Of a DNA stretch of 64,000 nt, positions 1 through 64,000 are shown in pieces (within the stretch, counting starts at the first letter, position 1; each line of letters opens with the position of its first letter). The notes beneath the pieces were generated by a model. It saw only the letters and a program-made list of their open reading frames with translations. It was not told the DNA's origin and ran no database searches. Both the position numbers and the translations under genes were made by a program. Source of the stretch: Gammaproteobacteria bacterium (GTDB taxonomy: Bacteria; Pseudomonadota; Gammaproteobacteria; Magnimaribacterales; TMED112); assembly GCA_038147295.1 (NCBI GenBank), contig JAYQTH010000001.1:84770-148769 (forward strand), written 5' to 3'.

Positions 1-392
1 AGAGCATACTTGCCGTCGTAATCGTGAATAGAATAAATGTATGGGTCGCCGTTTTTATCAAGGTACTTAATAGCATCACCAAGCTTGTCTTTATAATTGA
101 TTCCTATTACATCAATGTTATAAGTCTCACTTAGCTCATTTAAAAAGGGGTGCTCAACCAAGCAAGTAATACACCAACTGGCCCATACATTAAGCAAGAC
201 TGTGCCGTTGTTAAGTTCAATTTCATTAACTTTCTCACCATTGAGTTTTAAAAGCTCAAAACCACTGGGCAAACTTTTTCCCTCTTGGGTTTTTACATTT
301 GATATTTTTGGGGCATTCAAAGATAAGGCAAAAAACCAAACCAAAGCTATCAATAGTGCTGCCGTCAGAAGAACAATAATTCTTTTCATCAT
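1..392 (-). CDS. ccmG: Thiol:disulfide interchange protein CcmG/DsbE (C-terminus runs off the window)
   Basis: Not in the ORF track. Manual translation gives M(M)KRIIVLLTAALLIALVWFFALSL...VLLNVWASWCITCLVEHP: an N-terminal TM segment and a WCxxC motif. Its start overlaps the ccmF stop. Confidence 0.9.
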   Translation of the reverse strand, partial: MMKRIIVLLTAALLIALVWFFALSLNAPKISNVKTQEGKSLPSGFELLKLNGEKVNEIELNNGTVLLNVWASWCITCLVEHPFLNELSETYNIDVIGINYKDKLGDAIKYLDKNGDPYIYSIHDYDGKYA

Positions 393-2200
393 GCTCTCCT
401 TATCGTTCCATAAAGCATAGAAACAAGCAATAAACCAGCTGAAAGCCATATTATAAAGATGCCATACTTGATCGAAAAAGCTGCTGACCAGGATCCATCT
501 TCAAACCTATCTCCAAGAACAATTAAGTAATCTTTGATAATGTTGGAATTAACAGCGGTTTCCGAGGTGATTTGTCCACCTACCTTATAAATCCTTTTTT
601 CAGGAGTAAGGGCAAAATTTTCATTGACTACAAAGTTTGCTTTAACAGAATCAAAATTTTGTTCAGCCATAATATCAATACTTTCAAATTGAATATCAGC
701 ATTCATTACTTTTATTTCATCTCCTGGAGAAATTCTAATATCAACACGTTCTGAAAAATTATGGTTAAAGATAATAGCTAGCGTCATTAAGGCCACTGAA
801 AAATGTCCTAAAACCTTATGAGGTTGGATTAAGGTTCTTCTTTGCTGAAAATCGTAAATCGCTTTTATTACCAAGACTACCAAAAACATGAAAGAAAAAA
901 TGAGGTTTAGGTATACGTTTGCTGGCAACACTATAAAAAGCGCTGTTGCTGAAACAATCAGCAAACCGCTAAGCTTAAAAATTGTTTTTTTACTTAAACT
1001 CATAAATTGCTCATAGGTAAATAATGCGATCAAAACAAGCACTAGGGGTGAAATGAGCTGAGAAAAATAATCAGGACCAATGCTAAGCTTTTGTCTGAAT
1101 ATAACCTCGGTAAGTATTGGGTACAAAGTACCAATAAATACAACCAATAAAATACCCGATAACACAATGTTATTGAGAACCACTAGATAATTTCTTGAGC
1201 CTAGTTTTGGCCAGGCAGATTCCATTTTTGTAAAGTTTTTTATAAAGAGTGCAAATGATATCAATGAAAATAAGGCAAAGATGCTAAGCAAGAAAATTCC
1301 TCTAGAGGGGTCAGCTGCAAAACTGTGAACGCTGTTGAGGATTCCAGAGCGCACAATGAATGATCCAAAAACTGAAAGTAAAAAAGTAAGGATAGCTAAA
1401 AATACCATCCATGAAAGCAAAAGCTTATCGCGACTGTAGACTAAAGAGTGAGTCAAAGCAGTCCCAGCTATCCAAGGCATAAGGGAGATATTCTCAACAG
1501 GATCCCAGAACCAATATCCACCCCAACCCAATTCATAGTAGGCCCAAATCGAACCAAGCAAAATGCCAAAAGATAATGTAAACCATGAAATGCCAGCCCA
1601 TATCTTTAGATGCTGAAATAATTCTTTTGAAAACCCACTAAATAGACCCGCAATGACATAACAAAAAGTCACAGCATAAAACACATAACCAGAAAAAATT
1701 ATCGGAGGGTGAATTGCTAGCAAAGGGTCTTGGAGCAAGGGGTTAAGGTCTGCTCCATTTACTGGAGCAAAGTCCAACCTTAAAAATGGACTTGATACAA
1801 AAATCATGAAAAGCAAATAAGTGAAAACAATAATGCCTTGTGATGTTATGACATAGGATGTGAAAGCATGATCTTTGCTGATATAGAGACCAACAGAGCT
1901 TGCAAAACTTAAGAGCAGAATCATTAAAAAGAATGAACCCTCATGGGCCGACCAGAAAGCTGAGACTTTGTAAAAGGTTGGCAATAATACGTTTGAATTT
2001 TGAGCTACATATAGAAAGGAAAAATCATTGGTCAAAAATTTGGATAACAGGTACACAGCACCCCCCAAAAGGAATAGAAACGTGGCATAGCTAAGATTTT
2101 TAGCGAGTAGTATTTTTTGTTTTAACGAAACAATAATCTGAAGTGAAGCAGAAAATAATGCTAGACCTAAAAAAATATTGCCTAAGACATCAGGGCTGAT
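389..2200 (-). CDS. ccmF: Cytochrome c heme lyase subunit CcmF
   Basis: WAYYELGWGGYWFWDPVEN and SVHSFA motifs. The frame stays open 44 codons upstream of the track start (ISPDVLGNIFLGLALF...). The start codon is non-canonical (ATC at 2200 or ATT at 2206). Confidence 0.93.
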   Translation of the reverse strand: MSPDVLGNIFLGLALFSASLQIIVSLKQKILLAKNLSYATFLFLLGGAVYLLSKFLTNDFSFLYVAQNSNVLLPTFYKVSAFWSAHEGSFFLMILLLSFASSVGLYISKDHAFTSYVITSQGIIVFTYLLFMIFVSSPFLRLDFAPVNGADLNPLLQDPLLAIHPPIIFSGYVFYAVTFCYVIAGLFSGFSKELFQHLKIWAGISWFTLSFGILLGSIWAYYELGWGGYWFWDPVENISLMPWIAGTALTHSLVYSRDKLLLSWMVFLAILTFLLSVFGSFIVRSGILNSVHSFAADPSRGIFLLSIFALFSLISFALFIKNFTKMESAWPKLGSRNYLVVLNNIVLSGILLVVFIGTLYPILTEVIFRQKLSIGPDYFSQLISPLVLVLIALFTYEQFMSLSKKTIFKLSGLLIVSATALFIVLPANVYLNLIFSFMFLVVLVIKAIYDFQQRRTLIQPHKVLGHFSVALMTLAIIFNHNFSERVDIRISPGDEIKVMNADIQFESIDIMAEQNFDSVKANFVVNENFALTPEKRIYKVGGQITSETAVNSNIIKDYLIVLGDRFEDGSWSAAFSIKYGIFIIWLSAGLLLVSMLYGTIRRA

Positions 2201-2201
2201 A

Positions 2202-2618
2202 TTAATTTTCCACCTCTATTTTTATTGGCATATAATTCTCATCGTGTTTAGCTAGTATCTCGTCTGCAACAAAAATTTCTGCATTTTGGTCATAAAAACC
2301 TGAAGCAACTACCCCACTATTTTCTTTAAACAAACTTGGCAAAACACCAGAATAATTTACAGTCATTGAATTTTTAAAATCTGTAACTACGAAGGTCACA
2401 TCAAGCTCACTTCCAGTCTCAATAGAATCAATTGCGACCATACCGCCAAGTTTAAAGCTGCCATCTATCTCATACTGACCTGATTTGGCCTGAGTTGGAG
2501 TTAAATATAGATCAATGTTTTTATTCATGGCCTGCAAAACAAAGTAAACAATAGCTACAGCAGCAAATATAAATGTACAAAGTAAATAAATTCTATTTGC
2601 TCTATTTTTTCTAATCAT
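2202..2618 (-). CDS. ccmE: Heme chaperone CcmE
   Basis: LAKHDENYMP heme-binding motif, N-terminal TM segment, ccm operon context. Confidence 0.95.
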   Translation of the reverse strand: MIRKNRANRIYLLCTFIFAAVAIVYFVLQAMNKNIDLYLTPTQAKSGQYEIDGSFKLGGMVAIDSIETGSELDVTFVVTDFKNSMTVNYSGVLPSLFKENSGVVASGFYDQNAEIFVADEILAKHDENYMPIKIEVEN

Positions 2619-2736
2619 AATCCTCTTGTAACTCCTTTACTTGATTACGAAATTTAATTTCAACCAAAGCTCCTAACCCAATTAATGTTGCAAATGCAAT
2701 AAAGTAGCAAGCGTACACCAACAGCAAATTATCCAT
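2611..2736 (-). CDS. ccmD: Heme exporter protein CcmD (41 aa)
   Basis: Not in the ORF track. Manual translation MDNLLLVYACYFIAFATLIGLGALVEIKFRNQVKELQEDYD* is a single TM segment plus charged tail lying between ccmC and ccmE. Confidence 0.8.
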   Translation of the reverse strand: MDNLLLVYACYFIAFATLIGLGALVEIKFRNQVKELQEDYD

Positions 2737-3460
2737 TCAATAACTCCCGAACTTTCTTTGTGTTTGAATTTCTAGATAAGATTTCAATCTGTATATTTCG
2801 ACTGAAAATAAAGAAAGCCAAAAAAGCAAAAGATAAAATCATAAGCGGTAGCGCATAAACCATTTCTGCATCGATTGAGCTACCACTAAAGGTGATGCTT
2901 GCACTCTGATGCAAAGTGTTCCACCACTCTACAGAAAATTTTATTATTGGAATGTTTATGGCGCCAATAATAGCGACAATTGAGACAATTTGGTCTGCTG
3001 TTTCTTTTGAATTGAACGAAGATTTTAAAGCTAAGATCCCTATGTATTGAATTAGCAATACAAACGTTGAAGTAATTCGCGCATCCCAAACCCAATAGGT
3101 TCCCCAGGTAGGCTTGCCCCATAAAGCGCCAGTCACTAGAACCAATGCTGTAAATACCAGCCCAATATTAATTGCGGAGCTTAAAAATATGGCTGAAATT
3201 TTAGTTCTCCAAACTAAATATATGAATCCATTTATGGCCATGAAAATGTAAACCAATTCTGAAAAAATAGCAGAAGGAACATGAACAAAAAGAATTCGAT
3301 ATACCTCAGATTGGGTAGCATCCGAAGGCAAAATAAATAAGCATAAATATGCAACCAACAAAAATGATATAGCTCCAATGCCAAGCGACCATAAGGCTGT
3401 AGCTCTACAAAATAAGAACACCTTCTCCAGTAAAAAATATTTCGCAATGTATTTGTACAT
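2729..3460 (-). CDS. ccmC: Heme exporter subunit CcmC
   Basis: WGKPTWGTYWVWDARIT (WWD domain), HVPSA and WWNTLHQ motifs. Confidence 0.95.
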   Translation of the reverse strand: MYKYIAKYFLLEKVFLFCRATALWSLGIGAISFLLVAYLCLFILPSDATQSEVYRILFVHVPSAIFSELVYIFMAINGFIYLVWRTKISAIFLSSAINIGLVFTALVLVTGALWGKPTWGTYWVWDARITSTFVLLIQYIGILALKSSFNSKETADQIVSIVAIIGAINIPIIKFSVEWWNTLHQSASITFSGSSIDAEMVYALPLMILSFAFLAFFIFSRNIQIEILSRNSNTKKVRELLNG

Positions 3461-3461
3461 T

Positions 3462-4079
3462 TTATCTACTCTGAATTTCCAAGACTTTAGCTGTTAAGTA
3501 ATTTATAAAAAACAATCCAAAAATAAAATAAGCCATTAAAAAATAAAAGTTTGGCTCCCACACACCATCTACCACTACACCTTTAACTAGTATTATAAAA
3601 GGTATTAAAAGTGGAATAATAATTAAGGCGTTCAAAGAATTATTTCTTCTTACAGAAACTACGCTACCTAACTGAAAGAAAAAATTAAGAGTCAAAAGAG
3701 AAACTAAGTAGGCAAAACTAAAGCTAGCAGCACTCATGCCAGTGGGTAATGAACCAAAAATAAAGTTAAGTCCAAGCATTGGTATAAAAATAAACATTAA
3801 TTGAGTGATGTACTTTGCGAAGAAGTAATAAAACAGGTTGCTTTGCTCACACAAGAGCTTCTCGATGTATCCATTAAGAAAATCATCTTTAAATGTATTT
3901 TCAGAAATAATTAATACAGTAATAAAAGAAGCAATAAATAAACTTGCATACTGAAACAACTGCCCGTCATCAAGTATGAGAAAGATTAGAAATATTACTG
4001 AAAATACCGATAAAGGTAGGTAAATATTTTTTGGCACACCAAAAAACAACAATAACTCTCTTTTTAGAGCACTAAGCAT
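3462..4079 (-). CDS. ccmB: Heme exporter permease CcmB
   Basis: Hydrophobic protein with FKDDFLNGYIE and PLLIP motifs. Start placed at MLSALKRE, overlapping the ccmA end. Confidence 0.88.
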   Translation of the reverse strand: MLSALKRELLLFFGVPKNIYLPLSVFSVIFLIFLILDDGQLFQYASLFIASFITVLIISENTFKDDFLNGYIEKLLCEQSNLFYYFFAKYITQLMFIFIPMLGLNFIFGSLPTGMSAASFSFAYLVSLLTLNFFFQLGSVVSVRRNNSLNALIIIPLLIPFIILVKGVVVDGVWEPNFYFLMAYFIFGLFFINYLTAKVLEIQSR

Positions 4080-4644
4080 AACCCTTCTCCATACTGATAA
4101 TATTGCTGCTTGAAATAATCTGTTGATGGTTTGCAACCACAATGGTTCCACCCTCTTTTACATGTTCAGTAAAAATACTTTCTAGAGTAGCAACACTTAG
4201 ATCATCTAGGCCGGCATATGGCTCATCTAAAATCCATATTTTTTTCCCAGACTGCAATGTCCTTTGCAGCGCTATTTTTCTTTTTTCCCCGTATGAGAGG
4301 TTATTTAGTTTTTGGTTTCTCAATCTGAAAATATTGAGTTTTTGGGCTAAAGCTTTATCTATGCTTATTCCATCTAAGGCAAAATTTTGCCTGAAGCTCA
4401 ATTCTTCCACCATTGCATTGGAATGGCCTAAGTAGGATATATCTCCAAAAACAACTTGTTGTGTGTTAAGGCTATTTGACTTAATTAATCCACATAAGAT
4501 CTTCAAAAGGGAAGATTTTCCGGATCCATTGCCGCCCCTAATTTCAGAAATTGTGCCAGCTTGAACCTCAAAAGATATATCTGTGAAAATATCATTGCCA
4601 TCTATGGTATGGCTCAATGAATTTGCTGAAAATAAAACTGTCAT
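4072..4644 (-). CDS. ccmA: Heme exporter ATP-binding protein CcmA
   Basis: Walker A GGNGSGKS, signature LSYGE, Walker B WILDEP; first gene of the ccm operon. Confidence 0.92.
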   Translation of the reverse strand: MTVLFSANSLSHTIDGNDIFTDISFEVQAGTISEIRGGNGSGKSSLLKILCGLIKSNSLNTQQVVFGDISYLGHSNAMVEELSFRQNFALDGISIDKALAQKLNIFRLRNQKLNNLSYGEKRKIALQRTLQSGKKIWILDEPYAGLDDLSVATLESIFTEHVKEGGTIVVANHQQIISSSNIISMEKGYA

Positions 4645-4824
4645 GAAGTTAACCTGCTGCCCTGAAAATAAAATACGATAATACCTTGCAATCCCTTTAT
4701 ATATATGGATTTTAAATGAATTTTCAACCCGAAAATTTGGGGGTATAATTTCCTAAACCAATACTATAAGTGTCTGGTTTTTTTCCATATGGTATTATTT
4801 TAACAACGTAAAAAAGGGAATTAC

Positions 4825-6003
4825 ATGAGATATATCGCATTAACTTTACTTCTTTCATTTAGCACAATTGCAGAAACCACATATCCAGATACAGACTGGG
4901 AATCTAGATCACCAGAGAGTCTTGGCTTAAATCCAAGCAAAGTTGATCGATTGCTGGATGCATCCTTTGTGGATGATTCAACGATGGCTACAGTGCTCAT
5001 TAAAAATGGCTACATAGTAGGTGAGCGATATGCAGAAGGTTATGATCAAAACTCAAGAGGCACATCTTGGTCAGTGGCTAAAAGTTATTACGCAAGTCTG
5101 ATTGGTACCGCTATTGATAGAGGTGAAATTGCATCATTGGACGATAAGGTGTCTAACTATCTGCCTTATTTTATTGAAGACAGACAAGATATAACCATTA
5201 GACAAGTATTAAATATGTCGAGTGGTCTCGAATACCCAGCGAACCAACATGAAAATATGTTTTTTGAAAAAGACCATCTGGCCTATGCGAAAACAATTAA
5301 AAGGGATAAAGAGCCTGATTCAAAATTTGAGTACAACAATGTTAACTCCATGCTTTTAAGCGATATATTGCTTCGAGCAACTGGAAAAAGTGCTAAAACA
5401 CTACTGAAAGAGAGAATAATGGACCCAACCAAAGTTTCTTCTTATTCTGCCTGGACTGATAATGCTGGCAATACATTGTCCTATTGTTGTCTTGATATGT
5501 CGGCACGAGACTATGCAAGATTTGGCTTGTTGTTTTCACGCAACGGAAAATGGGGAGATGAACAGTTAATATCTGAGGAATTTGTTAACGAGACATTTCA
5601 GCAAGTTTGGGACTTGCCACCTGAAAATGGTTACCAATCAGAACGTGGTTATTCTTTGCATTGGTGGATATCAAGATTTGATGAAGAAAGAAAAATTTTC
5701 AATGCCAGCGGTAAATTCGGACAATACATTTTTGTTGATAGAGAGAAGGATGTGGTATTTGTCAGAATAACCAAATACACACCTCCATCTGGTGATGTTC
5801 AAGACCTTGGTTTTCTATACGGGTTAAGTTTTTTGGGTATGGATAATGTTATAGGCTTGGCTAGACTCTTTATTGAATGGGGTCTCTTAAACGCAGATGG
5901 AAACATTATTTCTCCAGCAACTTTAGAGGAAGGTGTATCAAGAGAATTCATAAGAGATTACTCACAAATAATCGATTACCTGACATTCCTAGAAGATGAA
6001 TAG
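4825..6003 (+). CDS. Exported serine hydrolase, beta-lactamase class C/NylB-like family
   Basis: Signal peptide, SxxK (SVAK), YNN, ASGKFGQ; SD-like AAGGGA upstream. Confidence 0.85.
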   Translation: MRYIALTLLLSFSTIAETTYPDTDWESRSPESLGLNPSKVDRLLDASFVDDSTMATVLIKNGYIVGERYAEGYDQNSRGTSWSVAKSYYASLIGTAIDRGEIASLDDKVSNYLPYFIEDRQDITIRQVLNMSSGLEYPANQHENMFFEKDHLAYAKTIKRDKEPDSKFEYNNVNSMLLSDILLRATGKSAKTLLKERIMDPTKVSSYSAWTDNAGNTLSYCCLDMSARDYARFGLLFSRNGKWGDEQLISEEFVNETFQQVWDLPPENGYQSERGYSLHWWISRFDEERKIFNASGKFGQYIFVDREKDVVFVRITKYTPPSGDVQDLGFLYGLSFLGMDNVIGLARLFIEWGLLNADGNIISPATLEEGVSREFIRDYSQIIDYLTFLEDE

Positions 6004-7180
6004 AATTCTCTTTGCCTTATTAATTTCTTTTGCTGCCAACTTTTCTGCTGATGAAGCAATCAATCAAGAAGTAAAAAAACAGTTAGTTGAGCTCATAGAA
6101 TCCGACGATGCCACTCAAGCATTTATCATGTCGCATAATAACGAAATTATTCATGAATATTATGGAGAGAACTATAGCGAAGACGACTTAGCGACCTCTT
6201 GGTCAATAGCTAAAACCTTTTATGCTGCTCTTATTGGTGTGGCAATAGAGCAGGATCTCATTACGTTTGAGGATCTCAACAAACCTTTAAGCTTCTTCAT
6301 ACCTGAGTTATCAAGAGACGTTAAAGCTGATATTACTCTCTACAACTTATTAGCAATGAAAACGGGCTTGGCCATTACTGAATACTACAACGAAGAAATG
6401 TTTTTCTCGAAAGACAATCTCGCTTTTGCAATGAAAGTAAAACCAAACTTAGAACAAGGTGTGGTTTATGAATACAACAACGTAAACACCATGTTGCTTA
6501 ACCCAGTCATTCAAACAATTTTTGGTAAAGAGCCACACGAAGTATTGGTTGAAGAAATTTTTGAGCCTTTGGGTATTAAAAAATATGGCTTATGGAGCGA
6601 TATGGCTGGTAACGACATGACCTACTATGGTGTTGATTTAAAACCCTTAGACTTTTTAAAATTTACCAATCTCATAGCCAACAAGGGCGAATACAATGGC
6701 GTTCAACTTATTGATTCTTATTTCTTAAATCAGTCGATGAAACCTTTATCTGAAGGAACTGGAGAATGGTTTGGCTTGCATTGGAGCGTAAGGAAATTTA
6801 ATGAAAACAAAACCTTAGTTGGTCTTGAAGTAACCGATGGTCAATTTGCATTCTTTGTGCCTGAAGAAAATATTTCCCTCGTAAGATTTACCAAATACTT
6901 CCATAACTACGACAAAGGTCATCAGATAAAATTTGGGCCTCTTGAATATTTGCTTTGGATGCCTTATTCCTGGATTAAGTACATTACCTTAATGCTAGCA
7001 ACTGAGCCCGAGCCCGGAGCTGCACCTGTGGATGACCCAAGTTTGAATTTCCCTGACACAAAATCCTTAGGGGTTTCAAATTTAAATTGCCCTTTCACTG
7101 CCCCGGATATTTGTCCCGGTGTAAATAAGATTCAAAATCTAATTTTTGGTCTGGGTGATGTGAGTCAGCCCACTCAATAG
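5996..7180 (+). CDS. Exported serine hydrolase, beta-lactamase-like family (paralog of the upstream gene)
   Basis: Signal peptide, SWSIAKT, EYNNVN; clear similarity to 4825..6003. Confidence 0.82.
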   Translation: MNRILFALLISFAANFSADEAINQEVKKQLVELIESDDATQAFIMSHNNEIIHEYYGENYSEDDLATSWSIAKTFYAALIGVAIEQDLITFEDLNKPLSFFIPELSRDVKADITLYNLLAMKTGLAITEYYNEEMFFSKDNLAFAMKVKPNLEQGVVYEYNNVNTMLLNPVIQTIFGKEPHEVLVEEIFEPLGIKKYGLWSDMAGNDMTYYGVDLKPLDFLKFTNLIANKGEYNGVQLIDSYFLNQSMKPLSEGTGEWFGLHWSVRKFNENKTLVGLEVTDGQFAFFVPEENISLVRFTKYFHNYDKGHQIKFGPLEYLLWMPYSWIKYITLMLATEPEPGAAPVDDPSLNFPDTKSLGVSNLNCPFTAPDICPGVNKIQNLIFGLGDVSQPTQ

Positions 7181-7181
7181 T

Positions 7182-8216
7182 ATGCTAAAGAAACTTATCG
7201 CTGGACTGGTTCTTATAGGGGCCTGTTTTATTGGAGTCAGCTATTACGTCTCCATGCCTGTGGTGGACGGAGTGCGCGAAGGTCGGCCATTTGTTATCGC
7301 TGATTCGTCACAGGCACTGACCTTTGCACGAACCGACGCCACTCTGATACTGGTGTCGGATCATGACGGTGAGAGTCTCCGTGGCGTTAATCTCACCGAA
7401 ATCTATGGTGGCGACGCTACCAAAGACTTATTTACATTTCTCGAGGTGTTCGACGCCTCATCCCTCGCAGAGACTGAAGCTGCACTTGAATCTTTTGCGA
7501 TTGACGAGCTAATTCAACCCGCGATATACCCATATCCAAGCGTAGCTGCGGGGACGAATTTCCGAGAGCATGCTGAAGAGGTTTACTCGGATGATCCACC
7601 GTTTTTATTTCCCAAACTTGTTGAGGCAGGCTCTTGGAATCAGACCGTGCCGTTTGTTTCTAGGCTTGATTTTGAAGCCGAGATTTGTGCGTTCCCATTA
7701 GATGATATTCGACCTAATAAGCCTAGACCACGCTTCGGCTTTGTTCTGTGCAATGACTTTACAGATCGCTGGTCATTAGTCAGCGAAATTGCCCTCGATG
7801 AGCCCCTCGGCCGAACAGGCTTTGCAACAGGAAAAGGCTGCAATGGGTGTTTCCCTACGGGGTATCTGGTCGTCATACCGCAAGACCCTGATTTTTATAG
7901 ATCTATCTCCGCTGAATTGTTCGTCAATGATCGGCGCTTGCAAGCCTTTAGCCTCACTGAAATGATTCTTTCGCTCGATGAGATTGTCGATAAAGCATTG
8001 AACGATGCAGCCATTCTTTACCAACAAGGCGATAACAATGTGCCATTGCTACCAAGTGACCATATACCCAAAGGCACCCTGATTTTGATGGGCACTGGGG
8101 CCGGTGTTCTCTTCAAGCCCCTCAATATTTGGGGTCAGCAGTTTTATTTACAGACCGGTGATGTTGTGAGAACCCAAGCTACCTACCTCGGTCATCTCAC
8201 CAACAAAATTGAATAG
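7182..8216 (+). CDS. Fumarylacetoacetate hydrolase (FAH) family protein with N-terminal signal/anchor
   Basis: GTNFREHAEE, PFLFPK, LDFEAEI, CNDFTDR, GTGAG and LQTGDVV motifs; hydrophobic N-terminus; elevated GC. Confidence 0.85.
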   Translation: MLKKLIAGLVLIGACFIGVSYYVSMPVVDGVREGRPFVIADSSQALTFARTDATLILVSDHDGESLRGVNLTEIYGGDATKDLFTFLEVFDASSLAETEAALESFAIDELIQPAIYPYPSVAAGTNFREHAEEVYSDDPPFLFPKLVEAGSWNQTVPFVSRLDFEAEICAFPLDDIRPNKPRPRFGFVLCNDFTDRWSLVSEIALDEPLGRTGFATGKGCNGCFPTGYLVVIPQDPDFYRSISAELFVNDRRLQAFSLTEMILSLDEIVDKALNDAAILYQQGDNNVPLLPSDHIPKGTLILMGTGAGVLFKPLNIWGQQFYLQTGDVVRTQATYLGHLTNKIE

Positions 8217-8245
8217 AGGTGGGCTTTACGCCAACAAGGCTACTC

Positions 8246-9220
8246 CTACTCAATAATAGCTCTAATTCTTTTCTCTATTTCAGGAGTCAATAACTTTAGG
8301 ACCTCCATGGATCCCAAGTTATCCTCAAGCTGAGATATTTTTGAGGCACCTAAAATTACCGTGGAAACATTTTGATTTAATAAGCACCAAGCAATAGACA
8401 TCCTTGCTAAACTTACTCCCAGTTCATCGGCTATAACTTTTAAATCAATAATTTTTTGCATTCGGTCTTTACTATTATCAGTCTCGATCATTATCTTTCT
8501 GAGCCATTCGTAGCCTGGAAGATTGGCACGCGAGTCAGCTGGTACACCCTCGATATATTTGCCAGATAGTAATCCAGCTGCTAGAGGTGACCATATGGTT
8601 GTGCCCATCTTATAATCGTTAAAAATTGGTAAATAATCTTTCTCCAACCTGTTTGTGTAGAGCAGATTGTATTGAGGCTGCTCCATGGTTGGCGGAGTGA
8701 GGTTGTATTTTTCAGCAAACTCATAAGCTTCTCTAATTTGTGACTCTTCCCACTCGGATGTGCCCCAATAGATAATTTTCCCTTGTGTCACCAGGTTGTG
8801 CATTGCCCATACCGTTTCACCAATTGGTGTATCCGGATCAGCGCGGTGACAGAAAAATAAATCTAAGTAATCCACTTTCAAGCGCTTCATGGCCTGGTCG
8901 CATGCTTCTATGATATGTTTTTTGCTTAAACCCATCTGAGTTGGTAAAGGGTTTTCTTTAGCACCAAAAAATACTTTTGAGGATACGCAATAGGAATCTC
9001 GAGGATGGCTTAATGCATTTAAAGCTTCACCCATCACAATCTCTGATTGTCCATGTGCATAGGTTTCAGCATTATCAAAGAAATTGACTCCATGATCCAA
9101 ACAGATACCAAACATTTGTTGTGCTAACTTTGCATCAACCTGATTGCTAAAGGTTACCCAAGAACCAAAGGACAAAGCAGAAACTTTTAAACCTGAATTT
9201 CCTAACTTCCTATATTCCAT
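8246..9220 (-). CDS. Aldo/keto reductase (Kv-beta-like subfamily)
   Basis: LGNSGLKVSALSFGSW, FFDNAETY, YWGTSEW, EQPQYNL and WSPLA motifs. Confidence 0.92.
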   Translation of the reverse strand: MEYRKLGNSGLKVSALSFGSWVTFSNQVDAKLAQQMFGICLDHGVNFFDNAETYAHGQSEIVMGEALNALSHPRDSYCVSSKVFFGAKENPLPTQMGLSKKHIIEACDQAMKRLKVDYLDLFFCHRADPDTPIGETVWAMHNLVTQGKIIYWGTSEWEESQIREAYEFAEKYNLTPPTMEQPQYNLLYTNRLEKDYLPIFNDYKMGTTIWSPLAAGLLSGKYIEGVPADSRANLPGYEWLRKIMIETDNSKDRMQKIIDLKVIADELGVSLARMSIAWCLLNQNVSTVILGASKISQLEDNLGSMEVLKLLTPEIEKRIRAIIE

Positions 9221-9221
9221 A

Positions 9222-10247
9222 TCAACTCCAATGCAGCACTACTTTACCTGCTTTTCCATCGTTCAATAATGCAAAGGCTTTCTCAAAGTCACTGTATTCA
9301 AAATTATGTGTAATTATATTTTTTATATCTAAGCCGGATTCAAGCAAGGCCAATCCCTTATACCAGGTCTCAAAAATTTCCCGACCATAGATAGCCTTAA
9401 TATTAAGTGCTTTAAAAATTACTTTTGATAGGTCCAGAGAAATCTCATTACTCGGCAAACCTAGCAAAGCAACCTTGCCGCCCATGATCATATTTTCCAC
9501 CATTTCTTTAAGGGCCAATTCGGATCCTGACATTTCCAAACCAACATCAAATCCCTCTTTGAGACCCATTGCCGACATTTTATCTGCAATGGATTGTTCA
9601 GTAGGGTTAACAGTCTCCACATTGCAAACCCTTTGTGCCAAAGCCAATCGTTCGTTGTTGATATCGGTTAATAGCACTCTTCTTGCGCCTATATGTTGAG
9701 CGATTGCTGCAGACATTATGCCAATGGGTCCTGCGCCAGTAATAAGAACATCTTCTCCTACCAAATCAAATGAAAGCGTGGCATGCACTGCATTGCCAAA
9801 CGGGTCTAAAATGGCTCCAAGTTCGTCCCCAACTGAATCAGGTAATGGCACTACATTGGTTTCAGGAACTGAAACGTATTCAGCAAATGCACCATCTCTA
9901 TCTACTCCTAGATTTACAGTATCTGGATCAAGATGAAGTTTTCCAGCTTTAGCATTTCTACTTCTGGTGCCTGCAATATGAGATTCGACTGAAACTCTAT
10001 CTCCGACATTTAGTCCTTTCACATCTGAGCCAATTTGATCAACGACTCCCATAAACTCATGGCCGATAGTCATAGGTGTTTTTATGGCAGACTGTGCCCA
10101 ATTGTCCCAATTCCAAATGTGTAAGTCTGTGCCACAGATGGATGTTGTTTTGACTTTTATTAAAACGTCTTTAGGCCCAATACTGGGCTTATCAACTTCG
10201 CTCAATACTAAGCCAATTTCACTTTTAGCTTTTACTAGTGCTTTCAT
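9222..10247 (-). CDS. tdh: L-threonine 3-dehydrogenase
   Basis: [22 protein letters not shown] and [12 protein letters not shown] motifs; adjacent to kbl. Confidence 0.95.
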
Positions 10248-11438
10248 ATTACCCCAAGCTCTTTCCCAACTTCCTCGAATATTGTAACAGCTTTATCTAG
10301 TTCATCTTGTTTATGTTCGCTGGTAATCTGCAGCCTAATGCGTGCTTGACCTTTTGGAACAACTGGAAAAAAGAAACCAATAGCATATAAACCCTTGGCA
10401 AGTAGAAGTTTAGACATTTGCTGAGCTATTTTTGCATCACCAAGCATCACTGGCGTAATTGGATGATCGTCACCAATTACTGTATATCCAAGGTTTTTTA
10501 TTTGTGAACGGAAGTAGGAAGCATTTGTAGCAATGCGTGCCCTACGCTCTGAATCGACTTCGATTATTTCAAGAGCTTTAAGACTAGCTGCAACAATTGA
10601 AGGAGGCAATGCATTGGAGAATAGATAAGGCCTAGATCTTTGTTTAAGTAACTGAATCACCTCACTTTTGGCACACGTGAAACCGCCTGAAGCTCCACCC
10701 AAAGCTTTGCCGAGTGTGCCAGTTAAAATATCAACTTCACCCTCGAGACCAAAATGTTCTGCTGTACCTTTACCATTTTTGCCCACAAAACCAGTTGCAT
10801 GGCAATCATCAATCATAATTAAGGCATCGTATTTTTTTGCTAATGGAACAATCTCGTCAAGTTTTGCATACGAACCATCCATAGAGAAGACGCCATCGCT
10901 GACGATTACCTTATGACGTGCACCTTGATCGTCCGCTTTTTTCAGGCAGTCTTCGAGTTCTGCCATATCGCTATGGGCATACCTAAAGCGCATTGCTTTT
11001 GAAAGCCGTATGCCGTCAATTATGGAAGCATGGTTAAGCGCATCACTAATGATTGCATCTTCAGCATGAAAAAGTGGCTCAAACAAGCCGCCATTGGCAT
11101 CGAAGGCAGCAACATAGAGTATGCAGTCTTCATAGCCTAGAAAGGTGCTTAACTTAGTTTCAAGCTGTTGGTGCAAATCATTGGTACCACAAATAAATCT
11201 GACTGAAGCCATTCCAAAACCCGTCGGTTTCTAGCGCTTCGCTAGCAGCTTTCTTTATTTCGTTGTTGTTGGCTAATCCTAAATAATCATTGGCACAAAA
11301 ATTAAGCACATCTGAGCCATCCGATAAGCTTATGTTTGTTTTTTGAGGTGATGAAATATAACGTTCTTCTTTATAAAGCCCATCATTTCTGATATCTTCT
11401 ATTTCTCTTTTGATGGACGAATAAAAACTTTTGCTCAC
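10244..11438 (-). CDS. kbl: 2-amino-3-ketobutyrate CoA ligase; one-base frameshift near 11216-11219 (probable homopolymer error)
   Basis: Two track ORFs join as [11 protein letters not shown]...[14 protein letters not shown] after removing one T from GGGTTTTGGA; PLP lysine motif TLGKALGG present. Confidence 0.92.
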
Positions 11439-11474
11439 AAAGAGATTATAATAAAAAAACTAAAAAAACTGTGT

Positions 11475-12872
11475 ATGCATAAAAGAACAAAAATAATTAC
11501 AACAGTTGGGCCAAGCACTAAATCTAAAGAATCAATCCTAAATCTGTATAAAAAAGGCATGAATGTTGTGAGAATTAATATGTCTCATGCTAGCCATGAG
11601 GATTTAAAACAGATTATTGGTTACGTAAAGTCTTTAAACAAATCACTAAATCAGTCAATTGGTATTATGGTAGATACCCAAGGTCCTGAAATTAGAACGG
11701 CAAAAACCTCTGATTCTCTTGAGCTTAAAAAAGGTCAGGAATTAATCCTTACTCAAAAAAAAGGCAAAAATGATAAAACCTTACCTGTAGACAACCTAAA
11801 GTACGTCAAAGGCATTAAAAAAGGTGGAAAAATTTCCCTTGATAATGGAGCCATCGAATTAAAAATTAAGAAAATTGATCTGTCTAACAATATCACTTGT
11901 GAAGTTTTAGATAGCGGCGTAATTGCAGGAAAAAAGCACGTTAATTTCCCTGGTGCAAAAATTAAACTACCCACACTAACAGACAAAGACAAAAAGGATT
12001 TGGATTTTGCATTGGAAATGGGCGTTGATTTTATTGCTCTTTCATTTTGCCGTTCAAAACAAGACTTGCTAACGCTTAAGAAGTTTCTTAAAAATAGATC
12101 GGAAAATGTTGAGACTTTTGTAAAAGTTGAAGACCAAGAGGGGCTTTCAAACCTGGATGAAATTGTAAAAAATTCCGATGGCGTTATGGTGGCTCGAGGA
12201 GATTTAGGAATCGAAACCGACATTACCAACTTGCCATATATCCAAAGAAAGATGATTAGGGTAGCCGCCAAACATGGCAAAAAATCGATAGTTGCAACTC
12301 AACTGCTAGAATCAATGATTAAAAACCCACACCCAACAAGAGCTGAAGTGTCAGATGTAGCCAATGCTGTCTATGAGGGCACAGATGCTTTGATGCTTTC
12401 TGGAGAAACAAGCGTTGGAAAATATCCATTTAAATGCGTTGAATACATGCGTGATATTGCGCTGAATGCCGAGAGATCAGAAACACTTCAATTTCAAAAT
12501 GGCTTTAAACAAGAAACAGACTGGCATACCTTAGCGGCCACAACTGTTAAATTGAGTGAAAAAATTAATGCCGACGCCATAGTGGTATTAACAAGGAGTG
12601 GTTTTACAGCCAATTTAATTTCTCGAGCCAGGCCAAAAGTCCCTGTATATGCTTTTACCAATAGTTCTTCGACTCAAAATAAATTATCTCTATCTTCTTC
12701 GGTTGAGAACCTTAGTCTGAAATTCACTAAAAACCATGAGAAAACTATCTCAGCAGCATTTGATGTTCTTAAAACAAAAATGAAACTCAAAGGCAAAAAG
12801 AAGTTTGTTGTGATATCGGGTATTTTTTCTGAGATCTATGCCGATGCAATTCAAGTTAGGTTTATGGACTAA
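11475..12872 (+). CDS. pyk: Pyruvate kinase
   Basis: RTKIITTVGP, DTQGPEIRT, VARGDLG and PTRAEVSDVANA motifs. Confidence 0.96.
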   Translation: MHKRTKIITTVGPSTKSKESILNLYKKGMNVVRINMSHASHEDLKQIIGYVKSLNKSLNQSIGIMVDTQGPEIRTAKTSDSLELKKGQELILTQKKGKNDKTLPVDNLKYVKGIKKGGKISLDNGAIELKIKKIDLSNNITCEVLDSGVIAGKKHVNFPGAKIKLPTLTDKDKKDLDFALEMGVDFIALSFCRSKQDLLTLKKFLKNRSENVETFVKVEDQEGLSNLDEIVKNSDGVMVARGDLGIETDITNLPYIQRKMIRVAAKHGKKSIVATQLLESMIKNPHPTRAEVSDVANAVYEGTDALMLSGETSVGKYPFKCVEYMRDIALNAERSETLQFQNGFKQETDWHTLAATTVKLSEKINADAIVVLTRSGFTANLISRARPKVPVYAFTNSSSTQNKLSLSSSVENLSLKFTKNHEKTISAAFDVLKTKMKLKGKKKFVVISGIFSEIYADAIQVRFMD

Positions 12873-13474
12873 TGCAATTTAAAAACCTGCCTAATCAAGA
12901 TCCATTTAAAAAATTTGAAGATTACTATCTGCAAGCCGAAGCAAATGGTCAGCCAATTGCTGAAGCTGGTTGCATCTCATCTGTAGATGCCGACGGGGCA
13001 CCTCATGCTCGATACGTTAATTTCAAGTATTTTTTTGAAGATAATTTAATCTTCTTTTCCAGTTACAGTAGCAATAAAGCGGGTGATTTTAACGTCAATG
13101 ATAAAGTCGCTGTAAATTTCTGGTGGGCTGCAACCAATGTACAAATTAGATTGGAGGGCCAGATTTCAAAGTGTCCAGAGATTTTTTCTGATGAGCATTT
13201 TTATGGGCGCGAGCAGGGCAAGAACATTGCTGCCATTGCATCGGATCAATCGCAACCAATAGAGTCATATGAAATGTTGCAGGCAAAATTTGAACAAACC
13301 AAATCACTAATTGAATCTGGAGAACTAGAAGAAAAAAGACCTTTAGATTGGGGCGGTTACCAAATTAAGGTGTCTTATTTTGAATTCTGGGAAGCAAGTG
13401 AGGAAAGGCTTAATTACCGAGAATGCTATAAATTATCAGGAAATGATTGGGAAAAGTTTTTCCTTCAGTCCTGA
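12872..13474 (+). CDS. pdxH: Pyridoxine/pyridoxamine 5'-phosphate oxidase
   Basis: QIRLEG, ASDQS, RPLDWGGY and EFW motifs. Confidence 0.88.
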   Translation: MQFKNLPNQDPFKKFEDYYLQAEANGQPIAEAGCISSVDADGAPHARYVNFKYFFEDNLIFFSSYSSNKAGDFNVNDKVAVNFWWAATNVQIRLEGQISKCPEIFSDEHFYGREQGKNIAAIASDQSQPIESYEMLQAKFEQTKSLIESGELEEKRPLDWGGYQIKVSYFEFWEASEERLNYRECYKLSGNDWEKFFLQS

Positions 13475-14256
13475 TAGTATTGCAAATCAACCAACAGCTC
13501 TGGATTGATTCTATTACCATTTAAATAAACCACCCAATGCAGGTGTGGTCCTGTTACTCTTCCACTTGAACCAACTTTACCTATCAACTCTTTGGCTTCA
13601 ACATAATCGCCTTCCTTTGCAACCCAGTCACTCATGTGGCTATAAGACGTAAAAAGCCCACCTCCATGGTTGATCAGCATCATTTTTCCACTGTAAAAAT
13701 GCTCTTCAGCAATAACCACTACTCCTGCTTTAGGCGCATAGATTGGGTCACCCTCATTACCATCAATGTCTAAAGCCAAATGTGGTGATCTTGGATTACC
13801 ATTAATGAATCGCTTCTTACCATAACCAGATGTAATGTAATTTTGAACCGGCGGGAAAAAATCAAAATTAAAATCGGTTTGTTCTGTAACTTGCTTTACT
13901 GCTTGATTCACTTTAAGAGCTTCAGCATTTGCCCGAGCTTGATCCTCTGGGCTTAAATTAACCAATGAATTATTTGTTATGGTAATTCTTGATTCACCAT
14001 AATCTACTGGCTGCATCAAGATTTCTTTACCAGCAATAAGGATTAATTCCTCTTCCGTAACGTAAGGCAAACCAAAAACTTCTTTACTGCCCTTCCTTGT
14101 TTTAATAAGGTATCCCTCTCCTGCTTTAGCATCGAGAATTAAATAGCCACCAGAATCACCAACTAACTGAATTGGTGTTGCATAATTTTCCTTAAGCAGT
14201 GATGTGCATGACATTAAGAAAATAATCAGGAGGGGTGAAATGATCTTTTTAAGCAC
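13465..14256 (-). CDS. M23 family metallopeptidase (lipoprotein)
   Basis: Lipobox LMSC, HLALD (HxxxD) and TGPHLHW (HxH). Confidence 0.9.
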   Translation of the reverse strand: MLKKIISPLLIIFLMSCTSLLKENYATPIQLVGDSGGYLILDAKAGEGYLIKTRKGSKEVFGLPYVTEEELILIAGKEILMQPVDYGESRITITNNSLVNLSPEDQARANAEALKVNQAVKQVTEQTDFNFDFFPPVQNYITSGYGKKRFINGNPRSPHLALDIDGNEGDPIYAPKAGVVVIAEEHFYSGKMMLINHGGGLFTSYSHMSDWVAKEGDYVEAKELIGKVGSSGRVTGPHLHWVVYLNGNRINPELLVDLQYYQD

Positions 14257-14293
14257 TAGCTATACATTAACTTAAAAATTGAGACATTCAAAT

Positions 14294-14383
14294 TGGCGGA
14301 GAGAGAGGGATTCGAACCCTCGATACGATTACTCGTATAACACCTTAGCAGGGTGCCGCTTTCGACCACTCAGCCACCTCTCC
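14294..14383 (-). tRNA. tRNA-Ser(GCT)
   Basis: GGAGAGGTGGCTGAGTGGTCGAAAGCGGCACCCT-GCT-AAGGTGT...GGTTCGAATCCCTCTCTCTCCGCCA; long variable arm, CCA encoded. Confidence 0.96.
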
Positions 14384-14416
14384 GGAAGAGTTATGATACT
14401 ACAAAATTATTAAGTA

Positions 14417-16174
14417 TTAATCTGAACCTTCAACTTCTTTTCGAAATAAAGATAGCTCCTCTTCAGAAAAGTCACTGCAAAAGCTAAATGGTGGTTTTGG
14501 ATTATTAAATTCTGAAAATTGCCTTACTGCAATCCAACCCAAGAGACACCTTTCTTTAATTTCTAAAGTGGAATCTGATTCCAGTTCTTCTAGCAGCTGG
14601 CTACGCTTAACAGGATTATTGTTCATCTGAATTAAGCCTGCCTCTGGATTATCTAGAGTCAAATAAGATTGATTTTCTAAAGTAAATTTTTCCCAGTTCT
14701 GTTGTTTTCCAAAAGCATTTGGATCGCCATATTTTGCTATGTTGGACCAGAACGTCATCATCTGATCACTTAAAGCGTCTCTACCTGAAGCCGATGAATC
14801 TGGAAAAAGTATTGGTTTGATGTACCAAGTTATCGGCGGCATATCAAAAGATGCAGATAAAAAAGGGATATCTATACCGTGAGCAGCTCCTAAGAAGAGA
14901 CCATAATCACCAGCGAAACCATTTAGCTGCTCATCCCAATCAAATCTATAGGAATAAAGATTTTCATTTGATTCAGTCATTCTCCTTAAGGGTTCCTCTG
15001 CTCCTCTATAACGCCATATATCGCTTCGATATTTATTCCAGCTTCTTAGATTTTCTTCACTTCGTTTCAAGGTTCTCCTAACCTCAAGGGTAGTCTGATA
15101 AAAATAATCTGAATTAATATACCAATAGTTCATCTCATCTTTATTTGTTCCTGCAACAACAACTATATTTGGGTCAACTTTTTCAAGGCCCTCATAAATG
15201 CCATTTTTGGGCACCACAATGCCGTCTCTAATGGTAATTGGTGTTATGGGGTAAGGGTGCTTTTCAGCAGTATCAATATATTTTTCATAAACTTCTTTAG
15301 AGCTGAGGCTTCGCAAATAATCGACTATTTCATTTGAGTTTGTTAAATACTTAATATCCTCTTCAAATATTTTTTCTGAGGATAATTCAGATTCCGATGT
15401 GGCAAATTCTAGAGAGTGAGATGTAACATACCCAGACTGACTGATAGCTTTATGGAATAGCCCATCGGATAAAGGTGAGGCTAGAAGTGTAAGTATATTA
15501 TGGCCGCCTGCCGACTCGCCAAAGACAGTTACATTCTCTGGGTCGCCTCCGTAAGCAGCAATATTATTTTGTACCCACCTAAGGCCTTCAAGTAAATCTA
15601 AGTGGCCAAAATTTGCTGACTGGTCTAGGCCACTTGAGGTATCCCTAATGAAATCTGAGGCAAACCAACCAAAAATACCCAATCTATAGTTGATGGTTAC
15701 GACTATGACGTCTTTACGCTCGGCCAATCTTGAATAATCATAAAAACTTCCCGAACCCCAAATATTGGACCCACCATGAATCCAAAACATCACTGGTAAT
15801 TTATTTTTTTCTATCTCAGAACTATTCTTAGGCACATATATATTCAAGTAGAGACAATCTTCATCGCCTGTTATAAGGCTTCTATTGAAGAGTGAGGAAT
15901 TATCTTCAGGCTGTATGCACTCATTTTTAAATCTTGTGGCATCAACAATCTCATTCGATGAAAATGGTCTGGGAGCTCTCCAACGTAAATCATCTACAGG
16001 TGCTTCAGCGTAGGGTATGCCACGAAAAACATACAAACCATCTTCAACTGATCCGATGGCTGTGAGCTGAGGTGACGACACTTGAATTTTATTATTTGCA
16101 GATGAATCAACCAAATTAGATGAACAGCTAGACAAAAAAATAGCAAGAAATAAAAACCCAACAAATTTTCTCAT
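14417..16174 (-). CDS. Carboxylesterase type B family (lipoprotein)
   Basis: Lipobox LSSC, FRGIPYA, EDCLYLN, WIHGG and GESAG nucleophile motif. Confidence 0.92.
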   Translation of the reverse strand: MRKFVGFLFLAIFLSSCSSNLVDSSANNKIQVSSPQLTAIGSVEDGLYVFRGIPYAEAPVDDLRWRAPRPFSSNEIVDATRFKNECIQPEDNSSLFNRSLITGDEDCLYLNIYVPKNSSEIEKNKLPVMFWIHGGSNIWGSGSFYDYSRLAERKDVIVVTINYRLGIFGWFASDFIRDTSSGLDQSANFGHLDLLEGLRWVQNNIAAYGGDPENVTVFGESAGGHNILTLLASPLSDGLFHKAISQSGYVTSHSLEFATSESELSSEKIFEEDIKYLTNSNEIVDYLRSLSSKEVYEKYIDTAEKHPYPITPITIRDGIVVPKNGIYEGLEKVDPNIVVVAGTNKDEMNYWYINSDYFYQTTLEVRRTLKRSEENLRSWNKYRSDIWRYRGAEEPLRRMTESNENLYSYRFDWDEQLNGFAGDYGLFLGAAHGIDIPFLSASFDMPPITWYIKPILFPDSSASGRDALSDQMMTFWSNIAKYGDPNAFGKQQNWEKFTLENQSYLTLDNPEAGLIQMNNNPVKRSQLLEELESDSTLEIKERCLLGWIAVRQFSEFNNPKPPFSFCSDFSEEELSLFRKEVEGSD

Positions 16175-16176
16175 TT

Positions 16177-18735
16177 TTAAATTAATTTTTTAATTGCCTC
16201 TGCTAGAGCCTCAAATTTTTTTGCAAGGTCATTAACCTCTTGACTACCACCTTGTGCAAAATCATTCCTTCCTCCACCTCGGCCATTGAAGGAATTATTA
16301 ACTAAATCAATAAGCACCTTCGCTGTATGATCTTCCAAAGAAGAGGTGACAATATAAGATAGTTTATCGCCTTCATCTGAAAGCAGGATTGAAAAGGATT
16401 TGTTATCCTCTTTTAAAGCTTTATCAGACTGTCTTCTAAGCATTTCAATAGAAGCATTTTTATAGAGAATTGCTTCTCCATCTCCTTTTTTAGTTTTAAA
16501 AGTTTCCGAAGACAAAGTTTCAGAGCTTAAACTTTTTTCTGACTTTTTATTCGCCTTTAATTTTTTGTTCTCTTTGATTAAATCTTGGATTTTTTCTACT
16601 ACATTCTCAGACGGAACATTCAATAAACCTTCAATCTTATCAATTAAGGATATGGCCTCTTTTGATTTTTTGACTAAATTTGAACCAGTAATTGCTTCTA
16701 CCCTCCTTACTCCTGCCGACACAGACGATTCGCTTGTTATCACCAAACCACCAATATCCGAAGTATTCTTTACATGAGTACCTCCACAAAATTCTACCGA
16801 AAAATCACCACCAATGTTTAAAACTCTGACATTATCGCCATATTTATCACCAAAAAAGGCCAAAGCACCAGTATCTAGAGCATCCTCATAGCTCATAACC
16901 CTTGTTTGTGTTGCAATTTCACTCTCTATTTGCTCGTTTACCAAATCTTCTATTTCAGATATTTGTTCTGCAGATAGTTTGCGTTCATAAGAGAAATCAA
17001 ATCTTAGCTTTTCATCGCTTACTAAGGATCCTTTCTGTTCAACTCCATCACCAAGAGTTTTTCTAAGAGCAGAATGAAGCAAATGGGCTGCCGAGTGATT
17101 TCTCATTATTTTTTCCCTTCGCTCAAGATCAATTGTTAAATCAAAACTTTCACCCACTGAAATTGTGCCGTCCAAAATTTTTATATGGTGAATATGAAAA
17201 TCGCCTGACTTTTTACAATCCTCGACTAAACAATAGGTGTTATCATTTTTTACAACTCCAGTGTCTCCAATTTGTCCGCCTGATTCTGCGTAAAAAGGGG
17301 TTGTTGAAAAAATTGCAAAGCCTTCTTGTTCTAAAATAGATTGAGGTTTCCCATTTGAATCAAATAAAGCCAGACACTCTCCGGTGGCTGCATCTTCTTT
17401 GTAGCCTAAGAATTGGGATTCAAGGCCAGAATCTACAACAAGATCTTTGACATTAAACATTGAGTGGTGCTTTGAACCTTCTTTTTGCTTTTTCATTAAT
17501 GCTTCAAAAACATCATCCTCTGTCTCAAAACCTCTTTCCTCCAGCATTGTTTTAGTTAGATCAATAGGAAAGCCATAAGTATCATGTAGCTTGAATGCTA
17601 TTTCGCCACTTAATTTGGATTTTTCTGAGGTTGGCAAATTATCTTCAAAAATCTTGATGCCCAAGGCCAATGTTTTAAAGAAAGATTCCTCTTCAAATTT
17701 GAGTTTTTCTCCTACCAATTCAATATTTTTATATTCATTGGTAAAGTCATTTTCTAGGAAATTCTTATAGTGGCTTAGCGATTTGAACAGAAATGGTTCT
17801 CTTGCTCCCATCTTGTAACCATGTCGTACTGCTCTTCTAATCAACCTTCTAACCACATAGCCTCGCCCTTCATTTGAAGGGTAAATCTGTTCTGCCATTA
17901 AAAAGAATATCGCTCTAACATGATCGGCAATTACATTTAAAGATTGATCGTTGGGTTCTGGAAATAATGGTTGTATTTTTTCTTTAAAATTTTTAAATAC
18001 ATCAACTTCAAAATTGGATCCTACTTTTTGTAGCACTGAACAAATCCTTTCAAGACCCATTCCAGTATCAACACACTTATTTGGCAGTGGAGTTAAATTG
18101 CCATCCACATCTCTGTTGAACTCCATGAAAACTAAATTCCATATTTCAACATACCTTTCACCAGTATCGCCTTCACCTGGTGGAACGCCTTCAAAGCTTG
18201 GACCGTAATCGTAAAAAATTTCGGAGCATGGTCCACATGGTCCTGTATCGCCCATCGCCCAAAAATTATCTTCATCACCCAATCTCGAAAATAGTTTTGA
18301 GTCTATTCCTATTTCATTAAACCAAATTTCTTCTGACTCTTTATCGTCTTTATGCACTGTTACCCAAAGTTTTTCTCTAGGCAACTTCAATTCCTCCGTT
18401 AAGAATTCCCAAGCATAATGTATTGCCTCTTTTTTAAAGTATTCACCAAAACTGAAATTCCCAAGCATTTCAAAAAACGTTTGGTGTCTGGTGGTAAACC
18501 CGACGTTCTCAAGATCGTTATGCTTGCCGCCAACTCTTAAACATTTTTGTGATGTGGTTGCAGAATAATCTCTTGATTCAGCACCTAAAAATGTATCCTT
18601 AAACTGGACCATCCCTGCGTTGGTAAATAACAGACTGTCATCACCATGCGGAACCAAATCACTTGAATCCATAATCTTATGATTTTTTGATTTGAAATAA
18701 TTTAGAAAGGCACTTCTTAGTTGATTAATCTGCAT
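16177..18735 (-). CDS. alaS: Alanine--tRNA ligase
   Basis: LLFTNAGMVQFK, GPCGPCSEI, DTGMGLER, and editing-domain HSAAH and EFCGGTH. Confidence 0.98.
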   Translation of the reverse strand: MQINQLRSAFLNYFKSKNHKIMDSSDLVPHGDDSLLFTNAGMVQFKDTFLGAESRDYSATTSQKCLRVGGKHNDLENVGFTTRHQTFFEMLGNFSFGEYFKKEAIHYAWEFLTEELKLPREKLWVTVHKDDKESEEIWFNEIGIDSKLFSRLGDEDNFWAMGDTGPCGPCSEIFYDYGPSFEGVPPGEGDTGERYVEIWNLVFMEFNRDVDGNLTPLPNKCVDTGMGLERICSVLQKVGSNFEVDVFKNFKEKIQPLFPEPNDQSLNVIADHVRAIFFLMAEQIYPSNEGRGYVVRRLIRRAVRHGYKMGAREPFLFKSLSHYKNFLENDFTNEYKNIELVGEKLKFEEESFFKTLALGIKIFEDNLPTSEKSKLSGEIAFKLHDTYGFPIDLTKTMLEERGFETEDDVFEALMKKQKEGSKHHSMFNVKDLVVDSGLESQFLGYKEDAATGECLALFDSNGKPQSILEQEGFAIFSTTPFYAESGGQIGDTGVVKNDNTYCLVEDCKKSGDFHIHHIKILDGTISVGESFDLTIDLERREKIMRNHSAAHLLHSALRKTLGDGVEQKGSLVSDEKLRFDFSYERKLSAEQISEIEDLVNEQIESEIATQTRVMSYEDALDTGALAFFGDKYGDNVRVLNIGGDFSVEFCGGTHVKNTSDIGGLVITSESSVSAGVRRVEAITGSNLVKKSKEAISLIDKIEGLLNVPSENVVEKIQDLIKENKKLKANKKSEKSLSSETLSSETFKTKKGDGEAILYKNASIEMLRRQSDKALKEDNKSFSILLSDEGDKLSYIVTSSLEDHTAKVLIDLVNNSFNGRGGGRNDFAQGGSQEVNDLAKKFEALAEAIKKLI

Positions 18736-19249
18736 TTTTTAACTCTTTGCTGAAGTATTTTGATTTCTCAATGTAATGTTTGGCGCTCAATGATAAAAAT
18801 TCAATCTCTTCTTCTGTTAACTCTCTGATTAATTTAGCTGGACTACCCATGATTAAACTATTTTTTGGAAATTCTTTGCCTTCTGTAATTAGTGAATTTG
18901 CTCCAATTATGCAATTTTTACCAATTTGAGCATTATTCATTAACACACTGCCCATTCCAACGATTGTATTTTCTCCAACATTGGCACCATGCAATATTAC
19001 TTTGTGACCTACAGTAACGTTCTCCCCTATCACAACCTTAATTCCCGCATCTGTATGAATAACAGAGTTATCTTGAATATTTGCTCCTTTGCAAATCTTA
19101 ATTTCATCGTTGTCTCCTCTAATGGTTACATTAAACCAGACTGAAACATCATCTTCCATTACAACATTCCCGATAACATCTGCAGAGTCTGCAACCCAAA
19201 CGGTGTCTTTATTAAAGTTAGGATGCAAATTGCCTAGGCTATAAATCAT
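18725..19249 (-). CDS. Gamma carbonic anhydrase family protein (YrdA/PaaY-like)
   Basis: Hexapeptide repeats, RGDND, NIQDNSVIH, GHKVILHG. Start at MIYSLG, 6 nt after TATAAT. Confidence 0.9.
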   Translation of the reverse strand: MIYSLGNLHPNFNKDTVWVADSADVIGNVVMEDDVSVWFNVTIRGDNDEIKICKGANIQDNSVIHTDAGIKVVIGENVTVGHKVILHGANVGENTIVGMGSVLMNNAQIGKNCIIGANSLITEGKEFPKNSLIMGSPAKLIRELTEEEIEFLSLSAKHYIEKSKYFSKELKNAD

Positions 19250-19280
19250 ATCTTTATTATAATGAGTAACTTTAATCTTT

Positions 19281-19808
19281 ATGAATTTTTGTTCAAATTG
19301 TGCCTCAGCAAATATTGAAAAAAGAATACCCGATGATGACAATCTGCCACGGGATATTTGCTCAGCGTGTGGAGAAATTTTTTATTCCAACCCAAACATA
19401 GTCACGGGAGTTCTCCCTTTTACAAAGAATAACGAAATTCTACTTTGCAAAAGATCAATAGAACCAAGATCTGGGTATTGGACTTTGCCTGCCGGTTTTC
19501 TTGAAAATGGTGAGAGCATTGAAGAAGGTGCCCTCAGGGAGACACAAGAAGAAGCTAAACTTCTTGTAAAAGATGTGCAACTATTTAACGTCATTAGTGT
19601 TCCAAGAATCAATCAAATTTATACATTCTTTACAGGTTTAGTTGTAAATGATGATTTTGGACCAACTCCAGAAAGTAGTGAGGTGAAACTTTTTCATATC
19701 GATGAAATACCTTGGGATGATCTTGCGTTTCGCACTGTCAGGATGACAATAGAGCTTTACCTTAAAGAAGGGGTTGGCAAGATATTCAATAATGTGCTGG
19801 ACAATTAA
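19281..19808 (+). CDS. NUDIX hydrolase with N-terminal zinc ribbon
   Basis: FCSNC...CSAC and Nudix box [21 protein letters not shown]. Confidence 0.92.
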
Positions 19809-22800
19809 TTTTTTTTAGCAAACTTATAGGCATTTTCAAAAATTTTAAACCAAGGGGATAGCTCTCCCCACTCCGACGGTGCCCAGGAAAATTGTTTGGT
19901 CAGATAGGTTCGTTCTGGATGTGGCATCATAATCATTATTCGACCATCATCATTGCAGACTCCAGCAACACCCTCATGTGACCCATTTGGGTTAAATGGA
20001 TAAATTTTTGAAGCATTATGAGAAGGATCAACATATGATGCTATGACATTTTGTGGAACATCTTCAAATTTGGCTTGCCCCTCTCCATGAGAGACCATGA
20101 CTGGAATAACACTATCTTTCATGTCTTCAAAAAAAATTGATTTTGAATCTGCTATTTTTAATTGAACTAGCCTGCACTCATATTGATTTGATTCATTTTT
20201 AATAAATTTTGGCCAATGATTAGCTCCAGGAATGATATCTTTCAACCCTGAAAGGAATTGACAACCATTGCACACTCCAAAGGCAAACTTAGATTTGTCT
20301 TCAAAGAAAGATTTAAAAATCTTTTTTAATTTTGGTTTAAACATAATTGTTTTTGCCATTCCATTGCCGGCACCCAAAACATCGCCATAAGAAAATCCAC
20401 CTGGGATAACCAGCCCACTAAATTTGTCCAAAGACTTAATGCTGGTTCCAACTTCACTTAAATGGATGTCTTCAACTTCGAAACCTGCTGCCATAAGCGC
20501 TGCAGCCATATCGTAGTGCCCATTAATACCCTGTTCTCTAAGGAGGGCAACCTTTGGCTTTTTCTCAAAAAAATTATTTTTTACTTCTGGTAAATCAAAA
20601 GTAATTTTGGGTGTTAGGTATTCGTCGTTCTCAAGGAAAGCTGTTCTTTCTGACTCAGCACATTCATGGTTATCTCTCATAGATTGGATCTTGAATGAAA
20701 CATCATCCCAAGCCTGATATAGTTCTCCAATACTCTGTGAGAAAACTTCTTTACCATAATTGAGCAACCTAAATTTTGCATGGTTGGATTTTTTTGCAAC
20801 TTCCTGGAAATAAAGATCTTTTTTCGAGTAATAATCCATTACCTCTTTTAAATGATCATTGGGAACCTCAACTACTAAACCAATCTCTTCAGAAAATAGC
20901 AAAGGGATTAATTCACTTCTATCTGCTACGTTTAGATTAATATCAAGACCCGTATTGCTGCATATTGCCATTTCCCATAGAGCAGTTATAAGACCGCCAT
21001 CAGAAACATCATGCAAAGCTGTGATCATGCCTTTGGAAAGAATTTTTTGCGTTGCATTAAACAATCTTTTTAACTTTTCTGGATTATCTATATCAGGTGT
21101 TGGTCCACCATAAAGATTGTAGCTTTGGTATAGACAACTTCCCCCCATACGAAAATCTCCTTGATTGATCCAAACATGGAGGAGCGTTGATTCTACATCA
21201 CTTAATTCTGGAGTAACGCCAACTCTTAGATCTTCTACATTAGAAAAGGCTGAGATATTTAAAGTCATAGGAGAGGTTACCGTTCTTTCAATATCATCGC
21301 TCCATGTTGTATTCATTGACAATGAGTCTTTACCAACTGGTATAGATACACCTAAGTAATCTGCGAGATTTGTTAGAGCCTGAACTCCTCGTAATAAATC
21401 TCCTCTTTCGTCTGAGCTCTTGGTTGAGCTCATCCAGTTTGCTGAGAAGGCAATGTTACTCAGAGCTTGATGCTTTACCCCCACTAAATTTGTTAGGGCC
21501 TCAGCCATCGCCATTCTTGTCGATGCTTCTGGATTTCCAATTGCAATAGATGGTTTCTCACCAATTGCCACTACCTGACCTGAGTAACTATCATAATCAT
21601 CCAGAGTTGCGGCATAGTCACTAACTGGAACTTGCTTATTGCCAATGAATTGATCTCTATATACCAACCCAGTGACTGTTCTGTCACCAATGGTAATCAA
21701 AAACTTTTTAGAGGCAATTGCTGGAAATCTAAGTATATTTAATAAGTGTTGCTGAATATTATCGTGTGGCAGGTCTTCAATTTCCGTTGTTCGGTCGTAG
21801 TCATTGGCAATAAGTTTTGGTAAAGGAATATCGCCAAACAAATCAGTCAGTGTCAAATCAACAATAATTTCGTCTTCATAGCTTACTTTAACGATTTTTT
21901 CAGAAGTTAATTCACCAGCTACAGAGTATGGGCATCTCTCCCTTTTACAGATGTGATCTAATGCGGATAGCTTTTGTTTTGGAATACTAAATACATATCT
22001 CTCTTGAGATTCGTTGCACCATATCTCCATTGGTGACATTGTATCGTCGGCACAATTTACTTTGTCCAATGATATGTTCACCCCTAAGTTAGTATCCTTT
22101 GCTAGTTCGGGAATGGCATTTGAGATTCCTCCAGCTCCGACATCATGAATGAATGAAATAGGGTTTTTTGAGTTTCTGGCATTGAACTTATCTAGAACTT
22201 GCTGAGCTCTTCTTTGCATTTCAGGGTTCGATCTTTGCACCGAAACAAAATCAAGATCTGAGCTTAAGGAGTCTTTGGTTGAGCTTGCTGAACCGCCACC
22301 TAACCCAATAAGCATTGCAGGCCCTCCAAGAACAATTACTAAATCGCCTGACTCGGGCTGCCCTTTTTGAATGAGCGCATCTTTTATTGACCCCAATCCG
22401 CCTGCCAGCATGATGGGCTTATGATAACCATAGTGTTGGAGCTCTAGAGTTCTAAAGTAACCATAAATTGCCGGTCTACCAAACTCATTGTTATAGGTTG
22501 ACGAGCCTAAGGGAGCTTCATTAATAATTTCTTTTGGAGTTGCCATATGGCTAGGCTTATGCAGCGGATTTTCCCAAGTTTCTAGATCTTCATCTAGTCT
22601 CAAATGCGACAAGCATAAGCCCATAAAACCTGCTTTTGGTCTAGCCACTCTTCCTGTCGCCGAGCAATCTCTTATTTCTCCACCACTCCCTGTCGCAGAA
22701 CCCTCGAAAGGTGATATTCCAGTGGGGTGATTATGTGTCTCAACTTTTATGGTTGTGTGCACACTGTCATTAAACTTTTTATAAGTGTTGTCGCCACCTA

Positions 22801-23575
22801 CTTCAAGCATTGACTTTGAAAAGGATTCAATCACCGCTGAATTATCATGATATGCAGACTTAACATGCTTCATTGATTTTTTAGTTGTTGATTTAATGGC
22901 ATCAAACAAGCTATCAAAAGCAAAAGGAATATCAGTCTGCCAATTTGATCGAAATATTTTGTGTCTACAATGTTCAGAGTTAATTTGAGCAAACATCATT
23001 AACTCTGCATCAGTTATTCCCCTTTCAAGTTTTTGAAATAATGAGTTTAGATACTCAATCTCATGCTGGTTGAGAGCTAGACCAAGCTCTGAATTTAGTG
23101 AGATTAATAAATCTTTATTCTTATGGATATCGAAAACATTAGTTTTCTTTCTTTTGCTTTTATTGAATATTGAAGCTGTTTCATCAATATGTTCAAACAA
23201 GGATTCTGTCATGCGGTCAAATAATTTACTTTTGACCATTTTTTTATCTTCTTCAGGAGTAAAAAATGCCTTAAATCTCTCTATTCTTAGTACCCGTTTA
23301 ATGCCAATATTATTAAAAATATCCTGAGCTTTGCTTGACCAAGCACTTATAGTTCCAGCTCTAGGTGTAAAGATCAAATTAGGTTCAAATTTTAGATCCT
23401 CGGCATTTAGTAGGGTTTTTATTTTTTCTATTTCATTAATATCCGGCTGATCATCAAACAGAATGCAAAAGATATATCTAGATTGGAGCTCAATATTTGT
23501 GTTCTTAAAAATTCTTTTAATATCTAGTTCATTGAGAACACTATCCCCTTCGTAAAAAAATATTTTTTGAGCCAT
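19805..23575 (-). CDS. purL: Phosphoribosylformylglycinamidine synthase (large type)
   Basis: [33 protein letters not shown] and MMPHPER motifs. Confidence 0.97.
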
Positions 23576-25577
23576 TATGCTTTGTTAATTAAAATTTTTT
23601 CTTTCAGCTCGTTAACAAGATCTCTGTAGTAAGCCGCTTTTTCAAAATCTAATTCCTTTGCAGATTGTCGCATTAATTTATCTATTTTTTTGATCTCCTT
23701 GCCAATATTCCTGTAATTTATTTCTGAAATATCGTATTCAGCATCAAGATTCTTTTTATTTTTCTTCTCTTTTTTTATTATTCTTGCCCCCTCCATGACA
23801 TCCTTTATTTTTGATGTGACGGTTTTTGGGGTGATGTTATGTTCTTTATTATATTTATTTTGAATTTCTCGCCTTCTATTAGTCTCTCCTATTGCTCTTT
23901 CAATTGAACCAGTAATTTTATCGGCATATAAAATTGCTTTGCCTTCAACATTTCTTGCAGCTCGACCAATTGTTTGAATCAGTGAGCCTTCTGATCTTAA
24001 AAAACCTTCTTTATCAGCATCTAGAACACCAACGAACCCAACTTCTGGAAGGTCCAAGCCCTCCCTAAGCAAGTTAATGCCTATCAATACATCAAAAGCA
24101 CCAAGCCTTAAGTCTCTAAGAATCTCGACCCTCTCGACAGAATCAATATCCGAATGCATGTACCTAACTTTAATACCTTTGTCATGCATGTAATCGGTTA
24201 AATCTTCCGCCATTTTTTTAGTTAGTGTTGTGATTAGACTTCTAAAACCTTTATTTGAAGTTTTTTGAACCTCTTCCAAAATATCTTCAACTTGATGTTG
24301 AGCTGACCGTATTTCAACTTCTGGATCTACCAGCCCTGTTGGTCGAACGAGTAACTCAACTTTTGTATCCGTGTTTTCATTCTCCCACTTGCCTGGTGTT
24401 GCCGAAACAAATACCCTTTGGGGTGCAATCTTATTCCACTCCTCAAACCTTAGAGGTCTATTATCCAATGCACTTGGCAATCTAAAGCCATATTCAACAA
24501 GTGTTTCTTTTCTTGATCTGTCGCCTTTAAACATACCACCTATTTGCGGTACAGAAACATGCGATTCATCTACAAAGACAATCGCGTTTTTTGGGATATA
24601 GTCAAACAAACAAGGTGGTGCTTCACCAGCAGCTCTCCCAGATAAATATCTAGAATAGTTCTCAACTCCATTGCAAAACCCCAGCTCCTGTAGCATCTCT
24701 AAATCGTAATTAGTTCTCTCTTCTAGTCTTTGTGCTTCAAGCAATTTATTATTTGCCTTAAGCTCTTTGAGCCTTAAATGTAGTTCTGATCTTATTTGTT
24801 CGATGGCTTGCTCAATGGTTGCTTTGGGAGTTACATAGTGAGTTTTTGGAAAAATTGTGACTCTTGGCACCTCATATAGCACAGCTCCTGTTAGGGATCA
24901 AAAAAAGATATTTCAGATATTTTATCGCCTTCGAGCTCAATTCTAACCGACTCTTTTTCTGATTCTGCAGGGAAGATATCAATCACGTTACCTCTGACTC
25001 TAAAGTTTGATCTTTGAAAATCTAAATCATTCCTTGAATATTGCATGGTCGATAATTGTCTTAAGATGTCTCTTTGATTTACTACCTCTCCTCTGCTTAA
25101 ATTTAAGATCATCTTCAAATACGATTTTGGATCTCCAAGACCATAAATTGCAGAAACTGAAGCTACGACAATTGTGTCATTTGATTCTATAAGTGCTTTG
25201 GTTGCAGATAGGCGCATCTGCTCAATATGTTCATTAATATTGGCATCCTTGGCAATGTAAGTATCAGAAGATGGAACATAAGCTTCTGGCTGATAATAGT
25301 CATAATAAGAAATAAAATACTCCACTCTATTGTTGGGGAAAAAATCTTTAAATTCACCATAAAGTTGTGCAGCCAAGGTTTTGTTTGGGGCCATAATTAT
25401 TGCAGGCCTTTGTGTCTGTTCAATTACTTTAGCTATGGTATAGGTCTTACCTGATCCTGTTACTCCAAGCAAAATCTGGTTCAACAAACCATCATTTAGG
25501 TTTTTAGATATTGAATTTATTGCATTAGGCTGATCCCCAGTCGGTTTAAAATCAGCAATTACTTTGAAGCCTGACAT
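23575..25577 (-). CDS. uvrB: Excinuclease ABC subunit B; one-base frameshift near 24894-24896 (probable homopolymer error)
   Basis: [29 protein letters not shown]. The halves join as [12 protein letters not shown] if one C is added to GATCCC. Confidence 0.94.
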
Positions 25578-25617
25578 TGTTTTATATTTTAAAATTGTTG
25601 TTATAATTCCAATCTGT

Positions 25618-25693
25618 TCCCCGATAGCTCAGTTGGTAGAGCAACTGACTGTTAATCAGTGGGTCACTGGTTCGAGCCCAGTTCGGGGAGCCA
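25618..25693 (+). tRNA. tRNA-Asn(GTT)
   Basis: TCCCCGATAGCTCAGTTGGTAGAGCAACTGACT-GTT-AATCAGTGGGTCACTGGTTCGAGCCCAGTTCGGGGAGCCA, 76 nt; extended -10 (TGtTATAAT) upstream. Confidence 0.97.
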
Positions 25694-25725
25694 CCTTTCG
25701 GCGATTTCATAGATAGTTTATTGTA

Positions 25726-26616
25726 TTAAAGTATTTTTTTAACTGCTTCTGCCAACATACCTGCACTTTTTGAATTTTCTCTAAACCACAACTCAGGTTC
25801 GAACAACTCTAGCTCTGATAAATAAACTTCTTTGCTTTTATCCCAAACAATATCAACCCTGCCATAACTTGGTTTTGTCTTACAAGCAGAAATAACATCA
25901 AGTGCAAAAGAAATTTCTTTTTCAGTGGGGATATAACATTCTACAGTGCCGCCAAAATCATCTTGGACTCTAAAATCACCCTCCTTTGCTCGCTTTAGAA
26001 TTGCATGAGAAAAGTTTCCATCAAAAATCATTAGTGATGCCTCCCCCAATGAAGTTATTTGCTCAAAAAAAGGTTGCACCAACATATCTTTTTCTTGGAT
26101 TAAATCTGAAAATAGATCTTCGTAATTATTAACTTCATTCGATGTAATTTTATAGGTTTGATAAGCAGCAGCCGAGATGGCTGGCTTGATGACAATGTCG
26201 CCATAGTTCTCAATTGAACATATAGATTTTAATGTTTCAGTAGAGCCTTTTTTTATTAGTCTTGTAGGGACAATATTTATTCCATTACTTTCCAGATCAA
26301 GTAAATATTTCTTATTGATATTCCAATTTACCAATTCATAGGAGTTTATGAGCTTGGTTTGGTTTTTTATTTTATTGAGCCAAGAATAAAACTTTTCAAA
26401 ATTCTCAAAATAATCCCAAACTGTTCGGAACACTGCCGATTTGGTGGATGTCCAATCGTATGATTTGTTACTCCAATATGTGACATCTACTTTTAGTCCA
26501 TTACTTTCAAGACTTTCTTTTATTAATTGCTCCTCCAGTAAGATATTGCTTATATACGAATTTAATTCGTGAGGCTTGTAGTAAGCCTCACAAGTTAAGA
26601 TAGTAACGTCGTACAA
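25726..26616 (-). CDS. ATP-grasp domain protein (RimK/glutathione synthetase-like)
   Basis: WNINKKYL, VIKPAISA, GDFRVQDDFGG, YGRVD and ELELFEPELW motifs. Confidence 0.8.
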   Translation of the reverse strand: MYDVTILTCEAYYKPHELNSYISNILLEEQLIKESLESNGLKVDVTYWSNKSYDWTSTKSAVFRTVWDYFENFEKFYSWLNKIKNQTKLINSYELVNWNINKKYLLDLESNGINIVPTRLIKKGSTETLKSICSIENYGDIVIKPAISAAAYQTYKITSNEVNNYEDLFSDLIQEKDMLVQPFFEQITSLGEASLMIFDGNFSHAILKRAKEGDFRVQDDFGGTVECYIPTEKEISFALDVISACKTKPSYGRVDIVWDKSKEVYLSELELFEPELWFRENSKSAGMLAEAVKKIL

Positions 26617-26617
26617 A

Positions 26618-28696
26618 TTAATCGATGAGTTTATCTCTAAGGTACTCTAATTGAAGAGTTGACATGTAAGCTGACTGCTTTAAATTTGCAGCTGCAGAGT
26701 GCCCTCCTTCAATATTTTCGTAATAGATTACCTTATGACCCTGGTCAATCATTTTCTTAGCCATTTTTCTGGCATGACCTGGATGCACTCTATCGTCTTT
26801 TGTTGAAGTGTAAAAATACACTTCTGGATAATCTTGATCAGTGAAAACATTTTGATAGGGAGAATATTTACTTATAAATTCCCATTCACTTGGATTGTCA
26901 GGATCACCATATTCATCAACCCAAGATGCGCCTGCAAGCAACTTATCGTATCTATACATATCCAATAATGGCACAGCACAAACGACTGCATTAAAAAGAT
27001 CTGGTCTTTGAGTAAATGTAGCGCCAACTAAAAGACCGCCATTGGATCCTCCTCTTATGCCTAAATGTTTTGGTGAGGTTATTCTGGTTTGAATAAGTTT
27101 TTCTGCCACTGCTATAAAATCGTCGTATGCTCTTTGTCTGTTCTCTTTGAGTGCTGCTTGGTGCCAATTAGGCCCAAACTCACCTCCACCACGAATATTA
27201 GCAATCACATATACACCTCCTGAATCAAGCCAAGCTCTAGAGAATGCACTTAAGTAAGAGGGTGTTTGTGAAATCTCAAACCCCCCATAACCATACAAAA
27301 GTGTTGGGTTTTTTGAATCTTTTACCATATCAACATTTGATATCTGAAAGTAAGGTATTGAAGTTCCATCCTTGGAAGTTGCGTAAAGCTGCTCTACCTT
27401 GTACTGCTCTGGGTTAAATTTGCTTGGTACAGATTTAATTTTTTTAAACTCTTTTGCACCATCAGAATAATAAAGGCTAGCTGACTCTGTAAATCCTTGA
27501 GAATTTAGAAAAGTATGGTCAGACCAACTGTCTACACTTGAAACCGATAACATGCCTCCTTCGAAGCCACGAACTTGATTTTTAATCCAGGTATCTCCTA
27601 CTTTCTGAAGTTGTAAAACCTGGCCGGAAATATTATCAAGAATACTTACTAAAATCTGCTTATGCCCTATTGATACACTCCTAAGGAAACTTTTTTCACT
27701 TGGTTCAAAAAGTAGAGTTAGAGAGTCTGAGGTAATATTATTATCAAGCGCATCATCAATATTTACCGCAATTAAATCTCCGACCCCATAACCTTGCCAA
27801 TCTTCAGCAAGAGAAATAATTAGCAAGTTCTCATAAGTGCCATAAACATCCATTTTGAGCGGCAGATCAAGTTTAACAAGCTCTAGACCTTTAAATAAAT
27901 AAAGCACTTTAGTAAAAAATGTTGGCCCCTCTAAAACTCCAAAATAGCTGCCATCTGGCCTAATACTTGAAAATGGGAAGCTAAATATTTTCTCATAATC
28001 CCCATCAAAAATTAGCTTTGCTTCTTCAAGACCTTGAGCTCGATTCCAAACTTTAACTTGTCGAGGATAACCAGATTCGTTCATGGAGTCTGGCCCAAAG
28101 TTAGTTGCTATTAGTAACTCATCTTCATTAAGCCAACTAAAATATTGTTTTGATTCTGCTGTAATAAATCCATCAGAAATAAACTGCTTATTTATTAAAT
28201 CAAACTCTCTGATGACAATGGCATCTTTGCCTCCATCGGACAAACGAATCAAACACCTCTCATAATCAGGAGCTAAACAACTTGCTCCTCTCCAGACCCA
28301 ATTCTTCCCTTCTTGTTGAGCCAACTGATCTATATCCAGAATATTTTCCCACTCAATCTCCTCTGTTTGGTAGGATTCAATCGATGTCTTTCGCCACACT
28401 CCTCTGACATTGCTTTCATCACGCCAAAAATTGTACATTTCACCGTTCTGAATATAAGCATATGGTATGCGATCATCTGAATTATATTCATCAAGCAGAA
28501 ATTGATATGTGTTATCAAAGCTTTCAGAGCTTTCATACCTTGCTTGTGTAATATCATTTTGCGACTGAACCCATTGCAGAGCTTCTTCGCCTTCTACTTC
28601 CTCAAGCCATAGATATGGATCTTCAACATTTACCACACTTCCACTCCCACAGCTTCCTAAAAAAAATATGCTTACTGCTTTTAATAAATTTTTCAT
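26618..28696 (-). CDS. Prolyl oligopeptidase S9A (lipoprotein)
   Basis: Lipobox LGSC, DPYLWLE, GGSNGG, DDRVHPGH, GGH catalytic triad. Confidence 0.93.
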   Translation of the reverse strand: MKNLLKAVSIFFLGSCGSGSVVNVEDPYLWLEEVEGEEALQWVQSQNDITQARYESSESFDNTYQFLLDEYNSDDRIPYAYIQNGEMYNFWRDESNVRGVWRKTSIESYQTEEIEWENILDIDQLAQQEGKNWVWRGASCLAPDYERCLIRLSDGGKDAIVIREFDLINKQFISDGFITAESKQYFSWLNEDELLIATNFGPDSMNESGYPRQVKVWNRAQGLEEAKLIFDGDYEKIFSFPFSSIRPDGSYFGVLEGPTFFTKVLYLFKGLELVKLDLPLKMDVYGTYENLLIISLAEDWQGYGVGDLIAVNIDDALDNNITSDSLTLLFEPSEKSFLRSVSIGHKQILVSILDNISGQVLQLQKVGDTWIKNQVRGFEGGMLSVSSVDSWSDHTFLNSQGFTESASLYYSDGAKEFKKIKSVPSKFNPEQYKVEQLYATSKDGTSIPYFQISNVDMVKDSKNPTLLYGYGGFEISQTPSYLSAFSRAWLDSGGVYVIANIRGGGEFGPNWHQAALKENRQRAYDDFIAVAEKLIQTRITSPKHLGIRGGSNGGLLVGATFTQRPDLFNAVVCAVPLLDMYRYDKLLAGASWVDEYGDPDNPSEWEFISKYSPYQNVFTDQDYPEVYFYTSTKDDRVHPGHARKMAKKMIDQGHKVIYYENIEGGHSAAANLKQSAYMSTLQLEYLRDKLID

Positions 28697-28759
28697 TCTT
28701 TAATTCTACTTTTTTTATTGCCTTTCCCATAATTTCTAAACACGTTATCATCAATAAAT

Positions 28760-29470
28760 ATGCTTGGTTTTATTTCTGATTTACATCTAGATCCCAATGA
28801 AAATAAAAGAACAGAAGCTTTCTTAAATTTTCTTTCAAATGATTGCATCAAATATGAAGCTCTCTTTATCTTAGGGGATTTATTTGAATATTGGGTAGGC
28901 GACGATGACGATTCATCTCTAGCTGTTCAAGTAAAAAAGTCTCTTAAAAATTATTCAAACCAAGAAAATAAAATATATTTTATTCATGGAAATAGAGATT
29001 TTTTAATTGGCTCTAAGTTTGCAAAAGATAGCGGCATTCAAATCATTAAAGACCAATACATCATGACACATTCAGGTAAAACAATTATGCTCTCTCATGG
29101 CGATGTTTTTTGCACCGATGATCATGAGTACCAAGATCTAAAATCAAGAATTAGATCAAAAAAATGGGTTGATGATTTTCTTAACCAGCCTCTTAATGAA
29201 AGAATTGCTATTGCAGAAGACATGAGATCTAAAAGCAAGGATGCCAGCAGCAATAAGCCTGAAAATATTATGGATACCAATAAGGACTCTATAGATCACT
29301 GCATAAAGCATAATAATTTAGATTTACTAATTCATGGACATACACATCGTCCCGAAATCAAAAAACTTTCTAATGGCTCAATAAAAGTTGTTTTAGGAAG
29401 CTGGGAAGATGAAGGTTGGGTTTTCGAATATGACCATAATCATTTTGATCTGAAGTCTTTTTCTATTTAA
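28760..29470 (+). CDS. lpxH: UDP-2,3-diacylglucosamine hydrolase
   Basis: ISDLHL, GDLFEYWVGDD, HGNRDFL, HGD and HGHTHRP motifs. Confidence 0.94.
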   Translation: MLGFISDLHLDPNENKRTEAFLNFLSNDCIKYEALFILGDLFEYWVGDDDDSSLAVQVKKSLKNYSNQENKIYFIHGNRDFLIGSKFAKDSGIQIIKDQYIMTHSGKTIMLSHGDVFCTDDHEYQDLKSRIRSKKWVDDFLNQPLNERIAIAEDMRSKSKDASSNKPENIMDTNKDSIDHCIKHNNLDLLIHGHTHRPEIKKLSNGSIKVVLGSWEDEGWVFEYDHNHFDLKSFSI

Positions 29471-29485
29471 ATATTTCATATAAAA

Positions 29486-29505
29486 TACTGTATATATATA
29501 CAGTA
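29486..29505. promoter_or_regulatory. LexA (SOS) operator upstream of umuDC
   Basis: TACTGTATATATATACAGTA matches the E. coli-type consensus exactly, inside a perfect 30-bp palindrome at 29481-29510. Confidence 0.95.
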
Positions 29506-29509
29506 TTTT

Positions 29510-29914
29510 ATGATAGATCTTGAAAGCAAGACAGAGAATAATTTTCTTCACAAAAAGCAAAAACACTCAGGGTTTCCTAGTCCTGCTGGTGATTATGTAG
29601 AGAATCCAATAAATATTAATGAACTGCTCATAAAAAGAGCTAGCTCGACATTCCTGATGAGATTTAAAGGCCATGAGATGCTGTTTGCTGGTATAAAAGA
29701 TAATGCCATTCTGGTAATTGATAGAAGTATAAAGGCGACCAATGGGAATGTAGTCGTGGCCTCAGTAGATGGAAATTTTATTTGCCGCAAATTGATAATC
29801 AACAATAAAAAAATGCTTACTACTGCCTGTCATAAAAATAGCTACATAGATATAGATCTAATTTTAGATTTTGAGATTTTAGGAGTTGTCACTTCTTCGA
29901 TAAATATTTACTGA
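29510..29914 (+). CDS. umuD: UmuD-like protein (S24 family) with a degenerate catalytic dyad
   Basis: GFPSPAGDY motif, upstream of umuC; GxSM is GHEM and TVKKL is ICRKL. Confidence 0.88.
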   Translation: MIDLESKTENNFLHKKQKHSGFPSPAGDYVENPININELLIKRASSTFLMRFKGHEMLFAGIKDNAILVIDRSIKATNGNVVVASVDGNFICRKLIINNKKMLTTACHKNSYIDIDLILDFEILGVVTSSINIY

Positions 29915-31175
29915 TGTATGCCTTAGTTGATTGCAATAGCTTTTATGCGTCTTGTGAAAAGATATTCCGACCCGACCTAAAAAATAAGCCAGTCATAGTA
30001 TTAAGCAATAACGATGGTTGTGTGATAGCAAGATCACCAGAAGCAAAAAAAATGGGCTTAACTATGGGTCAGCCATGGTATCAGATCAGAGAAGACTATA
30101 TTGGGAGGGGTGGAGTAGTTTTTTCATCTAATTATGACTATATGCTGATATCTCAAATAGAGTAATGAATCTATTGGCAGCATCTTGCCCTGAGATCGAT
30201 ATTTATAGCATTGATGAAGCATTTCTAAATTTACAAACATATGAAAAAAATATTGATCTAATTAGGTTTGCTTTTGAGTCAAAAGAAAAAATTAAAAAAT
30301 GGATTGGCATTCCAGTAAGCATAGGCATTGCTCCCACAAAAACACTGGCAAAGCTTGCCAACAAGATGGCTAAAGACGATGACAGATTTGATGGTGTAGT
30401 TATTCTTCAAGATAAAAAAATAATTCAACATTTTCTAAAGATGGTGGAGATAGAAAAAATATGGGGAATAGGCAAAAGGCTGGCCAAGAGACTGCAGGCA
30501 ATAGGAATAAAAAATGCTTTACAACTTAGTCAGACTGAACCACGCCTAATGAGAGATAACTTTAGTGTTGTTCTGGAAAGAACAATAAGAGAACTAAAAG
30601 GACAGCCATGCTTAGGTGCCAACAATATACTGGAACCAAAAAAACAAATCATGGTTAGCAGAAGTTTTGGGAAATCAATAGATTCAAAAAAAATTATCAA
30701 TGAAGCCATTAGCTTTCATGCTGGAAGAGCAGCAGAAAAACTAAGATTTGAAGATCAGAAATGTAGTTTAATAACAGTTTTTATTAGATCTAATCCTTTT
30801 AATAGAAACATAAAACAAATATATTCTTCAAATTTTATTGAATTGATCCATCCAACGGATGATTCAAGAGTAATCATCAAGTCTGCTAATCAAATATTAG
30901 ATAAAATATATAGAAAGGGCTATAAGTACTCTAAAGCTGGAGTGCTATTAAGCAGTTTCTCAGACAGGCTTGGATATCAAATGAATCTATTTGAAAAATC
31001 ATGCGATAGCAAAAAGTCAGAAAGACTTATGAGTGTTGTCGATTTTCTAAACTTAACAGAAAAAGGCAAGCTCTATTTTGGAAATCAAGGCTATAGAAAT
31101 ACGTGGAAAATGAAAAGGGATATGAAATCAAAAAGGTATACCACGAAGATAGACGAAATACCTATTGCAAAATAA
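29914..31175 (+). CDS. umuC: DNA polymerase V subunit UmuC; one-base frameshift near 30137 (probable sequencing error)
   Basis: MYALVDCNSFYASCE, YSIDEAF, clamp motif QMNLF, C-terminal WKMKR..SKRYTT. The halves join as SSNY(E)LYADISNRVM with one added base. Confidence 0.92.
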
Positions 31176-31177
31176 AA

Positions 31178-31624
31178 CTAGCTTCTAAGGTATCTGTCAA
31201 AATGAGCAACAGAGAGTTCAAAAAACTCTCTATTTATAAGATCTTTAAGCTCAACATTAGTTAAGTCCTTAAAGCTGCTCTTAACTTCAATGCCATATTC
31301 TGAAAGATCTAGTTTGTCATCAGATGAAGCACGTAGCAAATCAAATATCCAACATAATGGATTGAGCTCATCATTGAACATAATCTTATTATCTTTCATA
31401 AAATTGAATAGCTTTTGATCATCGACAATGGAGAATTTATCAGAAAGAATTAGAACTTTAAATTTTTGCAATCTTGCATTTACATTATCTTTTTCAATAT
31501 CCGAATACTTAATCCAAGCTGTAACCTCATGAGAGAAACGCTTACAGCCACGACAAATATCATCACCATAGGTTGTAGAACAAATTCCAATACAAGGCGT
31601 TTTTACTAGATAATTATTTTTCAT
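31178..31624 (-). CDS. DUF1289 family Cys-rich protein
   Basis: TPCIGICSTTYGDDICRGCKR motif. Confidence 0.8.
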   Translation of the reverse strand: MKNNYLVKTPCIGICSTTYGDDICRGCKRFSHEVTAWIKYSDIEKDNVNARLQKFKVLILSDKFSIVDDQKLFNFMKDNKIMFNDELNPLCWIFDLLRASSDDKLDLSEYGIEVKSSFKDLTNVELKDLINREFFELSVAHFDRYLRS

Positions 31625-31679
31625 TATTTCTATTAAGATAACTTAGTTGTAGAATTAGTGGCAAATTATAAGTACTAAT

Positions 31680-34259
31680 ATGTTTGAATCATATAATAAG
31701 GACAAAATTAACAGACAAGAGCAAGACTTGCCACCATTGCCTTTAAACGCTGAACAAACACAAGATCTTATAAAACTATTCGAAAAAAAAGAAGCTCAAC
31801 AAGAACATCTTATTCTGCTTGAAAATGAGGTATCTCCAGGAGTAGATGAGGCTGCTTATGTCAAAGCCGGCTATCTAAAAGAATTGGCTCTAGAGCAATC
31901 TCATTCAAACCTGATATCACCTTCACATGCAATTAAGCTTCTGGGCACCATGCTAGGAGGCTATTCCGTTGAAGCCCTTGTATCTATTTTAAAATCAAGC
32001 AATTACCAAAAAGAGGCAGCCGAAGCACTGAAACATACCATTTTAGTTTACGATGCATTTAACGAAGTTTATGACATGTCTTCTGAAAATGAATTTGCAA
32101 AAGATGTCATCAATTCATGGGCTGAGGCAGAATGGTTTACTAAAAAGCCCGATTTAGCAAAAGAAATTGAGCTCAAAATTTTTAAAGTAAGTGGTGAAAC
32201 CAACACAGATGACTTCTCTCCAGCCAAAGAAGCATGGTCTAGACCTGATATACCTTTGCATGCACAGGCATTTTTAAAATTCTCAGAAAATATTGCTGAT
32301 CCCCTAGCAGAGCTAAATTCATTTAAACAGGATGGCTCGAACTTAGTTTTTGTAGGTGACGTTGTGGGTACAGGATCATCAAGAAAATCTGCAGTCAACT
32401 CTATGCTGTGGCATATGGGAGACGATATACCTAATGTTCCTGCGAAGAAAACCGGAGGGTTTTGTCTTGGAAATAAAATTGCACCTATTTTTTATAACAC
32501 TCTACAGGATTCAGGAGCGCTGCCTATTGAATTGGATGTTGAAAACTTAAATCATGGCCAAAAAATTATTCTTAAACCATATGATGGAGAGATCATGGAT
32601 AAAGAATCTGGAGAGGTGGTGTCAAGATTTACTTTAAAATCAGAAGTCTTGCTTGATGAAGTAAAAGCAGGTGGAAGGATCAATCTCATTATTGGTCGTC
32701 AACTAACAGATAAAACAAGAGAGAAATTAGGACTGAAGCCATCCGATGTTTTTCGAAGATATGGCGAAGGTTCAAGTTCAGAAAAAGGTTTTACTCTAGC
32801 TCAAAAGATGGTGGGCAAAGCTTGTGGACTTGAAGGCGTTAGAGCTGGACAATATTGCGAACCAAGAATGACTACAGTTGGGTCACAAGATACTACAGGA
32901 CCCATGACTAGAGATGAACTTAAAGAGTTAGCTTGTCTTGGATTCTCATCTGACTTGGTGATGCAGTCATTTTGTCATACTGCTGCATATCCTAAGCCAG
33001 TAGATTTAGATACACACCGTACGCTTCCAGATTTTTTTATAAATAGAGGAGGAGTTTCTTTGAGACCTGGAGACGGCATTATTCACTCTTGGTTAAATAG
33101 AATGTTGCTGCCAGATACCGTAGGTACAGGTGGAGATAGTCATACTCGATTTCCAATTGGTATAAGCTTTCCTGCTGGGTCAGGTATGGTTGCATTTGCA
33201 GCCACATTGGGTGTGATGCCATTAGAAATGCCTGAAAGTGTTTTAGTTAGATTCAGTGGCAACTTGCAACCTGGAATCACAATTAGAGATTTAGTCCATG
33301 CAATTCCATATTTTGCCTTAAAGCAAGGGCTGCTTACTTTAGATAAAAAAGGTAAGAAGAATATTTTTTCGGGAAGATGTTTAGAGATCGAAGGGCTGCC
33401 GCAATTAAAAATCGAACAAGCCTTTGAGCTATCGGATGCATCCGCAGAACGGTCAGCTTCCGGTTGCACTGTAAAATTAGACAGAGAACCAATCATGGAG
33501 TACCTCAAGTCAAATGTCACACTTTTGCGGTGGATGATATCTGAGGGCTACCATGATCCAAAAACTTTAGAAAGAAGAGCAAGAGAGATGGAAGAGTGGA
33601 TGAAAAATCCAGTTCTTCTTGAGGCTGATTCTGATGCTGAGTATGCAGCTGTAATTGACATTAATTTGGATGAAATTTCCGAACCACTCTTAGCTTGTCC
33701 AAACGATCCAGATGATATTAAACCTTTGAGTGAGGTGGCAGGTGATGTTGTTGATGAAGGATTTATTGGTTCATGTATGACAAACATTGGTCATTTCAGA
33801 GCAGCTGGAAAATTACTTGAAAAATATGGTAAGTCAAAATCAAAATTATGGATTGTGCCACCTACTCGCATGGATGAGCATCAATTAACCTCTGAGGGGT
33901 ACTACAAAATATTTGAGAATTCTGAAGCTCAAGTTGAAATCCCTGGGTGCTCGCTATGCATGGGTAATCAAGCAAGAACTGCAGATAATGCTACAGTCGT
34001 ATCAACTTCTACAAGAAATTTCCCTAATAGAATGGGTGATGGTGCAAATGTTTATTTAGCATCCTCTGAAGTAACTGCGATATCATCGCTACTTGGAAAA
34101 ATACCAAGCGTTCAAGAATATATTGAATATGCTGGAGATTTGAATTCTATGTCTGAAGAAATTTTTAGATATATGAATTTTAATGAGATTGAGGACTACC
34201 TTAAGAAAGTTAGAGAGATGGACATCTCTCATATCGATATCGAAGAGGTTAAAACTTAA
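31680..34259 (+). CDS. acnB: Aconitate hydratase B
   Basis: GETNTDD, GSSRKSA, SQDTTGPMTRDE, GSCMTNIGH and PGCSLCMGNQ motifs. Confidence 0.97.
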   Translation: MFESYNKDKINRQEQDLPPLPLNAEQTQDLIKLFEKKEAQQEHLILLENEVSPGVDEAAYVKAGYLKELALEQSHSNLISPSHAIKLLGTMLGGYSVEALVSILKSSNYQKEAAEALKHTILVYDAFNEVYDMSSENEFAKDVINSWAEAEWFTKKPDLAKEIELKIFKVSGETNTDDFSPAKEAWSRPDIPLHAQAFLKFSENIADPLAELNSFKQDGSNLVFVGDVVGTGSSRKSAVNSMLWHMGDDIPNVPAKKTGGFCLGNKIAPIFYNTLQDSGALPIELDVENLNHGQKIILKPYDGEIMDKESGEVVSRFTLKSEVLLDEVKAGGRINLIIGRQLTDKTREKLGLKPSDVFRRYGEGSSSEKGFTLAQKMVGKACGLEGVRAGQYCEPRMTTVGSQDTTGPMTRDELKELACLGFSSDLVMQSFCHTAAYPKPVDLDTHRTLPDFFINRGGVSLRPGDGIIHSWLNRMLLPDTVGTGGDSHTRFPIGISFPAGSGMVAFAATLGVMPLEMPESVLVRFSGNLQPGITIRDLVHAIPYFALKQGLLTLDKKGKKNIFSGRCLEIEGLPQLKIEQAFELSDASAERSASGCTVKLDREPIMEYLKSNVTLLRWMISEGYHDPKTLERRAREMEEWMKNPVLLEADSDAEYAAVIDINLDEISEPLLACPNDPDDIKPLSEVAGDVVDEGFIGSCMTNIGHFRAAGKLLEKYGKSKSKLWIVPPTRMDEHQLTSEGYYKIFENSEAQVEIPGCSLCMGNQARTADNATVVSTSTRNFPNRMGDGANVYLASSEVTAISSLLGKIPSVQEYIEYAGDLNSMSEEIFRYMNFNEIEDYLKKVREMDISHIDIEEVKT

Positions 34260-35706
34260 ACAGTCTCGTTTGCTCTAAATGCTGAAGATATTCTTCTGAA
34301 ATATCAGTTGGATAAACCCCATCAAAAATTGATTTCTCTAGTCCATCTAGTTTTGGATTAAGCTCAATAACTGAGGCAACTAAATCTTCTAAACTTTGAT
34401 AAACCAAGTAATCGCAGCCCAAAAAACTTTTTATCTCTTCCTTAGTTCGGTTATGTGCCACAAGCTCACTTCGTGCGGCCATATCAATGCCATAAACATT
34501 AGGGAACTTTACCTCTGGTGCTGCCGATGCTACAGAAACTTTTAAAGCTCCAGCTGCATAACACATTTGAACAATCTCTTTCATAGTTGTTCCTCTAACA
34601 ATTGAATCGTCCACCAGCAGCACTTTTTTGCCATAAAATTCAGACTTGATTGGGTTTAGCTTCCTTCTTACTGAGGTTCTTCTCTGTTGCTGATCAGGCA
34701 TGATAAAGGTTCTGCCTACGTAACGATTTTTTACAAACCCATAGGCCAACTCCTTTTTCAAAACCTCTGCTACCTTAGTGCCACTAGATATTGAACTTTC
34801 AGGAATTGGAATTACAACATCAATTTCTTCAACTGGGATTTCATTCTTGATCTTTTCAGCCAACTTTTCACCCATCAACTGCCTTGCTTCATAAACGTTC
34901 ACTCCATCAATTACAGAATCTGGTCTCGCAAAGTAAACATACTCAAATAGACAAGGTGTAAGAGCTGTCTGCTCACAACATATTCTTGAAAATAAATTGC
35001 CTTCAAATGAAATAAAAATAGCCTCACCTGGCAATAGATCTCTTTCCACTTCGTAACCGCTTGAAAAGAAAGCAGCACTTTCAGAAGCAACCATATAATC
35101 CTTACTTCCTTTAGAATTTAATTTGGAACCTAGAATCAAAGGTCTTATTCCCATCTTATCGCGAAATGCTAGTAATCCGTAGTCAGTAATAATTGAAATA
35201 ACATTTGTACTTCCCTCGCACCTTTCAAATGTTTTTGAAACAGCATCAAAAAATAAATCTGGGCTAGGATCTTTCTCTCTAAAATTAGAAATTTCATGAG
35301 CAAGAATGTTAAGAAGAACTTCCGAATCTGAATCTGTAGAAATATACCTTAAATCACTATGAAATAATTCCTTAGCCAATTCTTTGGTATTCGATAAATT
35401 TCCATTATGTGCCAGTGCTATGCCATAAGGTGAATTTACATACATAGGTTGGGCATATTCTTTTGAATTGCCTCCAGCAGTCGGGTACCTTACATGACCA
35501 ACACCATATGTGCCCTTCAACCGTTCAAAATGTTGCTGTCCAAATACTTCTTTAACTAGTCCTTTAGATTTTCTAGAATGCAGATGACCATTTTCACATA
35601 CCGTCATCCCAGCAGCATCCTGTCCTCTATGCTGCAGCATTATCAATGCATCATAAAGTTCTGTAAAACAGTTCTCTTGTTGGACGATTCCTACTATTCC
35701 ACACAT
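34249..35706 (-). CDS. purF: Amidophosphoribosyltransferase
   Basis: MCGIVG N-terminus, QHRGQDAAG and PRPP motif VDDSIVRGTT. Confidence 0.97.
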   Translation of the reverse strand: MCGIVGIVQQENCFTELYDALIMLQHRGQDAAGMTVCENGHLHSRKSKGLVKEVFGQQHFERLKGTYGVGHVRYPTAGGNSKEYAQPMYVNSPYGIALAHNGNLSNTKELAKELFHSDLRYISTDSDSEVLLNILAHEISNFREKDPSPDLFFDAVSKTFERCEGSTNVISIITDYGLLAFRDKMGIRPLILGSKLNSKGSKDYMVASESAAFFSSGYEVERDLLPGEAIFISFEGNLFSRICCEQTALTPCLFEYVYFARPDSVIDGVNVYEARQLMGEKLAEKIKNEIPVEEIDVVIPIPESSISSGTKVAEVLKKELAYGFVKNRYVGRTFIMPDQQQRRTSVRRKLNPIKSEFYGKKVLLVDDSIVRGTTMKEIVQMCYAAGALKVSVASAAPEVKFPNVYGIDMAARSELVAHNRTKEEIKSFLGCDYLVYQSLEDLVASVIELNPKLDGLEKSIFDGVYPTDISEEYLQHLEQTRLFKF

Positions 35707-36161
35707 CAATAAAGCAAATAAATAAAGATATCAAAAAAATATGTAAGCATTATATTAACGATAAACGATCTCAATACTACTGAACTCTCAAAAATAGATG
35801 GATATACTTGAAGCACGAAGAAAAGCAGCAGCATATACCTTAAGAAACCAATACAGACCCCAGATATCATGCTAAATGTTCCATTGAATTTTGGAACATA
35901 CAATGATGTAAAGAAATTTAGTAGGGGCATTCCTGCAAAAGCTAAGATGATTAGAAAGAGATTGTATATATCGTCACCATAATCAAAACCTTGATCTTCA
36001 AAGTGATTGTAAACTACTTCCAAGTTGTTAATGACCAAAAAAATAAAAACAAGAAGAAGTGATAGATAAACCAACTCTTTTAACAAGCCATTTTTTTGAA
36101 CCCTGAAGAAAAGGAGAATAAAGCCTGTGCCAAGAAGGATATCTAAAATACTAAAAGTCAT
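35706..36161 (-). CDS. cvpA: CvpA family membrane protein
   Basis: Hydrophobic protein with GLLKEL and G..IGFLR motifs, in the canonical position upstream of purF. Confidence 0.7.
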   Translation of the reverse strand: MTFSILDILLGTGFILLFFRVQKNGLLKELVYLSLLLVFIFLVINNLEVVYNHFEDQGFDYGDDIYNLFLIILAFAGMPLLNFFTSLYVPKFNGTFSMISGVCIGFLRYMLLLFFVLQVYPSIFESSVVLRSFIVNIMLTYFFDIFIYLLY

Positions 36162-36619
36162 ATTTTCCACTCAAGAATCTGCAAGTCGTCTAAATCAAAA
36201 TTCGTACCAAGAAGTTCAAGAGCAAAATCAAGTTGCGATCTATCAATATAGGGCCCTATATATAGAGCATCATCTTCTGAAAAGGTTAAGAATCCTTGGT
36301 TAAACAGAACGTCTTTAATTTGAATCATTACTTCATCGTTTAGCTCAGTAATTTTGACCACCCAAGTTTTTGGTGTTCCATCAAAATTTAGATTTATTGC
36401 TTTAGATGAATCATAGTAGTTAGTTTCATTGAATTTGGCTTCTATTGCAGATAAATCGTTTTCAAATACCTCTATCTGGTCTTTATAAAGACTCTCAGAA
36501 AGAAGCGCTTGATCGGTCTGAAAGAATTGGTAAGCATTGTAACTTACGAAGATTACGTAGGATATTGTTGCAATAATTAAGAGTCCTAGAATATTTTTGA
36601 CCGTTTCTCTCAAAGTCAC
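36158..36619 (-). CDS. Divergent DedD/SPOR-like membrane-anchored protein
   Basis: N-terminal TM segment (KNILGLLII), C-terminal WVV...LYIGPY SPOR-like features, at the dedD position between accD and cvpA. Confidence 0.55.
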   Translation of the reverse strand: MTLRETVKNILGLLIIATISYVIFVSYNAYQFFQTDQALLSESLYKDQIEVFENDLSAIEAKFNETNYYDSSKAINLNFDGTPKTWVVKITELNDEVMIQIKDVLFNQGFLTFSEDDALYIGPYIDRSQLDFALELLGTNFDLDDLQILEWKI

Positions 36620-37473
36620 TCCAATATTATCAACATCTTCTCGAAAAAGTTTCTTATGTCTTTTCTATCAACAATTTTATCGACAAAGCCCATCTCAAGT
36701 TGTTTTTCTGCCGTTTGAAAATCTTTTGGCAATTCCTCTTTTACAGTATCTTGTATCACTCTTTTTCCAGAGAAGCCAATTCTAGCTTTTGGTTCAGCAA
36801 TAATTAGATCTCCAAGCATTGCAAGACTTGCAGTAACACCACCATAACAAGGATCAACTAAAACAGAAATAAATGGTAATTTTGATTTTTTAAGTTTTTT
36901 TACTGCCGCTGCAGTTTTTCCCATTTGAAATAAAGAAATCATTGATTCTTGCATTCTTGCTCCTCCACTAGTAGAAAAACAAATAAGAGGCAGTTTATTC
37001 TCAACTGCATAATCTATTGCTTGAGCAAACCTCTTACCCACAACACCACCCATTGAGCCCCCTAAAAAATCAAACTCAAAAATAGCTGAAACTACCTGCT
37101 TGCCTTTTATTTTTCCATGACCAATTGAAATAGCTTCATCTGAAGAGGTTTTCTTTTTTGCTTCAGAAAACCTATCTTTGTACTTCTTAGTATCTTTGAA
37201 GTCCAATAGATCTTTGAATTCTTCATGCTGGTTAAGGTCTATATAACTATCTTTATCAAATGTTACCTCGATACGTTGCTCAACATTTATTTTGAAATGA
37301 TGAGAACATTTTGAGCAAACATATGAGCTTTTTTTCAGCTCAGGAATATACAGAATTGATCCACAACTATCGCATGAACGCCATAAGCCCTCGGGAACTT
37401 TACTATCTTTATCACCAAGATTTTGTGAAAAATTCCTTTTAATATTAGGAATTAAATCTTTTATCCAGTTCAT
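36616..37473 (-). CDS. accD: Acetyl-CoA carboxylase carboxyltransferase beta subunit
   Basis: C4 zinc finger, GGSMG, SGGARMQE and GGVTAS motifs. Confidence 0.96.
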   Translation of the reverse strand: MNWIKDLIPNIKRNFSQNLGDKDSKVPEGLWRSCDSCGSILYIPELKKSSYVCSKCSHHFKINVEQRIEVTFDKDSYIDLNQHEEFKDLLDFKDTKKYKDRFSEAKKKTSSDEAISIGHGKIKGKQVVSAIFEFDFLGGSMGGVVGKRFAQAIDYAVENKLPLICFSTSGGARMQESMISLFQMGKTAAAVKKLKKSKLPFISVLVDPCYGGVTASLAMLGDLIIAEPKARIGFSGKRVIQDTVKEELPKDFQTAEKQLEMGFVDKIVDRKDIRNFFEKMLIILE

Positions 37474-38246
37474 ATGATTTCTATATCGTCTTGCAAGTAT
37501 TCTACATCATCGTAACTTGGACCAATAAAATATAGGCCAGAGGGTGAAACTGTCTTGCCAGCTAGTCTTCGGTTCTTAGCTTTAATTATTTGAGTAAAAT
37601 CCATAATACTTATTTCTTTTTTTCCAACATTTATTAAAGTTCCAACAATAATTCGCATCATATTTAACATAAAGGCGTTTGCTGTTATGCGTATCATTAT
37701 ATACTTATTAGCTCTTGTTACTTCAGCAAAAGAAATCTTTCTTTTTGATGACTTAGATTGACATCCAGCAGCTCGAAAAGATGAAAAATCTTTCTCTCCC
37801 AGCAGTTTCTTGGCAGCTGAATTCATTTTTTTTTCGTCCAAAGAATCACTGCACCATAAAGATCTCATGCTATCAATACCACCAGGTGTCTTGCTATTTC
37901 TTATTAGGTAAACATATGTTCTTGAAGTTGCTGAAAATCTTGCATGGAAACTATCATTAACTTTTAAAACTTTTTTTATAGTGATATCGCTTGGCAAATA
38001 TCTATTCCCACCTTTAACCCATGAATCTGAAGATCTTTTAGACTTGGTATCGAAGTGAATAACTTGATTCAAGGCATGAACTCCTGTATCTGTTCTCCCA
38101 GAACAGACAATACCAATCTTTTCGTTTCCAACCTTTCCTAGTGCCTCCTCCAAGTGATATTGGACAGTTTTTTTTGTATTTCTCTGGCTCTGAAAACCGT
38201 GATAATGCGTTCCCTCATATTCAACTTGAGCAAAATATCTAATCAT
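37470..38246 (-). CDS. truA: tRNA pseudouridine(38-40) synthase
   Basis: GRTDTGVHA, FHARFSA and DFSSFR motifs. Confidence 0.96.
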   Translation of the reverse strand: MIRYFAQVEYEGTHYHGFQSQRNTKKTVQYHLEEALGKVGNEKIGIVCSGRTDTGVHALNQVIHFDTKSKRSSDSWVKGGNRYLPSDITIKKVLKVNDSFHARFSATSRTYVYLIRNSKTPGGIDSMRSLWCSDSLDEKKMNSAAKKLLGEKDFSSFRAAGCQSKSSKRKISFAEVTRANKYIMIRITANAFMLNMMRIIVGTLINVGKKEISIMDFTQIIKAKNRRLAGKTVSPSGLYFIGPSYDDVEYLQDDIEII

Positions 38247-38716
38247 TTAGTTAAACCTTTTTTGAGTTTTTTAATAGTTTCTGTCTGGGTAGGATTTAAT
38301 TTCTGTTTTTCAAGCTGCGCTGCTAATTTCCTTGCCTTGGAAAACTCTTCCATATTGATGTATGCAATTAATAAGTCTATTTTTTGTGTTATTGGGTCAG
38401 AGCTTATTTCATTATTTTGGTTGTTAAAAACATTATTCCCTAAATCATTAGAGCTTGTTATTTTTTTATTTGCTCTTTTAGATTTAATCTCTGCCACAAG
38501 CACAAAGATAAAAATAATTAGAGCTATCAAGCCTCCAATTAAGTATTCTTGTTGAATATTGAATTGGTCAATGCAATTCTCAACTTCCAAAAAAATATTG
38601 TTTACATCTGCTAAATTCTTTGGGAATGCTTGCTCTGTTAAGTTTTTACAAGAGTCGGAGTATGCGCTAGAAACGATTAAAAATAAAAATAGAACTTTGG
38701 ATTTAGGGCCTTTCAA
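38243..38716 (-). CDS. Miniature FimV/HubP-like membrane protein
   Basis: Signal peptide, one TM segment, C-terminal [20 protein letters not shown] resembling the FimV C-terminal domain; located upstream of truA. Start uncertain (TTG at 38716). Confidence 0.55.
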
Positions 38717-39773
38717 TATTAAAACATTGTCCTTTGTCCAGTAAATATTGGTCAAGGATTGTTAAAGCTGCCATTGCCTCTAAAATGGGCGCAGCTCTTA
38801 AGCCCACACAAGGATCGTGCCTTCCTTTAACCTGCAACTCAACCTCCTCATTCTCTTTATTAACTGTAGTTGTTTTTTGGGAAATACTTGATGTTGGTTT
38901 TAGCGATACATACAGATCAATATCTTCTCCATTAGAGATTCCACCAATAATTCCTCCAGAATTATTTGAAAGAAATCCTGCTTTGACCATTAGATCTCTG
39001 TTTGATGAGCCTTTCATTTCCACAACTCTAGTGCCAGCACCAATTTCTACTGCCTTTACAGCGTTTACACTCATCATCGCTTTTGCAAGCTCTGCATCAA
39101 GTTTTGAGAACACAGGGGATCCTACTCCTGGCATTATGCCAGCAACCCTAACCAAAATTTTTGCGCCAACTGAATCTTGCTCTTTATTGAGAGCTTGGAA
39201 GAAAGTTTCAAGTTCATTAATTTTTTCTAAATCTACAAAATTAAATTCATTTTTAACTGCCTCTGAAAAAGATACTTTATTAGCTCTTATTTCTCCAATT
39301 TGCACCACTCCTGCAGAGATGCTGATTCCAAGTGTTGTTAAAATTTTCTTTGCTATTGCACCACCTGCGACACGCATTGCTGTTTCGCGAGCGCTGGCCC
39401 TTCCGCCTCCTCGATAGTCTCTTATTCCATATTTTTGCTGATAGGTATAATCAGCGTGACCAGGACGAAATTTATCTTTAATATTTTCATAGTCTTTAGA
39501 TTTTTGGTCTTTGTTTTTGATAATTAGACCAATTGGAGTTCCGGTAGTTTTGCCTTCAAAGACACCTGAAAGGATTTCAACAGCATCATCTTCTTTTCTC
39601 TGGGTTACATAGCGTGACTGCCCTGGTTTTCTTCTATCTAATTCATCTTGAATATCTTCAGTAGTAAGAGGTATATTTGGTGGGCATCCATCAATGATTG
39701 CCCCTAGAGCTACCCCATGACTTTCACCAAATGTGGTAAGTTTAAAAATTGTTCCAAATGTATTTCCAGACAT
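38703..39773 (-). CDS. aroC: Chorismate synthase
   Basis: [21 protein letters not shown] and GRHDPC motifs. Confidence 0.97.
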
Positions 39774-39774
39774 A

Positions 39775-41157
39775 TTATTTGTATATTTTCTTCAGAATAT
39801 CGTAAATTTCAATATCTGATATCTTTGATGAGCTATAAGCTCCACACAAATAAGCTTCATCAAGCCCCGAATTAGTAAGGCTATTTTCAAATTTTTGTTT
39901 AAGGTAAGGTTTTGATTCCTCTCTTCTCACCCTGTGACCCAATGGGTAAATTACCTCTTCTTCAAGCATTTGGCCATTTTTAAGAGTTACTATAACTTTA
40001 TTGGGTATAGCTCTTTCATCAAGATTGTAATACCTTCTGGTATATTCATTATTTTCTGATGTTGAGGTAATTTCTCTTAGCATATCAATCCTTGAATCTG
40101 ATGCAGCTTCGTCAGTGTAGGAATCAGCATCTAAATTTCCAGTTAACAAACACCATGCCACAATATATTCAATGCAGTGGTCTCTGTCTGCATAATTTGT
40201 CAATGGTCCTTGCTTTGAAATAATCCTTACACCAGGCTCTTGTGTATGGATATCAATACTGGCAATATCATCACAATCTATTTGAGAATGTAATTTTATT
40301 GCAGCTTCGGCAGCCGTCTGAGCGTGAAATTCAGCAGGAAAATTTACTTTATAAAGAATATTGTCCATAACATAAGAATTTAGTTCACGCTTAAGCTCGA
40401 TTGGGTTATCACCCATCAAAACATCATTAAAGCCCCATGTTTTTGCTGAAATAGCTGACGGATAATGTTCATCACTAACTTCTGCAATAAAAGCAAGCTT
40501 AACCCCTCTAGCACTTGCATCTCCTGCAGCCCAACTTTTTCTTGTCCCAGTGTTTGGAAAATGACGATAGGTTCTTAAGCTTTGTCCGTCAACGATTGCA
40601 TTGCTAATCACAGCGCTCAATTGATTATGATCATGTCCTAACATTTTCGATGCTACCGCAGCTGATGCAATTTTTACTAAAACAACATGGTCTAGACCTT
40701 CTTTATTGAAACTATTCTCTATTGCTAGAGTGCCTTGGATTTCATGTGCAAGAACCATGAAATTTAAAATATCTTTAAAGCTATATATTGTGCCCCTTGC
40801 GCTTTTTAGGTAATCAGTTAAAGCCAATATAGCTGCCAAATTATCAGACGGATGCCCCCACTCCTTAGCAAGCCAGGTATCATTAAAGTCAAGCCATCTT
40901 ATCAGTGAGCCATTTAAAAAAGTGGCATCAACAACATTTGTTTTAATATCGGTACCAATTACTCCTACCGTGCCTGATGAATCAGATATATATGGAAGTG
41001 CACAAAAACTCTGCACCTTGTCATGCTCAAGCGCAAGAAATGCACAAGCCAGGCTATCAAAAAAACATCTTTTGGCTTCCTGCAACGAAGACTCATCTGC
41101 AGTGTAAGTCTGGGTAAAGTCAGCAATCTTACAAATTACTGGGTCAAACTTGGACAT
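39775..41157 (-). CDS. prpD: 2-methylcitrate dehydratase
   Basis: [29 protein letters not shown] and [10 protein letters not shown] motifs. Confidence 0.94.
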
Positions 41158-42272
41158 TACCTTGAATCTATATCAATCCAGTTTCTATCTTCTGGACCAA
41201 TATACTCAGCGCTAGGTCTAATAATTCTATTATTGCTTCTTTGCTCAAACGCATGTGCTGACCAACCCACAATTCTTGCAATAGCAAAGAGAGGTGTAAA
41301 TAAATCAGTTGGAATGCCAATGTAGTGATATGCAGGTGCCATAAAGAAATCTGTATTTGGAAATAATTTCTTTTTCTCCCACATATAAGCTTCCATTTCT
41401 GCGGCTACATCATGTAGCAATTTATGATCATGGTTAAGGGAAAGTTTCTCAGAGAATTCCTTAATAATATTACTTCTAGGATCTTTAATTGAGTAAACAG
41501 CATGACCAAATCCCATAATTTTTTCTTTATTTTCGAACTTTTGATCAACAAAGCTTTTCACTTCATCAACTGAATTAATTTGTTGTAACATTTTCATTGC
41601 TTCTTCGTTCGCTCCGCCATGCAAAGGGCCACGTAAACTGCCAACTGCTGCAGTTAGACATGAATGAAGGTCTGAAAGGGTTGATGCACAAACTCTACCG
41701 GTGAAAGTTGATGCATTAAATTCATGCTCAGCATACAAAGTTAACGATACATCCAAAGTCTTCTTGTCGAGTTCTGGTATATCTTCCTGTCTTAATAATT
41801 TTAGAAAATGCCCTGCTACTGATCTCTCATTTGAGTCTTGATTTATTCTTACTCCATGATGGGAAAAGTTATACCAATAAACAATTGCAGTAGTGGTTAC
41901 TCCAAGTAATCTTTTAGCAACTTTCAATTGATCTTCAAACGTTTTTTCAGGTTCAATAACTCCCATATAAGAAATAATTGTTCTGACTACTTCCATAGGG
42001 TGAGCTGAGGATGGTATTGATTCAATAACGCTAACCAGGGAGTCAGGCATTTTCCTTTGAGATGATAATTCTTCTTCGAACTCATCAAGTTCTGAAGATG
42101 TTGGTAATTTGCCTAGTAGCAATAAATAAGCTACCTCTTCAAATGAAGCATTTTCAGCAAGGTCCTCAATGCTGTAACCTAGATATCTAAGGCTACCTTC
42201 TTGCTCTACTGTTGAAAGTGATGTTTGTCCGGCAGACTGGCCCCTTAAACCTGCACCCTCTAATTTCTTCAT
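41157..42272 (-). CDS. prpC: 2-methylcitrate synthase
   Basis: GLRGQSAG, YAEHEFNASTF, GPLHGGANE and MGFGHAVY motifs; adjacent to prpD. Confidence 0.93.
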   Translation of the reverse strand: MKKLEGAGLRGQSAGQTSLSTVEQEGSLRYLGYSIEDLAENASFEEVAYLLLLGKLPTSSELDEFEEELSSQRKMPDSLVSVIESIPSSAHPMEVVRTIISYMGVIEPEKTFEDQLKVAKRLLGVTTTAIVYWYNFSHHGVRINQDSNERSVAGHFLKLLRQEDIPELDKKTLDVSLTLYAEHEFNASTFTGRVCASTLSDLHSCLTAAVGSLRGPLHGGANEEAMKMLQQINSVDEVKSFVDQKFENKEKIMGFGHAVYSIKDPRSNIIKEFSEKLSLNHDHKLLHDVAAEMEAYMWEKKKLFPNTDFFMAPAYHYIGIPTDLFTPLFAIARIVGWSAHAFEQRSNNRIIRPSAEYIGPEDRNWIDIDSR

Positions 42273-42937
42273 TATTTAATTTCGTAAAAATTGATTCCTC
42301 TTTTTATAATTTCACGGCCATTCGACTTTCGCCACCTATTGGTATCTCTCAAGCTGAAAACACAACCGCAATATTCTTGCTTATAGAATTTTTCTTTTTT
42401 GGAGATTTCTAGCATTCGGGATGAACCACCCTGTTTTCTCCAATTAAAATCCCAAAATGTAAGATTATTATACTTATTTGCTGCTCTTAAGCCAGCGCCA
42501 TTGATCTGGTTTAGATCTTTCCATCGAGAAATACCAAGAGTTGTTGCAAAAACATCAAAACCATTTTCATTTGCATATAGCGCGCTCCTCTCGAATCTCA
42601 TGTCAAAGCATACAGTGCATCTCTCACCTCTTTCTGGCTCATCTTCCAAGCCACTTACTCTTTCAAACCAATTATCTTTATCATAGTCAGCATCAATAAA
42701 ATCAAAACCAAGCTTTTCTGCAAATCTAATGTTCTCCTCTTTTCTGATTTCGTATTCTTCTTTTGGGTGAATATTAGGATTATAGAAATAAATTGTTGTA
42801 TCAATACCTGAGGCTGCAACTGCCTCCATTATTTCGCCTGCACATGGTGCACAACAACTATGCATTAACAATTTTTTACCTCTATTTGGCATAGTAAGTT
42901 TTGGTCTTTCGAAATTTTCTAGATTATATAAATTCAT
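42272..42937 (-). CDS. queH: Epoxyqueuosine reductase QueH
   Basis: HSCCAPC, YNPNIHP, RCTVCF and QEYCGC motifs. Confidence 0.93.
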
Positions 42938-43521
42938 TTCAGCAAATAATTTCTTAAATCGTTATAGCTCTCAAAGCTAAGTATATCTGGTCTCGAGCTC
43001 TTAATTTCCTCTGGTGCAAAAATAAATGCACCATTAGACTCATCAATCATTTGAATATCATTGTATGAATCGCCCATACAAAAACATTCATAATTCATTG
43101 ATTTAAAACCTTTTACAACATTTCGTTTGGGGTCGTTTTGTCTTTTACTATACGACTCTATGTAATCATCTTTGATATTAAGATGGTGGCAAAGAATAGG
43201 ATAATCTCCTAATTTTTCAATCAATGGTAAAGCCAATTCATAGAAAGTGTCAGAAACAATGACAATTTGATACTTATCTTTAAGAGAGTTTAAAAATTCT
43301 TTTGCGCCTTGATATGGGTCAATCGTCTTAAGAAAGTCTTTAAGGTCTGAGTATCTAATAGCATTATTTTGGAGGGCTTCCATTCGCATATTCATTAGAT
43401 CTTCAAAATCAGGAATCTCTCTTGTTGTGGCGCTAAGTTCTGGGATATTGTAATTACGTCCTATTTCTTGCCAAATTTCAGGAGCAAGGGTACCTTCTAA
43501 ATCTGTACAGAGAATTTTCAT
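42934..43521 (-). CDS. thrH: Phosphoserine phosphatase/homoserine phosphotransferase ThrH
   Basis: [25 protein letters not shown] and GDSYND motifs. Confidence 0.9.
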
Positions 43522-44393
43522 GTATTGTTAATGCCGTATGGTACATGACCAGTGGATACATGACTAGTTGCCTCTGCGCAATTTTCTGTTAAATCGTCAA
43601 AAAATATATCAGCATTGAACCCTTTTAGGAATTTACCTTTTGCGAGCCCTCCAAGAAAAAATGTTTCATCAATACGAATTTTTTCTTTTCTGAGAGTTTT
43701 GATTACTCTCTTGTGCGCAGGTGCAGCTCTTGCTGTAACAAGAGCTATTCTTATAGGGCAATTATCTACAGGAAAATTTGACTGAATAAAATTTAATTTC
43801 TTAAGGAATCCATTAAATGGTCCAGGAGTTATAGGTTCTTCAGATTCACCTTCTTCAGCCAGATACTTCTTTAATCCCTTCTTTTTATACATAACTTCAG
43901 ATTCATCTGAAAAAATTACTGCATCCGCATCAAAAGCAATCCTTAATTCTTTTCTTTCAGAGAAATTTACCTTATTAGTGAAAATATGAGCAGCTGCAAT
44001 ATTGGTTTCAATAGCTTTCTTTACATCTTCAACATCTGCAGACAAAAATAAATCAATGTCCAATGCATCTACGTAAGGAAATGGGCTTTCACCTCCTGAA
44101 AATACTGCTCTAGTTATTTCAAGCTGATATTTTTCTATGGAGTTAAATATTCTTAATCCAGTATCTGAACTATTTCTTGACAATAAAATAACTTCTACGA
44201 TTTTTTCTTTTTTTGTATTCATGCTAAGTAGCTTTTCAACTAAAGGGAATGCTACCCCTTTCTCAAGGATGTTTTTCTCATGTTTTTTTTGAAACTTGGC
44301 GTATTTTTCTATGCCTTTTTCTTTAAAGACTTTATGGCTCTCATTCATATCAAATAGAGCTCTAGAACTGATTCCTACTTTAAGAATTGTCAT
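43518..44393 (-). CDS. 5'-nucleotidase (cN-I type)
   Basis: ISSRALFD, LRIAFDADAVIF, LVTARAAPAH and FFDD motifs. Confidence 0.9.
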   Translation of the reverse strand: MTILKVGISSRALFDMNESHKVFKEKGIEKYAKFQKKHEKNILEKGVAFPLVEKLLSMNTKKEKIVEVILLSRNSSDTGLRIFNSIEKYQLEITRAVFSGGESPFPYVDALDIDLFLSADVEDVKKAIETNIAAAHIFTNKVNFSERKELRIAFDADAVIFSDESEVMYKKKGLKKYLAEEGESEEPITPGPFNGFLKKLNFIQSNFPVDNCPIRIALVTARAAPAHKRVIKTLRKEKIRIDETFFLGGLAKGKFLKGFNADIFFDDLTENCAEATSHVSTGHVPYGINNT

Positions 44394-44415
44394 TTAGTTT
44401 GAAAAAAATATAATT

Positions 44416-44435
44416 TACTGTATATAATTACAGTA
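44416..44435. promoter_or_regulatory. LexA (SOS) operator, lexA autoregulation
   Basis: TACTGTATATAATTACAGTA (CTGT-N8-ACAG) containing TATAAT at 44423-44428; TTGAAA at 44399-44404 (18-nt spacer). Confidence 0.93.
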
Positions 44436-44436
44436 T

Positions 44437-45030
44437 ATGATAAACCTAACCAATCAACAGATCAAAGTATTTGAAGTAATTAAAGACCATGTTGTCGCGA
44501 ATGGATTCCCGCCAACGCGAGCAGAAATAGCAAAAATTCTAAACTTTAAATCAGTCAATGCTGCTGAGTCGCATATTAAAGCACTAGTGAAAAAAGGAGC
44601 TATTGAAAAGGTGCCGGGTTCTTCTAGAGGCATAAGACTTGTTGAAGAAACAACAGGAATTCCTTTGATAGGGAGAGTTGCCGCAGGGTCTCCAATAACA
44701 GCTATAGAGAATATTGAAAAAACAATTCCAGTAAATCCTTTGAATAAGCTTGTTGATTTCTTCCTACGTGTTGAGGGAGATAGCATGATAAATGCTGGCA
44801 TTCTTGAAAATGACTTGGTCGGTGTAAAACATTCAAAAGTTGCTGAGAACGGGCAAATAGTTGTTGCAAGAATAGATGAGGATGTTACCTTGAAAAGATT
44901 TTATAAAGACAGCAAAGGAGTGAGGCTCGTTGCTGAAAACAGCAACTACAAAGACATTGTAATTAATGAACAGCAGTTTTTTGCCATTGAAGGGCTGGCT
45001 GTTGGAATTGTAAGAGAGAATTTAAATTAG
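44437..45030 (+). CDS. lexA: SOS repressor LexA
   Basis: PPTRAEIA HTH, VAAG cleavage site, GDSM serine and TLKR lysine all intact. Confidence 0.97.
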   Translation: MINLTNQQIKVFEVIKDHVVANGFPPTRAEIAKILNFKSVNAAESHIKALVKKGAIEKVPGSSRGIRLVEETTGIPLIGRVAAGSPITAIENIEKTIPVNPLNKLVDFFLRVEGDSMINAGILENDLVGVKHSKVAENGQIVVARIDEDVTLKRFYKDSKGVRLVAENSNYKDIVINEQQFFAIEGLAVGIVRENLN

Positions 45031-45290
45031 TGAACGACTCTGTTGTCGTTATCTTTTTTGAAGAACGTTTCCATTAGTTCTTCGTCGAAGGTCTCCAAAT
45101 CAATATCAGCGTTTAAAGTTTCGATTCCTGCTTTAATCATTTCCTTAGCCACATCAAATTCCATGCCATTCAAAAGAGCTTTCACATCTTTTGAGAACTC
45201 AATTTTAACTAGGGGGGAGTCTTTAGCATCTGACCTCCTAAGAACAACAACTCCTTCGGAAACTTCTACTAGCTCAAGATATTTAGACAT
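45027..45290 (-). CDS. Small acidic hypothetical protein
   Basis: 87-aa ORF filling the gap between topA and lexA; from recall it resembles small uncharacterised gammaproteobacterial proteins (not verified). Confidence 0.7.
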   Translation of the reverse strand: MSKYLELVEVSEGVVVLRRSDAKDSPLVKIEFSKDVKALLNGMEFDVAKEMIKAGIETLNADIDLETFDEELMETFFKKDNDNRVVH

Positions 45291-45335
45291 AAGTTTATTA
45301 TTGGGTTCTTTTAATAATTAATAAAGGGGTTTGAG

Positions 45336-47825
45336 TTAATCTCTTTTCTTTTCTTTCCAAGAACCTTCTTCATAAACAAAAAAGTATTTCTTTTTCTTGT
45401 TATCTTTTTCCGCTGATAGATAGTGAGTGTTTCCTTTTCTGTTAAATCTCACGACTAAGCTATCGCCCTCTAGGTCCTCAGTTGGCGCATCGGCAAAATG
45501 CTTATACTTTTCTGGTAATTCACTTATAACATCCTTAATTTCACATAACAAAGGTGCTCTAGTTTCCCTATTTTTTGGAAATTGTGATGCTGCTAAAAAA
45601 AGCCCTTTCATACTATCTCTTAATAGATAGAAATCATCACACTTCTGACAACGAATATTTTCTAGTTTTATTGGGTCCATGAAAACTGGCTTTAGATCAC
45701 CATTTTTTAACAACTGCCTGGTAGCAGGACAAGATTCATTTTGACAGGCAAAGTATTTACCAAACCTGCCAAGTTTAAGTTCCATTTGAGAGTCGCACTT
45801 ATGACAATCAATAAATTCCTCGTCTTCATTTTTTGGTTTGATGAATTCTCCATGTTTTAATTTCGTACCTGAACAAATAGGAGAGTTAGAGCAAATATCA
45901 AGCTTTCTCTTCTCATCAATGATAAATCCGTCCATAGATGATCCACACAAATTGCATTTCTCCTTGTTAAATATACTTTCAGCTTCCTTATCATCGTTCT
46001 CTGAAAATAAATCTACAGATAATAATGACTTTGTACTTTTGCATTGGTCATCTTCGTCTGTGTATCCTTCGCAACCCAAGAACTGGCCTGATTGATTTGT
46101 CCTTAATTGCATTTTCCGATTCTTATCACATGAATCACAACTTAATTCCGTATCAATAGGAGGATTTCTTTCCATTTTTTGATCTGCATCTGACTTTGCA
46201 TTCTGAAATTCTTGATAAAATTCAGATAAAATAACCTGCCATTCTTTTCTTCCTTCAGCGATTTCGTCAAGGTTCTGCTCCATTCCAGCTGTAAAACCAT
46301 AGTCCATTATTTTTTCAAAGGATTGCTCAAGTCTATTTGAGACCAAATTAGCAATTTTGGTTGCATATAATCTTTTTGATTCGCTCTTTACATATCCTCT
46401 TTCTTGGATATTAGTAATAATCTCTTGGTAAGTGGATGGTCGCCCAATTCCTCTCTTTTCTAATTCCTTTACAAGGCTTGCTTCTGAATATCTTGAAGGA
46501 GGTTTAGTAAAATGCTGAGATTTATCAGCTTTTGTTATATCTAAAGATGTGCCCTCAGAAAGTTCTGCTAAATTGTATTCAACATAACCAGAATTCTTCC
46601 CAGGAGGCATAACTTTATAAAAACCATCAAAACTTATAGAGCTTACTGAAGTATCAAAAAAACATTTTTCAGCTGATGCTTTAATGCTATTAACAACTAT
46701 TTCTGGTTGTGGCATTTGTGATGCAACAAACCTCTCCCATATAAGCTTATAAAGTTTTTTGTGATCCTCGCTAAGAGCAATATCATTAAATTTTAAGTTT
46801 ACATCTGTAGGCCTAATAGCTTCATGAGCTTCTTGTGAATTGCTTGCTTTGGAAGAAAAATTACGGGGCGTGCTGTATTTCTCACCATATTCATCCAATA
46901 AAAATTGTTTGCAATTGCTCTGAGATAAAGCACTTAAATTTGGTGAATCTGTTCTCATATATGAGATGTATCCACCTGTATAAAGGTCTTGAGCTAATTT
47001 CATAGTTTTGGAAAGACTAAACCCTAGAAATGAACTTGATGTTTGTTGGAGAGTTGAGGTAATAAAAGGTGGCTTAACAGGGATTTTTCGTTTTGTTGTT
47101 TCATTCTTGAGTATTAAAAGCTCTGCTTTAAGTAGTTTCTCTATCAGCTCATTTGCTTGCTGTTCATTGCTTAAATTCAATTCAGATTTTTTTGTATTTA
47201 ATTTAAAAACAATATTTCTATCTTTATGTTTGATGTTTATTTCAATTTCCCAATATTCTTTAGGATCAAAGGATTTAATCTCTTTTTCTCGCTCAACTAC
47301 TAACTTCACAGCAACAGATTGCACCCTTCCAGCAGATAATTTTCCATAACTGCCAATTTTTTGCCAAAGGATTGCTGACAGATCATAGCCAACAATTCTA
47401 TCTAAAATTCTTCGAGTTTTTTGTGCATTAATTAAACCATCATCTAGCTCACTTGGGTTTTCAAATGCTCTTTCAATTGCAGGTTTTGTGATTTCATTGA
47501 ATCTAACTCTTTTATAATTAAATTTTTTGCCAAGTATTTCTTTTAAGTGCCAAGCAATGGCCTCTCCTTCTCTGTCTAAGTCAGTTGCCAGAAAAATATT
47601 TTCAACTTTTTTAGCAGATGTTTTTAAGTCTTTAACAACTTTTTCTTTCTTGGGATCTATTTCATAACTAACATCCCAATTATTTAGATCAATGGCTTTA
47701 GCTCCTTTAGGGAGACGTCTTACATGACCAACACTAGATTTAACAACATACTCGGAACCAAGATATTTATTGATTGTTTTAGCTTTTGAGGGTGACTCAA
47801 CAATTACTAAAGTTTTACTTGCCAT
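45336..47825 (-). CDS. topA: DNA topoisomerase I
   Basis: LVIVESPSKAKTI, DLDREGEAI, SAGRVQS, catalytic YMRTDS and C-terminal zinc ribbons. Confidence 0.97.
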   Translation of the reverse strand: MASKTLVIVESPSKAKTINKYLGSEYVVKSSVGHVRRLPKGAKAIDLNNWDVSYEIDPKKEKVVKDLKTSAKKVENIFLATDLDREGEAIAWHLKEILGKKFNYKRVRFNEITKPAIERAFENPSELDDGLINAQKTRRILDRIVGYDLSAILWQKIGSYGKLSAGRVQSVAVKLVVEREKEIKSFDPKEYWEIEINIKHKDRNIVFKLNTKKSELNLSNEQQANELIEKLLKAELLILKNETTKRKIPVKPPFITSTLQQTSSSFLGFSLSKTMKLAQDLYTGGYISYMRTDSPNLSALSQSNCKQFLLDEYGEKYSTPRNFSSKASNSQEAHEAIRPTDVNLKFNDIALSEDHKKLYKLIWERFVASQMPQPEIVVNSIKASAEKCFFDTSVSSISFDGFYKVMPPGKNSGYVEYNLAELSEGTSLDITKADKSQHFTKPPSRYSEASLVKELEKRGIGRPSTYQEIITNIQERGYVKSESKRLYATKIANLVSNRLEQSFEKIMDYGFTAGMEQNLDEIAEGRKEWQVILSEFYQEFQNAKSDADQKMERNPPIDTELSCDSCDKNRKMQLRTNQSGQFLGCEGYTDEDDQCKSTKSLLSVDLFSENDDKEAESIFNKEKCNLCGSSMDGFIIDEKRKLDICSNSPICSGTKLKHGEFIKPKNEDEEFIDCHKCDSQMELKLGRFGKYFACQNESCPATRQLLKNGDLKPVFMDPIKLENIRCQKCDDFYLLRDSMKGLFLAASQFPKNRETRAPLLCEIKDVISELPEKYKHFADAPTEDLEGDSLVVRFNRKGNTHYLSAEKDNKKKKYFFVYEEGSWKEKKRD

Positions 47826-48795
47826 TCTGTACGATTCTCTTAATTAAACTTGGGCCTTCATAAACAAATCCTGTATAGATTTGAACGAAATCAGCGCCAA
47901 GGTCTAATTTTTTGTTATACGAATCTACATCAAAAACACCACCGACTGCAACAATAATTTTTTCAGGCTTTAGATTTTTTTTAAAAAAAGCAAGAAGTTC
48001 ATTTGATTTATCTTGAAGCAGTTTTCCAGAGATGCCACCACTTATACTTGTTGCTCCAGATTTAATTTTAAGATTATTATCAACTGTAGTGTTGGAAATT
48101 ATAACTCCGTCAAAATCAGAACTATTAAGTATCTCAATCAACTTGATATAAGTATCGTGATTCTCATCAGGAGAAAATTTAATCAAGATTTTTGGCTTGT
48201 CAATGCTCGTGGATCTTTCTGCTGAAATTTTGCGTATTAAATCTTCAAAGCACTGAGGATCATGCATATTTCTTAAACCAGGAGTGTTTGGAGAAGAAAT
48301 ATTAATTGTGATGTAGTCTGCATGACTGCTAAATGCTTTGTATAAAATTAAATATTCTTCAAGAATATTTTCAAATTTTGTATTTTTGTTTGGTCCAATA
48401 TTTATACCTAAGGCCCCTCTTCTCTTCAAACTTCTTAGATTTGACAACATAGCTTCCATACCATGGTTGTTAAAACCTAAACTATTTATTAGAGATTCAT
48501 GTTTTTCTAATCGATGTAGTCTTGGTTTAGGATTGCCAGGTTGCGCTTTTGGTGTAACGGTACCAACCTCAATTAAACCAAAACCTATATCCTCAAGTTC
48601 TGGAATCAGCTGGCCATTTTTATCAAATCCAGCTGCTAAACCTATTTTATTACCGACTCTAAGTCCTTTAATAGCTTGATTTGTATGAGAATTAAATCTG
48701 TAAGCTCTTGAAAATAATTTTAAATATAAATGTGAAAGGCTGTGAACAAATTCTGGTGGCAGAAGAAATAGAAATGTTCTTAGTAGTTTATAAAT
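47815..48795 (-). CDS. pyrD: Quinone-dependent dihydroorotate dehydrogenase
   Basis: The frame is open 112 codons upstream of the track start (IYKLLRTFLFLLPPE...GLAAGFDKNG...EVGTVTPKAQPGNPKPR...GFNNHG); NISSPNTPGLR motif. No canonical start codon. Confidence 0.92.
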   Translation of the reverse strand: MYKLLRTFLFLLPPEFVHSLSHLYLKLFSRAYRFNSHTNQAIKGLRVGNKIGLAAGFDKNGQLIPELEDIGFGLIEVGTVTPKAQPGNPKPRLHRLEKHESLINSLGFNNHGMEAMLSNLRSLKRRGALGINIGPNKNTKFENILEEYLILYKAFSSHADYITINISSPNTPGLRNMHDPQCFEDLIRKISAERSTSIDKPKILIKFSPDENHDTYIKLIEILNSSDFDGVIISNTTVDNNLKIKSGATSISGGISGKLLQDKSNELLAFFKKNLKPEKIIVAVGGVFDVDSYNKKLDLGADFVQIYTGFVYEGPSLIKRIVQNGK

Positions 48796-48796
48796 T

Positions 48797-49657
48797 TCAA
48801 TATTCCTTTAATAAATTCTTTAGGTCATCAGAAATTTCAGGGTGCTTAAGACCTAATTCAATATTTGCTTTCAAATACCCAATTTTGCTTCCACAATCGT
48901 AGCGCTGCCCTTGAAATTTTATGCCAACAAATTCAGATATCTGTTTTTCGATAGCGTCTGTAATTTGAATTTCACCATTTTTTCCAGGGGTTTTTTCATC
49001 AATTGAATTAAATATAGATTGATTAAAAATATAGCGTCCCACAACAGCTAGATCAGATGGAGCCTCAGAAGGATCAGGTTTTTCAACTATACCACTTAAA
49101 TGAAACACATCCTCATGCTGCTCATTAAATGAAATAACCCCAAATTTTGATATATCTTTTGTGTCTACTGTTTCCAATGCCAATGCTTGCTTATCTTGGT
49201 CTTGCACTTGATCGATAAGTTGAGAGGTAACATTTTTGCCCTCATTTATTATTAAGTCATCTGCCAGTATCACAGCAAAATATTCATTTTTTTCTATTAG
49301 GTGTTGGGCACAGCTAATTGCATGGCCTAACCCTTTGGGCTCATCTTGTCTAACAAATGTGAATTTAGACCCTTTTCCACCCACTCTTGATATCAATTTT
49401 AATAAATCATCTTTTCCATCATTCTTGAGTCTTTGTTTTAGGTCTAAGTTTTCGTCAAAGTGATCTTCTATTGCTCTTTTTGCGTGATGAGTAACAAAAA
49501 TAAATTCATTTATTCCTGCATCTAAAGCCTCTTCGACAGCATATTGAATAATAGGCTTATCAATAATTGGCAACATTTCTTTTGGTGTAGCTTTAGTTGC
49601 TGGAAGAAACCTCGTTCCAAAACCAGCTACAGGAAATACTGCTTTCTTAATGTTCAT
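48797..49657 (-). CDS. galU: UTP--glucose-1-phosphate uridylyltransferase
   Basis: KAVFPVAGFGTRFLPATK, KEMLP, VEKP and GEIQITDA motifs. Confidence 0.96.
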   Translation of the reverse strand: MNIKKAVFPVAGFGTRFLPATKATPKEMLPIIDKPIIQYAVEEALDAGINEFIFVTHHAKRAIEDHFDENLDLKQRLKNDGKDDLLKLISRVGGKGSKFTFVRQDEPKGLGHAISCAQHLIEKNEYFAVILADDLIINEGKNVTSQLIDQVQDQDKQALALETVDTKDISKFGVISFNEQHEDVFHLSGIVEKPDPSEAPSDLAVVGRYIFNQSIFNSIDEKTPGKNGEIQITDAIEKQISEFVGIKFQGQRYDCGSKIGYLKANIELGLKHPEISDDLKNLLKEY

Positions 49658-49692
49658 GGTCGGGTGATTATACAAAAAGTGGGGGCTATCAT

Positions 49693-50529
49693 CTAATTTT
49701 CAGGCTCTTTATTTAGACTCCAGTTAAGCTTGGATCTACAAATTTGGTAAAAATCGTATCCTTTAGGGTGTACCAATTTAAATTTCCTATCTGCACTCCT
49801 AACACTAAAGGATAAATTACTATTCTCTAACATTATTTCCTGATTACCATCAAGAATAATAAGAGACTTAAGTCCTGAAGGAATCTTTAAAACATTAACC
49901 TCAATAACCTTTTTATTGGAAACAATCAATGGTCGTGCTGAAAGAGAGAGTGGATTCAAAGGCGTTACAACAAAACCTTCTATCTCAGGTGACAAAATAG
50001 GACCACCTGCGGAAAGAGAATAAGCGGTTGAACCGGTTACGGTTGAAATAATAAGGCCATCAGATCTTTTTCTATATGCTAAAGAATCTTCTATTTTTAC
50101 TTCAAAATCTATTAATTTATAGCTTTTTTCAGTGTGCAAGACTGCTTCATTGAATGCATAGTATCTGTTGCCGTTGTAGCTACACTCTATGACATCTTTT
50201 TCTTCAATCTCATTGTTGCCTTGTAGAATATCTAAAAGATTTTCTTTCAATTTGCTAGGGTCAAGATCTGCCATAAAGCCAACCCTTCCGAGATTAATGC
50301 CAAGAAAGTGGCATTTTAGAAAGCTAAATTTTTTTGCTGCTGATAGCATCGAGCCATCCCCTCCAATAACTAACACAATGTCAAAGTCATTTGCTGGAAG
50401 ATCTTTTTCTTCATCATACAATTCAAAATTAAAGCTATTTTTTGACAAGAGGTCTTTAACCTCTTGTAATATAGGTTTTGATTTTTCTTTGTGGAATGTA
50501 ACCACTAATGCTTTACTAAACTTAACCAT
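49693..50529 (-). CDS. nadK: NAD kinase
   Basis: GGDGS, NE and DGLIISTVTGSTAYSLSAGGP motifs; start placed at MVKFSK. Confidence 0.94.
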   Translation of the reverse strand: MVKFSKALVVTFHKEKSKPILQEVKDLLSKNSFNFELYDEEKDLPANDFDIVLVIGGDGSMLSAAKKFSFLKCHFLGINLGRVGFMADLDPSKLKENLLDILQGNNEIEEKDVIECSYNGNRYYAFNEAVLHTEKSYKLIDFEVKIEDSLAYRKRSDGLIISTVTGSTAYSLSAGGPILSPEIEGFVVTPLNPLSLSARPLIVSNKKVIEVNVLKIPSGLKSLIILDGNQEIMLENSNLSFSVRSADRKFKLVHPKGYDFYQICRSKLNWSLNKEPEN

Positions 50530-51272
50530 TGAATAAAAAAATAACTCAATTAAAAAACTACTTAAGTAATAGTTCAATTATAACTATTTTATCGGGCGCT
50601 GGCTTAAGTACAGCATCTGGTTTGCCTGATTTTAGAACAGATGATCAAGGGTTCTGGATAAAAAATAAACCTGTTCACTTCAGTGAGTTTATTCAATCAA
50701 AATCTGCACGCATAAAATCCTGGCAAAATAATCTTGCAATAAGAGCTTCGATAAAAGATAAAAAGCCAAGTTTAATGCATGGATACATAGTTGAACTTCT
50801 AACCAAAAATAAATTGAATACTCACATAACACAGAATATTGATGGTTTGCATTATCTAGAGGAAATTGAATCACAGATAATCGAACTGCACGGCTCAGTG
50901 TTTAGTGCATCTTGTTTAAATTGTTTTAAAAAATACGATCCAGCAACTTTCTATAAATCCAAAGTTAAAGAGCTAGGTTCTACAAGCTGTACATCTTGTA
51001 ATCGTGGCTATGTTAAAACTTCAACCATTTCTTTTGGGCAGAAATTAAATGAGGAGCACATAAAAAAAGCAACTATGGCATCTAAGCGGTGTGACTTATT
51101 TCTTTGTTTAGGCACTTCCTTGAAAGTTTCTCCAGCTAATCAATTTCCCCAAAAAGCAAAAGCCGAAGATGCCAATTTAGTTATCATTAATAGAGAACCT
51201 ACACCACTTGATGCAATTGCAGATTTAGTAATCTATGATGACCTAGATAGTATTTATGAAAAAATTAAGTGA
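50529..51272 (+). CDS. cobB: NAD-dependent protein deacylase (Sir2/CobB family)
   Basis: GAGLSTASGLPDFR, TQNIDGLH, ELHGS, CxxC..CxxC and GTSL motifs. Confidence 0.88.
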   Translation: MNKKITQLKNYLSNSSIITILSGAGLSTASGLPDFRTDDQGFWIKNKPVHFSEFIQSKSARIKSWQNNLAIRASIKDKKPSLMHGYIVELLTKNKLNTHITQNIDGLHYLEEIESQIIELHGSVFSASCLNCFKKYDPATFYKSKVKELGSTSCTSCNRGYVKTSTISFGQKLNEEHIKKATMASKRCDLFLCLGTSLKVSPANQFPQKAKAEDANLVIINREPTPLDAIADLVIYDDLDSIYEKIK

Positions 51273-52047
51273 TTCACTAAACAATTTACTGGAAACATTT
51301 CAACGCCTCAGGGATCCCAATGATGGATGTCCATGGGATAGAGAACAAGATTTCAAATCCATTGCAGACTGCACTTTGGAAGAAGCTTATGAGGTGGTAG
51401 ATGCCATAGACAGAGAAAATTATGAAGACCTTAAGTCTGAACTTGGTGACCTCTTATTTCAAATTGTATTTCATGCAGGCATGGCAGAAGAAAGTGGGAA
51501 ATTTAACTTACAAGATGTCATTGAAGAAATTAATTCAAAACTTACTCGGCGCCATCCCCATATATTTGGAGATAAGGTCGCCAAGACTCCAGAAGAAAGT
51601 TTAATGCTATGGGAACAAGTTAAAGCAGAAGAGCGTACAAAGAAAAACATGTCTTCTTTATTGGATGATGTGCCACGAAACCTTCCCTCTTTAGCAAGAG
51701 CAAAAAAACTTCAAAAAAGAGCAGGCACCGTAGGGTTTGATTGGAAAGATGAAAATAAGGTAATAGCAAAAATAGATGAGGAAATTGCAGAACTCAAAGC
51801 TGAACTTGTCTCAAAAGATGAAAACAAAGTTCAAGAAGAGATAGGGGATATCTTTTTTACTCTTGTGAACCTTTGTCGACATCTTGGTTACGAACCTGAA
51901 GATATTGTTAAAAAATCAAATAATAAATTTGAAAGTAGATTTAGAGCGATGGAACAGATTGCAAAAGAAAAAAATGATACATTAAACTCTCTTAACCTTG
52001 AGGAGCTCGAAAATCTTTGGATAAGAGCAAAAAATGAAACAAATTAA
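51256..52047 (+). CDS. mazG: Nucleoside triphosphate pyrophosphohydrolase MazG
   Basis: GCPWDREQ, EEAYE, ELGDLL, RRHPH and a second EEIGD domain. Confidence 0.95.
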   Translation: MKKLSDSLNNLLETFQRLRDPNDGCPWDREQDFKSIADCTLEEAYEVVDAIDRENYEDLKSELGDLLFQIVFHAGMAEESGKFNLQDVIEEINSKLTRRHPHIFGDKVAKTPEESLMLWEQVKAEERTKKNMSSLLDDVPRNLPSLARAKKLQKRAGTVGFDWKDENKVIAKIDEEIAELKAELVSKDENKVQEEIGDIFFTLVNLCRHLGYEPEDIVKKSNNKFESRFRAMEQIAKEKNDTLNSLNLEELENLWIRAKNETN

Positions 52048-52927
52048 AGGCATAATTACATTTTTTTTAATTTTATTAAATTCTATATGGATTATAGTCG
52101 CTGTCACTCCAATAGGTTTATTGCGCCTAATCCCATACAAGCCCTTTCAAATAATAATTTTAAAAATTAATGAGAAACTTGCAGAAATATGGCTGCACCT
52201 TAATAAGGTCATTCAGGACGTTATGCATGGTGCCAAATATAGATGTGCTGGTGATGAAAAATTGAAGAAAAATATTTGGCAATTTACTACCATAAATCAT
52301 CTTAGCTGGGCTGATATCTTTTTATTTCTTTATTTCACTAATTTTAAAATGGGCGTTCCCAGGATTTTTATGAAATCACAGCTATGGTGGTTACCTCTTA
52401 CCTGGGCAGCAAACCTAGGCCTTGCAATGCCATTTGTAGTTAGAAGATCCAAAGAAGAGATAATGGCTAATCCTGAGTTAGCAAAAACAGATAAGGAAGC
52501 AACAAAAAGATCATGCAGAATATATGAACTTTACCCAACTAATGTTACGGGTTTTATTGAAGGCACTAGAATTGATAAAGCAAAATATGAAAAATCTAGT
52601 AGCAGATTTAAAAATTTAATGCCACCAAAAATTGGAGGTATGGGTTACACCTTGGAAGTTATGCCTTACATAGATCATCTGACTGATATTACACTTGTTT
52701 ACAAGTCTCCAAAGAGAAGTTTCTGGGCTTTTCTATGCGGGGAACTCAATGAAGCAAGCGTCACAATCAATACCTACAAAATACCGGAAGAATTAAGAGG
52801 AAAGGACTACAGTAATAACGATGAGCTAAGAGGCAAACTAAAATCTTTTCTTGAGGAAGTATGGGAAGAGAAAGATCAAATTATTGAAAGTGAAAAAGAA
52901 AAATATGGCATTAAATCAGTTTTCTAA
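52034..52927 (+). CDS. Lysophospholipid acyltransferase (PlsC/YihG-like)
   Basis: NHLSWAD (HxxxxD), FIEGTR and PKIGG motifs. Confidence 0.85.
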   Translation: MKQIKGIITFFLILLNSIWIIVAVTPIGLLRLIPYKPFQIIILKINEKLAEIWLHLNKVIQDVMHGAKYRCAGDEKLKKNIWQFTTINHLSWADIFLFLYFTNFKMGVPRIFMKSQLWWLPLTWAANLGLAMPFVVRRSKEEIMANPELAKTDKEATKRSCRIYELYPTNVTGFIEGTRIDKAKYEKSSSRFKNLMPPKIGGMGYTLEVMPYIDHLTDITLVYKSPKRSFWAFLCGELNEASVTINTYKIPEELRGKDYSNNDELRGKLKSFLEEVWEEKDQIIESEKEKYGIKSVF

Positions 52928-54845
52928 AGCCCTATTATTAATTGTTTTGGTTGGCTGCTCTTACCAGCCTGAAGATCCTATTGACTACAATCAAGAATTT
53001 CAATCTATTCTTACTACTTTTGATAACTCATCTATATTAGATCTTAATGCCGATGAGTACGTTAACAATACGCTCTTTTTAAATTTTGTGAACAAGCTTG
53101 ATGGCCAAAAAATACATTTCCTTGAAGAGGATTTAGCTAGCTTTAAAGATACGCAAATTTCTAGAGAAAACATTTTCCAGAACTTAAAAGCAGTGATTGA
53201 TATTTTTTATCAAAGGTATGAAGAATCACTTAAGAAAAGAAGAGAATTACTAACTAATCATAATTTTGATTTAAATATTGATGAATCAATAAAATTAAAT
53301 GATCGTGAAAGGTTTTTTAAATCTAGAAATGAAAAAACCACTTACCTTAAGAAATTAGTTAAGAATGAAATCATTATTCAGATGCTTGAAGGCAAGACAC
53401 AAAATGAAGCAATAGCTGAGCTTAAAACCAACTATCGTGACAGACTTTCATCTCTTTCTAAGGTAAGAGATGAGGATAAATTTGGCATTCTTGCGAACAA
53501 CTTCTTATCTCTCATTGATCCACACTCATCGTATTTTTCAGCTCGAGACTTAGAAAATTGGAATTTAAGAATGAACCTTTCATTCGAGGGTATTGGGGCA
53601 ATTCTAGGCTATGAGAATGAGGTGGCAAAAATTGAAGAACTTATGCCGGGCGGTCCTGCTATTAAGTCAAAAAAGATTAATGTTGGAGACAAAGTTCTAA
53701 AAGTTGGTCAAGGCAGAACAGGGAGAATGATAAATGTCAGAGGATGGAGGCTTGATGACATTGTTGAAAAGATTAGAGGCGAAGATGGTTCTGTAGTTAG
53801 GCTGGAAATAGAAAATCAATCTGGCAAAGAAATAATCGAACTCACAAGGGGTAAAGTTATACTCGAAGAAAGTGATGCTTTCTCAGAAGTTATTACTCGA
53901 GAGAATACAAAAATTGGCTACATAAATCTGCCCTCTTTCTATAGTGATTCCGAATGTATGAGGTTAAGCATGTATTCATGCAAAAGCGCAGCAAACGATG
54001 TCCAAAAAATTTTAAGAGACTTTAAGCTGCAAGATGTTGAAGGTCTTGTGTTTGACTTAAGAAATAATGGTGGTGGCTTTCTGCATGAAGCAGATTATCT
54101 AACTAGGCTTTTCATTGACTCTGGACCTACCGTTCAAATAAAAGACTCCAACAATAATATTAATGTCTATACAACATGGCGCACCAATAGAACCTGGAGC
54201 AAACCAGTGGTTGTCTTAGTAAATAAATTTTCAGCTTCCGCATCTGAAATTTTTGCTGGAGCTCTTCAAGACTACAACAGAGCAGTCATAATGGGGCAGG
54301 AAACTTTTGGCAAAGGGAGTGTGCAAAGATTTACTGATACTCTTAATGGACAAATAAAATTTACAGACTCACTGTATTACAGAGTTTCTGGTCAACCAAC
54401 CCAGATCTATGGAATAACACCAAATTTACTAATTCCTAACTTAATTAATAACGATAATTATGGTGAAAAAAGATATGAAAATGCCATAAAACCATCTGCA
54501 ATCGATTCAGCAATTTATTTTGTAAATAATCCTCTTGTTGATGAAAATATTGAAGAAATTCACAATCAAGCTCTTTCTACATCAGCTTATTTTAGTTTGC
54601 TTAATGAGATTAAAGAGAAGGAAGCAAACTTAGAAATTAGTCTTAATTATGAGAAAAGGGTAAACGAAAGAGAACGGAGCAGGACTGATTCACTTAAACT
54701 TATTAACCTAAGAAGAGAGATTTCGAATTTAAAGCAGTTTCAAACTTACGAGGAATACATAGAATTTGAAGAAGAAGATGAATTTGCTTTGGATGCTGAA
54801 ATAGATCAATCCATCAACATACTTTTAGAATTAGTGGAGGCTTAA
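52905..54845 (+). CDS. prc: Tail-specific (carboxy-terminal) protease S41
   Basis: Lipobox LVGC, DPHSSY, GIGA PDZ, DLRNNGGG, SASASEI and GKGSVQ motifs. Confidence 0.92.
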   Translation: MALNQFSKALLLIVLVGCSYQPEDPIDYNQEFQSILTTFDNSSILDLNADEYVNNTLFLNFVNKLDGQKIHFLEEDLASFKDTQISRENIFQNLKAVIDIFYQRYEESLKKRRELLTNHNFDLNIDESIKLNDRERFFKSRNEKTTYLKKLVKNEIIIQMLEGKTQNEAIAELKTNYRDRLSSLSKVRDEDKFGILANNFLSLIDPHSSYFSARDLENWNLRMNLSFEGIGAILGYENEVAKIEELMPGGPAIKSKKINVGDKVLKVGQGRTGRMINVRGWRLDDIVEKIRGEDGSVVRLEIENQSGKEIIELTRGKVILEESDAFSEVITRENTKIGYINLPSFYSDSECMRLSMYSCKSAANDVQKILRDFKLQDVEGLVFDLRNNGGGFLHEADYLTRLFIDSGPTVQIKDSNNNINVYTTWRTNRTWSKPVVVLVNKFSASASEIFAGALQDYNRAVIMGQETFGKGSVQRFTDTLNGQIKFTDSLYYRVSGQPTQIYGITPNLLIPNLINNDNYGEKRYENAIKPSAIDSAIYFVNNPLVDENIEEIHNQALSTSAYFSLLNEIKEKEANLEISLNYEKRVNERERSRTDSLKLINLRREISNLKQFQTYEEYIEFEEEDEFALDAEIDQSINILLELVEA

Positions 54846-55658
54846 TTGAGAATTATTACGTTTAATATAAATGGCTTAAGAGCACGACCTCATCAGCTAG
54901 AAAAATTAAAAGAAAAATACGACCCAGATATTATCGCCATTCAAGAAATAAAAGTTAGTGATGAAGATTTCCCTGAACATATTCCAATGGATTTAGGCTA
55001 TAAATTTTTTAATTACGGTCAAAAAGGATTTCACGGCGTTGCCATCTTTTCAAAATTAGAGCCTGTAGAAGTGGTTAAGGGTCTGGATGGAGGAGAGGAT
55101 GAAGTTCAAAAAAGATATATTCAATGCGATTATAAAACTGATAAAGGAGTCATATCCATTTGCAATTCATACTTTCCTCAAGGAGAAAATAGAAAACATC
55201 CAGATAAATTCCCCTACAAAGAGAGGTACTATTCTCGAATCACAAAACACATTGCCTCAATAAAAAACAATCTCATTCTTACTGGTGATTTTAATATTGC
55301 CCCCCTAAGAGAGGATATAGGCATGAACGATGATGGTGTAAAAAGATGGTTAAGAGAGGGGCATACTGCTTTCTTGCCTGAAGAAATTGAATGGTACAAA
55401 ATGTTAACCGATCTTGGGCTACATGATTTTTGGCGAGAAAATAATCCAGACTCAACAAAGTGCTCTTGGTTTGATTATCGGTCACGTGGCTTTGATCAAG
55501 ACCCAAAAAGAGGATTACGGATTGACCATTTTCTTATTTCTAAGCAGCTTGAAGAAGCTTATCTTGGGTCAGATATTGATCATGAGCTTAGAGCGATGGA
55601 AAAACCATCTGACCATTGTCCAGTAGTGCTAGATTTGGATTTAGAATTAGTTTCTTAG
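54846..55658 (+). CDS. xthA: Exodeoxyribonuclease III
   Basis: FNINGLRAR, QEIK, GDFNIAP, GLRID and SDHCP motifs. Confidence 0.96.
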   Translation: MRIITFNINGLRARPHQLEKLKEKYDPDIIAIQEIKVSDEDFPEHIPMDLGYKFFNYGQKGFHGVAIFSKLEPVEVVKGLDGGEDEVQKRYIQCDYKTDKGVISICNSYFPQGENRKHPDKFPYKERYYSRITKHIASIKNNLILTGDFNIAPLREDIGMNDDGVKRWLREGHTAFLPEEIEWYKMLTDLGLHDFWRENNPDSTKCSWFDYRSRGFDQDPKRGLRIDHFLISKQLEEAYLGSDIDHELRAMEKPSDHCPVVLDLDLELVS

Positions 55659-55960
55659 AAAATCTTATGCTTTCCTCTTAGGATCTCAAAAAACATAATG
55701 TAATCACTCACTAAGCTGAAAAGAGGATACGTGAAAGTTGCTGGTTTATTCTTTTCAATGAAGAAGTGACTGACCCAAGCAAACCCATAACCAGACAATA
55801 GAGCAAACAAAAAGTATATTGGATTAAAAGTAGTAAGAAGTTGAATTAAAAAATATATGGATAAGCCCGTACCAATAAAATGGAATAACTTAGTATGTTT
55901 ATCCTCATGTTCACTTAAATAATATGGATAAAATTCTTTGATATTTTTATATTTTTTCAC
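55655..55960 (-). CDS. DUF962/Mpo1-like membrane protein
   Basis: FYPYYLSEH, HFIGT and AWVSHFFIEKNKPATF motifs. Confidence 0.85.
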   Translation of the reverse strand: MKKYKNIKEFYPYYLSEHEDKHTKLFHFIGTGLSIYFLIQLLTTFNPIYFLFALLSGYGFAWVSHFFIEKNKPATFTYPLFSLVSDYIMFFEILRGKHKIF

Positions 55961-56017
55961 GATATAAATTATAACTTTATAGGTTAACGTAACTCAATTT
56001 TGAGACTTAACAGCTGA

Positions 56018-56046
56018 TTGTAAATTTTGAAGGTATGATCTAGTAT
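56018..56046 (+). promoter_or_regulatory. Putative sigma70 promoter of the DUF305 fusion-DoxX unit
   Basis: TTGTAA-17 nt-TAGTAT, followed by an SD (GGAG) before the ATG at 56073. Confidence 0.5.
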
Positions 56047-56072
56047 TTAAGGTCGTTAATAATGGAGAAACA

Positions 56073-58256
56073 ATGAAAAAGATATGGACAATTAATTTAT
56101 TATTTCTAATGATCTTTGCCCTTCCAATCAATGCAGAAATTGATAAGGATGCAAAAATAATTCAACCTGGTGCACCAGGTAAACCATCTAATGTTCTTAA
56201 TGCTGAGACCGCAATTGCTATAGCAAATACCTCTTACACAAGGGCTGATGTAGATTTTTTAACAGGGATGATAGTCCACCATGATCAAGCCTTAGTCATG
56301 TCAGAACTTGCTCCGGAAAGAACAAATAATAAATCTATAATAGACCTGGCTGGTCGAATAGAAGTTTCACAAGAGGACGAAATTTCGTTCATGGAAGACT
56401 GGCTATTTGCACGCGATGAGCAGCAGAGTGATAACAGTCATAATCATATGCATATGAAAATGGCTGGTATGGCAACACCACAACAATTAGATGCACTAGA
56501 AAATTCAAAAGGTAAGGACTTTGACAGACTTTTCTTAAATTTGATGATTAATCACCATGACGGAGCGATCAAAATGGTAAATGAATTAAGAAAACAATCA
56601 GGTTCTGCATATGATCCTGTTTTGAATGAATTTGTCACAGACTTATACAATGATCAGGGCGTTGAAATTGAAAGAATGAATGGCCTCTTAATTGGTTTAT
56701 CTGATGATCCTAGATCAGGTCTTAAGGGTGGACTAAAAATAGCTGAAGAAGCAATACTTAATCTTGAGCTTGTAGCTTCTTTAGATAAGCCAACAGGCTT
56801 TTATGACCCAAACAATCCAGCACTACGTGGTTCTGAGAGTGAGAACAAAAGCGAAGATGAAGAAGAATTAACACTTGAAGAAAAATCAAGAAAATTACGA
56901 TCTCCAATGTTTAGTTTTTCAAATACAGATATGGCATTTAGCGATGATCTCTTGGTAGCTGGCAGTTATCACGGTTTTAATATGTATGAGCTTGATAAAA
57001 ATGGAATGCCAAGTTTAATTACCTCTGTTGTTTGTCCTGGAGGGCAAGGCGATGTTTCAATAGTTGGTGATCTGCTAATAATGTCAGTTGAAGAAACAAG
57101 AGGCAGGTTAGATTGTGGCTTAGAAGGGGTTGGAACCGAAGCAAGCTTTGATCGATTTAGAGGAATAAGAATATTCAATATTGCTGATCGTAAAAATCCT
57201 GTGCAAGTGGGAGTAGTGCAAACATGTCGAGGATCGCATACTCACTCTGTAGTTGCAGGTCCAACGGATGATGGGAAAATTATAGTTTACAACTCTGGTA
57301 CAGGCAGAATTAGAGATCAAAAAGAGATGGAAAGCTGTATCGATTCTCCAGGCGATACCAGAACAGCTCTATTTAGAATAGATGTGATTGAAATCCCAAT
57401 TAATAACCCATCAGCCTCAAGAATAGTTTCAAGCCCAGCGGTATTCGCTGATGAAGAGACTGGTGAGCTTGCTGGCCTATGGCGCGGTGGCGATCATGGA
57501 GATCCATATGAGACACAAACCACCAGAATAACCAATCAGTGCCATGATATTACCGTATTCCCAACAAAAAATATTGCTGCAGGAGCCTGTTCAGGCAATG
57601 GCATTTTGTTTGATATAACAGATCCATACAACCCAAAAAGACTTGATGTTGTAACAGACATTGGCTTTGCTTATTGGCACTCAGCCACTTTTAATAATGA
57701 TGGTACAAAAGTTGTCTTTACCGATGAATGGGGTGGTGGCGGAAGACCAAGATGCCGTGCATGGGATCCATTGAACTGGGGTGCCAATGCAATTTACGAT
57801 ATTGTTGAAAACAAGTTGGAATTTAAAAGTCATTATAAAATGCCTGCTCCACAACTTGAATCAGAAAATTGTGTTGCCCATAACGGCTCAATTGTTCCAA
57901 TTCCAGGTCGTGACATTTTTGCTCAAGCTTGGTACCAAGGTGGTATATCACTAATGGACTTTACAGATTCAAGCAACCCAATTGAAATTGCATACTTTGA
58001 TAGAGGTCCAGTTCTTGAAGATGAGCTTGTAACTGGTGGCTATTGGTCAGTATATTTTTATGAGGGCACTTTATACGGAACAGAAATTGCAAGAGGTTTA
58101 GATGTATTTAAGCTTCTTCCTAGTGAATTTGTAACAAGTGATGAGATTAATGCCGCAGCCAATGCTTATCCAGCTGCTGGCCCAAAAAGGTTATTTAATC
58201 CACAACAACAAATTCCTATGACTTGGCCAGGATCAATGTCTGGCTCAGCACCTTGA
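56073..58256 (+). CDS. Exported DUF305 domain + LVIVD-repeat/beta-propeller fusion protein
   Basis: Signal peptide; DUF305 motifs MIVHHDQA and MINHHDGAI; His/Cys-rich repeat region (CPGGQGD, CRGSHTH, CHDITV, YWHSATF, CVAHNG). Confidence 0.8.
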   Translation: MKKIWTINLLFLMIFALPINAEIDKDAKIIQPGAPGKPSNVLNAETAIAIANTSYTRADVDFLTGMIVHHDQALVMSELAPERTNNKSIIDLAGRIEVSQEDEISFMEDWLFARDEQQSDNSHNHMHMKMAGMATPQQLDALENSKGKDFDRLFLNLMINHHDGAIKMVNELRKQSGSAYDPVLNEFVTDLYNDQGVEIERMNGLLIGLSDDPRSGLKGGLKIAEEAILNLELVASLDKPTGFYDPNNPALRGSESENKSEDEEELTLEEKSRKLRSPMFSFSNTDMAFSDDLLVAGSYHGFNMYELDKNGMPSLITSVVCPGGQGDVSIVGDLLIMSVEETRGRLDCGLEGVGTEASFDRFRGIRIFNIADRKNPVQVGVVQTCRGSHTHSVVAGPTDDGKIIVYNSGTGRIRDQKEMESCIDSPGDTRTALFRIDVIEIPINNPSASRIVSSPAVFADEETGELAGLWRGGDHGDPYETQTTRITNQCHDITVFPTKNIAAGACSGNGILFDITDPYNPKRLDVVTDIGFAYWHSATFNNDGTKVVFTDEWGGGGRPRCRAWDPLNWGANAIYDIVENKLEFKSHYKMPAPQLESENCVAHNGSIVPIPGRDIFAQAWYQGGISLMDFTDSSNPIEIAYFDRGPVLEDELVTGGYWSVYFYEGTLYGTEIARGLDVFKLLPSEFVTSDEINAAANAYPAAGPKRLFNPQQQIPMTWPGSMSGSAP

Positions 58257-58630
58257 TAGATAGCATAACCAATAATTTATATAGCCTAGGCAGATTTCTG
58301 CTTGGGCTATATTTTTTGCTGCCTGGCTTAGCAAAAGTCTTCTTGTTCCAAGAGAATTTAGATGTCGTAATCCTTAGAGAAGTCCCTTTACCAACTATTT
58401 CATTAACTCTTGTTGCAATATGCCAAGTTGTTTTTGGGTTATTCTTGATGTTCGGCAAATACATACAATTAAGCGCAATTATTTTAGCTGTAGTTACTTT
58501 GCTAATAAATTTATACATTCATGATTTTTGGAATATGTCAGGTGAGCTTAATCAAGACCATGAAACACAGAACTTTGTAAAGAACCTTGCTATCTTGGCA
58601 GGTCTACTTGTTCTGTCAAAAAAAGATTAG
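58223..58630 (+). CDS. DoxX family membrane protein
   Basis: GRFLLGLYF, HDFW and FVKNLAILAGLL motifs; start may be the TTG near 58253. Confidence 0.85.
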   Translation: MARINVWLSTLIDSITNNLYSLGRFLLGLYFLLPGLAKVFLFQENLDVVILREVPLPTISLTLVAICQVVFGLFLMFGKYIQLSAIILAVVTLLINLYIHDFWNMSGELNQDHETQNFVKNLAILAGLLVLSKKD

Positions 58631-58635
58631 ATTGT

Positions 58636-59031
58636 CTAACCTTCATCAGAGTGACAAACAACGACTAACTTATTCCCAGTTGGATCTAAAACATATGCAG
58701 CAAAAAAATTAGGGTGGACATCTCTTAAGCCTGGTGCACCATCACATACCCCACCACTCTTTATTGCTATTTCATAAAATTCCCTAACTTGATTTCTAGT
58801 TTCAGCAAGCAGTGCTACATTTACGCCATTGCCCGCTGTTGCTTTATTTCCATTGAAGGTTTCACCAATAAACAAACAATTTATGCCGCTACCAACATCC
58901 TTTATGTCGCCATAGCACGCATATGTTTCTCCAGTTTCTTGCCTCTGAATATTTAAAGTAGACATTACTTGATCATAAAACGAGATAGATTCTGAAAGAT
59001 TGTTAGTTCCCAAACAAATATGGCTAAACAT
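58636..59031 (-). CDS. VOC/glyoxalase family protein
   Basis: FSHICLG, GAPGLR and AYVLDPTGNKL motifs. Confidence 0.87.
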   Translation of the reverse strand: MFSHICLGTNNLSESISFYDQVMSTLNIQRQETGETYACYGDIKDVGSGINCLFIGETFNGNKATAGNGVNVALLAETRNQVREFYEIAIKSGGVCDGAPGLRDVHPNFFAAYVLDPTGNKLVVVCHSDEG

Positions 59032-59033
59032 TT

Positions 59034-60557
59034 TTATTCCCACTCTATAGTAGCTGGTGGCTTTGAAGTGATGTCATAGACCACTCTGCTGATACCGTCT
59101 ATTTCATTTACTATTCTTGTTGAAACATGCTCGATAAATTCGTGAGGCAAGTTAGTTGCTTTGGCAGTCATAAAGTCAGTTGTATTAACGGATCTTAATC
59201 CAATAACATCTGCATAAATACGATTATCCCCCACTACCCCAACTGACTTGATGGGCATATAAAATGCATATGCCTGACTGGCAGAATAATATAGGTCATA
59301 ATTTTTTAATTCAGATAAAAAAATATGATCGGCTTCTCTCAGTCGTTCTAATCTTTCTTCAGTCACATCACCTATAACTCTAATACCCAAACCCGGGCCA
59401 GGGAACGGATGCCTTTCAACAATCTCATGTGGCAAGCCTAGCGCTTTGCCAATTTTTCTGACTTCATCTTTAAATAACATTCTAAAAGGTTCCAATAGTT
59501 TTAGGTTCATCCTTTCCGGCAAGCCACCTACATTATGGTGAGATTTAATTACTTTGGCTTTTGATTTTGAATTTCCTGCAGATTCAATAACATCTGGATA
59601 AATTGTGCCTTGTGCAAGCCAAGCTATCCCATCGAGCTTCTTACTTTCCTCTTCAAAAACCTCAATAAAGGTTTTGCCAATTATTTTTCTTTTGGTTTCC
59701 GGATCTGTTACTCCTGCTAATTTTGCGAGAAATAGCTCTTGTGCATTCACCAGATTGACTTCCAAACCTATTTTTTCTTTTAAATTAGCAATTACATTTT
59801 TTGCTTCGTCTTTTCTCAACAAGCCATGATCAACCATTACGCAGATAAGGTTTTTTCCAATAATTTTATACAAAACTGCAGCTAGAACCGTTGAATCAAC
59901 TCCACCACTTAAAGCAAGCAATACTCTTTCATTGCCAACACTTTCTTTTACATCATTATCTATCTGATGAAGAATGTCTGCTGCGTCCCAATTAGGTTCT
60001 ACATTACAACTCTTTAAAAAATTATTGATGATTTGAGTGCCGTGCTGGGTGTGTGTAACTTCGGGGTGAAATTGTAAACCATAATAATTTTTTACCTGAT
60101 TCTGAAAAGCAGCAATCGGAGAATTATCAGATGATGCTATTACTTCATAACCATCAGGTAATGATTCAACTTTATCGCCATGAGACATCCAAACACTGAA
60201 ATTGATATCTGTGTCAGCAAAGATTGAAGATTTGCTTTCAATCTTGATTTGGGCATGACCAAACTCTTTCTTGCCTTCGTTGACAATCTGGCCTCCTTCT
60301 TGGAATGCCAGCACTTGCATGCCATAACAAACTCCTAAAATAGGTTTACCTGAATTGAAAATCTTTGAATCAATATTGGGATTACCTTCAATATTTGATG
60401 ACTCTGGACCTCCGGATAATATAAAACCTTCAACATTCTCAATTTCAGGAATCTCATCCCAAGGGCAAACCTCAGAGTAGATTTTAAGCTCTCTAAGCCG
60501 GCGAGCTATAAGTTGTGTGTACTGAGATCCAAAATCTACAACCAAAATCTTTTGCAT
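59034..60557 (-). CDS. guaA: GMP synthase
   Basis: DFGSQYTQLI, GVCYGMQ, SGGVDS and KPPATIEWE motifs. Confidence 0.98.
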   Translation of the reverse strand: MQKILVVDFGSQYTQLIARRLRELKIYSEVCPWDEIPEIENVEGFILSGGPESSNIEGNPNIDSKIFNSGKPILGVCYGMQVLAFQEGGQIVNEGKKEFGHAQIKIESKSSIFADTDINFSVWMSHGDKVESLPDGYEVIASSDNSPIAAFQNQVKNYYGLQFHPEVTHTQHGTQIINNFLKSCNVEPNWDAADILHQIDNDVKESVGNERVLLALSGGVDSTVLAAVLYKIIGKNLICVMVDHGLLRKDEAKNVIANLKEKIGLEVNLVNAQELFLAKLAGVTDPETKRKIIGKTFIEVFEEESKKLDGIAWLAQGTIYPDVIESAGNSKSKAKVIKSHHNVGGLPERMNLKLLEPFRMLFKDEVRKIGKALGLPHEIVERHPFPGPGLGIRVIGDVTEERLERLREADHIFLSELKNYDLYYSASQAYAFYMPIKSVGVVGDNRIYADVIGLRSVNTTDFMTAKATNLPHEFIEHVSTRIVNEIDGISRVVYDITSKPPATIEWE

Positions 60558-62017
60558 TAGTCTGCTCTATAATTTGGTGCTTCTTTGGTAATACTGACAT
60601 CGTGCACATGGCTCTCTTTAACGCCAGATGCTGTGATTTTTTGAAATTGTATGTTGGTCTTAAGGTCTTCTATTGTTTTAGATCCTGTATAACCCATACC
60701 TTGACGCAAGCCTCCTTCCATTTGAAAAACTACATCTTTTAACCAGCCTCTAAATGGAACTCTACCTTCAATACCTTCTGGAACCATTTTATTAGCATCA
60801 ATATTTTCTCCTTGCATGTATCGATTGCCATCTGTTCTTTTAGACATAGCTCCCATAGAGCCCATACCTCTATAAGTCTTAAAACTTCTGCCCTGGTACA
60901 ACTCTACCTCTCCTGGTGCTTCTTCTGTACCAGCAAAAGCACTGCCTAACATGACTGCATTTGCTCCGGCTCCAATTGCTTTTACAATATCGCCCGAAAA
61001 TCTTATGCCGCCATCAGAAATTACTGGTACACCTTTTGCTGCTGATACCACATTCATGACCGCAGTAAGCTGAGGAACACCCACTCCTGCGATTATTCTA
61101 GTGGTGCAAATTGACCCTGGCCCTACTCCAACTTTAATTGCATCGGCTCCTGCTTCAATGAGTAATTTTGCGCCATCAGCTGTGGCAACATTGCCAGCGA
61201 TAACATCTACATTGTTGTAAGTTTTTTTAAGGAAGGTTAGTACATCTATAACACCTTTGGAGTCTCCATGAGCACTATCTATTACTAGAACGTCAACCCC
61301 TGCAGAGATTAATTTTTTGGCTCTATCCTCAAGATCCGACCCCACACCCAAGGCTGCACCAACAATTAATCTGCCTTCGCTATCACGGGATGCTAGTGGG
61401 TAATCAATAGATTTTTCAATGTCTTTCATTGTTATCAAGCCAACTAATTTTTTTGCCTTATCTAGCACCAAAACTTTTTCAATTCTATGTTTATACATCA
61501 ATGACTTGACCACTTCTTGATCTTCGCCTTCTTGCACAGTAATCAGATCATCTTTTTTGGTCATTATTGTGGCTACATTTTGATCCATATCTCTTGCGTA
61601 CCTAAAATCTCTTCCGGTAACAATGCCTTTTAGCTCATCATCATCAACCACAGGCATTCCTGAAATATTTAATTCTGATGTCAATTGGATTAGGTCACCA
61701 ATACTATTGGTTGATTTGATTGTTATTGGGTCTCTAACTATGCCACTTTCAAATTTTTTTACTTTTCTAACTTCTTCTGCCTGTTCTTCTGGTGAATTAT
61801 TTTTATGAATAATGCCTATGCCACCTAAAGCTGCAAGCGCGATAGCCATCTTTGACTCAGTGACTGTGTCCATTGCAGCAGAACAAAATGGTAAATTTAG
61901 TTTTATGTTTTTAGTTAGCTTTGTTTCAAGCTTTACACTCTTTGGTAAGACATCAGAATGCCTAGGAATCACCAAAACATCATCGAATGTAAGAGCTTCT
62001 TGTAGAACCTTTTCCAT
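60557..62017 (-). CDS. guaB: IMP dehydrogenase
   Basis: [19 protein letters not shown] pair and GPGSICTT motifs. Confidence 0.98.
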
Positions 62018-62053
62018 AATATAGTATATAACATCACAGAGTATGTTTCCAAT

Positions 62054-62788
62054 ATGGATGGCTTGAATCTATTACATTTAATGCTTTTCAGCTTGCTAGG
62101 CGCTTCATTGGCAAGCTGGATGATCTATGAATTTGATAATTATGGTCAAAGATATACAAGTGTGCTCAAGAGATTATCAGTACGATCTAAATGTGACTAT
62201 TGCCAAGAACAAGTCAGTTATTCTAATTTAGTCCCTGTTCTTTCCTATATTTTCCTAGGGGGCAAAACATCTTGCTGCAGCACAAAACTATCAAAGAAAT
62301 ACATAATTTTTGAATCTTTTGGTGCCCTAATTTTTGCAGCTGGCTACCTAACAAATACTTTAGAAATATCGATGTTAGTTTTTTTGATAATTTTTATTAT
62401 CTTTAATGATGAAAAGTACAAAGAAATTCCAATATGGATAAATTTATCGTTATTTTCTTGGGTAATAACTTTTGGGTATGAGTCAATCGAAAACAATTTT
62501 CTTCCAGCCCTATATCTTGCCTTTGCTTTAATGCTTATCTATCTTTTCTTTCTTAAAGTAAGAAGGGTTGAAGGTCTTGGTTTAGCAGATATTATCCTCC
62601 TTTTTTCCATTTCTCTTTATCTTGGTTTTCCTGATTTCTTATATCTAATAACCATCGCTTCAGCATCTCTTTTAATCAAAATAATTTTGACACAGAAACT
62701 TAGAGAACCACATGCCTTTGGTTCTTGGATAGCAGGCACCTTTGGAGTTTTTATCTTATTCCAAGAATTTTATGTGTCTGCAAACTAA
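62054..62788 (+). CDS. pilD: Prepilin peptidase (A24)
   Basis: RSKCDYC, NLVPVLSY, Asp in FNDEKY, GLGLADI and AFGSWI motifs. Confidence 0.8.
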   Translation: MDGLNLLHLMLFSLLGASLASWMIYEFDNYGQRYTSVLKRLSVRSKCDYCQEQVSYSNLVPVLSYIFLGGKTSCCSTKLSKKYIIFESFGALIFAAGYLTNTLEISMLVFLIIFIIFNDEKYKEIPIWINLSLFSWVITFGYESIENNFLPALYLAFALMLIYLFFLKVRRVEGLGLADIILLFSISLYLGFPDFLYLITIASASLLIKIILTQKLREPHAFGSWIAGTFGVFILFQEFYVSAN

Positions 62789-63380
62789 GCTGCCACTTTG
62801 GTTTGGCCATGCAGTACTTCAAGGCTAAGTTTAAGTTCTCGTAATAATTGACCGAATCCATTGGTTGAATAAATAAATTGTCAAATACAAGACTCTCAAA
62901 CTCGTCAGGATGCAAAGAATCTTGAGGGTAGATAAATTTTAATTCATGTCCATGATCTTGGAGTATTTTAGTATTGGGCTTCGGGCTAACGCATACCCAA
63001 TCTATTCCTGATGGCGCCTTAATAGTGCCATTTGTTTCAAGAGCGATGTAGATATTGCTAGATTTTAAATGATCTACTAAAGTCTGATCAACCTGCAACA
63101 GTGGCTCACCTCCTGTTAAAACAACATTAATTTTTTTATTTTCAGATAGCCATAGGGACTCTATCTTGCTCAAGAGCGATTCTTTTGTATATTCACCACC
63201 ATTAACACCATCAATACCATTGAAATCGGTATCACAAAAACTACAGATTGCCTTAGCTCTATGCTTTTCTTTCCCACTCCAAAGATTACAGCCTGAAAAG
63301 CGTACAAATACTGCATCCATACCAGTATTTCTACCCTCCCCTTGTTGGGTAAAGTAAATTTCTTTTATTTTGTAAGACAT
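62751..63380 (-). CDS. queE: 7-carboxy-7-deazaguanine synthase
   Basis: YFTQQGEG, CX14CX2C radical-SAM motif, TGGEP and ETNGT. Confidence 0.93.
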   Translation of the reverse strand: MSYKIKEIYFTQQGEGRNTGMDAVFVRFSGCNLWSGKEKHRAKAICSFCDTDFNGIDGVNGGEYTKESLLSKIESLWLSENKKINVVLTGGEPLLQVDQTLVDHLKSSNIYIALETNGTIKAPSGIDWVCVSPKPNTKILQDHGHELKFIYPQDSLHPDEFESLVFDNLFIQPMDSVNYYENLNLALKYCMAKPKWQLSLQTHKILGIR

Positions 63381-64000
63381 TTATTTAAGTGGATCAATTG
63401 CATTATTAACTTCAAATGCGCCTTTACGCTCCAAGCAAGCGCTGCATTTTAAACATGGCTTTAACCCTCCTTCATAACACGTCCAAGCATCATGGTAATC
63501 AAGATTCATTGAGAGCCCTTCAGCAACAATTTCTGCCTTTGATAAATCTTGGAATGGGGCTTCGAAAGTAATTTTATGATAATCGCATATTTCTAATACT
63601 TCCTTAAGTTTCAAGATAAATTCTGGTCTACAATCTGGATAAATTTCGTGATCACCAGCATGTGCTGCATACCATAAATGCGATGCCTGATCTCTAATTG
63701 CCATTGAGGCAGCAACGGAGATCATGATCATATTTCTATTTGGCACAACAGTAAGTTTCATTTTGTCTTTGTCGTAGTTTCCTTCTGGAATTTCAGAATC
63801 TCCAACTAATGCAGAACCAGATAAGAGGCCTGTTAAAGGCAGATCAATAACTTCATGAGCAATTGAAAGTTTTTTGCAATTAGCAATAGCATAGTCAATT
63901 TCTTTTTTATGCTTTTGGCCGTAGTTAAAGGTTATAGCAGAAACTTCGTCAAATTCTTTCAGAGCTTTATTTAAAAGGGTAAAAGAATCAAGACCTCCAG
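63381..64000 (-). CDS. queC: 7-cyano-7-deazaguanine synthase (N-terminus off the window)
   Basis: The frame is open to the window edge with SGGLDSF; VPNRNMI, YPDCR and TCYEG..C..CSAC motifs. Confidence 0.94.
   Translation of the reverse strand, partial: GGLDSFTLLNKALKEFDEVSAITFNYGQKHKKEIDYAIANCKKLSIAHEVIDLPLTGLLSGSALVGDSEIPEGNYDKDKMKLTVVPNRNMIMISVAASMAIRDQASHLWYAAHAGDHEIYPDCRPEFILKLKEVLEICDYHKITFEAPFQDLSKAEIVAEGLSMNLDYHDAWTCYEGGLKPCLKCSACLERKGAFEVNNAIDPLK

Follow-up and report, generated by a model that had tools for sequence, protein, structure and literature searches.

According to textbook accounts, SOS mutagenesis cannot proceed until a second lock, the cleavage of UmuD, has been opened, and this step is also presented as a drug target. 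How is polymerase V (Pol V) controlled when the umuD gene of an SOS operon encodes a protein lacking both the nucleophile and the general base of this reaction? The question is raised by a stretch of DNA of 64,000 nucleotides, referred to here as the window. It is part of a 1.12 Mb assembly whose host, to judge from its closest matches (SAR86 MAGs, 96% protein identity), is a SAR86 gammaproteobacterium. The elements relevant to the question are collected in Table 1.

Table 1. Position of the umuDC elements and of lexA in the window.
Feature	Position	Strand	Remarks
LexA (SOS) box CTGTATATATATACAG	29488..29503	.	perfect palindrome, 6 nt before umuD ATG
umuD, 134 aa	29510..29914	+	S24 fold without Ser-Lys dyad; PF00717, NF007621
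Basic arm stub H14-K-K-Q-K-H-S20	29549..29569	+	in place of E. coli F18...V22-x-C24; arm comparison
GFPSPA, UmuD' N-terminus	29570..29587	+	invariant in 24/24 g1 copies
Glu56 (GAG)	29675..29677	+	column of nucleophile Ser60; alignment to PDB UmuD/UmuD'
Arg93 (CGC)	29786..29788	+	column of general base Lys97; alignment to PDB UmuD/UmuD'
umuC, Pol V catalytic subunit	29914..31175	+	relatives encode 420 aa; two ORFs here (83 aa and 336 aa)
One-base loss shifting the umuC frame in this assembly	30137..30139	+	extra base in sequencing runs
UmuC clamp-binding motif QMNLF	30978..30992	+	Q357, L360, F361 invariant in 22/22 g1
UmuC tail SKRYTT	31128..31145	+	SPRYTT in E. coli, SPxYxT in other SAR86
lexA with its own SOS box	44418..45030 (ORF 44437-45030)	+	canonical cleavage site and dyad

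A UmuD protein without its catalytic dyad

The umuD product is recognized by the Pfam profile PF00717 (E 1.6e-15) and by the NCBIfam profile NF007621, with 112.3 bits for a cut-off of 110. The best Foldseek match of a modelled relative (L004, 96% identical) is UmuD' (1ay9), with an rmsd of 1.6 A. The operon is preceded by a LexA box, a pattern that is matched twice within the window when up to two mismatches are allowed (0.01 match expected by chance), and umuD overlaps umuC at position 29914. Contigs of RNA libraries cover parts of umuDC and are not counted as expression. By ancestry, fold and context the protein is UmuD, sharing with its E. coli counterpart the fold, the GFPSPA N-terminus of UmuD', the LexA box, the overlap with umuC and an HMM score over the cut-off; it lacks the dyad and a cleavable arm.

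The alignment to the PDB entries of UmuD and UmuD' places Glu56 and Arg93 in the columns of Ser60 and Lys97, confirming an earlier sequence-only reading in which both dyad residues were said to be replaced. The same alignment bears out Ser20 as the P1 residue, directly before Gly21 of GFPSP (position 29570). That reading had also considered a sequencing error unlikely, and the two codons are indeed unchanged in near-identical contigs of four DNA runs. Its further argument, that each replacement takes at least two substitutions, does not hold for Lys to Arg, where one substitution suffices from AAA or AAG; AGA or AGG is the Arg codon in 17 of the 24 copies from the host genus. The intact cleavage set ascribed to LexA is present in full (VAAG, GDSM and TLKR).

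Spread of the loss among SAR86 bacteria

Sequences of UmuD were compared between 24 copies of the host genus (g1) and 44 copies of SAR86 families f2-f4, leaving out L049 (an additional, long copy with no umuC), one of the two L071 copies, for which no start was found, and L073. Both dyad residues are absent in 24/24 g1 copies. The Ser60 column holds Glu in 19, Asp in four and Gly in one of them, against Ser in all 44 others; the Lys97 column is Arg throughout g1, whereas the other families have Lys in 37 copies and Arg in seven, all seven belonging to genus g12. A protein database search extends this picture: among 120 of 171 matches listed, the 83 g1-type proteins showing both columns are all without Ser and with Arg, the Ser column varying freely between E, D, G and V, and the 32 more distant proteins all combine Ser and Lys. 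The gene itself is found in 23 of the 29 other genus genomes, which are 60-97% complete; across the order, 215 of the 251 genomes have it. On the strength of these alignments, the dyad loss is lineage-wide in genus g1.

In genus g12 (L027, L056-L061), Lys97 is replaced by Arg in seven of seven copies, with Ser60 and the arm anchors retained. A quick UmuC tree with midpoint root puts g1 on one side of a branch with 100% support and nests g12 within family f3, so that the replacement in g12 looks independent of that in g1; UmuD of g12 is a possible intermediate state. Other forms of UmuD were noticed along the way. The UmuD-like second copy L049 (G037:C1:14428-14778) lies in a 304-aa frame with a long N-terminal extension, has neither the Lys nor the Gly of GFPSP, is not followed by umuC and resembles P0129 and P0260. 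Dyad-intact UmuD of families f2, f3 and f4 (L031, L033, L035-L048 and others) has Val at P1 (V-x-V-G) in 22/44 copies and GWPSP in 17/44.

Integrity of umuC and selection on the operon

UmuC is the only IMS-family or Y-family match in the genome. The base missing from umuC in the assembly is present, at 30137-30138, in 4/4 DNA runs, from four studies, and in 3/3 RNA-library runs covering the site, a fourth run being without coverage. An unbroken UmuC of 420 aa is encoded in 22 of 23 g1 relatives, the exception being that of G006 (L020:1881-2624), which stops at 248 aa. The frameshift very likely arose during assembly, and with the base restored from the DNA runs umuC is one unbroken frame of about 420 aa. 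A uvrB-like gene of the window (23575-25577, minus strand) is likewise split, into ORFs of 228 aa and 435 aa, possibly by a single-base assembly error.

UmuC had been described as keeping its catalytic and clamp motifs, and D6, D101, E102 and Q-x-x-L-F are found in 22/22 g1 sequences. The residues of the RecA-NT region are also invariant in g1 and under purifying selection. The C-terminal UmuD'-binding tail is present with P409 and W415 changed: position 409 is K, Q or R in 22/22 g1 sequences and P in 41/41 other SAR86. The complete set of changes fixed in g1 comprises E96D, T294S, P409K/Q/R and W415I, the original residues being kept by 38-41 of 41 others. No PDB match was found for the UmuC fragment at E 1e-15, and Pol V is presented as structurally unsolved in a section of PMC11791011.

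The ratio dN/dS in g1, pooled over 17 unsaturated and non-independent pairs among 22 genomes (Nei-Gojobori), is 0.048 for umuD and 0.054 for umuC; umuD of the other SAR86 families gives 0.025-0.055. Within g1 umuD, the value is 0.014 for the seven codons before the Gly, 0.014 for residues 25-45 and 0.13 for the distal arm. These low values, together with synonymous variation at the arm His, Lys and Ser codons, argue that the arm is translated and constrained. The alignment of homologs proposed at the outset has thus yielded a dyad loss that is conserved, in a gene with a dN/dS of about 0.05.

A rebuilt arm before the UmuD' N-terminus

Residue counts indicate that the change in g1 UmuD is concentrated in the cleavage apparatus. 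Positions conserved in SAR86 are changed in g1 at 14/52 sites of UmuD as compared with 8/133 of UmuC (Fisher p 2e-4), and only 1/13 of those lying in UmuD residues 25-45 is affected; other SAR86 genera have zero to six conserved UmuD positions changed, mostly conservatively. The g1 losses include, besides Ser60, the arm anchors P16, F18 and V22 of E. coli UmuD as well as P103, and the N111/Y114/P116 loop is changed. The cleavable-arm pattern P-x-F...V-x-[ACV]-G is absent from g1 UmuD. The arm that stands in its place, 19-20 aa long and basic, has the stub consensus F-x-[HY]-K-[KN]-x-K-[HN]-S, with F/L16, H/Y18, K22 and S24 by E. coli numbering, and its last seven residues bear a charge of +2 or +3, whereas for most of 46 other arms this value is -1 or 0. 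In AlphaFold2 monomers the arm confidence is low both for dyad-less proteins (43-57) and for a dyad-intact control (55-66).

The contacts to RecA are altered in part. In a passage of the RecA-UmuD cryo-EM study, F18 of the substrate arm makes up part of the pocket that receives RecA F203, and D91 and E93 of UmuD are given as acidic contacts to the RecA basic groove (PMC9926225). D91 is retained in only 6/24 g1 copies as against 41/44 other SAR86, while the pocket residues Y52 (as F) and F94 are retained and E93 is kept in 17/24.

SOS regulation in the genus

Control by an ultra-tight operator had been suggested as a special feature of this operon. In every SAR86 locus read, dyad-intact ones included, the box ahead of umuD is perfect or nearly so, and the tight operator is therefore not a compensation for the missing dyad. 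The recA gene differs in this respect, its box being CTGT-N8-ACAC in 22/22 g1 loci and CTGT-N8-ACAG in 8/8 others (L153, loci L145-L174). A complete loss of the g1 recA box had been considered and was rejected, this weakened site being present; it would place recA before umuDC in the order of induction. The g1 RecA protein, with 324-325 aa, is reduced at either end relative to RecA of other families, which has 333-345 aa.

A strong LexA box lies 1 nt ahead of an orphan ORF of 54 aa (L175:791-955, minus strand; G000:C2:841393-841554), an SOS gene of SAR86. The ORF recurs, always with its box, in 14/29 further genomes of the genus and in one f3 genome, and has no Pfam or Atlas match. A few copies end in QKSLF, QKDLF or QMEFSF, which we take to be clamp-motif-like. 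As a boxed homologue occurs in a dyad-intact family, this ORF was not counted as a g1-specific activator.

Recurrence outside SAR86

The occurrence of such proteins elsewhere was assessed on the 150 best-ranked representatives of clusters at 50% identity, setting aside g1 fragments, proteins of two domains and two in which the motif could not be read. The single-domain representatives outside g1 comprise 104 with both residues, nine with neither, five with Ser only and two with Lys only; the ranking query carries Arg, which favours Arg-bearing matches, and two of the nine are related (Balneolaceae). Both arm anchors are retained in 0/9 dyad-less and 61/104 dyad-intact representatives (p 6e-4). 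In 3/3 Balneola-like metagenome loci, which were found with a Balneola protein and whose taxon is deduced from 54-67% identity, a dyad-less UmuD is encoded one small gene ahead of a full UmuC ending in SKRYTT. In the control set of Pseudomonadota, where 139 genomes match, Ser and Lys are present in all of the 29 best loci. Its dyad-intact members have Pro at the tail position in 22/23 readable UmuC tails, the exception being Ala (L115), and a plasmid UmuC (L079) with an intact UmuD has Gln there. A dyad-less Pol V is, from these comparisons, probably recurrent.

The gene between umuD and umuC in the Balneola-like loci (L109-L111) encodes 119-138 aa and is presumably four-helix-bundle-like. UmuC of these loci lacks the Little-finger motif TSPF.

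Working mode of the dyad-less UmuD

A UmuD that has lost its dyad and is nevertheless strongly conserved beside an intact polymerase gene suggests that Pol V likely works without the cleavage switch. The sequence-only reading had left the choice between a UmuD active without cleavage and one cut in trans by LexA or a second UmuD, and the former is the better supported. Full-length g1 UmuD is probably a natural mimic of UmuD', conserved and catalytically dead, with Pol V gated by LexA and RecA only. DNA damage would cause RecA* to cleave LexA, umuDC would be transcribed, full-length UmuD2 would bind UmuC, and the loading of RecA-ATP through the RecA-NT region would be the sole remaining post-translational step. 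With the loss of the residues that dock the arm on the globular domain, entry of GFPSPA into the UmuC cleft would be unhindered, with the short basic stub remaining attached. An insertion of GFPSPA into UmuC belongs to the published Pol V model (PMC11791011, in its section 3.4). The stub H-K-K-x-K-H-S may adjoin primer-template DNA or the Palm/Little-finger cleft, and the four UmuC changes fixed in g1 may make room for the chain past Gly21.

The observed basis of this model consists of the dyad loss, without exception in the g1 genomes and in the g1-type proteins among the database matches listed, the remodelled arm, purifying selection, an intact UmuC and the LexA box. The concentration of the losses in the cleavage apparatus, the recurrence outside SAR86 and the absence of a second UmuD among the PF00717 matches of 30 genus genomes favour it as well. 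Engineered E. coli proteins provide a precedent: UmuD-3A (T14A L17A F18A), full-length and non-cleavable, is called a UmuD' mimic in passages of PMC5342242 and PMC3384344, and some UV mutagenesis, at a low level, is still obtained with the non-cleavable UmuD18. Several points speak against the model. The non-cleavable E. coli forms are mostly poor mutators, since in the account given in part of PMC5342242 UV mutagenesis is low but detectable with UmuD18 and greatly reduced with UmuD8 (S60A). In the published model the UmuD' N-terminus lies deep near the active site (PMC11791011, in part), where 20 extra residues could clash. The stub, which is as conserved as GFPSPA, and the Ser at P1 in 24/24 copies also resemble a protease site; RecA-pocket residues persist; and the change of the UmuC tail Pro is not exclusive to dyad-less systems, given the Gln and Ala found in L079 and L115.

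A wider reading can be put forward more tentatively, as one that is possible and falls short of probable. Several lineages (SAR86 family f1, Balneola-like bacteria and others) would have arrived independently at a pseudoprotease UmuD, a Pol V active uncleaved, a basic stub contacting DNA and matching changes of the UmuC cleft, including the SP to SK tail. The timing that slow cleavage provides in E. coli would have moved to operator strength, through a weakened recA box and a perfect umuDC box, and g12 would be an independent intermediate.

Trans cleavage of UmuD at Ser20-Gly21 or close to it, which would turn the protein into ordinary UmuD', is unlikely in comparison, whether the enzyme were LexA on the RecA filament or a non-S24 protease recognising the stub. 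The strong selection on the stub, the constant Ser at P1, the intact GFPSPA and the intact LexA would all fit such a process, and intermolecular cutting is the normal mode of UmuD according to a passage of PMC9926225. A dead substrate with a live partner is moreover a natural arrangement, as tandem proteins exist that pair a dead arm-bearing domain with an intact armless one. Such two-domain UmuD proteins, of 240-285 aa, were seen in P0124, P0126, P0131, P0133, P0139, P0141, P0142, P0144, P0156, P0163, P0165, P0183, P0194, P0211, P0222, P0240, P0249 and P0252; in many of them domain 1 has GFPSPA and lacks one or both dyad residues, and domain 2 is armless with Ser and Lys. They are likely single-chain dimers of substrate and enzyme.

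The search for a second S24 peptidase returned only LexA as a PF00717 match besides UmuD in this genome, and a second UmuD is absent among the PF00717 matches of 30 genus genomes, two single-contig ones included, which consist of LexA, UmuD and six SodX-like Ser-Lys ORFs. These six ORFs (L192-L197) were rejected as a second UmuD, being about 90-110 aa long with weak TIGR02754 matches below the cut-off, restricted to 6/30 genomes and not found in this genome or in two single-contig relatives. The gene upstream of them is presumably a nickel SOD. Trans cleavage by LexA is weakly disfavoured by residue conservation: P3 is Lys in 24/24 g1 UmuD, as opposed to Val or Ile in 44/44 other SAR86 UmuD, and Val in the 22 g1 LexA read (of 23 loci), which all have V-A-A-G, Ser and Lys. 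An S24 enzyme with Val at P3 of its own site would be a poor fit for Lys, and the docking residue F18 of the substrate arm is lost. The arm motif F-x-H-K-K resembles, as we take it, the L27 site of a Prp-type protease; this family was discarded as the cutter, no match being found over its cut-off.

It is also improbable that uncleaved UmuD mainly stabilises or restrains UmuC, leaving Pol V either weak or weakly mutagenic, as might suit a streamlined genome. Uncleaved UmuD2C has been described as a non-catalytic checkpoint complex, and the non-cleavable E. coli variants are weakly mutable (PMC5342242, in passages). Against a restraining role, the catalytic, clamp and RecA-NT-region residues of UmuC are invariant under purifying selection, GFPSPA, which the mutagenic form needs, is invariant, and the part that was lost is the set of anchors docking the arm of full-length E. 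coli UmuD.

A new self-processing chemistry, such as an N-to-O acyl shift involving Ser20 or attack by Cys107 as nucleophile with the help of an arm His, has very little probability. Ser20 and Cys107 are invariant in 24/24 g1 copies, Cys107 replacing an Asn of 44/44 others, and Ser or Thr precedes the Gly in 4/9 other dyad-less proteins as compared with 3/104 intact ones. The two arm His residues are however not invariant (Y in two and N in three of 24), Cys92 is common to dyad-intact SAR86, and the N111 column is without Cys in other dyad-less lineages. Lys94, which is K in 19, R in four and E in one g1 copy, is not conserved and was rejected as a replacement base.

Decay of the operon, to which a dead UmuD and a umuC split in this assembly and in one relative (L020) might point, is refuted by purifying selection acting alike on both genes, by the unbroken UmuC of the other relatives and of the sequencing runs, and by the presence of umuD in most of the genus genomes, themselves mostly incomplete.

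Relation to known mutasomes

The UmuD' mimic proposed here for g1 is expected to resemble UmuD-3A and UmuD18 of E. coli in its full or partial arm, uncleaved and undocked (PMC5342242, PMC3384344, in passages). These are however laboratory mutants with an intact active site, whereas the g1 state is natural and fixed in the family, where the stub is newly conserved and UmuC has changed too. HumD of phage P1 and gp23 of phiKO2 (NF051876) are, like it, natural UmuD'-like proteins independent of cleavage and controlled by LexA. Complementation of UmuD' is part of the annotation of HumD, and the Ser region of both is partly degenerate. They differ in starting with M-GFPSP, without an arm, in retaining the Lys and in being phage genes without an adjoining umuC. 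The window protein scores 71.3 bits with NF051876, for a cut-off of 120, its gene has no in-frame ATG, GTG or TTG between codons 2 and 21, and its arm of 19-20 aa is under purifying selection.

YqjX/YolD of the Bacillus YqjW-type mutasomes offers another parallel: this small subunit is without proteolytic activity, and models place its N-terminal arm within the polymerase (PMC12926913, PMC6511836, in part). It belongs to a family unrelated by sequence and is modelled as a monomer, whereas the g1 protein is a true UmuD. The Acinetobacter repressor UmuDAb is described as having a DNA-binding domain at its N-terminus (PMC8565304, in part), for which the short g1 arm leaves no room. No description of a SAR86 or pseudoprotease UmuD was found in the literature other than subscription papers and supplements, and a dyad-less UmuD is unmentioned in passages of the computational mutasome and Bacteroidetes SOS literature.

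Significance

The operon of genus g1 is a real, lineage-wide variant of Pol V. If the proposed working mode is true, a cleavage-free Pol V that is natural, conserved and probably recurrent would make the second lock dispensable, and would point to the few changes of the arm and of the polymerase by which UmuD cleavage is bypassed. It makes testable why cleavage activates Pol V, through the freed arm or through the new N-terminus, and structural work on Pol V could find a simpler target in a UmuD2C pair that needs no cleavage. It would also bear on the control of mutagenesis in the UV-exposed, streamlined cells of SAR86.
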